Part shown: positions 1-34,073 of the stretch, piece by piece | Numbering within the stretch: position 1 is the first letter of the stretch | Layout of the letters: the number at the start of each line of letters is the position of its first letter | Assembly: GCA_044870765.1 (NCBI GenBank) | Contig: JBIOZG010000055.1 | Coordinates: 1 to 34,073, forward strand | Reading direction: 5' to 3' | DNA from: Nitrososphaeraceae archaeon | GTDB lineage: Archaea > Thermoproteota > Nitrososphaeria > Nitrososphaerales > Nitrososphaeraceae | DNA length: 34,073 bases | Notes under the pieces: generated by a model | The model's database searches: none | Told to the model about the DNA's origin: nothing | What the model saw: only the letters and a program-made list of their open reading frames with translations | Program-made: the position numbers and the translations under genes

Positions 1-198
1 TGGGAACAAACAGATGGTCCTGAAGTTGATATAAAACAAGCAGACAAACAAACCGCCACTTTTGAAGTTCCTGAATCAGCCGCAGATTCAAAACTTGTCT
101 TCAAACTAACAGTAGTTGACGATAAAGATGACTCAGCTTCTGATGAAGTTGAAATAGAAGCACAGAAAATTTCCGAGGAGAATGAGGTTCCTAAATGA
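1..198 (+). CDS. 3' end of a surface protein with a PKD/Ig-like (K319L-type) domain, truncated by window edge
   Basis: Frame +1 open from base 1 to TGA 196-198: WEQTDGPEVDIKQADKQTATFEVP...LVFKLTVVDDKDDSASDEVEIE, the W-x-Q-x-x-G-P ... F-x-L-T-V-x-D pattern of PKD-like repeats. Confidence 0.8.
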   Translation, partial: WEQTDGPEVDIKQADKQTATFEVPESAADSKLVFKLTVVDDKDDSASDEVEIEAQKISEENEVPK

Positions 199-322
199 TC
201 ACATTTTTAATGCAGAAAGCAAAGTATACACCAAAATCTTAGAAGATTTGAATGAATTTGTGCGAAATATATCTACGAGAGAAAAAGTCTTAATAGCCGA
301 CATATCTATAGTTTTTTGAAAC

Positions 323-1570
323 TTGTTTTCAAATCGGAATAACGCAGCGCTTTCAAATTCAAACATAGTAACATTTTCTATTGTTATTCCGACCTATAAT
401 GAATCAGAGAATATCTTGAGATTAATTAGCGAAATTGAAAAAAATCTACCAACAAGCGATTTTACCGAAATTATCGTAGTTGACGATAATTCTCCTGACG
501 GAACAGGAAAATTAGTTGAGGATTGCATAACTAAGAAAGGGATCAAGGCCAAGGAAAAAAATTCATCGCACACAAAAAATCACATATTGAAGGTTGTTCA
601 CAGAACGGGAAAAGAAGGATTAATCCCTGCAATTATTGATGGTGTCAGGCAATCAAGTGGTACTAATGTGCTGATAATGGACGCTGACTTTTCTCACCCA
701 CCAGAAGTGATACCAAAAATGATGAGCGAATTGAAAAGAAATCCAAATTCCATCGTTATTGGATCTAGATATATTGAAGGTGGAAAAGTAGTTGGCTGGC
801 CAGCAAGAAGAAAAATCCTGAGTAAAGGTGCATCCACATTGGCTCGTCTTGGATTGAATGTTAAAAATGTAAAGGATCCAATGTCAGGATTATTTGCATT
901 ACCTCGTGAATTAATACAAAATATTTCAATAGCCACCAAAGGCTACAAAATACTACTCGAGATTCTTGTAAAGAATAAAGAAATTCCAGTAATAGAGGTT
1001 CCCTATACATTTACTGATAGGCAGTCTGGAAAAAGTAAGATGAGCTATAATGTAATAGTAAATTACGCTGAAGCTATCTGGCAATTATACCAACATGGAC
1101 AGAAATCAGATCGGGTCAAGATAAGTGAGCAGGTAAACAAACGATCTGTTCGTTTCATCTCTAAAGTTGGCCGATATTATACAGTAAGCATTTCTGGATT
1201 AGTTATTAACTATATTGTTTCATTTCTATTGGCTAATGATGTGGCGAATTCTATCAGACTATTATCAAATGAATGGTATCTTGAGGCTTCAATTATAGGC
1301 GCAATTATCTCAATGACTTCAAACTTCTTTTTAAACAAGTACTGGACATTTGAGGATAAGCGATTTGAAGTCAGGTCTACCGCAAGGCAATACCTCTCAT
1401 TCATCGGTATGAGTGCTATTGGATTAATTATCCAAATTTCTCTTTTGTATTACATGGTTGAGAACTTTGTTCCATACAGAATGTCATTAATTATATCTAT
1501 AGCTGTTGCTACCACAATTAATTTCATATTAAACAAGAAGTTTACATTCAAAGAAAAAGTTTGGGCCTAG
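323..1570 (+). CDS. GT2 dolichol-phosphate mannosyltransferase-like glycosyltransferase fused to GtrA-like membrane domain
   Basis: SIVIPTYNE, IVVDDNSPDGT, MDADFSHPP, GSRY, DPMSG motifs; C-terminal ~130 aa with 4 hydrophobic helices and NFFLNKYWTF / NFILNKKFTF GtrA signatures. Confidence 0.92.
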   Translation: MFSNRNNAALSNSNIVTFSIVIPTYNESENILRLISEIEKNLPTSDFTEIIVVDDNSPDGTGKLVEDCITKKGIKAKEKNSSHTKNHILKVVHRTGKEGLIPAIIDGVRQSSGTNVLIMDADFSHPPEVIPKMMSELKRNPNSIVIGSRYIEGGKVVGWPARRKILSKGASTLARLGLNVKNVKDPMSGLFALPRELIQNISIATKGYKILLEILVKNKEIPVIEVPYTFTDRQSGKSKMSYNVIVNYAEAIWQLYQHGQKSDRVKISEQVNKRSVRFISKVGRYYTVSISGLVINYIVSFLLANDVANSIRLLSNEWYLEASIIGAIISMTSNFFLNKYWTFEDKRFEVRSTARQYLSFIGMSAIGLIIQISLLYYMVENFVPYRMSLIISIAVATTINFILNKKFTFKEKVWA

Positions 1571-1722
1571 TCAATTTTTTATGTCTTAATTGAAATAGGA
1601 AAGTATTAGGATTGTTACTTTTATCTACTATTGACAATACAATGACATGGCAACTTTTCTAGAATTTAGAAAATGATGGTTAAAGTAGATAGTTTGCAAT
1701 ATGTCTTATATTATGAGCATTA

Positions 1723-2652
1723 TTGACAAGATTTTCTAGCAGAGAAATTTATAAACCTAGGATTGTCATTCGAATTTTAATGGGTTTGAATAAACGTGCT
1801 ACACGTTTGTCTGTATGGTTTCTAATTTCGATATTGTCGTCAGGTTTATTATTGTCATATGCTAGCCAAGGTTTACTATCAAAAGTATCTGCTGATCCAT
1901 TGGTGATCTCCAATGATCAGGTAAAGGATACCTATTTAATGTATGTAAAACTTAAGACAAATCAAGGGCAAGGAGGACCACAATCAGGATGTCACCCCGG
2001 ATTAGGTCAGCTAGAAAAAGAAGACTTACAGAGTGATAATGCCCTTTGCAATCCTGGACTTGAAAACATGAAAAATAAAGTGACAAATGACGAATTAGAT
2101 GATAATTTGGTAAATCAGCTGAGCAAAAACATTGACAAAAAAGAGACTATCTTAAAGGATAAATTAGAGAAATTAAGGGAACGAATGGAAAAAGCAATAT
2201 CAGAGGAAGAGGAGCAGCAACCAATACCTCCCGATCAACAAAAGAAAGTTGATGATGATGATAAAAAAACTGTAGACGAACACAAGTCAATATCCGGTGA
2301 TAACTGCAGAAATGGAAATGTGCTATCTGGTGCTTCGAACGAAGAGGACCTGAAGGTTTTAGCAGAATGTCAGGAAGCCATAGGTGATGTAATGCACACT
2401 AAAAAGATGGATGATGGGGATTACAAATTTTTACTAAAGTTAGATGATAAATATGACTTCCTCATAAATGACAAAAACAATGAAAAAACTGATGGTCTGC
2501 TCGTGGTAGAAGTTGTTCCTGATGACCAGAACATAGACAGTATTGTACTGCCCGAGTCGGGTGACAAGGTACATATCTGGGGAGCATGGGTAACTGATAA
2601 GCCAAAAGGATGGCATGAAATTCATCCAACATGGCAGATAACTAAAGAATAG
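1723..2652 (+). CDS. Secreted/membrane-anchored hypothetical protein with coiled coil and conserved-looking C-terminal beta domain
   Basis: Hydrophobic N-terminal segment (true start may be ATG 1780), acidic coiled coil, C-terminal DGDY...LVVEVVP...GDKVHIWGAWVTD...GWHEIHP. Confidence 0.7.
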   Translation: MTRFSSREIYKPRIVIRILMGLNKRATRLSVWFLISILSSGLLLSYASQGLLSKVSADPLVISNDQVKDTYLMYVKLKTNQGQGGPQSGCHPGLGQLEKEDLQSDNALCNPGLENMKNKVTNDELDDNLVNQLSKNIDKKETILKDKLEKLRERMEKAISEEEEQQPIPPDQQKKVDDDDKKTVDEHKSISGDNCRNGNVLSGASNEEDLKVLAECQEAIGDVMHTKKMDDGDYKFLLKLDDKYDFLINDKNNEKTDGLLVVEVVPDDQNIDSIVLPESGDKVHIWGAWVTDKPKGWHEIHPTWQITKE

Positions 2653-2788
2653 TCAGCCTAAATGAGATGTGCAATCGCAAGAACTAAAACTGTACGAAGT
2701 GGAATAAATAGAATAGAATAAAATAACTTTACCAATTCTTAGTTACTTGACAAATTCGCTATTAATTAGGAATTTTCTACAGTTTATA

Positions 2789-3352
2789 TCAGATTAGCTG
2801 CAGAAACTTTAATCCGTAAAGAATTAACAGTGACGAACTTACAAAAATCATATGTCTCCATGGCATAGCACGCAATTTTGGACCTTCCAACTTTATCTGA
2901 TGATTGTCTACAATGTGCGTGATGTAGTCTCTCAATTTTTCATTCCATATGTCATATTCTATTTTATGTTTCTTTAGAATAGATTCAATCTCATAGAGTA
3001 CGGGTGCTCGCACAGAACCAATATGCTGAATATACCTGCGAGAAATTTCCACCTCTGCCTTTATAGCTATGAATCCCTGCTGAATATCGAGAAGACGTAG
3101 ATGCATTTCCCAAGGATACTTTAGCTTTTTAGAAAAGCCACTTCCGATTTGTGTTGGTTTCTTGTTTTCAAACTTTACTTTTTTGAATCCTTCCGCAAAC
3201 AATGTATTTATCAATTCTTCTTTCTTTATCTTTACCATGAGACTCAGCTGATCAAATTGTATTTCTTCGTGTTGAATAAACTCACTTAAACCCTTGAGTA
3301 AGTTTATTCGTCTTGGATAACGTGTTAGGAATTCTGACATCCTACTATGCAA
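2789..3352 (-). CDS. Hypothetical protein with C-terminal transmembrane anchor
   Basis: 187-aa ORF, PWEMHLR and AEVEISRRY motifs, hydrophobic C-terminus. Confidence 0.7.
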   Translation of the reverse strand: MHSRMSEFLTRYPRRINLLKGLSEFIQHEEIQFDQLSLMVKIKKEELINTLFAEGFKKVKFENKKPTQIGSGFSKKLKYPWEMHLRLLDIQQGFIAIKAEVEISRRYIQHIGSVRAPVLYEIESILKKHKIEYDIWNEKLRDYITHIVDNHQIKLEGPKLRAMPWRHMIFVSSSLLILYGLKFLQLI

Positions 3353-3408
3353 GATGATGTTCAGAAAAGGTATTAAAAGTATATGGAAAATTGAACTATT
3401 TCTAGAAA

Positions 3409-4215
3409 TTAAAGAAATGGCATACTTCTAAGATAGATATCCACTTTTGGATTTACAGTCATGTCCTTCATACCAAGTTTTCGTTCTGTTCGAGTAACCT
3501 TGACTCCTCTAATGACTACTATTGGTAAGGATTCATTGCTCTCACCCATAACAAAAACCCCCATTGTTGCCAGACAATCAGCAGTCGCCTGAAAGGTTAC
3601 CTTTAGTTTCTTACCAAACAAGTCCCTTTTACCTCTCTCATCCTCAACCGGTTCAAAACCAGAGACGCCCACCGCAATGCCAGTACAACCTATCCTCGTT
3701 GGCATTAACCTGCTATCCGAGATTACAATTCCAACCTTTATTCCGAATTTTTTAAATATTTTTTTACGCAAAAACTTGGCAGACTTGAATGAATCTTTAG
3801 GATAAAGTATGATTTTTCCAGCAGGACAGTTTGATTTGTCTATTCCTGAGTTAGGCGCTATCATCCCATCTTTGATTGTAAGCAAGAACCCCGGAATTCC
3901 TGATACTATGTTATCAGCTTGCTGCATAGCAATTTGGGTGATCTTTGGGTTCATCTTGAATCTTGAGGCAAGGGCTTTTGCTCTGGTAGTTACCTTGACT
4001 CTTTTCAAATCAACTAGAGAATCCTCGCTCATTGAAACAAACTTACTTGAGATAATTATGATGTCATTGTCCCGGAGTGCAAATTTTGAATCAACTATTG
4101 TTCTAAATAAATCAAATCCCACACCCTTTTTTGGGATCTTTATTGAAAAAATTTCCATTTTCTTATAAAGAACATTGTCACAATATTTATGTTCAGGAAA
4201 AATTATTAAAGTCAA
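3409..4215 (-). CDS. cofE: Coenzyme F420-0:L-glutamate ligase
   Basis: DIIIISSKFVSMSE, PNSGIDKSN, GIVISDS, DERGKRDLFGKKL, VMGESNESLPIVVIRG motifs; real start probably the internal Met of MEIFSIK. Confidence 0.9.
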   Translation of the reverse strand: MTLIIFPEHKYCDNVLYKKMEIFSIKIPKKGVGFDLFRTIVDSKFALRDNDIIIISSKFVSMSEDSLVDLKRVKVTTRAKALASRFKMNPKITQIAMQQADNIVSGIPGFLLTIKDGMIAPNSGIDKSNCPAGKIILYPKDSFKSAKFLRKKIFKKFGIKVGIVISDSRLMPTRIGCTGIAVGVSGFEPVEDERGKRDLFGKKLKVTFQATADCLATMGVFVMGESNESLPIVVIRGVKVTRTERKLGMKDMTVNPKVDIYLRSMPFL

Positions 4216-4242
4216 AGAAGAATTTAGGTTGATCTCTAAAGA

Positions 4243-5514
4243 ATGAATATCACCGAAAAAATTATTGCACGGGCTTCCAATAGAAATTCAGCGAGTCCTG
4301 GCGATGTAGTTTTCGCCAATGTAGACAAGTTAATGATTCACGACGTTTCTGGTCCTGGAGTAATCAAAGTTTTTGAAGAGTGGTCAAAGAAGGGAATACA
4401 ACTTGATAAAGTATGGAATGCCGATAAAATATGGATAGCTGAAGATCATTTTGTTCCTTCAGCCGACAGGATTTCTGCAGAAAACATCTCAAAGCTTACA
4501 AAGTGGGCTGAGAAATTTGGGATTAAAAAGCATTTCAAGTATGGTTTAGGACAGTATGGAATCTGTCATACGCTATCACATGAGGAAGCATTAGTGCTGC
4601 CTGGGGAATTTTATGTTGGAGGTGATTCGCATACAAATACAACCGGTGCTCTTGGGGCGTTAGCAGTGGGTCTAGGACACACTGACATTGCTTATGCAAT
4701 GATGCACGGACGGATATGGCTAAAGGTCCCTGAAACCTTATTGTTTAAAATAATTGGTAAAAAACCCCCACACATAATGGCCAAGGACATAATCCTGAAA
4801 ATAATAAGTGATATTGGAACTGATGGGGCAAATTACAAGACGATGGAATTTGCCGGAAATGTGGTAAGTCAAATGAGTATGGAAGAAAGATTGACGCTTA
4901 CAAACATGACCACAGAAGCTGGGGCAAAAAACGGAATAATCGAACCTGATGCTGTTACCGACGAATACATTCAACAAAGAACCGCCGATTCGTACAAGCC
5001 AGTCCTGGGAGATGATCCGCATTATTTGGAAGAGTATACTTACGATATAGAAAAACTTGAACCATTTGTGGCAAAACCCTATTCCCCACAAAATGGTGCG
5101 GCCGCAAGAGAGTTGCAAACAGTTGAAATCAACAAGGCCTATATTGGATCTTGCACTGGAGCAAAATTAGAGGATCTAAGATCAGCTGCACAAATTTTGA
5201 AAGGTAAGAAGGTAAAAGTACGAACTGAAGTTTTGCCTGCCGCTCAATCAATTTACATTAAAGCAATGAAGGAAGGGTTGATTGATATATTTATGGAAGC
5301 AGGCGCAGTTGTAGGTCCACCTACCTGTGGCGCATGCTGTGGAGCTCATATGGGAATTTTGGCAAAGGATGAGATCTGTGTTAGTACTACCAATAGGAAC
5401 TTTCCAGGTAGAATGGGTCATGTCGAATCTCAAACTTATCTTGCCTCTCCATTGGTAGTGGCTGCGTCTGCAATTAAAGGCAAGATTACCGATCCTCGGG
5501 ATGTGTCCAATTGA
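4243..5514 (+). CDS. hacA: Homoaconitase / 3-isopropylmalate dehydratase family large subunit
   Basis: MNITEKII, EDHFVP, GICH, GGDSHT, IGSCTG, PTCGACCG, STTNRNFPGRMG, YLASP; short ~420-aa archaeal type. Substrate assignment is inference. Confidence 0.88.
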   Translation: MNITEKIIARASNRNSASPGDVVFANVDKLMIHDVSGPGVIKVFEEWSKKGIQLDKVWNADKIWIAEDHFVPSADRISAENISKLTKWAEKFGIKKHFKYGLGQYGICHTLSHEEALVLPGEFYVGGDSHTNTTGALGALAVGLGHTDIAYAMMHGRIWLKVPETLLFKIIGKKPPHIMAKDIILKIISDIGTDGANYKTMEFAGNVVSQMSMEERLTLTNMTTEAGAKNGIIEPDAVTDEYIQQRTADSYKPVLGDDPHYLEEYTYDIEKLEPFVAKPYSPQNGAAARELQTVEINKAYIGSCTGAKLEDLRSAAQILKGKKVKVRTEVLPAAQSIYIKAMKEGLIDIFMEAGAVVGPPTCGACCGAHMGILAKDEICVSTTNRNFPGRMGHVESQTYLASPLVVAASAIKGKITDPRDVSN

Positions 5515-5999
5515 CTATGAAGGGTATAATTCATAAATATAGTAGAGATAATATAGACACAGATGTAATACTGCCTGGGCCTTATCTAAAAATCCACGAC
5601 CACGATGAGCTATCAAAGCACGCTATGGAAGGAATCGATACCGATTTTTCAAATAAAGTGGCCAAGGGAGATTTTATCCTGGCAGGAAGTAACTTTGGAT
5701 GTGGCTCCAGCAGAGAGCATGCTCCCATAGCCCTATCCCATTGTGGAATCACTGCCGTACTTGCACCGTCATTTGCACGAATCTTTTATAGAAACTGTGT
5801 AGATGGTGGATATTTGTTGCCTCTAGAAATTGAAAAGTCTACCTTAGAAGAAATTTCAGACAAGGACACACTTGAAATAGATCTAGAAAAAAATCAAATT
5901 CATGATATGACAAATGGGAAAAAATTCTCAATCTCTCCATTTCCCCCATTGATAAAAAAAATAATTGATGCTGGGGGTCTAATGTATTATAAAGAATGA
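5511..5999 (+). CDS. hacB: Homoaconitase / 3-isopropylmalate dehydratase family small subunit
   Basis: DNIDTDVILPGPYL, NFGCGSSREHA, SFARIFYRN, GGL motifs; abuts/overlaps large subunit. Confidence 0.88.
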   Translation: MTMKGIIHKYSRDNIDTDVILPGPYLKIHDHDELSKHAMEGIDTDFSNKVAKGDFILAGSNFGCGSSREHAPIALSHCGITAVLAPSFARIFYRNCVDGGYLLPLEIEKSTLEEISDKDTLEIDLEKNQIHDMTNGKKFSISPFPPLIKKIIDAGGLMYYKE

Positions 6000-6223
6000 G
6001 CAAGAAAAAAGGCAAATTAATAGAAATTTTAAGCAGAGCAAGATTCTACGATGACATAAACCTTTACCAAGTTGCATATCGTGATCTTGATAAAATAGTA
6101 ACTGTTCCTCTGAAAGAGTTTATTTTATTATCAGGAACATTCGAACTGATTCCAATAAGCAGAATAGTTGAAATAAAAAAAGGAAGTATTGTGGTGTATC
6201 AAAAGGCAAAATCAAATTTGTGA
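5996..6223 (+). CDS. DUF504-like small protein
   Basis: EILSR...VAYRD...IPISRIVEIKKG pattern; ATGA overlap with upstream gene. Confidence 0.7.
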   Translation: MSKKKGKLIEILSRARFYDDINLYQVAYRDLDKIVTVPLKEFILLSGTFELIPISRIVEIKKGSIVVYQKAKSNL

Positions 6224-6251
6224 TAAATAATTGATATTTGAATTTGACCGT

Positions 6252-6842
6252 TTAGACTTCTTGCAAGTACCATCCTTGTGGCAGTAAAAGATTCCTGAAA
6301 GGTTCTTCGCCAACATGTGTTGCATAACGCCATATTTTTTGTCCATCCAGAGCGTTGAATCTGCAGCTGATTCTGTTCAGCGCTCTTAATTCGTTATCAA
6401 GTAAATTTTTACTTGCCTGATTTGAGTATTGACACGAAAATTTGCAATTTGAGTCAAGTTCCACAGTCGTTCTACACTCTTTTATTACAGGATAAGCGCG
6501 ACAAGCAAAAGGTCTTGCCTCATATATATGGCAATTAAAACCTCCATTTGGAGCGCGATTATTACTTTTTATGTCTAGGAATGGGCAATAGTCACCGTCG
6601 ATATTACCCATTAGCTGATATGCGATGACTTGGCGAGGGCCATTTGATTTTTTATTACTGCCGATTCCCAGTCTTGGAAATATGGTTATGCTGATTTGGG
6701 AGAGTTTAGCTAGACCTTCGATTTGCTTTTTTTCCTCCGGTAAAAGAAGAACTCCTATTTTTCCGTAATCTACTGAAGGATAGTATTGGCGGTATATACA
6801 GCAGTCAGAACAGTCCTGGACGCAATGAAATTCTCTAAGCAT
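6252..6842 (-). CDS. YkgJ-family cysteine-cluster (putative Fe-S/Zn) protein
   Basis: FHCVQDCSDCC, CPFLD, CHIYEARPFACRAYP motifs. Confidence 0.88.
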   Translation of the reverse strand: MLREFHCVQDCSDCCIYRQYYPSVDYGKIGVLLLPEEKKQIEGLAKLSQISITIFPRLGIGSNKKSNGPRQVIAYQLMGNIDGDYCPFLDIKSNNRAPNGGFNCHIYEARPFACRAYPVIKECRTTVELDSNCKFSCQYSNQASKNLLDNELRALNRISCRFNALDGQKIWRYATHVGEEPFRNLLLPQGWYLQEV

Positions 6843-7374
6843 TTTGCCACTCAGTGTTATTTATTAATGAATGTTCAAGACTATTCTCTTCAAGTTCATT
6901 TAATTTTAGAAATTTCACATCATAAATAGTCTTCATTCTTTTAAAGATATTAAGTTCGTAGGTAGCTGTAGCTTTGTTACTAGAATCATCTACACGATTT
7001 TCCAGAACATTGTTCTTGTCTGCAATTTTTTTTTCGAGGGATTTGTAAAGCGCAAATCGCAAAATCGTCTTTTCTTCAAAGTTCTTTTTGAACCTTAAAT
7101 AATTTTGAGTAAGAGCACTTTTCTTGAAAAAACCAATATTTTCTTTTGAAAGGAGATTCTTGCCTCTTTGATATAGGATGAACCAATAATCTTCCTTTTC
7201 TTCTATGAATCTTAAAATTATCTGGTCATCTGGCCACCAATGGATATACTCATTCCATGTTTTTAGTGCAATTTTTCGGTCGGTGTATAATATTAAAATA
7301 TTCATGGTTATGTCAGTATATCTGTAGCCTATACCTGCAAAGTGAGAAATCCAATTTTTCTCCATAATATCCAA
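6835..7374 (-). CDS. Hypothetical protein
   Basis: 179-aa ORF overlapping the YkgJ gene by 8 bp (likely operon). Confidence 0.65.
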   Translation of the reverse strand: MDIMEKNWISHFAGIGYRYTDITMNILILYTDRKIALKTWNEYIHWWPDDQIILRFIEEKEDYWFILYQRGKNLLSKENIGFFKKSALTQNYLRFKKNFEEKTILRFALYKSLEKKIADKNNVLENRVDDSSNKATATYELNIFKRMKTIYDVKFLKLNELEENSLEHSLINNTEWQNA

Positions 7375-7498
7375 TTTAATGAAACCTTAAAGTAAACTTA
7401 TCTAACAATCTATTTCATTCGACCTGGGTTAACTCATTACTCTATATTTGAGATGACAAAATGCCTCATATGATTACTAAGCAGGAATTTGAATAGAT

Positions 7499-7553
7499 TT
7501 GCAACTTGCCTCAGAGGGATAACAATAAAACTCATCATTGGCAAGTGTCGCAA
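7499..7553 (-). ncRNA. Single-guide box C/D sRNA, predicted to target 23S rRNA PTC
   Basis: Minus strand UUGCGAC-ACUUGCC-A-AUGAUGA-guuuuauuguuaucccu-CUGA-GGCAAGU-UGCAA: perfect box C (7532-7538) and box D (7511-7514), 7-bp terminal stem plus extension, 3-nt K-turn bulge; guide complementary to AGGGAUAACA. Confidence 0.8.
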
Positions 7554-7572
7554 TAGAAATAATCAACAAATA

Positions 7573-7580
7573 ATTTAAAG
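7573..7580 (-). promoter_or_regulatory. TATA box for the C/D sRNA
   Basis: CTTTAAAT on minus strand about 20-27 nt upstream of the predicted sRNA 5' end. Confidence 0.5.
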
Positions 7581-7609
7581 TTTGAGCTATTGAATTTTCG
7601 CCGTGATTG

Positions 7610-7786
7610 TCAAGTTTTTTCTACAGCTTCAATATGACATTCATGGCCTCTGTGAGCCTCGCTAAGATGTAAAGCCTCTTCATCTGTGATTGGGAATTTT
7701 TCGTAACTCAAGTTTTTCTCTCCTTCTTTTTCTAAAAGAATTTGTTTGCATTCATCACATATTAATTGGAGGAATATCTTGCCCAT
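7610..7786 (-). CDS. Small putative zinc-binding protein (58 aa), absent from ORF track
   Basis: MGKIFLQLICDECKQILLEKEGEKNLSYEKFPITDEEALHLSEAHRGHECHIEAVEKT; CxxC...HxxH. Confidence 0.75.
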   Translation of the reverse strand: MGKIFLQLICDECKQILLEKEGEKNLSYEKFPITDEEALHLSEAHRGHECHIEAVEKT

Positions 7787-7846
7787 GCCTAAAGTATTGT
7801 AACTAGGTTATTTAGACCATTGCCAGAAAGATGCCGTTACACTGCT

Positions 7847-8488
7847 TTATTCTATTGATCTGACGGCTGGTTTATTCTTGTACCTTAAGAACAAAAAGTA
7901 AGTAAGTAAAATAAAAACAATAGCAGTTGTCACATAGGCAATGTCGATAAGGACGCCTTTATCATTAATAATTGTGCAGGGGAACTCTCCATTAGAACAG
8001 CCAGCAGCAAAAAAAATCAAATTCCATATTGAATGGGATATGATGGCAAACCATCCTTTCCCGCTTATCCATGTTCTTAGACTTGCAAAAATGGATGGTG
8101 TTACAAATAACCAAGTTAAATAAGCAAGACTATTGACCTGCACGCTTGGCGTATTTAGAATATGCAATGATGCCCAAACGATACCTCCTGCAAGAGCTAC
8201 AATATTGTTTCCTGTTAGGTAAAAGGGAATTCCAAAAAACAGCGTCTCTTCAAAAGGACCTGCAGATATAACCGAAATGACTGATAGAGGTATAGTGGGC
8301 TCTGTGTATTGATTAACAACAAGATCAACTATTACCGAGCCTATTATCATGATTGCAAAACCGATTAAATGGTAAAACAGTATCATAATTGTCATGTAAT
8401 AGACGGAATTTCGCCTATACTTTGAAATCCATGAAAGGGGATTAAAATCAGTTTTCAAGTCAGCGAATAAAGGTCTTGATGATGACAA
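7847..8488 (-). CDS. CPBP-family (Abi/CAAX-like) intramembrane glutamic protease
   Basis: Multi-TM; GPFEETLFFG, WASLH and HSIWN motifs. Confidence 0.8.
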   Translation of the reverse strand: MSSSRPLFADLKTDFNPLSWISKYRRNSVYYMTIMILFYHLIGFAIMIIGSVIVDLVVNQYTEPTIPLSVISVISAGPFEETLFFGIPFYLTGNNIVALAGGIVWASLHILNTPSVQVNSLAYLTWLFVTPSIFASLRTWISGKGWFAIISHSIWNLIFFAAGCSNGEFPCTIINDKGVLIDIAYVTTAIVFILLTYFLFLRYKNKPAVRSIE

Positions 8489-8567
8489 TTACTGTGATAT
8501 TGATGTGGAAAGTCGAAGATATTTACACGTTTTGCCTTGTTACATACAAACTTAGACTTTCCTTAGA

Positions 8568-10649
8568 TTAAGAAATATTTTTTTCAAGCTCCTTTATTGT
8601 GGTTATGGGGAGCGAACAGGTAAAGTCCTTGCAAACAAATGCAAATTCCTTACTACTATTATTGTTTTTATCTGATAGTTTTCCCTTAAAATAGGGATAT
8701 TTTTCTAGCTCCGACAATGCGGATTGATTTACGATTGCTGTAATTGCATTAGGAAGGAACCTTCTGTTTATGTGGTTTCCAAGTTCCGAATGTCCATCCT
8801 GCTTTATTACAGAAACCTCAATTGGTGTTTTAATACGTAAATACATTGCTGAGAGTAATTGACCAAATCCAAATGGATTTCCTGCAGCTGCCTTTGACAT
8901 TCTTTGAATCATTTGGTCTGCTTTTGAAAGGAAATCTTGATTTTGTGTGTAGTAATATAACTTTATCAAATTGGAAACGGCAACAGAATTTCCACTGGGA
9001 ATTGCAAGATCGTAGTGATTCTTTGTCCTAACAATTAACTTTTCATTGTCGTCAGGAGTAAAGAAAAAGTCATTTGTGTCACTATCCCAAAAATAATCAA
9101 TAATTGAATTAGTATACTCGATGGCTCTCTGAAGATAGTAAGATTTCGAATCAACACTAAATAAATTGATCAAAGCCTCCGTATAGAAGGCATAATCATC
9201 AAGATATCCAGAAATCTTGGAAACATTATTGAAAACCCTATCAAGCCTGTTTCCATTTTTACTTAGATTATTTTCGATAAAACCGACGGCTTTTTGTGCA
9301 ATTTCAAGATAACTCGAATTACCAGTTACTTTATAGCCACTGACAAAGCCCGAAATCATCAAACCGTTCCAAGAAGTCAGTATCTTTTTATCAGTACCAG
9401 GTTTGATTCTTTCGAGTCTGATTTGATAAAGCTCCTCCAATGAGGATTCAGTCTTTTCTTCTATCCATTCTTGAGTTTTGGAGTATCTTTCAGATAACCT
9501 GGGTATGGAAGTATACTTGTGTAAAATGTTCTTACCATCAAAATTACCCCCTTGGGTAACACCAAATCGATCAGCAAATATCTCAAAGATCTCCGGATTA
9601 AGGATTTCTTTGAGTTCCTTGTATGACCATACATAGTATTTTCCCTCCTCGCCTTCAGAGTCTGCATCTTGTGAAGAGTAAAAAGCGCCCTCATGTGACA
9701 TCATCTCTCTTTGAACGAATCTGAGAATTTTTTGAAGCACGTTTAAATAGTTACGATTTAAGGTGATCGAGTATATCTCAGAATAAAGTAATGAAAGAAG
9801 TGCATTATCGTATAGCATTTTCTCGAAATGTGGAACTAACCATCTTTGATCTGTGGAATAACGTGCAAAACCGCCTCCTACATGATCATGTATACCTCCT
9901 GAATCCATCTTGTCAGCAGTAAAATGAACGAAGTCTCTATATTTAGTGATGCCAGAATAATCATACGCCCTTAATAAGAATAGCAAATTTGAAGCGTTTG
10001 GAAATTTTGGCGCGCTACCAAACCCTCCGTACATATTATCAGCCAGTTGCAACAGAGTAACAGCTGCCTCGTTTATAATTGTATTTTCTAATTTAGAATC
10101 ATTATCAGAAACTATGTCTGTAGATGAATTCTCTAAAGCAGTAACAAACTCTTGACTAGAAGAAATAACTTCATTGCGTCTATTTTTGTATCCATCCGAC
10201 AATCTAGATAATATTGTTCCAAATCCAGGTAAACCATGTCTACTTTCGCTAGGAAAATACGTTCCAATGTAGAAAGGTTTTTGATCGGGGGTTAGAAATG
10301 CCGATAATGGCCAGCCCCCAGTTCCAGTATACACTTGACAGGCCCTCTGGTAAATATCATCAATATCGGGTCTTTCCTCTCTGTCGACTTTGATATTAAT
10401 GTAATTTTCATTCATTATTTTAGCTATATCGTTATCTTCAAACGATTCATGCGCCATTACATGACACCAATGACAAGAACTGTATCCAATACTCAAGAAA
10501 ATGGGTTTGTCTTCTTTCTTTGATCTTTCTAGCGCTTCCTGATTCCAACCATACCAATCAACGGGATTATATGCATGCTGAAGTAGATAAGGACTGGTTT
10601 CATTGATTAAACGATTAGGTTTAAGGCCAGAGCCATGGTTTTCATCCAC
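8568..10649 (-). CDS. Thioredoxin-domain protein, YyaL/SSP411 (DUF255) family
   Basis: [75 protein letters not shown]-terminal CKDFTCSLP. Confidence 0.95.
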
Positions 10650-10780
10650 ATACGTTTAATCGAGAATATGATATTTAGACCCTTTCATTAATGGAGTAAG
10701 ATTGTCACAGTAATTATTTGCAGTGGTATTTTTGGACAGAGTAAGCATATAATTATAATTTGGTAGTAATTATCAAGTAA

Positions 10781-11347
10781 TTGATACGAATTCATAACAA
10801 TAAGAAGGGACTAAGAGTTCTTGCAATTGCAGAGAGTTTTCGAAAACATGATATGAAATCCATCCTGGCAGGTGTCGTTATGCGACGAGATTTTGTGGTG
10901 GATGGTTTTGTATACACAGATACGACGATAGGCGGAAATGATGGCACCGACAAAATTATCTCTATTATTAAAAGTCTCAGAAGAAATGATATCAATTATG
11001 TTCTTCTAGGAGGATTAATAATTAGTCTGTACAATATTATAAATGGTAAACAAATTCATGAAAAAATAGGGTTGCCCGTAATAGCAATATCATATAAAAA
11101 ATCATTCGGTTTGACAGGCTCGATACACGGAATTGATGAGAAGCAAAAAATTCTGGATTATTTGAGACTTGAAAATCCTAAACCATTAATGTTGTGGACT
11201 GGAAAAACAGTATTTGTTCGTCAATGGGGAGTAAGTTTTGCTGATGCTTCGAATTTGTTAAACTCTCTTGTTCTCCAGGGTGCCAAGCCAGAGCCACTCC
11301 GACTTGCAACTTTAGCCGCTAGAGCATGTAGAAATTATGGTAAATGA
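10781..11347 (+). CDS. DUF99 family (endonuclease V-like) protein
   Basis: RVLAIAESF, LAGVVMRRD, GGNDGT, YNII, LPVIAI, PEPLRLA. Confidence 0.85.
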   Translation: MIRIHNNKKGLRVLAIAESFRKHDMKSILAGVVMRRDFVVDGFVYTDTTIGGNDGTDKIISIIKSLRRNDINYVLLGGLIISLYNIINGKQIHEKIGLPVIAISYKKSFGLTGSIHGIDEKQKILDYLRLENPKPLMLWTGKTVFVRQWGVSFADASNLLNSLVLQGAKPEPLRLATLAARACRNYGK

Positions 11348-11424
11348 ATTATCAAAGAATTTGAAACACCAGACTGTCTGGGAATTTGGATACCCAATAC
11401 AATGTATCGTCGTGCATTAGTTCA

Positions 11425-11631
11425 TTAATAGTTAGATTCTTTCGACTTTGTTGATTTTGGTGTGTAGCGTACATACGCATCATAAAAAATTTCGTTTCCA
11501 TGACCTGTTACGGTATGCAAAAAAGAGATTTCAAGTACAACCTTTGTTTCATTTTCCAAGAAATTATTAATATCTTGTTCAAGACCATGCGGTTCATACG
11601 ACCTGAAAAATTTTATCCTTTCCTTGGGCAT
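11425..11631 (-). CDS. Small hypothetical protein
   Basis: 68 aa, RIKFF...LEQDINNFL pattern. Confidence 0.55.
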   Translation of the reverse strand: MPKERIKFFRSYEPHGLEQDINNFLENETKVVLEISFLHTVTGHGNEIFYDAYVRYTPKSTKSKESNY

Positions 11632-11757
11632 TATTTGTTTAATGGGAATAAAAAGGCATTATATCAATATTATCAAATTAGCTTTATTTCTTTAGTGCAA
11701 TCTATTTTGCTGGTCACCTGATCAAATATTTGCTATGATCTTTATTACTTAGACAGG

Positions 11758-12165
11758 CTAAGCTCTATTCAACAATTCCATCTCTTTTTCCTTGACGATT
11801 GGTTTTATCTTATTCATGATTACGTGGTGAAAGTTCTTTGTATCTACATCAAGGGTAAAAATAATTACAAAGCATAAATGATTTCTAGAATCAGTTATGG
11901 GTATGGTTATCCTAAGCAATTTCTCATAGCTTGAGCATGTATAATCGATTTTTCCTAATATAGACTGCCATCTAATTCTTGTATATTGCCGGGTAACTGC
12001 AGCCAGAGCATATTGAGCGGTTTGCTCATCATTTAACAACGGTTTAATTCCTTTTCTTTCTGAGACACCCAATATTGTTCCATGATGGTCTACAATGGCT
12101 GCAAATCTAATGTTTTTATCAGTTTTAGTAATTGTCTCGCAGAATGATTTAAAGAAATTTGACAC
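11758..12165 (-). CDS. Roadblock/profilin-like small protein of the type expanded in Nitrososphaerota
   Basis: DKNIRFAAIVDHHG...RKGIKPLL...LGKIDY...YEKLLRITIP. Confidence 0.7.
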   Translation of the reverse strand: MSNFFKSFCETITKTDKNIRFAAIVDHHGTILGVSERKGIKPLLNDEQTAQYALAAVTRQYTRIRWQSILGKIDYTCSSYEKLLRITIPITDSRNHLCFVIIFTLDVDTKNFHHVIMNKIKPIVKEKEMELLNRA

Positions 12166-12291
12166 AGGTAAAAACTAAATTCTCGGTGTAATAAATTTTA
12201 AGGAATGTGAGAAAATACGGTTAAAGATAACTGCCTTAGATTAGACTCAAAAAAATAAATAACATATTTTTAACACTTATAGTTAAACACG

Positions 12292-12843
12292 ATGCCTGAA
12301 TTGGCTCATAGAAGAAAGCTTGCAATCGATTTGGATTCTGTTCTCGCAGATACCATGATTATCTGGGCTGAGGAATTCAACAAGCGTAAGAACTCTAGCA
12401 TAACTAAAGAGAATATCGTATCCTGGGACATCTCAAAAACTCTAGACATATCTATAACTGAAGTTTCGGACATTTTCACATATATCTGGGACAAGAAGTG
12501 GGAAGACATACCATCAACAGAACCGTCGATTGGTAATATAGTCTCCAAACTTCACAATAAAGGTTTCAGAATCTCTATTCTTACAAAAAGGTATCGATCT
12601 TCTGTAAGCAATGTTATAAAATGGCTAGATTTACACAAGATTCATTGCGACGATCTCTTGTTTGTTTATGATGATGCTCCAAAGACAGACTATCCTTTTG
12701 ATATCTTAGTTGATGACGCGCCTATCAATTTTAGTGAACTAGATCAGCCTAGGATAGGAATTCTCTTTAACCAACCTTGGAACAAGAACTTTACATGGCC
12801 GGTCAGAATTAATGCTCTGAGCGAAGTGATTAATATAATATAA
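12292..12843 (+). CDS. HAD-superfamily 5'(3')-deoxyribonucleotidase (NT5C type)
   Basis: AIDLDSVLAD motif I, ILTKR motif II, ILVDD motif IV, LFNQPWN. Confidence 0.85.
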   Translation: MPELAHRRKLAIDLDSVLADTMIIWAEEFNKRKNSSITKENIVSWDISKTLDISITEVSDIFTYIWDKKWEDIPSTEPSIGNIVSKLHNKGFRISILTKRYRSSVSNVIKWLDLHKIHCDDLLFVYDDAPKTDYPFDILVDDAPINFSELDQPRIGILFNQPWNKNFTWPVRINALSEVINII

Positions 12844-13069
12844 TATTATAAAATATAATCATAGCACCAAATATCGCTAAGTATTGTAAACTTAAAATTT
12901 TCAATTACTGCTTTTGGGTCACGGTTCATTTATCTCACATTTAGTCACTTTTAACCGGTTCAATAATTAATATACACACACGTTATTTCTGAAAATAATA
13001 TCGATAATTGGCCTGTATTTGTAAATCTGAACTGCTGAAGAAAGAAACGTTAAGTATTCTTTTAGTTAT

Positions 13070-13645
13070 TTGCATGTTGAAATGGCTGAAAACGCTATTA
13101 TTAGTAGCAATAAACTATATTCAGGCAAAATATCGCTCAGATTGGACAAGTATCATATGGGTAATAAGATCCTCGAAAAAGAAATAGTAGAACATCAAGA
13201 TTCAGTTGGGATAATTGCTTTAGATAAGAAAGACAATATAATATTAGTAGAACAATTTAGAATTGCAACCAGGAATAATCTACTTGAAATCCCAGCTGGC
13301 AAAATTGAAAATGGTGAAACTCCTGATACTGCTGCGTTACGTGAGATGAATGAAGAGATAGGTTTCTCTGGAAAATTAACACCACTATTCCAATGCTATT
13401 TAGCTCCTGGATATGATACAGAGAAAATGTACTTTTTTCTCGCATCAGAACTCAAGTTATCAAAAAAGCGACTGCCACAGGATGAAGATGAAGAAATTAG
13501 AATTAGAAGAATGAAATTGAGCTCTGCTCTGGAAAAATGCCTTTCCGGACAAATAATCGATTGCAAAACTATAGCTGCAATTATGATGATCTTGAAAATC
13601 AAAAAAAGTGGAGTGCAACATCGGCACCAAAAGGTCATTGAATGA
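13070..13645 (+). CDS. Nudix hydrolase, ADP-ribose pyrophosphatase-like
   Basis: Nudix box GKIENGETPDTAALREMNEEIG; EIVEH, EQFR, LEIPAG, APG, DEDE, DCKT. Confidence 0.9.
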   Translation: MHVEMAENAIISSNKLYSGKISLRLDKYHMGNKILEKEIVEHQDSVGIIALDKKDNIILVEQFRIATRNNLLEIPAGKIENGETPDTAALREMNEEIGFSGKLTPLFQCYLAPGYDTEKMYFFLASELKLSKKRLPQDEDEEIRIRRMKLSSALEKCLSGQIIDCKTIAAIMMILKIKKSGVQHRHQKVIE

Positions 13646-13678
13646 AAAGTCTATAAAACAAGGACGATAATCCTCATT

Positions 13679-13978
13679 ATGTCTCAAATAAAGTACAAGA
13701 AATTATCGGGAGATGAATTAGATGAAATCGTCAGGAATATGAAAGGATGGGAATTAAAGGACCAGAAATTGCAAAAATCATTTAAATTTACAAACTTCGT
13801 CGAAGCGTTTGGATTCATGACTAGAATTGCCCTTGAAGCGGAAAGAATGAACCATCATCCGGAATGGTCAAATGTCTACAACAATGTGACAATTAAACTG
13901 AGTACTCACGATGCTGGTGGAATTACAGATCACGATATCAAGTTAGCAAAAATTATTGACGATACTAATCCAGAATAG
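13679..13978 (+). CDS. Pterin-4-alpha-carbinolamine dehydratase
   Basis: [40 protein letters not shown]. Confidence 0.95.
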
Positions 13979-14008
13979 AATTACTCAATCAATATTTAAA
14001 ACAGTATA

Positions 14009-14500
14009 TCAACGGCTGTCAGAGTCCTTTACATTTACTAGTAACACTTCATTCATTAACCAGTCGCAAAACTTCTTCAAATTTTCATCAATGGTACACC
14101 AGAGATGTAGGGAACCAGGCAATATCTCTATCCTGCCTCTATCCATTAATATCTTAAGTCCTTCTTTACCTTCATACATGTACGCATCCTGTGGGATAAC
14201 ATTCCCCAAAAATTCAATTGCCTTTTGCTTGATGATGTCTCTAGGTATTGGGAACCTTTTTCGGAACTTGTCCACAACCAGTCCCAAATTTTCTGTGCCA
14301 TAATTATCTACATCATAAATTTTATTTCTATCTGGAAAATGTAAACGTAAGATCACATTATGTCTTGAACCTGTAAATTCTGCCAGTTGATTCGTCAATT
14401 TATATGCAATATTAGGGCTTTTTTTTAGCGATTCTCGAATTTCTTTATCGTGGTATTTAATATTAAATAACAATTCTGAATGCAAGTTAGTAAAACTCAA
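14009..14500 (-). CDS. Hypothetical protein
   Basis: 163-aa ORF with LRLHFP, DAYMYEGKEG, GRIEILPGSLHLW motifs. Confidence 0.7.
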   Translation of the reverse strand: MSFTNLHSELLFNIKYHDKEIRESLKKSPNIAYKLTNQLAEFTGSRHNVILRLHFPDRNKIYDVDNYGTENLGLVVDKFRKRFPIPRDIIKQKAIEFLGNVIPQDAYMYEGKEGLKILMDRGRIEILPGSLHLWCTIDENLKKFCDWLMNEVLLVNVKDSDSR

Positions 14501-14663
14501 TGAGGATTAAAGAAGTCGAACTTTATATTATCGTACTGGACAACATTCAACTTAAACAAGTAGTTCCCTTTGCGTTAGATTGATTAATTAAGTGTAGTCT
14601 AATGGCATTGGTAAAGTCTAGAAGACACTTATATCTTGATTAATTATATTATGAGAACAACCC

Positions 14664-15284
14664 ATGTTTGCAACAGATTCCAGTTCCGAACGAGCCACAA
14701 GCATTGAAGATTATCAAAATACCTGTATGGAGTTTATAATTGACATTAGTCGGGACTATAAAGATTGGGTCGATAGGTATCAATTAAGTAACGATGAAAT
14801 CACCAAAAGAAAAAATTCCATTGATAGTGTTGTCAAAACCACCAATGAGTGGATACAAAACTACTGTAATACTATAAAGAAGGTAGACATTGTCATGAAT
14901 GATGGTATAAATAAGATGGCAGAAAACACTGCAGGCTATCCATTTGAATTTGAAGTTTATGTTAATGCTGAAAAAAGATATGTAAAGCATCCTAATGGTA
15001 CTATACCACTGAGGGTAAATGCTATTCCACAAGAAGGACGAACGATTAGGGTAGGCAATTATAGTAAAAGTGAGTTATTTCTTATCGCATCAAGCTCTCC
15101 GATATCTTATACAGTAAGTAAAGAAAGTATGAATACGGTTGATATCCTGGACGACTACATAACTCTTGATGCATCCAAATGTGAAAGGGGCAATATTATT
15201 TCCATCACAATCATTGTTGAAGAAATAAAAGACGATTATGTCTCTGAAAGCAGAGGATATTCTACTGTTATCATGATCAGTTGA
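14664..15284 (+). CDS. Hypothetical protein
   Basis: 206-aa ORF, helical N-half and beta-rich C-half; no recognised motif. Confidence 0.55.
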   Translation: MFATDSSSERATSIEDYQNTCMEFIIDISRDYKDWVDRYQLSNDEITKRKNSIDSVVKTTNEWIQNYCNTIKKVDIVMNDGINKMAENTAGYPFEFEVYVNAEKRYVKHPNGTIPLRVNAIPQEGRTIRVGNYSKSELFLIASSSPISYTVSKESMNTVDILDDYITLDASKCERGNIISITIIVEEIKDDYVSESRGYSTVIMIS

Positions 15285-15474
15285 GTTACCAATCAAAGAG
15301 AAAATCAATCATATTTAGGACACAAGGTCAATAATTTGAACTAACATTTATTACAGAAGAGTCTAATTCCCACTCAATTTCTGGATTTTTAATTTTGACT
15401 TTTATTAAGAATAATGCGCTTGGGACAAAGAAACAGTTAAAATAAGCAATATTTTTTCCATCATTAGATGAGCT

Positions 15475-15549
15475 GCGACGGTCGTCCAGTTTGGTCTAGG
15501 ACATCAGATTGCCAATCTGGTAACCCGGGTTCAAATCCCGGCCGTCGCA
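15475..15549 (+). tRNA. tRNA-Gly (GCC), intronless, CCA not encoded
   Basis: Acceptor GCGACGG/CCGTCGC, D arm GTCC/GGAC, anticodon arm TCAGA-TTGCCAA-TCTGG, T arm CCGGG-TTCAAAT-CCCGG, discriminator A. Confidence 0.97.
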
Positions 15550-15563
15550 TTTGTTTCTATTTT

Positions 15564-16013
15564 TCAATGTAACGATTTTCCTCCTTTTATAATACCAATC
15601 ATTTGATTGTAGGCATTCATTGCATTATCTTTTTTTGGAAGTTGAATAACAAGTAGGTTTCCTTCTGAAACAGTTCCTGTCGTAGAAGGCGCAATTGCAA
15701 TCAATCCAGTATTTGCCAGAGCTTCAAAAAATTGGAGCATTTCATTAGCATATAAAAGGTAATTTTCGTCAAAATCATAATCAAGGTAAGTCATCAATAT
15801 ATCTACAAAAACGTGTTTTGTATCATGAAATAGATCTAATAATACATCAACAGCTAGTTTTTTCCCAGCAACTTTTTTAATTATTTCATCATATCTTTTA
15901 GAATCGATATGGATGCAAGGAATTGGATTTCCGTCATAATCAATTAATGATGCATCGTATCTGTGCAAATTATTTTTGAAATCTTCCAATGTGTTGAAAA
16001 ATCTCTTGGGCAT
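15564..16013 (-). CDS. Hypothetical protein
   Basis: 149-aa ORF convergent on tRNA-Gly. Confidence 0.7.
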   Translation of the reverse strand: MPKRFFNTLEDFKNNLHRYDASLIDYDGNPIPCIHIDSKRYDEIIKKVAGKKLAVDVLLDLFHDTKHVFVDILMTYLDYDFDENYLLYANEMLQFFEALANTGLIAIAPSTTGTVSEGNLLVIQLPKKDNAMNAYNQMIGIIKGGKSLH

Positions 16014-16051
16014 ATTGTAGAATATAGTTAATAATTTACCAAGTTATTTAT

Positions 16052-16080
16052 TCATTAGTTCATTGCCTCATTAGTTCATT
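16052..16080. repeat. 13-bp direct repeat TCATTAGTTCATT x2, 3-bp spacer
   Basis: Copies at 16052-16064 and 16068-16080. Confidence 0.7.
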
Positions 16081-16147
16081 ATTTGACTATTTAAATGGCT
16101 GAGATCCTCACGTCAATGCAAAACTCAACCAAATTGAATGGAAAAAG

Positions 16148-16210
16148 ATGGTCAGTTACCCTAGTGCTTTCATCATCTAAGTAATCAGCAAAGAGTAATC
16201 TTCATCCCAT
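16148..16210 (-). ncRNA. Bipartite box C/D sRNA
   Basis: Minus strand AUGG-G-AUGAAGA(C)-uuacucuuug-CUGA(D')-uuacuuag-AUGAUGA(C')-aagcacuaggguaa-CUGA(D)-CCAU then CUUUUU; all four boxes in canonical order and spacing, terminal stem, upstream TATA-like CTTAATAG at 16233-16240. Confidence 0.88.
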
Positions 16211-16324
16211 TGTCAATACTTGAAAAAGTGAACTATTAAGATTATCTTTGATGTAAAATTCTTGATAATGGGTAATCAGTTGTATTACACCATAATTTAA
16301 ATAAAAAAAATATCATAGTTTTTC

Positions 16325-16924
16325 ATGTCGTCAGAAGAATTAGTTTTAGAAAAGATACTCTCCACAGGTTCTAATGGAATAAAAAAGTCAGATCTAAAAA
16401 AGGAATTTACCTCATATGACCTAGACCAGACTCTAGAGAATCTCGTCAATAATGGAAAAGTATGTGTTGATAAAAAAGGAGCGGCATATTATTGCTGGAC
16501 TGCAGAAGTTTATGTCAAGCATCTGAATAGCGTTGATCCAAAGTTTAGAATTTTACTTGAACGAATAAAAATCATTGAAAGGAAACTAGACACTCAATCA
16601 AATAGTGTCAAAGATGCATTAAACGGCCTGATAGAAGTTTTAAAGAGTGAAAATTCCGAATTACCTAAAGCACTTGTCAATCTTGACAATTTCAAAATCG
16701 AATTTGATACCATCTTGTCCAGATCAACTAGTTCAATAGGTTGGATTGAGCTAGGAAACGTAAGGAGTGAGCTAGGCCAAAAATTTGATTTAGACAAGAA
16801 TGAATTCTACGAACTTGTAGAACAGCTAATCAACTCCTATCAGAATGAATATGAACTATCAACTGGAGGAAGCGAAGGCCTAATTCTGAGAGGCTTACTC
16901 CATGGCTTTGTAAGAGGGATATGA
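16325..16924 (+). CDS. Putative DNA-binding protein (wHTH - coiled coil - wHTH-like)
   Basis: N-terminal IKKSDLKKEF...LDQTLENLVNNGKV wing pattern, central heptads, C-terminal WIELGNVRSELG...EFYELVEQL helix pattern. Confidence 0.65.
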   Translation: MSSEELVLEKILSTGSNGIKKSDLKKEFTSYDLDQTLENLVNNGKVCVDKKGAAYYCWTAEVYVKHLNSVDPKFRILLERIKIIERKLDTQSNSVKDALNGLIEVLKSENSELPKALVNLDNFKIEFDTILSRSTSSIGWIELGNVRSELGQKFDLDKNEFYELVEQLINSYQNEYELSTGGSEGLILRGLLHGFVRGI

Positions 16925-18588
16925 GATTGTATCCCTACGGTCTAAAATTAAATCCATATCCTAGCAGTCCTACCCCCTCATATAGCGATTGTCAAATTCT
17001 TGGCGGAATTACTCACAAGGATGCAAGAGAGGCCATAGTTACCTGCATTTCTGATTTGTTTGCAAAAGTGAATGGATCAAACCCAACGGATAAAGATTTC
17101 AGATTGATTACAATGATTCAAGATGTGGGCTCTGGTAAAACCCACCTTGCATATCATATTAAAAGTATGCCGGACTTGGCAGAAAAAACCGTAACTTCCT
17201 ATGTGGATCTGTCCCAAGTCTCACCTAGAGATATTCACAACATTTATGATTCAGTCTTAGGAGGTTTTAGTCACGATGACGTTGAAGGTTTGAGAAGAAA
17301 TATACTCTATTTTTTATGTAAAAAGGCTGATAGTAACGGTAGTTCGGTTCGAAAGGCACTTAATTATGGTTTCATAGATAGTTTGAGCGGTAACAAGAAT
17401 CTCAAACGGAGAGCAGAAGAAATCCTACAAGGGAAACAGAAACTAAATTTTGAGCATGTGCCAAAACTACTTGCTTCCGACTTTTCAGAGATTGAGATTG
17501 AAATTATCAAATCATTGATAGAGGATAGATTGAGTAACGATGTTTCAAAAATTAGGTCGCTTGAGGGGGTGATAAACAGTTTGAGAGCAATAGCCGATAT
17601 GAATTTAAAGTTATTGGACAAGATAACAATATTTCAATTTGATGAATTTGATTCTAAAACAGAGTCGTTAGAATTTATTAAAGCCATAATTAATGCTCAC
17701 ATACCTTCTTCGATACTAATGTTGATACTAACTCCGTCATCATATGAGGAGATCAAAAAAGGGAATCCATCCGTTTTCGATCGAATGGAAAAAGCTAATT
17801 ACAAAATTGATCTTGCTGGTTCCAACACACTTGGTGAATTAAAGGACATTATCTCGGAGTATGTAAGACATTATGATAACAACAAACAATTTTCGTCCGA
17901 TCTTGAGACTGATCTTGCTAGTAAAATTAAATTGCTGTATGACGAGTTTCCAGATTTCAGAAATGTAAGATCAATGTTGAACATCTTTTATCACTCCACA
18001 GAAGAGGCGTCAAGACGTGGGTCGTTTGTAATAGATGAGTCAATAATTGACGATACCATAAAAAATATCTATCCTGGTTCTAAAATAAGGGGCAGTTTAA
18101 TGGATGTGCCGTTATCTGATTTCATCCAGATAAAAAAGAGTGTTAACAATATGGAAGTAATCGAACCTAACGTTCGCGAAGCAGTTAGAAACCTCCTAAC
18201 ATTAACAAATTATGAAGGATATGTAAATGAATTGAATTTTGACAATCTTGTTGGTGAGGGAATAGATTTAACATATAATGACAGTTACGGATCGAAAATA
18301 GCAGTGTCGGTAGTCATAGAGGATGAGCCATCAAAAACTCAAGCTCAAATTTCAAGTGCATCAAAATCACTTAACATTGTAGATAAACTTGTGGTGTTGA
18401 CGAGTAGTAATAATCGCACTTTTGGAGGTCGTTCTAGAAATGGGAATAACGTTGCAACGGTAGTTAACATGGACAATGCGAAAATTGTAGATCTGATATA
18501 TTTCAATAATAAGTATAAAAAACAGGAAATACTTAACGAAGACCTTGAAAGAGCTATAACCCTAGCACGGTCAATTAAATTATGTTGA
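16921..18588 (+). CDS. AAA+-like P-loop ATPase with helical insert and C-terminal alpha/beta domain
   Basis: Walker A QDVGSGKTH, Walker B IFQFDEFD, sensor-1-like LILTP, Arg-finger-like VFDRME, sensor-2-like NVRSML; ATGA overlap with upstream gene. Confidence 0.8.
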   Translation: MRLYPYGLKLNPYPSSPTPSYSDCQILGGITHKDAREAIVTCISDLFAKVNGSNPTDKDFRLITMIQDVGSGKTHLAYHIKSMPDLAEKTVTSYVDLSQVSPRDIHNIYDSVLGGFSHDDVEGLRRNILYFLCKKADSNGSSVRKALNYGFIDSLSGNKNLKRRAEEILQGKQKLNFEHVPKLLASDFSEIEIEIIKSLIEDRLSNDVSKIRSLEGVINSLRAIADMNLKLLDKITIFQFDEFDSKTESLEFIKAIINAHIPSSILMLILTPSSYEEIKKGNPSVFDRMEKANYKIDLAGSNTLGELKDIISEYVRHYDNNKQFSSDLETDLASKIKLLYDEFPDFRNVRSMLNIFYHSTEEASRRGSFVIDESIIDDTIKNIYPGSKIRGSLMDVPLSDFIQIKKSVNNMEVIEPNVREAVRNLLTLTNYEGYVNELNFDNLVGEGIDLTYNDSYGSKIAVSVVIEDEPSKTQAQISSASKSLNIVDKLVVLTSSNNRTFGGRSRNGNNVATVVNMDNAKIVDLIYFNNKYKKQEILNEDLERAITLARSIKLC

Positions 18589-18602
18589 TCTTATTGGTTT
18601 AG

Positions 18603-18706
18603 GTTTAGGTTAATTCTGCATGGAAACACTACATCTTCACGGTAGTGCTTCTATGGTACCCAATATTGGGAAATGATCACTGAAACCCGTAGTTGGTAGC
18701 CTAAAC
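18603..18706. ncRNA. Putative structured non-coding element
   Basis: Closing stem GTTTAGGT/GCCTAAAC enclosing hairpin 18619-18655 and an imperfect hairpin ~18655-18701. Confidence 0.35.
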
Positions 18707-18712
18707 GCATCT

Positions 18713-18745
18713 GTTTTATAACAGTTTTATAACAGTTTTATACGG
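18713..18745. repeat. 11-bp tandem repeat GTTTTATAACA (2 perfect copies + 1 degenerate)
   Basis: gttttataaca gttttataaca gttttatacg. Confidence 0.75.
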
Positions 18746-19188
18746 TTTTTGGTAACAGTATATCAACGCATACATACAGGGATTAATTAAGACCGCTTTT
18801 TGACAATTTTGCAAAACCCAAGTCCAAAATGAGTCAAACTATGATTTATCAAAAATCGACTGGAGTATTATCTTGGCACTCAAGTTTCAGTACATAAAGT
18901 CTACATGAGAGCTACAACGTTCAAGCAGTAGATTTTTCTATTAAGTTACAGTAGTTACTGTTATTGGCTTGCAGCCTAGATAATATAATCTTAAAACCAA
19001 GACTGTTTACGTTCACGTCTGCTCCCATCATCGTTATAATATATGGATTTTTCCTCTCCAACAGAATTCCAAATTATATCATATGTTTGTTTCATTAGGA
19101 TTGATATATTAGAATCAAAATTTGATAGAACTATTTTGGAATTATCAATAATTGTTGAAGAAAATTTCTGACTGAATTAAAGACTACG

Positions 19189-19773
19189 TTAGACGTTTAG
19201 TTTTGCCAATCGTTCTTTTACCACATCCTCAAAGTCTTTGTCTTCGAATAGAGAGCTGAATTTTATTTTGTGTTTAGCTTGCAAATTGTCTTTTCCGCCT
19301 CCTCTATCAATAATGGCTACAACTCCTAACATATGTTTCCATTTTGATTGTAGCACTTCAATTGCTTTTAGAACTGATTCACCTTTTGTGATAACATCTT
19401 CCACTACGACTACAGGTTCCAAAACATTTCCTTCTATCATATTTTGCAGGCCGTGACCTTTTGGTTGTTTTCTTACAAAGAACCAACTAATGTTGTCATG
19501 TCCAAGACTTTCCCTTGATATTGCAACTGATATCGAAATAGCACCAGTTTCAAGGCCTCCCACTGATTTGACTGGCCCCATCTTGAGCATTTCTTCTAGC
19601 ATTAGAATTCCTGTAAGTTTTAACCCTTCACCATGAGCTAGAACTTTCTTTAAATCGTAATAATGATTGGTTTTTTGGCCACTTGAGAGGGTAATCGGTT
19701 CACGTCGAACAACGAGAGCTTTGTCTATTATAAGCTCCTTCAATCTGGCTTTCTCATGATCAGGAGCCATCAA
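19189..19773 (-). CDS. pyrE: Orotate phosphoribosyltransferase
   Basis: ITLSSGQKTNHYYDLK, VGGLETGA, VRKQPKGHG, VVVVEDVITKGES PRPP motif, IIDR. Confidence 0.9.
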   Translation of the reverse strand: MMAPDHEKARLKELIIDKALVVRREPITLSSGQKTNHYYDLKKVLAHGEGLKLTGILMLEEMLKMGPVKSVGGLETGAISISVAISRESLGHDNISWFFVRKQPKGHGLQNMIEGNVLEPVVVVEDVITKGESVLKAIEVLQSKWKHMLGVVAIIDRGGGKDNLQAKHKIKFSSLFEDKDFEDVVKERLAKLNV

Positions 19774-19904
19774 ATATCAGACATCCTGCTAGAATATAAA
19801 TTAGACATCAGAATCCTTACTTCCAACATGAAGTAGCGCTTTATCATTTTTTCTAACCTTGAAATATCTTTTTATTATATTGAATACGAACCTGTAGTTT
19901 AAGA

Positions 19905-21023
19905 TTGAAGAACTTCCGTTTTTTTACCAACATATTGCCACTAATACTCGTGGGGTTTTTAATGACGCTTTTATCTGTTCTCTCCTACGAACATAATGTC
20001 GTTTCAGGTCTGTCTACAAAATCAGCTGAAAACAAGAAAACAGGTGATAAGGCAATAATTTTTGTTTTCTCTGATGGTCTCAAAAGCCAGTTCACAAATG
20101 CAAAACCAATTCTCGATAAATATGGATTTAAGGGGACATTTGACGTAGTATGCAACTATGTTGGAAAAAAAAATGGGTATATGGATTGGAATGAAATAAA
20201 GACCCTACACGATGATGGTCATGACATTGGCTCGCATAGTATGTCTCATGCTCGGCTTACAGAACTGTCGAAGGCCTCAATTGAATACGAAGTCGGAAAA
20301 TCAAAAAAATGCTTGGATGATTACGGAATAGATCCAAAGAGCTTTGAGTATCCATTTAGCACCGGATCAGATGATAAAGCCATAGTTGATATTGTTGCAA
20401 AACATTATGATTTTGCAACCCGAGGTAATGATCCGCTCATGTTTCTAAGATGCGACGGAATGAAGCAATATGGTCAGGAGGATTGTAAGACCTTTACCGA
20501 TAATGGTACCCCAACATATGCCAACAAATATTCTATTAGGAATTGGAGCCATGATTTTGAAATTGTGGAGAATTCATACAGCGATTCACAGGCATTGCAA
20601 AGATTCATTGAAGTTGTGAATAGTCAATTAAAGTACAATAAAAACGGAACAATAAATGCGATTCCGATTATAATGTATCATGATATTGGTGCAGAAAAAA
20701 ATTCTGTTACTGATACTGATCTCTTCCAAAAGGAAATGAAGTATCTTCATGATCATAAATTTAAGGTTATAACCATATCGGATCTTGCATATAATGAAAA
20801 AGATAATTATCTCTATGTAAGAGACCTCATCCCTGAAAAAGAATTGGCAGTTGAAAATGTTACCACGCCCCAAATAGAGCCAACAGTAAATGTAACAACA
20901 AACGTGACCACACCGGCAATAGAGCCAACAGTAAATGTAACAACAAACGTGACCACACCGGCAATACCTACAGGAGGTAATCCAATACTTGAAGCTCTTA
21001 AGCAACTATTCGGATTAAAATAG
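19905..21023 (+). CDS. Secreted polysaccharide deacetylase (CE4/NodB) family protein with Thr/Pro-rich repeat tail
   Basis: Signal-like N-terminus; FSDG, PILDKYGFKGTF, GHDIGSHSMSH, FEYPF, IPIIMYH. Confidence 0.85.
   Translation: MKNFRFFTNILPLILVGFLMTLLSVLSYEHNVVSGLSTKSAENKKTGDKAIIFVFSDGLKSQFTNAKPILDKYGFKGTFDVVCNYVGKKNGYMDWNEIKTLHDDGHDIGSHSMSHARLTELSKASIEYEVGKSKKCLDDYGIDPKSFEYPFSTGSDDKAIVDIVAKHYDFATRGNDPLMFLRCDGMKQYGQEDCKTFTDNGTPTYANKYSIRNWSHDFEIVENSYSDSQALQRFIEVVNSQLKYNKNGTINAIPIIMYHDIGAEKNSVTDTDLFQKEMKYLHDHKFKVITISDLAYNEKDNYLYVRDLIPEKELAVENVTTPQIEPTVNVTTNVTTPAIEPTVNVTTNVTTPAIPTGGNPILEALKQLFGLK
20873..20966 (+). repeat. 45-bp perfect in-frame tandem duplication (IEPTVNVTTNVTTPA x2)
   Basis: Identical units 20873-20917 and 20918-20962. 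Confidence 0.92.
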
Positions 21024-21204
21024 GCGATGCTTTAGATATAGACTAAATATAGAATTCTTTCAAAACATTTATTGTGAAAATGTCTTTATCCAACATTCCA
21101 TTATTAGTAGTCAATTATTTGTAAAAATTACTAGTATTCAATGTGTTTGTTAATCTCATCTTTATAGTAAGGAATATTCGTTTTAGATTTGAATGAATGG
21201 CAGA

Positions 21205-21561
21205 TTAATCGAGGGGGCTTTTTGTAATTCCTTTATCACTTTTCATTCCGCCAAGATCCTTTGAATCGTTAGGATTGCTCGGGCCCACTTCATTAACAGT
21301 ATTCTGTATTATCTGATCGAGTCCGGGAGGTGTCACTTGTACCCTCTCTACTTTTTCGCAAGTCCCTTTATCATAGTTACATTCAAGCAGGATTGTGTAA
21401 TCTTCACCATTTGGTAACTTCGCTGTCGCAACACAAAAGTAAATAGCCTGACCGAAACCAAAACACTCACTTGCTGCTGATACAAAATTTATAATTAAAC
21501 TAAAGATTGCCATTGTTAGAATCGAGGCCATAAAGATAAATACTATAAACCTAGTTTCCAT
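21205..21561 (-). CDS. Small secreted Cys-containing hypothetical protein
   Basis: Signal peptide ending VSA, four Cys, low-complexity tail. Confidence 0.7.
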   Translation of the reverse strand: METRFIVFIFMASILTMAIFSLIINFVSAASECFGFGQAIYFCVATAKLPNGEDYTILLECNYDKGTCEKVERVQVTPPGLDQIIQNTVNEVGPSNPNDSKDLGGMKSDKGITKSPLD

Positions 21562-21652
21562 TACCAGTAATCAGTAAGTTCATGTTATTAAACTTGCGGG
21601 CATTGAAGACCGTGTTGATTCACACAAATTTGATAAAATAATAGAATCTAAA

Positions 21653-21790
21653 ATGGATGAAATTATAGACGAGATAAACAAAAAAGATTTTATTTTTGAA
21701 GCCGATCCACTAGATAGTGATTTGAGAATCCTAGATTGGATTTTATATCAGGTTTGTAGTAACAAACGAAAAGAGTCTGAATGGATATAA
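21653..21790 (+). CDS. Small hypothetical protein or gene fragment (45 aa)
   Basis: MDEIIDEINKKDFIFEADPLDSDLRILDWILYQVCSNKRKESEWI; frame stays open ~25 codons upstream. Confidence 0.35.
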   Translation: MDEIIDEINKKDFIFEADPLDSDLRILDWILYQVCSNKRKESEWI

Positions 21791-21961
21791 TATTAAATAA
21801 AAATAAATGAATTCTTTTTGGTCATTTATTCAAGTTCCTTTAATCTTTCTTTATAGCATTCTTGGCAATTGTACCTTTTACACTTATCTTTATTATGTCT
21901 AGTCATTTTAACCAACCACTTATTAAAAAAGCGATATACATGATAATTCCAATAAGCGATA

Positions 21962-22114
21962 TTATGCCAATTCTTTCATCATCATTGATATACAATTGGA
22001 GTAAGGACTTGATGATTGTCCATACGCTACATCGACACTCGCGAACTGGATACCACAAGTGAATAATACGAATGTCAAAACAACTATCGTTGGCCATATT
22101 TTGAAGTAAAACAA
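21962..22114 (-). CDS. Short signal-peptide-bearing ORF (50 aa), possibly truncated
   Basis: TTG start: FYFKIWPTIVVLTFVLFTCGIQFASVDVAYGQSSSPYSNCISMMMKELA; AYG|Q cleavage-like site; different frame from the track ORF 21903-22097. Confidence 0.4.
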   Translation of the reverse strand: MFYFKIWPTIVVLTFVLFTCGIQFASVDVAYGQSSSPYSNCISMMMKELA

Positions 22115-22431
22115 TTCAGATGTTATTTATTGAAGGAATAGAAAAGTTTTTCGTAAATCAAAATTCGAATAAGAGTCATTTAACCTAATCTCATCATCCG
22201 ATTTAGTTGTTATATTTTTTCAGAATGCTTCTAGTCTATTGAAAACCGAGGGCGTATCATCTAAAGAATTCATAAAGACTTGTGATCAACGTCATAAGAC
22301 ATTCTATTTCAGTCGTGATTATGCAAAGCATTTACCATGTTGGAAAATACATTCAAAAACTGACTAATTTGCTTTGATGATTCTCTCTAGAATAGAAGGA
22401 ACACTTACATAGAATATGCAATGCTGTGTAG

Positions 22432-22701
22432 TTGATGAATTCGCTCTACACAGTTACGACACTATTGGCAGCCGTTGCATTGATAGGCGTTACGGGTGCA
22501 AGTTTACAACAAACGTCTGCAATCATTGACAATTGGAAAGAAGAATTTAGAGTATTAACAGATCAATTTGAGGATGCTATATCCGACGAAGTAGATCAAA
22601 AACCGATCAACAATGACACCATACGAATGTTAGTTGATGACTACAAAACTAATCTTACCGAATTTTTCGAAAATTCTACCAATCTTAATGCCACGGGTTG
22701 A
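22432..22701 (+). CDS. Small secreted helical hypothetical protein
   Basis: Signal peptide, acidic helical mature part, followed by T-run at 22710-22723. Confidence 0.7.
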   Translation: MMNSLYTVTTLLAAVALIGVTGASLQQTSAIIDNWKEEFRVLTDQFEDAISDEVDQKPINNDTIRMLVDDYKTNLTEFFENSTNLNATG

Positions 22702-22796
22702 ATCCTTCCCTTTTTTTATTTTTCATCACCCGAAATGCAGCGCTATATCAAATGTCCCGATAACGCAGCAGAACTTGAAAAAAGGATAGAACTTAT

Positions 22797-22812
22797 ATAT
22801 CGCTAGCGATAT
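22797..22812. promoter_or_regulatory. Perfect 16-bp palindrome ATATCGCTAGCGATAT overlapping a TATA-like box
   Basis: CTTATAT at 22792-22798 runs into the palindrome. Confidence 0.45.
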
Positions 22813-23051
22813 TGCGGTTTGAGTCGTATAAACGCGCATTGTAACCTAAAAAAAGCAATTTTCTATTCTGGACTGGAAGTTTGTGCGAGGCTAAGAACAA
22901 TTGATTATTGTATAACCATAACTATTTTTTACATTATTAGAGAAAATGGAAATTTGCATTTTTATTTACTTGTACTAAAAAGAGTAAGCATAAACATGAT
23001 TAATCACAGTATATAAGAAATATGGGTATTGTAAAAACAATGATGTCGTAG

Positions 23052-24677
23052 ATGAGGGCTACAAGTAACTCAGTTATTGAAAAAGGATCGGATAATTATG
23101 ATTTGGCTTGCAGGGAAATAGGTAATAAACTAAATCAACTTCAAGAATCTTCACTAAAAAATATTTCTACATTTATAAGAAGAACTTCATCCAAATATCA
23201 CTTATCAAAAACTCCCAGATTTCGTGATATCCTAAAATATTTACCAATTGATAGTAATATTAGAAAAGCAATGATGGTTAAACCTATCAAGACTGCCTCA
23301 GGCGTATTAATTATTGCAGTCATGGCAAAACCATATGACTGTCCTCATGGTAGATGCATCTACTGCCCCGGCGGTAAAGAACTTAACGTACCATTAAGTT
23401 ATACCGGAAAGGAACCGGTAACACGATTGGCGCAAAAATTGGATTTTGATCCAAGAAGCCAGATAATCTCCAAATTAGATCAAGAATATTCAAGAGGTCA
23501 TAATATTTCGAAGGTAGAATTAGTAATTGTCGGTGGAACCTTTCCTTTTATGCCATCAGATTACCAACGGTATTTTGTAAAAAAATGCTATGACGCATTG
23601 AACGGAGTTAAATCCACTTCTCTTCAACAAGCACAGAAACTCAATGAATTAAGTGACATTCGTTGCGTGGGATTTACCGTGGAAACGAAACCAGATTACT
23701 GCAAAGAAATGCACATTGATTTGATGCTTGAATTGGGTATCACCAGAGTAGAAATTGGAGTTCAAACTTTAAGTGATAATGTTTACAAAAATATTAACAG
23801 GGGTCATAACGTCGATGATGTCTATCAATCATTCCAAATTGCGAAAGATTCGGGATACAAAATTGTAGCTCATATGATGCCTGGATTGCCCGGTTCGGAT
23901 CCGCAAAAAGATCTTTTTGATTTTAAGAAACTATTTGATGACTCACGCTTAAAACCTGATATGTTGAAAATTTACCCTACATTACTGCTTAAGAATACTG
24001 GTTTGGCAAAATTGTATGAAAGAGATCTTTACCAACCGTATTCTGACGATGTTTTTACCGAATTACTTCTTGAAATAAAAAAAATAGTTCCTCCATGGTT
24101 AAGAATAATGAGAATTCAGCGCGAAATAGAATCGGATGATATTCTACATGGGTGTAAAAGTAGTAATATCAGACAGACACTCCAACAAAAGTTGAAAGAA
24201 CAAGGCTTACAATGCCGTTGTATTCGATGTAGAGAAGTGGGAATAAAAAAATTAGCAAACAACATGAATATTAAGATAACATCCAATAGAATCGACTATG
24301 CTTCTTCAAAAGGAAAGGAAATATTTTTGAGTCTAGAGGATAATGATAATAAGTTATTGTTCGGATTTCTGAGATTGAGAAGATTAGCAATGCCACATAG
24401 GCATGAGTTGATCGACAAGAACGGAAATCCTGCAGCTATTGTTCGTGAACTGCACGTTCTCGGACAGATGGTTGATGTTGGTAACAATAATGATTTATTG
24501 GCAAGCTCATTTCAGCACAAGGGCTATGGTTCTAAATTGCTAGGGATTGCTGAAAATATTGTTAAAAATGAATTTGGATTGAATTCTATTTCAGTAATTA
24601 GTGCAATAGGGACAAGGGAGTATTACAGGAAGTTCGGATATAAAATGAATGGACCATATGTTTCAAAGGATTTGTAA
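23052..24677 (+). CDS. elp3: Elp3 radical-SAM/GNAT tRNA U34 modification enzyme
   Basis: KTASGV, CPHGRCIYCPGG, GGTF, ETKPD, RVEIGVQT, HMMPGLPG, PDMLKIYPT, RIQRE, CRCIRCRE, VRELHV, QHKGYG, REYYRKFGY. Confidence 0.97.
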   Translation: MRATSNSVIEKGSDNYDLACREIGNKLNQLQESSLKNISTFIRRTSSKYHLSKTPRFRDILKYLPIDSNIRKAMMVKPIKTASGVLIIAVMAKPYDCPHGRCIYCPGGKELNVPLSYTGKEPVTRLAQKLDFDPRSQIISKLDQEYSRGHNISKVELVIVGGTFPFMPSDYQRYFVKKCYDALNGVKSTSLQQAQKLNELSDIRCVGFTVETKPDYCKEMHIDLMLELGITRVEIGVQTLSDNVYKNINRGHNVDDVYQSFQIAKDSGYKIVAHMMPGLPGSDPQKDLFDFKKLFDDSRLKPDMLKIYPTLLLKNTGLAKLYERDLYQPYSDDVFTELLLEIKKIVPPWLRIMRIQREIESDDILHGCKSSNIRQTLQQKLKEQGLQCRCIRCREVGIKKLANNMNIKITSNRIDYASSKGKEIFLSLEDNDNKLLFGFLRLRRLAMPHRHELIDKNGNPAAIVRELHVLGQMVDVGNNNDLLASSFQHKGYGSKLLGIAENIVKNEFGLNSISVISAIGTREYYRKFGYKMNGPYVSKDL

Positions 24678-24683
24678 TAACAT

Positions 24684-26294
24684 TTGAAAAGAGAAATAAT
24701 AGGAAGAGGAACTTGGATTGATAAGATAGCTTCTACGATCATTGATAGAGAAAAAAATATCCGAAGAAAATTGGATTTGATTCCAGTTGAAAGCGGTCTA
24801 GGAGCTTCTGGTTTTCCACATATCGGGAGTCTTGGTGATGCTGTGAGGGCATATGGTGTCTCTCTTGCAATAAAGAATTTAGGATACAACTCAAAGCTAA
24901 TTGCGTATTCTGATGATTTGGACGGACTGAGAAAAATCCCATCTGGACTTCCTGAGTGGTTGAGTGATTATATTGGCAAGCCAGTGTCAAGTATTCCTGA
25001 TCCTATAGGCCAGTGTCATGATTCGTATGGATCTCACATGAGCAGTCTATTGCTTGATGCATTAAATAGACTTGATATAGACTATGAATTTTTGAATGCT
25101 GCCAAAGTCTATGGCAATGGAATGTTAACAAACCAAATAGATATGATTCTATCGAACGCTTCCAATCTGGGTAATAAGATAGAAGAAATCGTTGGTCAAA
25201 CGAAATATAAGGAATCACTTCCATATTTTCCCATTTGTGAATCATGCGGACGCCTTTACGTGGCACACGCCGAAAATTACCTTATAGATGAAAAGAAAGT
25301 AAGGTACGCTTGTAACGGAACCAAATTAGGTAACAATGAGGTAAAAGGGTGCGGTTATACTGGTGAAATTCCTATATCTTTGGGAAAGGGAAAACTTGCT
25401 TGGAAGGTAGAATTTGCCGCAAGGTGGAGTGCACTTAATATCCGATTTGAAGCTTACGGTAAAGACATAATGGATTCGGTTAGGGTCAATGACTGGGTGT
25501 CGGATGTCATACTAAATTATGCACATCCGTTGCATGTAAAATATGAGATGTTTCTTGACAAAGGAGGCAAGAAAATAAGCAAGTCTACAGGAAATGTGCT
25601 GACACCCCAAGTATGGTTACGTTATGGAACTCCCCAATCCTTATTGTTACTATTATTCAAGCGAATTACTGGCACTAGACAAATTGGGACTGATGATATT
25701 GCGACCTTGATGGAAGAGTATGACAATTATGAGGATCTCTATTTTGGTAAAAAGAAGGAAGAAAATGAAGATAGACTCTCTAAAATAAGGGGAATATATG
25801 AGTATATTAATCATTTAAAAACAGGCGATAAATTGTCACAACATGTTCCTTATATGCTAATGGTTCAACAGGCATCATTTTTTTCCGGATCTGATCGAGT
25901 AGAAAAGATCTTTGAAAGGTTATTAAAATACAAAGTAGCAGTTGAACTGACCCCGGACTTGCAGCAGAAAATCCAGCTAGCATGTAACTGGTCAGACGAC
26001 TACATCTCGACAGATAAATTTGACGTAGTTCTCACCGATAAGGAAAAGACAATAGTAAAAAATATAGTAGATAATCTAGAAACAGCAGCAGCTCCAGAGA
26101 ACAATCTTGATGCAGAAAAAATTCAACAATTGATATATGAGACTTCAAAGCACCACGAGGAGCAACCAAAGAGGATATTCAAATTATTCTACCGAATGTT
26201 GATAAATGCCGATAGTGGACCAAAGTTAGGTGGATATATTTCTGATCTGGGATTGGACAAAACGCGTACTATTCTTCATTCGTATGTTTCATGA
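24684..26294 (+). CDS. lysS: Class I lysyl-tRNA synthetase
   Basis: SGLGASGFPHIGS (HIGH-like), YSDDLDGLRK, GKLAWKVEFAARW, FEAYGKD, KISKSTGN (KMSKS-like), GPKLG. Confidence 0.97.
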   Translation: MKREIIGRGTWIDKIASTIIDREKNIRRKLDLIPVESGLGASGFPHIGSLGDAVRAYGVSLAIKNLGYNSKLIAYSDDLDGLRKIPSGLPEWLSDYIGKPVSSIPDPIGQCHDSYGSHMSSLLLDALNRLDIDYEFLNAAKVYGNGMLTNQIDMILSNASNLGNKIEEIVGQTKYKESLPYFPICESCGRLYVAHAENYLIDEKKVRYACNGTKLGNNEVKGCGYTGEIPISLGKGKLAWKVEFAARWSALNIRFEAYGKDIMDSVRVNDWVSDVILNYAHPLHVKYEMFLDKGGKKISKSTGNVLTPQVWLRYGTPQSLLLLLFKRITGTRQIGTDDIATLMEEYDNYEDLYFGKKKEENEDRLSKIRGIYEYINHLKTGDKLSQHVPYMLMVQQASFFSGSDRVEKIFERLLKYKVAVELTPDLQQKIQLACNWSDDYISTDKFDVVLTDKEKTIVKNIVDNLETAAAPENNLDAEKIQQLIYETSKHHEEQPKRIFKLFYRMLINADSGPKLGGYISDLGLDKTRTILHSYVS

Positions 26295-26332
26295 AAATGG
26301 AACATCGTGGAGTATGTGGTACTTTTAAAGTT

Positions 26333-26505
26333 ATGAATATGATAAAAAATGAAAGTCATTATCATTGTTTTTGGATTCTATAAAGTCTGAAGAAACACGA
26401 AAACATTATTCGCTTTATTTGCAGAAATATTTTGAATTTGCAGGTAGAGATATAGATAATGATGAAAGCAAGATTATACAGTTTATATCGGAATTAAAAA
26501 ATTAA
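26333..26505 (+). pseudogene. Probable frameshifted N-terminal remnant of a tyrosine integrase
   Basis: MNMIKNESHY /frameshift/ SLFLDSIKSEETRKHYSLYLQKYFEFAGRDIDNDESKIIQFISELKN*; resembles the core-binding helices of thaumarchaeal integrases (recalled pattern); no catalytic domain. Confidence 0.5.
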
Positions 26506-27095
26506 AAATCGATGAAACGTATAAAGAAGGATTTCTAATTGCTATTAGGCTTGTTTCCTCAGAGCTAAAGACTATAATAGATTAAAAATGAATCATGTAT
26601 AAGAATTGTTCAAACTGATTATTGAGAAGGCAGTTGAGAGGAAGTAGTTCAAGTAGTTAGAAGCTTTATCAAGTTTATTGGTCAATAGACAGGTACAAGT
26701 ATGACAAAAAGGACTAACGGTGACAAAGCATCTCACCTGCTGAATATACTAGATAGACATCTCAATGAAAAAAATTGTCAGCATAATCCTGAAGAGCTTT
26801 TTGATCAATATAGCCTTTCCACAAATTAGAAAGCAGATGTTATAGTCCCAAATAGGAATTAATTAATTTGTGACGAATATCCATTTAAGATAATTGAGTA
26901 GTCGCAATTTTCTATACTATTGTAACCATCTGAGAGAAGAGTCAGAGAGCCTTTTTAGGGTAACATGAACCTACCGTCATTGTTGGATTTGCAAATATAA
27001 GCAACTCATTATGCGTTTAAAAGCTAGTAAATAACATTTAAAGAGTTGTATCACATCCTTTAATAAATTAATGCTGCAGTATGTAAATACCTTCC

Positions 27096-28091
27096 TTGGT
27101 TAATGACTCAAATCGCAAAAAAATATCCCGTCTTGATTTCTTGAAATTGGTGGGAGGCGCTGGAACTTCGATCATGTTACTCCCGTTAGTATCTGTGTTA
27201 AGGGTCTTTGGTGAGGAGGTTCCTGCAACTAGTAAACCAGTAATAGTCAAACGAACCAACATGGTAGGACCTGACGGCGTGGCCTTTGTATATCCTACCA
27301 GACCAAGGGGTTTTGTTTGGTACATGGACCATGATCATCCATTTGATTCACACTTTGAAAGAGGCGGCGGTTCTACCTATGATGAACTAGTAAAGAATAA
27401 AGACGGTTCGTGGACTGCTGACGATAATAAAAGGGTGAAGTTTAATTTGAACGTTGATCCTGACTATAAAGATGCGATCGGTGGCTGCAATATGAGTTTT
27501 AGGGATTCGATGGCCCGAGGTTATACATATGATAAAAGCGACCTTGATAACGTAGAGTTGACAGGTTTCTTTAATGTTCACAAGCCTACAGAACATGATG
27601 GTATCTATCTAAGGGGTCCATGTAATCACCATGATGAAGCCGATCATCTTTGTTGCGAAGAATTCAACTATGACTGTGAAACAGAATGCAATTCTACTAC
27701 GAAAAGTTCAAAAGTTAAATTCACCAAGCAAAGTCCCGGCAAGTATTATAATGATCCTGCCGGAGTCAAAACGATAGTTCCTCCAACCATATTGGCAGAT
27801 CATGGTTGGTTTGGAATCAAATATATCCACATTATATTGTCTCGTGATATGGATGCTCCAAAGGTCAAATTGGAGCAATGGATGGACTTCAACGGTGATG
27901 GCAAAACTTGGATCAAAGTAAACGAGGTTAATGACACTAGGTTCTATAAATGGGGACCAAAGGCCATTTGTGAAGGGGAAGATTATGGGGTTGGAGCCTG
28001 GGGCGCACCTCGTATGGTTTACAAGTGGTATCGTGGAGATGTCGATTTCAAATGGTTTTCATGCCGACAAATAATTCCTAATCGTGTATAA
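27096..28091 (+). CDS. Exported beta-rich protein with Tat-like signal, possibly lectin/polysaccharide-lyase-like fold
   Basis: RKKISRLDFLKLVGGAG + hydrophobic stretch; Trp/Tyr-rich beta pattern WFGIKY, VKLEQW; Cys/His cluster. Confidence 0.7.
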   Translation: MVNDSNRKKISRLDFLKLVGGAGTSIMLLPLVSVLRVFGEEVPATSKPVIVKRTNMVGPDGVAFVYPTRPRGFVWYMDHDHPFDSHFERGGGSTYDELVKNKDGSWTADDNKRVKFNLNVDPDYKDAIGGCNMSFRDSMARGYTYDKSDLDNVELTGFFNVHKPTEHDGIYLRGPCNHHDEADHLCCEEFNYDCETECNSTTKSSKVKFTKQSPGKYYNDPAGVKTIVPPTILADHGWFGIKYIHIILSRDMDAPKVKLEQWMDFNGDGKTWIKVNEVNDTRFYKWGPKAICEGEDYGVGAWGAPRMVYKWYRGDVDFKWFSCRQIIPNRV

Positions 28092-28455
28092 AAAATTTAA
28101 TTTGCTTATATGGAATATTAGAAACTGATGGGCCAAGCCTTGGGCGGAGTAGTCCACCGGCATTGTATCCAGTCCACATTGTTGCATGTTGGTAAAATAC
28201 ATTCGTCAATAAATTATAAAAAAGTAAGAACCTGACAGGAGGGAATGGCGAGGACACTATGTACGAATTTTGGAAGAATTTACCAGAATTCACGGACATA
28301 GTTTTCTGGTACAGCAATTTAATTAACATGAATGAATAATATTCTATTCTTAAATTCAGATTTAGGGTAGTAGAGAAGACTCTGTTCTTTTTTTAGTACA
28401 TGTTCTTACTCAATCCACTTATACTTTGCTTAGTATCATTTTGCGATAACAAACC

Positions 28456-28902
28456 TTGAACATAAAAAACGTGTTAATGTTCGTAGCACTGTCCTTAGGA
28501 ATATTGACAGCGCTAACAGGAACAGGGATATCACAGGTAGCACCAGCATTTGCTGACAAGGAAGAGTGCGAAGACAATGATGACAACAACTGTAACGAGA
28601 GGACCCACAAATTAATACAGGAGGATGACTGTAAGGCAGAGAATGAATATAAGCACATAGGCTCCGAGGGTAGCCCCGTTGACAACAATCAATTTAGTTG
28701 CGACAACTTCCTTGAATCTCCGGCTAACGGCGATGACGACGTTGTATCAGATGGTGTAAGTAATGAACCAGGAGACGTCTTGATCTGTCATAGACCAACT
28801 GGAAACCCACAACAATCGCAAACATTAAGCCTGTCCCAAAATGCAGCAAACAGTCACTTAGCAAACCATCCATTCGATACTAATGGTGCTTGCCCTCCAT
28901 AA
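28456..28902 (+). CDS. Secreted acidic Cys-rich protein with C-terminal ICH...H...D..G.C module
   Basis: Signal peptide ending AFA; ECEDNDDNNCNE; ICHRPTGNP...TLSLS...HLANHPFDTNGAC. Confidence 0.75.
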   Translation: MNIKNVLMFVALSLGILTALTGTGISQVAPAFADKEECEDNDDNNCNERTHKLIQEDDCKAENEYKHIGSEGSPVDNNQFSCDNFLESPANGDDDVVSDGVSNEPGDVLICHRPTGNPQQSQTLSLSQNAANSHLANHPFDTNGACPP

Positions 28903-29110
28903 GACTGGGATAACAGAGATCAAGTCTTCGGACACTATAGGCACCCATGTGTCAAGTCACTACCCATTTTACTTTTTTCTTTAGTTAGTAACAGTTCGAT
29001 GTGTGAGTTATTAATTTAAAGCCCATTATTTACTAGAATCATATATCGCCCTCCGCTCTACACTTGTCGGTGATTTGGGTATTAAGTTGATAATTCGTGA
29101 TAAATAAATT

Positions 29111-29335
29111 ATGGGTCGGACTATTCCTTCGTATAGACTTGCATCAGAAAGCGAAAGAAGAAAGTGGAAAATATTTAGACAAGAATTGGATAAAAGCGAA
29201 AAAAAGTTGTTTGATGAAATGATGTCTTATTCCCGCCTGTATAATGCCGCTGGAGTAACGATTTGCATGCCTGTCTTATTGCATCCGATTATTATGTCTA
29301 TAATTTTTGAACATTATAAGCAATTGAAAAAATAG
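29111..29335 (+). CDS. Small helical MGRT-family protein (type found beside archaeal PolB2 genes)
   Basis: MGRTIPSYR...WKIFRQELDKSEKKLFDEM...PIIMSIIFEH. Confidence 0.7.
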   Translation: MGRTIPSYRLASESERRKWKIFRQELDKSEKKLFDEMMSYSRLYNAAGVTICMPVLLHPIIMSIIFEHYKQLKK

Positions 29336-29435
29336 AAAATGACAAATTAACTTCCACACGTAATCATAACAGCGTCTAAACTGTATTATACAATGTAGCA
29401 TCTAATCTTTTAGAGATTTAAACCTCAACATAGAA

Positions 29436-29591
29436 ATGATTCAACAAAGCAAGAAAGAGGCTATTATGAAGTTAAACGTATCTGGGATAGATGTAGAATT
29501 CATATCTATGCAAGTTGACTTGGACATACCTACTGTTATTACAGTTTTAAAAGAACTTGGTATCTACAGAGAGAATAAAAAGGAACCCTGA
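29436..29591 (+). CDS. Small HTH-like protein (51 aa), absent from ORF track
   Basis: MIQQSKKEAIMKLNVSGIDVEFISMQVDLDIPTVITVLKELGIYRENKKEP; G-x4-I-x3-V-x5-V HTH spacing. Confidence 0.55.
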   Translation: MIQQSKKEAIMKLNVSGIDVEFISMQVDLDIPTVITVLKELGIYRENKKEP

Positions 29592-29851
29592 AAATATGGA
29601 TACCATTTAGAAAAGTCAGGAATGGATTTCAGGATCTTGTCTTTTTAACGGTTTAAGTTATTTTATATTTTGTTGGCAAGATTATGACGAACGTGTTGAA
29701 GTATACCTCATATGTTCGCTGGCGGAACTATTTTCATCCGTTATCGCGTACGGCTCTAGTTCCGCTGGATATAACTTTTTAAAACAAATAGAATTTAAGT
29801 AGGTTTTCAGAAAATAGGGGAAGTAAAGATTAGGATGAGGCGCAATCTGTA

Positions 29852-30268
29852 GTGTCTGTCGAGAATAGGATGGTTAGTATTGTAGACGACGATCCAGATA
29901 TCATTATGCTTTTTCATGAGGCTTTAAAAAGCATCTCAGGGATAACAATATTTACATTTACAGATCCTATTTTGGCGCTAGAGCATTTTCAAGTAAATGA
30001 GTACGCCTATGTGCTGGTATTATCAGATTTTAAGATGCCTGGATTGAATGGTATGGAATTTCTAAAAAAGATAAAGGAACTGAACAGCTTTGTAAGAACG
30101 ATATTGATGACGGCATTTCAAATAGAAGATAAGGTTTTTCGCGAGTATACTAAAAAGAAAATTATAAACGCATTTCTTCAAAAACCAATAGGTATACACG
30201 ATCTTCTTAAAGAAGTGAATACGCAATTACATTCTTATGAAATGCAAAAGAAATTTCCCTCAGACTAA
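29852..30268 (+). CDS. Stand-alone response regulator receiver protein
   Basis: IVDDD, LSDFKMPGLNGMEF, LMTA, FLQKP. Confidence 0.93.
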   Translation: MSVENRMVSIVDDDPDIIMLFHEALKSISGITIFTFTDPILALEHFQVNEYAYVLVLSDFKMPGLNGMEFLKKIKELNSFVRTILMTAFQIEDKVFREYTKKKIINAFLQKPIGIHDLLKEVNTQLHSYEMQKKFPSD

Positions 30269-30305
30269 AGTTCGTATGATTTGTTCCATCTGACATATTA
30301 GGCAA

Positions 30306-30572
30306 TTGTTTCATGTTATACAAATGAATGTCTTTTGGGCATTTGTAATTATAATATTGGTTTTTGTGACTACACTTCCCGTCATACATCGAGTTATTCC
30401 ATCTATATCTGGTGCAAACTTATCGTGTATCAATAGCAATATTACAAAATTAGGGAATCAATCTATCAATATTAGTATAATGAGCGAAGAATACTTTAAA
30501 AATTTAACCTCGGACAATCCTCAATTAGCACAACTGATTTGTCCAGATATTTTTAATTATACAACAAAATAA
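30306..30572 (+). CDS. Small membrane-anchored hypothetical protein
   Basis: N-terminal TM, Cys pair, several N-x-S/T sequons. Confidence 0.5.
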   Translation: MFHVIQMNVFWAFVIIILVFVTTLPVIHRVIPSISGANLSCINSNITKLGNQSINISIMSEEYFKNLTSDNPQLAQLICPDIFNYTTK

Positions 30573-30672
30573 ATTTTAAATTTCTTGAACTTAGTGGACT
30601 GCCTACATACAATTAAGACGCCAGTAATTTACAAGTGAATATAATCAAGTTAACACTTTTGGCGAACAGGGA

Positions 30673-31146
30673 ATGCTTAAGAACTATAATGCGATTATTT
30701 TAGCGTTGAATAGAAATTATTTTACAAAATTAACGTTGGTAGGTGCACTGATTATCTCGGTCATTTTCACCAATGTGAGCTTGTTTGGTAGCGTAAAAGC
30801 AGAATCAGGAGTCGGAAAAGATGTCTTTAAAGTAGTTGTAACTCTATTTGGGATAACAAATTCAACGAAGGACGTTTTAACTTTGGTTAATGTAGAAGAT
30901 CAGACAAAGATAAAACTGTTTAATGCTGAAGACCCAGAAAATCAAGGACAGGATAAAGTCAGTTACACAATGACGTTTCCAGGTATTGAGGTACACGATG
31001 GTGATCCCTATACGGTATGTACTATGACTACTGATAATTTCAAACTCGAATGCGATAAAGGGGATAATTCTCCTCTTAATAGGCCGGAATTTGTTGATAT
31101 TAATGTAGGCGGCGGTTCATCAAGTAAAGAAAAAAATGAAGATTAA
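30673..31146 (+). CDS. Secreted hypothetical protein
   Basis: Signal peptide ending VKA; beta-rich domain with Cys pair and NSPLNRPEFVD. Confidence 0.75.
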   Translation: MLKNYNAIILALNRNYFTKLTLVGALIISVIFTNVSLFGSVKAESGVGKDVFKVVVTLFGITNSTKDVLTLVNVEDQTKIKLFNAEDPENQGQDKVSYTMTFPGIEVHDGDPYTVCTMTTDNFKLECDKGDNSPLNRPEFVDINVGGGSSSKEKNED

Positions 31147-31452
31147 GACAGCGACTAGTTTAATTTTTTTATAATTTCTTGACGAAAGTAGATTAACGTC
31201 AAGCCATATTAGGACCGAAATCATCATCCCGATGTGCTTGATCACTTCCAATCATGGGGCCCAAAGGATTCTAAATATTACCTTTATCTATTTTTACTTT
31301 CATCTTTTGTGTTGACGTAGTCCTTACAGACTATATTTTGTTCTTCTAAAACGTAACGCTTAGTAGGAATTTTGCTCGTAGGCTTGTAGGATGTCATTTA
31401 GAGGACATGTCAACAATTCAACCTGTCTAGATTACTCCAACGAAAGATAACT

Positions 31453-31623
31453 TTGATAATTATAGCTATCATTTTAGCTACAACTAACTTCTCTGTAATG
31501 TTCTTTGTGGGCGAAAATAACAAGTTGAAAAATACAAGATACCTGCCATCTAACTGCTATTCGTTGAATAAAAAAATAATATGCCCTAATAATTCAGTTC
31601 AGATGGTTCATTCTTGCCGTTAA
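31453..31623 (+). CDS. Possible small membrane protein
   Basis: LIIIAIILATTNFSVMFFVGE...PSNCYSLNKKIICP; start uncertain. Confidence 0.3.
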   Translation: MIIIAIILATTNFSVMFFVGENNKLKNTRYLPSNCYSLNKKIICPNNSVQMVHSCR

Positions 31624-31958
31624 GTTAGTGTTTAGTGTGTATTCAAAATCTTATTAGATCATTACGGATTGCTTGAATCATGTGAGATATTAACTGCCAA
31701 ATCTTTACTGTTGCTTGTTGAATATCTGGATCTTCATTTTTTCTTTATATGGATAGATAGCATTTTACCAATTTACGAGACATAACTAAATAGAAACATA
31801 ATATTCTTTATTTTCCGTTATGAAGTTGAATAACGAATAGAGTAAAACCTAACATCCTAAGCTTAAATATAGAAGAATTTATATTTTTGCAGACTTCAGA
31901 TCGCAAATAAAATTTCATTTTCCATCTTGAAGAGCATGCCTCATTAACTTTAAATAAA

Positions 31959-33266
31959 TTACTGAGGTAAGATTCTAAATACCTTTCCTTGACCGATGGA
32001 AACGACATAAAGATATCCATCTGGTCCCAATGTTAGATCCGTAATTCCACCAAATCCTTCACCAAATACTATTTCTTTGGCCTCAGAAACCGTTGGATTT
32101 ACAGTGGACTTACCCGCAAGAACCTTCGGAAGTATAAGGTCATTTCTTTCGTTGTTTAAATTGAAGTGGTATATTCGGCCATTATGTACGTCGCCCACAA
32201 ACATATCATTTCTATATTGAGACCCTAGTTTGTCTGAGTCTATAAATATTAAAGATGTCAGTCCTGTACTTTTCGACCAAGCAATTTTGGGTTCATCATA
32301 TTTGCCCTTACCATCAAAGGTTACTAAATTATTTTTGTTAAATTTTCCCAAGGAAGTGGAAAATCCATAAATCTCGTGCCAACCGCTATTGAATCCGGGA
32401 TATACTAAGTTTATTTCATCTCCCTCATGTGGCCCATTTTCTGTATCCCATAAAGAACCTGTAATCGGATCAAAATCCAATCCAAAACTGTTCCTAATGC
32501 CGTATGCATAATACAATCTTAAGGGCATAGATTCTCCCAAGATTCCTTCGCCAACAGGCTCGCCATCCTGTTTTATCCTAAGAATTCCACTTCGTCCATC
32601 TGCATCTATCCCTTTTTGGAAGTTTTGAGTCCCTGTTGCCTCAAAATCAACTTTAAATGAACCATCAATATCACCTACTGGAACGTATATGTTATTGTCA
32701 GGACCAATTTCTATTCCTCCACCGTTATGTCTTGGTCCGGGGATTGCTGGTAAATCCAAAAGGAGTGTGGGATTTACAAGTTTATTATCAACTAATTCAT
32801 ACTTGTAGAGACGATTTCCTATTGGTGCTTTACCTACTCTATCACTTCCATCTTTACCCTCTATTTCTGTAAAATAGAGGAATACGTATGTCTCGGAACC
32901 GATTGATGAAACTGCAATACCACACATTCCTCTTTCAACAGAATTTGCTACATTTACATCAAGTAGCGGTCTGTCTAAAGTTTGCCCATTTATTACACGC
33001 TGTACGGTCCCCTTGTCTTTTTCCAATATCAGGAAATCATTTGGAGCCAAGAAGGCCATAGTTGTAGGTGTATCCAGGTCTTCAACCACCACTTCAACTT
33101 TGAGTAGTGAATCTAAGACTACGGGATTGATTGCACCTTTGTTGATCACTCTTTCTCCGAACTTTACTTGTCCATACGTTTGATGGAAATAAACGGAAAA
33201 GTTACAGATAATAATTAAGAGAAAGATAATAACAACATAATTTTTCATTGGAAATTGAGAAGACAC
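31959..33266 (-). CDS. PQQ-dependent glucose/sorbosone dehydrogenase family protein
   Basis: PTTMAF, ERGMCGIA, HNGGGIEIGPD, YAYGIRNSFGLDFDP, LWDTENGP, DEIN, GFNSGW, GPDGYLYV; N-terminal signal. Confidence 0.93.
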   Translation of the reverse strand: MSSQFPMKNYVVIIFLLIIICNFSVYFHQTYGQVKFGERVINKGAINPVVLDSLLKVEVVVEDLDTPTTMAFLAPNDFLILEKDKGTVQRVINGQTLDRPLLDVNVANSVERGMCGIAVSSIGSETYVFLYFTEIEGKDGSDRVGKAPIGNRLYKYELVDNKLVNPTLLLDLPAIPGPRHNGGGIEIGPDNNIYVPVGDIDGSFKVDFEATGTQNFQKGIDADGRSGILRIKQDGEPVGEGILGESMPLRLYYAYGIRNSFGLDFDPITGSLWDTENGPHEGDEINLVYPGFNSGWHEIYGFSTSLGKFNKNNLVTFDGKGKYDEPKIAWSKSTGLTSLIFIDSDKLGSQYRNDMFVGDVHNGRIYHFNLNNERNDLILPKVLAGKSTVNPTVSEAKEIVFGEGFGGITDLTLGPDGYLYVVSIGQGKVFRILPQ

Positions 33267-33468
33267 ACTTATTCGCGTCTCATAGCAGGCAATGACCTAT
33301 ATTAATTCTCTACTTGAAAGATACTTGCTTCAATATCCGCCCACCGCCTTTTGTAAGTCTGAATCTGCTTTTACGCATTTTTAACCACCTTCTTGGTACT
33401 TTTTGTCTCATTATCAACTTCGTAATCAGTTCCTGTTAACATTTTGATTCTATGACATCCGAGTCTGT

Positions 33469-33705
33469 TTAGTCGTACAGTTCCATTTCGTAATCAAACT
33501 TTATGCCTCTGGTCTTTTGTGCTCTTGCTATAAATTCATCATCCTCCGTATATTTTCTTATTATTACTTTATGTACCTTAGATAAGCCATACTGTAACAT
33601 CGCTTTTTCGTCAGGAAAATCCCTTATGCCCGTGTATTTGTCGTCATAATCGCTAGTTCTATGAATCTTAACTTTTATCCTGTTTTTACCATTTGTCATT
33701 TTCAT
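33469..33705 (-). CDS. Small hypothetical protein
   Basis: 78-aa ORF ending DYEMELYD. Confidence 0.6.
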   Translation of the reverse strand: MKMTNGKNRIKVKIHRTSDYDDKYTGIRDFPDEKAMLQYGLSKVHKVIIRKYTEDDEFIARAQKTRGIKFDYEMELYD

Positions 33706-34073
33706 TTTTCTCCGACTTAATTATTATTACGTGTTCTCTACTTAAGACCTTTTTGATTCTCTAATCTCTTATTTCACCCTTAACACCCTTATATTTCATT
33801 GCGATGTTTCTTTACTTTGGGTTTGCTTAATCCATAAAAAGGATTATTTACAAAAATTAGACCACTAACATTTGCAGGAATTTTTAAGATCTAAATAAAA
33901 CCAAGTAATAAAATAATAAGCGAAATACTAACTCACTTTAGGCTTTATTTGATATGATGTTATGTTATATTTGTCATGCTAATCTTATATCTTTCTTTAA
34001 ATTTGCAATGAGGGCTTAATCCAATCAAGTAGAGAAAACATAGTAACAAACTTTTTGAATTGATTTACTATCA

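Follow-up and report, generated by a model that had tools for sequence, protein, structure and literature searches.

A canonical box C/D sRNA and an apparent natural half C/D RNA with guides facing one 23S rRNA segment beside A2451 in Nitrososphaeraceae

Anatomy of two intergenic C/D-type loci

The window, i.e., the whole 34,073-nt stretch of DNA from a soil-dwelling, ammonia-oxidizing Nitrososphaeraceae archaeon that was analyzed, contains two C/D-type RNA loci, termed A and B, both of which lie between genes and are encoded by the minus strand. Locus B adds a member to a known type of RNA, the canonical archaeal box C/D sRNA, and comprises the following features.

16150-16208, minus strand: locus B, canonical box C/D sRNA with boxes C, D′, C′, and D, about 59 nt (evidence, sequence)
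16206-16208 with 16150-16151, minus strand: terminal stem, GGG/CC
16205-16199, minus strand: box C, ATGAAGA (AUGAAGA), one deviation from RUGAUGA
16189-16198, minus strand: D′ spacer, 10 nt, differing among genera, conserved target absent
16188-16185, minus strand: box D′, CTGA (CUGA)
16176-16170, minus strand: box C′, ATGATGA (AUGAUGA)
16156-16169, minus strand: D spacer, 14 nt
16156-16164, minus strand: guide positions 1 to 9, nine Watson-Crick pairs with the host 23S rRNA (UUACCCUAG)
16155-16152, minus strand: box D, CTGA (CUGA)

In other genera, the box C found at the equivalent place is AUGAUGA. Locus A looks like a new variant, a natural "half" C/D RNA, as judged from its sequence.

7504-7546, minus strand: locus A, minimal single-guide C/D-like RNA, 41 to 43 nt (evidence, sequence)
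7540-7546 with 7504-7510, minus strand: terminal stem, 7 bp, with covariation
7538-7532, minus strand: box C, ATGATGA (AUGAUGA), GAUGA columns invariant
7526-7531, minus strand: loop linker, 6 to 7 nt, rich in U, sequence and length both variable
7515-7525, minus strand: guide, 10 Watson-Crick pairs and one G-U pair with 23S rRNA (AGGGAUAACAG)
7514-7511, minus strand: box D, CTGA (CUGA)
7569-7583, minus strand: putative archaeal promoter, a conserved motif with a TATA-like TTTAAA core and AAAC upstream

Locus A has one box C, one box D, and a single spacer, the loop, of 17 nt (15 to 18 nt over its copies). Its C/D pair is of the k-turn type, and base 7539 together with the first two bases of box C would provide the 3-nt bulge expected for such a fold. 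Nothing similar to C′/D′ boxes was present within the 15- to 18-nt loop in any of the 28 copies examined. An earlier note on this DNA had described two box C/D sRNAs on one 23S stretch, with their boxes on the minus strand. The boxes were located there and the presence of two C/D-type RNA loci is confirmed, with B being canonical, but A departs from that description in its missing C′/D′ boxes and its single 17-nt spacer. The TTTAAA/AAAC motif, which ends about 28 nt upstream of the stem, probably represents the promoter of A; in genus copies the motif and its spacing are kept, while the sequence between motif and stem is variable. A small co-oriented ORF of 58 codons ends 64 nt upstream of A.

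A four-box scan of the whole genome returned locus B as its sole match (reversed control, 0) and a scan for stemmed half-mers returned 6 matches, versus 0 in the reversed control; overall, genome scans found hardly any C/D RNA besides A and B. The partner enzyme is encoded in the same genome, with adjacent fibrillarin and Nop5 genes on contig C48 and L7Ae on contig C5, all three Pfam families scoring above their cut-offs. An Rfam search, which the earlier note had suggested, matched C/D families at both loci, but neither locus reached a gathering score. The sub-threshold matches were nearly all to C/D snoRNA families, with the correct strand and ends: the top match of A was snoR38 (25 bits, E values of 0.018 to 0.048; gathering score, 45), and snoPyro_CD matched B at 16149-16209 on the minus strand (17.9 bits; gathering score, 45). 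RNA-library data consisted of assembled contigs, which are blind to expression and to RNA ends, and their depth was flat over the whole 9 kb.

Complementarity to a 23S rRNA segment adjoining A2451

The 3′ part of the host 23S rRNA gene lies at the end of contig C36. Aligning the guides with it, as had been proposed in the note, located the contiguous A and B target segment, over which the 23S sequences of two genomes of the same genus (G001 and G008) are identical. The plus-strand strings AGTTACCCTAG (16154-16164) and AGGGATAACA (7515-7524) occur exactly as had been claimed and adjoin in this segment with an AG overlap. The leading AG of the locus B string does derive from the box D complement, but it does not belong to the guide, the real pairing being the 9 bp of UUACCCUAG. 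For each guide, the best rRNA match falls in one contiguous 23S stretch adjoining A2451, in line with the earlier reading, and no better match was found for either among the 22 tRNAs detected by aragorn. The D′ spacer of B has top rRNA matches of just 8 Watson-Crick pairs plus G-U pairs.

Locus B pairs with E. coli positions 2437 to 2445, on the 3′ strand of helix 74, in a short duplex of 8 to 9 bp. The N+5 rule gives position 2441 as its predicted target, which is U in E. coli and C in the host. The pairing span of A covers E. coli positions 2444 to 2454, and the same rule predicts A2448 as its target; the fifth position is paired in both duplexes. The A and B target sites have 2 nt in common, and 7 nt separate their predicted methylated residues, whose positions are those named before and agreed with E. 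coli numbering when checked against the annotated E. coli rRNA operon.

With Watson-Crick pairs only, the probability of such a match arising by chance is about 0.008 for an anchored 10-mer and about 0.034 for a 9-mer, according to our own arithmetic, which assumes uniform base composition, about 4,440 rRNA positions, and two registers. Among 2,000 14-mers drawn at random from the genome, with G-U pairs allowed, 5% reach the rRNA score of A and 20% that of B. Complementarity by itself is nonsignificant with G-U pairs allowed and is therefore weak evidence; the case rests on conservation and covariation.

Conservation and covariation of loci A and B

Among 40 genomes of the genus, B is kept in 28 and the core of A in 24. 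In at least four other members of the genus, the two loci are syntenic, on a single contig, and 8.6 to 11 kb apart. They had been put forward as unlinked and mutually supporting, but owing to this synteny they are not really independent witnesses. The expected conservation of boxes and guides in relatives held for both loci, but B is family-wide, whereas A is confined to two genera, with decayed copies in some species.

Of the 401 genomes of the order, 105 carry the C′-guide-D pattern of B, and the reversed-pattern control gave 0 matches. By family, it occurred in 89 of 111 genomes of its own family (f1), in 15 of 112 genomes of family f13, and in 0 of 177 genomes of the other 18 families. The pattern search overlooked genus g18, in which B was present with a C′ box variant in all five genomes checked. 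A terminal stem of the GGG/CC type (2 to 3 bp) was found in 47 of 47 tabulated f1 copies, and the stem flanks of f13 copies are GCAG and CUGC. The D′ and D spacers measure 9 to 10 nt and 14 nt in f1, versus 8 to 10 nt and 15 to 16 nt in f13. Guide positions 2 to 9 are invariant across all f1 copies seen, while guide position 1, the D′ spacer, and the loop vary. The equivalent of E. coli position 2443 is U in all 45 f1 23S matches, facing A at guide position 7, and position 7 was in agreement in the 37 f1 genomes with both guide and rRNA visible. In f13, guide position 7 is G and its 23S partner is C in five of five genomes checked, so that no discordant case exists wherever both are visible (37 f1 and 5 f13 genomes). 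The pair represents a compensatory change between guide and target and constitutes a single evolutionary event between two clades rather than many.

Of 28 aligned copies of A, 24 carry its guide-plus-box-D string unchanged. The guide, i.e., the 10 to 11 loop bases abutting box D, is conserved, while the remaining loop bases drift. Pairing is seen in 89.9% of stem cells, compared to 75.5% after shuffling and 18 to 47% with slid partners, and in six of the seven stem pairs both partners have changed. The sequences flanking A, those on the 3′ side among them, are unconserved across the genus, and in genus g18 the same loop is carried by a different stem in different surroundings. Four of the 24 genus copies have decayed, with pairing broken by guide changes in two and box D lost in one. 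The A pattern was detected in 15 of 131 family genomes (the host genome itself, 10 of 16 in genus g1, and 4 of 11 in g18) and in 0 of 103 genomes of the 16 other genera of the family. This absence, together with the decay in some species, indicates that A is dispensable. Searching the genomes of 185,579 species returned 59 matches to the A pattern, 22 of which had the A architecture. All but one of these carry Nitrososphaeraceae or thaumarchaeal-type titles (21/22), the remaining one, L176, being titled "uncultured bacterium." The other 37 matches have bacterial or other titles and are mostly stemless, with about 39 expected by chance according to our own arithmetic. The 23S target of A is invariant in sequence, and guide-target coevolution can thus be addressed for B only.

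Guide function and its alternatives

Relative to archaeal box C/D sRNAs (Pyrococcus sR families; Rfam snoPyro_CD, RF00095), B has the same full layout at about 59 nt, likewise with an rRNA-complementary D guide and N+5 geometry, and with the partner proteins encoded in the genome. A resembles them in its box C/D, terminal stem, and guide complementarity but differs in C′/D′ and in spacer length. A spacing of 10 to 12 nt is described as conserved and required for methylation in the available part of a review (PMC3608112). Against this norm, B is asymmetric, with 10 nt (D′) and 14 nt (D), and A has 17 nt. The host also differs from those of known archaeal C/D sRNAs in being a mesophile with hardly any other C/D RNA in scans. 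A literature search found no description of thaumarchaeal C/D sRNAs, and two reviews (PMC4644070, PMC7994747) mention neither Thaumarchaeota nor Nitroso- names.

Two other systems resemble A. Yeast snR38 is reported to guide Gm2815 of 25S rRNA (PMC5027498, in part). Eukaryotic snR38 and plant snoR38 (RF00213) align with A over a UGCC/GGCA stem, box C, and an identical guide core (GUUAUCCCU). However, snoR38 is about 91 nt long with C′/D′ boxes and carries the common guide in the box-C-proximal (D′) position, whereas A is 43 nt long with a single guide at box D. Gm2815 presumably corresponds to E. coli G2446 by numbering offset, a residue of the same strand that lies 2 nt away from the predicted site of A. 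This likeness may reflect homology or convergence on a universally conserved target, which would look the same here. Synthetic half-mer or hemi box C/D RNPs likewise combine one C/D k-turn with one guide, and a crystal structure of a half-mer is mentioned in an excerpt of PMC6239191. Unlike A, a natural conserved gene whose guide is closed into a loop, these are laboratory constructs, reported in the sections available as inefficient or site-unspecific (Tran et al. 2003, cited in PMC3608112; PMC1635284).

On balance, we consider it probable that A and B are separately transcribed guide RNAs for the fibrillarin/Nop5/L7Ae 2′-O-methyltransferase, B being a standard and A a stripped-down one. The D guide of B would pair with the 3′ strand of helix 74 and direct a methyl group to the C at position 2441. 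A would fold as a single k-turn closed by its terminal stem, with a loop made of the 10- to 11-nt guide and a short U-rich return linker; its guide would pair with E. coli positions 2444 to 2454, into the peptidyl-transferase loop, placing N+5 at A2448. The two duplexes would lie side by side on one strand and, since they have 2 nt in common, the two RNPs would have to take turns on nascent 23S rRNA, at a stage when helix 74 and the central loop are still unfolded. The analysis documents the anatomy and conservation of the loci, the covariation in the A stem and in the B guide-target pair, and the presence of the enzyme genes; that the RNAs are transcribed and assembled into RNPs, that they methylate precisely these positions, and that they do so in order is inference. 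A2448 is uncertain as the exact target of A because the synthetic single-site complexes were active but not site-specific (PMC1635284, as far as its available text goes). Ordered action or a folding-chaperone role, as the earlier note had proposed, is plausible at most, and the overall interpretation of that note is partly supported.

A reading that we regard as fairly unlikely keeps B as a genuine methylation guide but takes A for a noncatalytic antisense RNA, an L7Ae-bound k-turn hairpin acting as a folding placeholder or chaperone on the peptidyl-transferase strand. Without C′/D′ boxes, fibrillarin would not be positioned and no methylation would follow. The 17-nt loop fits this reading, as do partial texts in which efficient, specific methylation requires both motifs and a 10- to 12-nt spacing (PMC3608112, PMC1635284) and in which chaperone roles are proposed for the guide pairing of archaeal sRNAs (PMC4644070). 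Yet conservation within the loop coincides exactly with the 10 to 11 nt at box D, the register required of a methylation guide; methylation did occur with synthetic single-site complexes (PMC1635284, in part), and one Nop5 dimer could conceivably serve two such RNAs.

It is rather improbable that A is no trans-acting rRNA guide. It would then be a conserved k-turn hairpin that acts locally, for instance as a signal for the 3′ end or the processing of the 58-codon ORF upstream or as a site of L7Ae regulation, or else an sRNA remnant, its 23S match being coincidental. The rRNA-complementary loop bases are the conserved ones while the others drift, and the match adjoins the independently supported target of B among about 4,400 possible positions, although 5% of random genomic 14-mers match rRNA equally well with G-U pairs allowed. 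The co-oriented ORF 64 nt upstream would suit a local signal, and L7Ae-bound k-turns are known in archaeal mRNAs (PMC5539422, in part), but a conserved TATA-like motif of its own precedes A at promoter distance and the flanks of A, including the 3′ flank, are unconserved across the genus. Restriction to two genera and decay in some species also fit a local role, whereas the g18 copies retain the same loop in a different stem and surroundings. That in A and B short motifs resembling boxes have come together by chance in AT-rich intergenic DNA is most improbable: the boxes are short and neither locus reached the Rfam gathering score, but the genome scans (1 versus 0 reversed for four boxes, 6 versus 0 for stemmed half-mers), the empty reversed-pattern controls of the order-wide searches, the family-wide conservation, and the covariation in the A stem and the B guide-target pair speak against it, and the conservation data exclude it in our judgement.

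Within the guide RNA reading, a bolder version is possible but tentative. A would be the first "hemi" box C/D guide RNA found in nature, working in vivo without a C′/D′ platform, maybe with two copies per Nop5 dimer, in a lineage for which the scans show essentially only two C/D RNAs, both on the 18-nt strand leading into A2451. Since the guide core of A is that of snR38/snoR38, guides may have been directed at this strand before eukaryotes and this archaeal lineage diverged.

Ammonia oxidizers rank among the most abundant soil archaea. B provides a family-wide, covariation-backed prediction of ribose methylation adjoining the catalytic center. A matters more than B: in vitro work holds that C/D and C′/D′ platforms are both needed for efficient, site-specific methylation, and a conserved natural one-platform RNA would either overturn that rule in vivo or point to a guide RNA whose use lies in pairing, not in catalysis. 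Where A has decayed and B is intact, the species offer natural knockouts for comparison.

Layout and surroundings of the two loci

Both guide-complement strings named in the earlier note, which had proposed two unlinked box C/D sRNAs with guides tiling one 23S rRNA segment at the peptidyl-transferase centre, are present where it placed them when the sequence is read. The corresponding loci are both intergenic and both on the minus strand, and are laid out as follows.

7504-7546, minus strand: locus A, a small single-guide C/D-like RNA candidate, with a 7-bp terminal stem, box C (AUGAUGA), a single 17-nt stretch and box D (CUGA)
16150-16208, minus strand: locus B, a box C/D sRNA, reading GGG, box C (AUGAAGA), 10-nt spacer, box D' (CUGA), 8-nt loop, box C' (AUGAUGA), 14-nt spacer, box D (CUGA) and CC
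6835-7374 and 7610-7786: ORFs neighbouring A
15564-16013 and 16325-16924: ORFs neighbouring B

Locus B thus possesses all four boxes of a C/D sRNA. The leading AG of its string, which the earlier note included in the guide complement, complements box D and does not belong to the guide. Contrary to the earlier note, locus A does not have the standard form, since neither a C'-like nor a D'-like box is present in it and one 17-nt stretch joins boxes C and D. The stem of A, together with a 3-nt bulge and its GA/AG positions, is nevertheless compatible with the established k-turn consensus. At gathering thresholds, Rfam returned no C/D match in the whole window, the sole match being a tRNA at 15475-15549. 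With permissive thresholds, C/D snoRNA families made up nearly all matches at A and B, on the minus strand and with the same ends; all were far under threshold, the best for A being snoR38 (25 bits) and the best C/D match for B snoPyro_CD (17.9 bits). The tRNA gene itself (plus strand, Rfam 64.9 bits, tRNA-Gly with anticodon GCC according to aragorn) lies 600 nt from B.

The two spacers of B are unusually asymmetric compared to those of archaeal C/D sRNAs, measuring 9-10 and 14 nt in its own family (f1) and 8-10 and 15-16 nt in a second family that carries B (f13). In its own genus, the start of the D' spacer (16189-16198, minus strand) mimics the rRNA target and, in the minimum free energy fold, can form pairs with the final 7 bases of the D guide (16156-16162). 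In some genera, the first D' spacer base and guide position 1 also change together (U-A, A-U, C-G). Such pairing may extend the k-turn stem or mask the guide, but an internal helix was rejected as a general feature of B, since positions 1-4 are paired in only 10-14 of the 24 distinct variants. In the f13 copies (L072-L086), the D' spacer (e.g., UUGGGUAUU) resembles the D guide rather than its complement, a sequence likeness that points to duplication of the guide within the RNA; this duplicated-looking spacer yielded no target.

The genes flanking the loci are Rce1-like, CxxCxxCC or without a Pfam match, and no functional link emerged from them. At least four other members of the genus carry both A and B on a single contig, at a distance of 8.6-11 kb, which makes them separate transcription units but not independent loci. 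We also scanned the whole genome with strict box patterns, by which degenerate sRNAs would be missed. The four-box scan, allowing at most one box mismatch, returned B as its only match (one in the real sequence versus none in the reversed control). Stemmed single-guide candidates numbered six versus none in the reversed control, and A is the only one of them in which a TATA-like motif and an rRNA match are combined. A weak candidate for a third C/D-like RNA was noted on the minus strand of contig C36 (12257-12313), with perfect boxes C and D, a GGGG/CCCC stem and degenerate internal boxes, for which no convincing rRNA or tRNA target was found. Another unit, on the plus strand of contig C12 near 11304, consists of TGATGA, a 14-nt spacer and CTGA, with a TTTAAA-like motif upstream and a 12-bp 23S match that includes 3 G-U pairs.

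Four RNA-library runs were compared with window positions 7300-16400. Two runs had flat contig depth over both genes and spacers and two had patchy depth, and all runs consist of assembled contigs, so they permit no inference on expression or RNA ends. Contig breaks and loose ends fall at 7504 and 7546-7547, where the conserved core of A is bordered; branching of the assembly graph between related strains is the best explanation for them. Library contigs of related strains break at the borders of the tRNA as well.

Predicted target sites in the host 23S rRNA

The own assembly (59 contigs, 96.65% complete) contains no complete 23S, and the Rfam LSU model found no match in it. Using a motif, however, we located the 3' part of the gene (the last ~460 nt) at the end of contig C36, where it starts with a contiguous segment carrying both target strings, as the earlier note had expected of the host. 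This segment is identical in two 23S sequences of the same genus. The 16S lies on the minus strand of contig C18 (810-2279), the rRNA operon being divided between the start of C18 and the end of C36, with the middle of the 23S unassembled. The 5' part is presumably at the start of C18, beside the 16S.

All three spacers were then compared with the own 16S and with a 23S from the same genus (genome G001), used in place of the incompletely assembled own 23S. The best rRNA match of the A guide is the proposed site, with 10 Watson-Crick pairs and one G-U pair starting from the base adjoining box D; that of the B D guide is the adjoining 23S site, with 9 Watson-Crick pairs. None of the 22 detected tRNAs offered a better match for the guides. 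According to E. coli numbering, verified on an annotated E. coli operon, A pairs with 2444-2454 and B with 2437-2445, so that the two duplexes share two bases. The predicted sites, i.e., the target bases opposite the fifth guide base upstream of box D, are A2448 for A and 2441 for B (C here, U in E. coli), 7 nt apart; the segment and the arithmetic of the earlier note were right in this respect. A second string made of GGATAACAAT plus TCAG, at window positions 29929-29947 (29938), falls within the ORF at 29852-30268, lacks a neighbouring box C and was attributed to chance.

When G-U pairs are counted, 5% of a set of 2,000 random genomic 14-mers match the score of A and 20% match that of B; by our own arithmetic, the expectation for Watson-Crick pairs only is ~0.008 for A and ~0.034 for B. 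Complementarity by itself is not convincing, and the case rests on evolution.

Conservation and distribution of A and B

The B region was matched in 29 of 40 genus genomes. Among the 30 loci read, 28 hold the sRNA, and in two the match was confined to the upstream flank. Across the order, the C'-guide-D pattern of B was detected in 105 of 401 genomes and the reversed pattern in none; the matches comprise 89 of 111 genomes in f1 and 15 of 112 in f13, with none in 18 other families (0/177), and one additional f1 match (G316, contig C201) has an unrelated guide. The pattern missed B in genus g18 of f1 because its C' box is AUGAAGA and its guide position 1 is G; a looser search recovered B in 5 of 5 g18 genomes checked. 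Guide positions 2-9 are constant across f1; position 1 may be A, U or G, any of the four bases occurs at position 11, and both the D' spacer and the loop differ between copies. The D guide is therefore the selected part of B. No conserved target was found for the D' spacer.

Guide position 7 covaries with the rRNA. In f1, it is A, and the 23S has U opposite it in 45 of 45 matches, own genome included; comparison of the tables shows both guide and rRNA for 37 f1 genomes. In f13, every sRNA copy has G at position 7, with pairing that runs to position 10, and each of the five genomes checked (5/5) has C opposite it in the 23S. Guide and rRNA disagreed in no genome. At the sequence level, guide and target thus show a compensatory change, but a single event between two clades. 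A stretch of ~120 nt upstream of B (16204-16324, minus strand) has 87-90% identity in most of the genus, exceeding that of other spacers, and could be a promoter, the end of a 50-codon ORF (16297-16449) or another element.

The A region was matched in 24 of 40 genus genomes, the shortest matches covering the core alone, so that both loci are conserved in relatives as the earlier note required. In an alignment (A1) of 28 rows (24 from the genus and four from g18), box C, box D and 9-10 bases of the guide show little or no variation, and the 6-7 loop bases adjoining box C are U-rich but differ between copies in both sequence and length. Pairing in the terminal stem holds for 89.9% of cells versus 75.5% after shuffling (0 of 500 shuffles reach the observed value) and 18-47% for slid partners; these figures were computed with all 28 rows, unpublished ones included. 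Changes occur on both sides in six of the seven pairs, and the g18 stem has a wholly different sequence. Genus copies carry TTTAAA preceded by AAAC, ending ~28 nt upstream of the stem with variable intervening sequence, which looks like an archaeal promoter placed for transcription to start at the stem.

The A pattern was found in 15 of 131 family genomes, i.e., the own genome, 10 of 16 in genus g1 and four of 11 in g18, and in none of 103 from 16 other genera, versus one match for the reversed control. A scan of one genome per species (185,579 species) gave 59 matches, of which 22 have the stem-loop architecture. Titles of 21 of these read Nitrososphaeraceae, Nitrososphaera, Nitrosopolaris, Thaumarchaeota, Nitrososphaeria or Thermoproteota; the remaining one, with identical layout, is titled "uncultured bacterium". 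The other 37 matches have bacterial or other titles and mostly lack the stem, versus ~39 expected by chance according to our estimate. One match lies in a record of a non-thaumarchaeal archaeon, titled Candidatus Pelearchaeum sp. (L181, 6054-6077), and has a flanking stem of 5-6 bp and a single spacer of 14 nt. It could be a chance occurrence or a single-guide C/D RNA that arose independently for this rRNA site.

Four of the 24 genus copies of A have altered guides, one having also lost box D, and three of the four genomes retain an intact B; the altered copies count against essentiality of A. No alternative guide for its site was found in five complete genomes from two other genera lacking A, where seven pattern matches without an upstream box C were set aside as chance. 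Three unpublished genomes enter only as single rows (G029 as L008 and L039, G030 as L060, G299 as L084), and we make no claim on them alone. Without them, the genus tallies are 23/39 for A and 26/38 for B, the f13 tally is 14/111 and the A alignment has 27 rows, leaving the conclusions unchanged.

Relation to known guides and proposed mode of action

B is a new archaeal C/D sRNA. Searches with proxy terms found no literature on C/D sRNAs of thaumarchaea or ammonia-oxidising archaea, nor any containing the tokens Am2448 or Cm2441. Of two pan-archaeal papers, in their accessible text, PMC7994747 does not mention C/D sRNAs of ammonia-oxidising archaea and PMC4644070 deals with seven other species. 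The closest database relative of A is the plant snoR38, with which it has in common a UGCC/GGCA stem, box C and the guide core GUUAUCCCU. By its numbering offset, we take the yeast position Gm2815 to be E. coli G2446, 2 nt from the predicted site of A. Yeast Gm2815 is guided by snR38, as stated in the accessible part of PMC5027498. The likeness of A and snoR38 is compatible both with common ancestry and with convergence on an invariant target.

B would function as an ordinary guide RNA, with L7Ae on both k-turn motifs, a Nop5 dimer as the bridge and fibrillarin methylating the ribose paired to guide position 5. Neighbouring genes on contig C48 encode fibrillarin and Nop5, and the L7Ae gene is on C5. 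Because their duplexes overlap, the A and B ribonucleoproteins would have to act in turn, which is common for clustered sites and not unusual in itself. For other archaeal sRNAs, the available portion of PMC4644070 proposes that guide pairing can have a chaperone effect. The geometry of A appears feasible, since its 6-7-nt U-rich linker back to box C would span the 10-11-bp guide-target duplex. The sections available of three publications bear on such a single-guide RNA: a review describes a 10-12-nt spacing as conserved and required (PMC3608112), a synthetic complex with a single site showed activity but lacked site specificity, which needs both motifs (PMC1635284), and half-mer RNAs have been crystallised in monomeric RNPs (PMC6239191). 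Judging from its sequence and this published work on spacing and single sites, A may thus methylate at or near A2448, possibly imprecisely, or act by pairing only.

Follow-up and report, generated by a model that had tools for sequence, protein, structure and literature searches.

A conserved single-domain box C/D-type guide RNA gene in the Nitrososphaeraceae

Can an archaeon build a methylation guide from half of a box C/D sRNA? The question is raised by a locus on contig JBIOZG010000055.1 of a soil Nitrososphaeraceae archaeon related to ammonia oxidizers (assembly GCA_044870765.1), of which positions 1 to 34,073 were analyzed (34,073 nt; hereafter, the window). A sequence-only reading had proposed that 7499 to 7553 encode a guide RNA with one kink-turn, one antisense loop, and no C'/D' motif; by the prevailing view, natural archaeal guides do not take this form. 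According to PMC1635284, archaeal C/D and C'/D' motifs are both needed in vitro, a single-site RNP is active but unspecific or weak, and the pseudo-symmetric architecture is "absolutely conserved" in natural complexes; PMC6770171 likewise describes the symmetrical two-domain RNP as essential in Archaea. For twenty years it has been debated whether archaeal C/D enzymes require both kink motifs, Nop5 dimerization, and a mono- or a di-RNP for activity and site choice, and that debate has so far been built on natural two-domain RNAs or artificial half-molecules. In the literature, with supplementary sRNA tables outside the scope, we found neither a precedent for a natural archaeal single-domain C/D sRNA nor a C/D study of the Nitrososphaeria. 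The analysis described here supports the core of the proposal: the locus is a genuine and conserved gene for a guide RNA of the box C/D type with a single domain.

The element lies on the minus strand, with its core at 7546 to 7504 and its outer limits at 7553 to 7499, and the RNA reads 5'-UUGC GAC ACUUGCC AAU GAUGA GUUUUAUUGUUAUCCCU CUGA GGCAAGU UGCAA-3'. On this strand, box C (AUGAUGA, 7538 to 7532 by sequence reading) and box D (CUGA, 7511 to 7514) are 17 nt apart and are closed by a 7-bp stem (stem I) between ACUUGCC (7540 to 7546) and GGCAAGU (7504 to 7510), exactly as had been claimed. Within 7532 to 7539, A7539, A7538, and U7537 constitute a 3-nt bulge, the last two being also the first two bases of box C. 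The sequence therefore has the CC-AAU-GA/GA-GG layout put forward in the first reading, that is, a predicted kink-turn in which a short helix is followed by a 3-nt bulge and by tandem G.A pairs. The loop as a whole, GUUUUAUUGUUAUCCCU (7531 to 7515, 17 nt from box C to box D), comprises a variable spacer, GUUUUA (7526 to 7531), followed by the 11 bases abutting box D, which form the guide UUGUUAUCCCU (7515 to 7525); U7519 is the fifth base 5' of box D. Since the 17-nt loop contains no GA dinucleotide, a C'/D' motif is impossible, and the 15- to 18-nt loops of the orthologues leave no room for one. The first reading had also delimited the whole element as 7499 to 7553 by adding an outer 5-bp extension. 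In this genome 4 to 5 bp are present there (7553-7549 with 7503-7499), but the extension is not kept in relatives, and an A.C mismatch is found already in the 97%-identical genome G083. The fold of the element alone is unremarkable (-13.3 kcal/mol, z = -1.8). Features of an H/ACA sRNA are lacking, in that the 7-bp stem runs without interruption to the kink-turn and there is no ACA after it.

Archaeal transcription starts are marked by a TATA box centered approximately 26 nt upstream. A TATA-like box, TTTAAAT, is located at 7579 to 7573 on the minus strand, 33 nt 5' of the first stem base, and this distance predicts a transcription start zone at 7547 to 7551 (minus strand). One RNA-library contig terminates at 7547, which is only a hint for that zone. 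In same-genus orthologues the box is 39 to 41 nt from the GCC of the stem (counted by eye) and the bases between them vary, so the distance is fixed, in agreement with the suggestion that the element has its own TATA box. The g16 copies described below (L095 to L098) have a conserved TTTAAG/TTTAGG 0 to 4 nt 5' of the stem, which is too close to serve as a TATA box of their own, and transcription in g16 may differ from that in the genus of the element (g1).

Both flanking ORFs are on the minus strand, one of 58 aa upstream (7610 to 7786) and the other downstream (6835 to 7374, with an ATG at 7365). The element lies 57 nt past the stop of the former and 139 nt 5' of the next ATG. The 58-aa ORF is Cys/His rich (…CDEC…HRGHECH…), and has no Pfam family. 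Most genomes of the genus keep it 5' of the element, and it is conserved in the clade without the element as well. No functional link was found to the neighboring proteins, which are a CxxCxxCC-domain protein, an Rce1-like protease, and two ORFs without a Pfam family.

In order to estimate how often such an arrangement arises by chance, exact RUGAUGA-N10-22-CUGA pairs were counted in the 2.0-Mb, 36% G+C genome. There are 44, and a 7-bp stem occurs only in the element studied here; shuffled genomes gave 0.2 7-bp-stem pairs per genome. A box-D-anchored Watson-Crick match to rRNA of at least 10 was seen in 1 of the 44 real candidates (again this element) versus 5 of 1,201 shuffled ones. When unlimited G.U pairs were allowed, 105 of 624 shuffled candidates reached 11; an rRNA match alone is thus not rare, and the case rests on joint occurrence plus conservation. 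We found no second single-domain gene in this genome. A candidate on contig C15 (47659 to 47686) was a false positive, its box C being lost in relatives, and candidates on contigs C2 and C12 lie inside long ORFs.

A DNA search of 151 family genomes located the element in 15 other genomes of the genus; this tally includes G035 and G099, which are flagged as unpublished and whose weak matches were not used. The covariance-model search that the first reading had asked for was then carried out with a model built from 15 sequences. It recovered the element in 15 of the 21 other same-genus genomes, the same ones as the DNA search, and scored in 5 of 11 genomes of genus g16, 4 of them clean on inspection. 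The clean g16 RNAs also are single domain, with CGGU-GAU-GAUGA, a 15- to 16-nt loop, and CUGA-ACCG. There was one weak match in g13, and outside the family, in 126 genomes from 19 families of the same order, no match was credible. Weak matches of the model in G088, G013, and G446 were non-sRNA-like or partial and were discarded. We also inspected named records encoding the downstream ORF, whose titles refer to Nitrososphaeraceae, Nitrososphaerales, or Thaumarchaeota MAGs; the element is present in all 16 that include the upstream flank, and 7 of these sequences were new. Simpler searches were of little use. A search across the class for an exact 13-mer gave matches in 38 of 401 genomes, but among 30 loci inspected, 20 were coding-like and had neither box C nor the stem, and a reversed-pattern control gave 10 matches. 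A two-mismatch pattern search in five large genomes was uninformative, the match frequency being no higher than that of the control. The second exact 13-mer in G115 (contig C69) has no box C nearby and was rejected as non-sRNA.

Alignment of 26 sequences (22 from g1 and 4 from g16) revealed a column entropy of 0 to 0.5 bit for the boxes and for the nine guide positions that adjoin box D, compared with 0.2 to 1.5 bit in the 5' loop and 1.3 to 1.7 bit in the flanks. Box D (CUGA) is present in all 26 sequences, the GA of box C is kept in 25 (the exception is G137, with AUUAUGA), and the 9-nt guide core, GUUAUCCCU, is almost invariant. Loop length ranges from 15 to 18 nt among orthologues, and the 5' loop sequence is variable. 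Near-invariant boxes and core combined with a variable 5' loop, flanks, and loop length are typical of a guide. An unconserved loop under a conserved stem had been named as the result that would speak against a guide; instead, conservation at the locus is highest in the box-D-proximal loop. Stem I is paired in 93.3% of cells, with both-sided changes at 5 of its 7 pairs in the 26 sequences. Its covariation score was reached by 0 of 500 shuffles and slid controls were far lower, in an alignment that was fitted to the model and in which much of the signal comes from the g16 rows, g1 alone giving a modest one.

The 9 to 13 loop bases adjoining box D make up the guide region, which is complementary to 23S rRNA in the central loop of domain V. 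The 23S gene of this organism is absent from the assembly (genome completeness, 96.65%), so same-genus rRNAs were substituted; the full 23S genes of three same-genus genomes read CCCUAGGGAUAACAGGCUCG. The guide UUGUUAUCCCU forms 10 Watson-Crick pairs and 1 G.U pair with AGGGAUAACAG (LSU 2512 to 2522 in G066), which agrees with the 10- to 11-nt antisense proposed earlier, and the second A, position 2516 in G066, is opposite the fifth guide base. In the E. coli record, GGGAUAACAGG begins at 2444 of the 2,903-nt annotated 23S. Judging by the landmarks A2058-A2060 and A2503, this copy numbers one behind the standard, which makes A2448 the predicted site. Read from sequence, the N+5 rule would therefore point to E. 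coli A2448, three bases from A2451. The assignment to the A2451 region thus holds for the pairing, but the predicted N+5 target is A2448 and not A2451 itself. In literature listings we found no report of methylation at A2448. An unbroken 9- to 13-bp duplex with the 23S site is kept in 24 of the 26 aligned sequences. Guide positions 11 and 12 are U or C, either of which pairs with G2454/G2455; two g16 genomes carry C and have 11 Watson-Crick pairs inside 12- to 13-bp duplexes, and the duplex is just 9 bp in g12/g17 and in two g1 sequences. 16S rRNA was considered as a target and rejected, as GGAUAAC is missing from 4 of 5 same-genus 16S sequences and lies in a different context in the fifth.

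At gathering thresholds, the only Rfam match in the full window was a tRNA gene (15475 to 15549, plus strand). The weak matches in a 251-nt stretch were C/D snoRNA families in 20 of 20 cases, 19 of them on the strand of the element. The best for 7504 to 7546 (minus strand) was snoR38 (RF00213), whose score of 25 bits is below the gathering threshold of 45, and membership in that family was rejected. The snoR38 consensus antisense element, ACAGUUAUCCCU, covers the same rRNA stretch, and unlike the element snoR38 is a 91-position two-domain snoRNA with its antisense element placed differently. Gm2815 of yeast 25S rRNA, which we take by offset to be E. coli G2446, is two bases from the predicted site. 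This modification is directed by yeast snR38 (PMC5027498). The rRNA stretch is a guide target in both domains, and the likeness to snoR38 probably reflects convergence or very deep ancestry on the target rather than family membership.

The same D guide and CUGA occur in genera g5, g12, and g17 within ordinary bipartite sRNAs. The six inspected are laid out as stem, RUGAAGA, D' guide, D', short loop, AUGAU-type C', spacer, GUUAUCCCU, CUGA, and stem. In g12 and g17 these genes are directly 5' of homologues of the two ORFs of g1 (176 aa, 39 to 44% identity; 196 aa, 45 to 56% identity), and g5 has the other neighbor in common with g12/g17. Given these homologous neighbors, the bipartite sRNAs are positional orthologues of the short RNA; the g16 copy sits among different neighbors. 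With the guide as the anchor, the short form has its box C where the long form has C' (7 to 8 versus 5 to 7 nt before GUUAUCCCU), and the 3' flanks are alike (GCCAAUUGCAUAUC versus GGCAAGUUGCAAAUC). In the canonical sRNAs of the lineage that were examined, the terminal box C is RUGAAGA and the internal C' is of the AUGAU type (AUGAUGA, AUGAUUA, or AUGAUAG); box C of the short RNA is of the C' type. Its place at the C' position of a bipartite sRNA that is syntenic in sister genera suggests that the element is the surviving C'-guide-D half. The D' guides of the long orthologues have no rRNA match above 7 bp. The 5' half of a bipartite ancestor (box C, box D', and the orphan D' guide between them) would have been lost, its box C' would have become the terminal box C, and a new 5' strand would have closed the remaining half. 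The direction of this change, from bipartite to short, is suggested by parsimony rather than by a rooted tree. A related single-domain-like element is found in genus g3 (L031 in G074, approximately 505 to 560: GAUGAUGA GUUUUAUGUAUGUUAUCCAUC AUGA GGC). Its box D is the variant AUGA and its guide is altered, and it may be a shifted-register or decayed relative.

Two canonical bipartite C/D sRNAs of the same genome served as internal controls. The first lies in the window at 16152 to 16205 on the minus strand, with a stem at approximately 16149 to 16208, and reads GGG AUGAAGA UUACUCUUUG CUGA UUACUUAG AUGAUGA AAGCACUAGGGUAA CUGA CC. Its D guide pairs over 9 bp with 23S UUACCCUAG, a stretch on the immediate 5' side of the element's own target that shares 2 bases with it, and its N+5 position lands 7 bases upstream of the A2448 equivalent. 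It is kept in 18 of 26 genus genomes, a tally that includes the unpublished G160. The second is on contig C5 of the same genome (G000; 91362 to 91417, minus strand) and consists of a 7-bp stem, GUGAAGA, a 12-nt D' guide, CUAA, a loop, AUGAUGA, a 12-nt D guide, and CUGA. By the same tally, again with G160, it is kept in 24 of 26 genus genomes, the large-genome clade included. Its D' guide forms 10 bp with LSU 1983 to 1992 (G066 numbering), and its D guide has no rRNA match.

Like such bipartite sRNAs, the element has boxes C and D, the terminal kink-turn layout with its short stem, and a guide immediately 5' of box D in N+5 register, with a target near the peptidyl-transferase center; the genes for the partner proteins are the same, and so is the locus in the case of the bipartite orthologues. 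It differs in lacking the internal C'/D' (K-loop) and the second guide, and in having a box spacing of 15 to 18 nt rather than two 12-nt-class spacers around a K-loop. Its core totals about 43 nt, as against about 54 to 62 nt from box C to box D in the canonical sRNAs examined. The genome encodes the proteins of the C/D RNP: the genes for Nop5 and fibrillarin are adjacent on contig C48, and that for L7Ae is on C5. Nop5 (412 aa) aligns without gaps over residues 94 to 371 with the S. solfataricus Nop5 of solved C/D RNPs, and the dimerizing coiled coil is therefore present. In this comparison we saw no protein-level adaptation to a half-size RNA.

Taken together, these features indicate that the RNA is probably a natural single-domain methylation guide for the A2448 equivalent, a prediction drawn from sequence comparison. 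The terminal kink-turn (box C, box D, and the 7-bp stem) would close the 15- to 18-nt loop and would be bound by L7Ae, and Nop5-fibrillarin would dock onto the L7Ae-bound kink-turn. During ribosome assembly the loop would pair with 23S AGGGAUAACAG(G), and fibrillarin would 2'-O-methylate the A opposite the fifth guide base, E. coli A2448. The second site of the Nop5 dimer would be either empty or occupied by a second copy of the same RNA. Engineered RNAs come close to this design. In PMC6770171, a single-domain guide with a 1-nt spacer and a 14-nt antisense is fully functional in Xenopus oocytes; it has the same size and design, but is man-made and eukaryotic, whereas the element is natural, archaeal, and conserved, and the two bases after box C that are critical in that guide are unconserved here. 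The engineered archaeal hemi- and half-mers (Hardin and Batey 2006, PMC1635284; PMC6239191) likewise have one C/D motif, one guide, and archaeal proteins, and PMC6239191 reviews a crystal structure of a half-mer RNA on Pyrococcus proteins. These molecules are synthetic and their guide is free ended or fused to the target, whereas the guide of the element is in a closed loop.

We also considered that the RNA might be a real kink-turn sRNA, bound by L7Ae with or without Nop5-fibrillarin, that pairs with the peptidyl-transferase loop of 23S rRNA as a chaperone or transient mask and does not methylate it. Selection on pairing would explain the conserved guide equally well, the canonical sRNA at 16152 to 16205 targets the stretch immediately 5' on the same rRNA, as would fit a folding role, and archaeal single-site RNPs lose specificity in vitro, as reported in PMC1635284. 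We nevertheless regard this as unlikely. The register between guide and box D is kept exactly, in the two genera as well as in the bipartite orthologues, and it matters only for N+5 methylation; moreover, PMC6770171 describes an engineered eukaryotic RNA that shares this design and works as a methylation guide.

The methylation guide reading must also account for the damaged and missing copies. Disabling changes are present in 4 of the 23 species-level sequences of the genus. Box C is AUUAUGA in G137 (L010), the guide CCC has become AGC and a stem mismatch is present in G125 (L019), box D and part of the guide are lost in G115 (L013), and in L187 a C opposite the target A creates a mismatch at the N+5 base. 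The element is absent from the six larger genomes of the genus (2.6 to 3.7 Mb), the syntenic spacer containing no C/D motif in any of the five that were inspected, and this absence indicates that the single-domain gene is dispensable. Losses of this kind, together with the disappearance of half of the canonical architecture, are what a decaying remnant of a bipartite sRNA, partly transcribed and functionless, would be expected to show. Such a remnant is nonetheless a rather improbable explanation, since both boxes, the guide core, and a pairing stem are intact in 19 of the 23 sequences despite flanks that are only about 78% identical or unrecognizable, the stem has compensatory changes, the promoter box is conserved, and the same design is maintained in a second genus, g16.

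Contigs from all four RNA libraries (four studies) cover the element; they do not show strand, ends, or size and may include DNA, gaps in their coverage carry no information, and they give weak support for expression. Contigs of two studies end at 7483 and 7481, a weak hint of the 3' end, and contig X18 (7547 to 7776) ends one base short of the stem. A 255-nt X15 contig matches just 7504 to 7546, with both flanks foreign, and is the orthologue of a relative within the RNA library. Contigs X17 (7483 to 7868), X20 (7481 to 7631), and X15 (7081 to 7832) each join the element to the upstream ORF, and cotranscription with the 58-aa ORF is thus possible. Like the L7Ae-binding mRNA kink-turns of Sulfolobus described by Daume et al. 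2017 (PMC5539422), the element has a consensus kink-turn that L7Ae should bind; those, by contrast, are in 5' UTRs and are without a conserved rRNA antisense, whereas the element has a promoter box and a guide and does not lie near the start of a regulated ORF. That the element should be merely a regulatory or stabilizing L7Ae site in the UTR of a neighboring mRNA, or the terminator hairpin of the 58-aa ORF, with no separate guide RNA, is very improbable despite the Sulfolobus precedent (PMC5539422) and the contigs from three of the four runs that extend across it from that ORF, because its rRNA-antisense loop is conserved and would be unnecessary for a protein-binding site, its own TATA-like box is at a fixed distance, it is intact in G145 and G075 though the 58-aa ORF is missing there, the downstream ORF starts at a distance of 139 nt and is preceded by a TATA-like box of its own, 26 nt 5' of the ATG, and the neighbors in g16 differ. 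The idea that the element exists only inside a longer mRNA UTR, which had been raised as a test of the guide proposal, is thus not upheld.

On the reading of the element as a methylation guide, we put forward, tentatively and at somewhat less than even confidence, that the Nitrososphaeraceae natively use a half-size guide. Their L7Ae-Nop5-fibrillarin enzyme would then be site specific with a single-domain RNA, either as an asymmetric complex in which one Nop5 site is empty or with two 43- to 47-nt RNAs per Nop5 dimer. The locus offers a ready-made test system: sister genera carry bipartite orthologues in the same place, sister species carry loss variants, and the only target is three bases away from the catalytic residue A2451; the loss variants (L013, L019, L010, and L187) are natural controls for a methylation assay. 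sRNA finders that require four boxes would miss real genes of this kind in mesophilic archaea with few guides. If the proposal is correct, it would overturn the notion that archaeal guides must be symmetric two-domain RNAs. Through intermediates that still exist at a single locus, it would also document the collapse of a bipartite guide to its C'-guide-D half, a step in the direction of the asymmetric eukaryotic snoRNAs.
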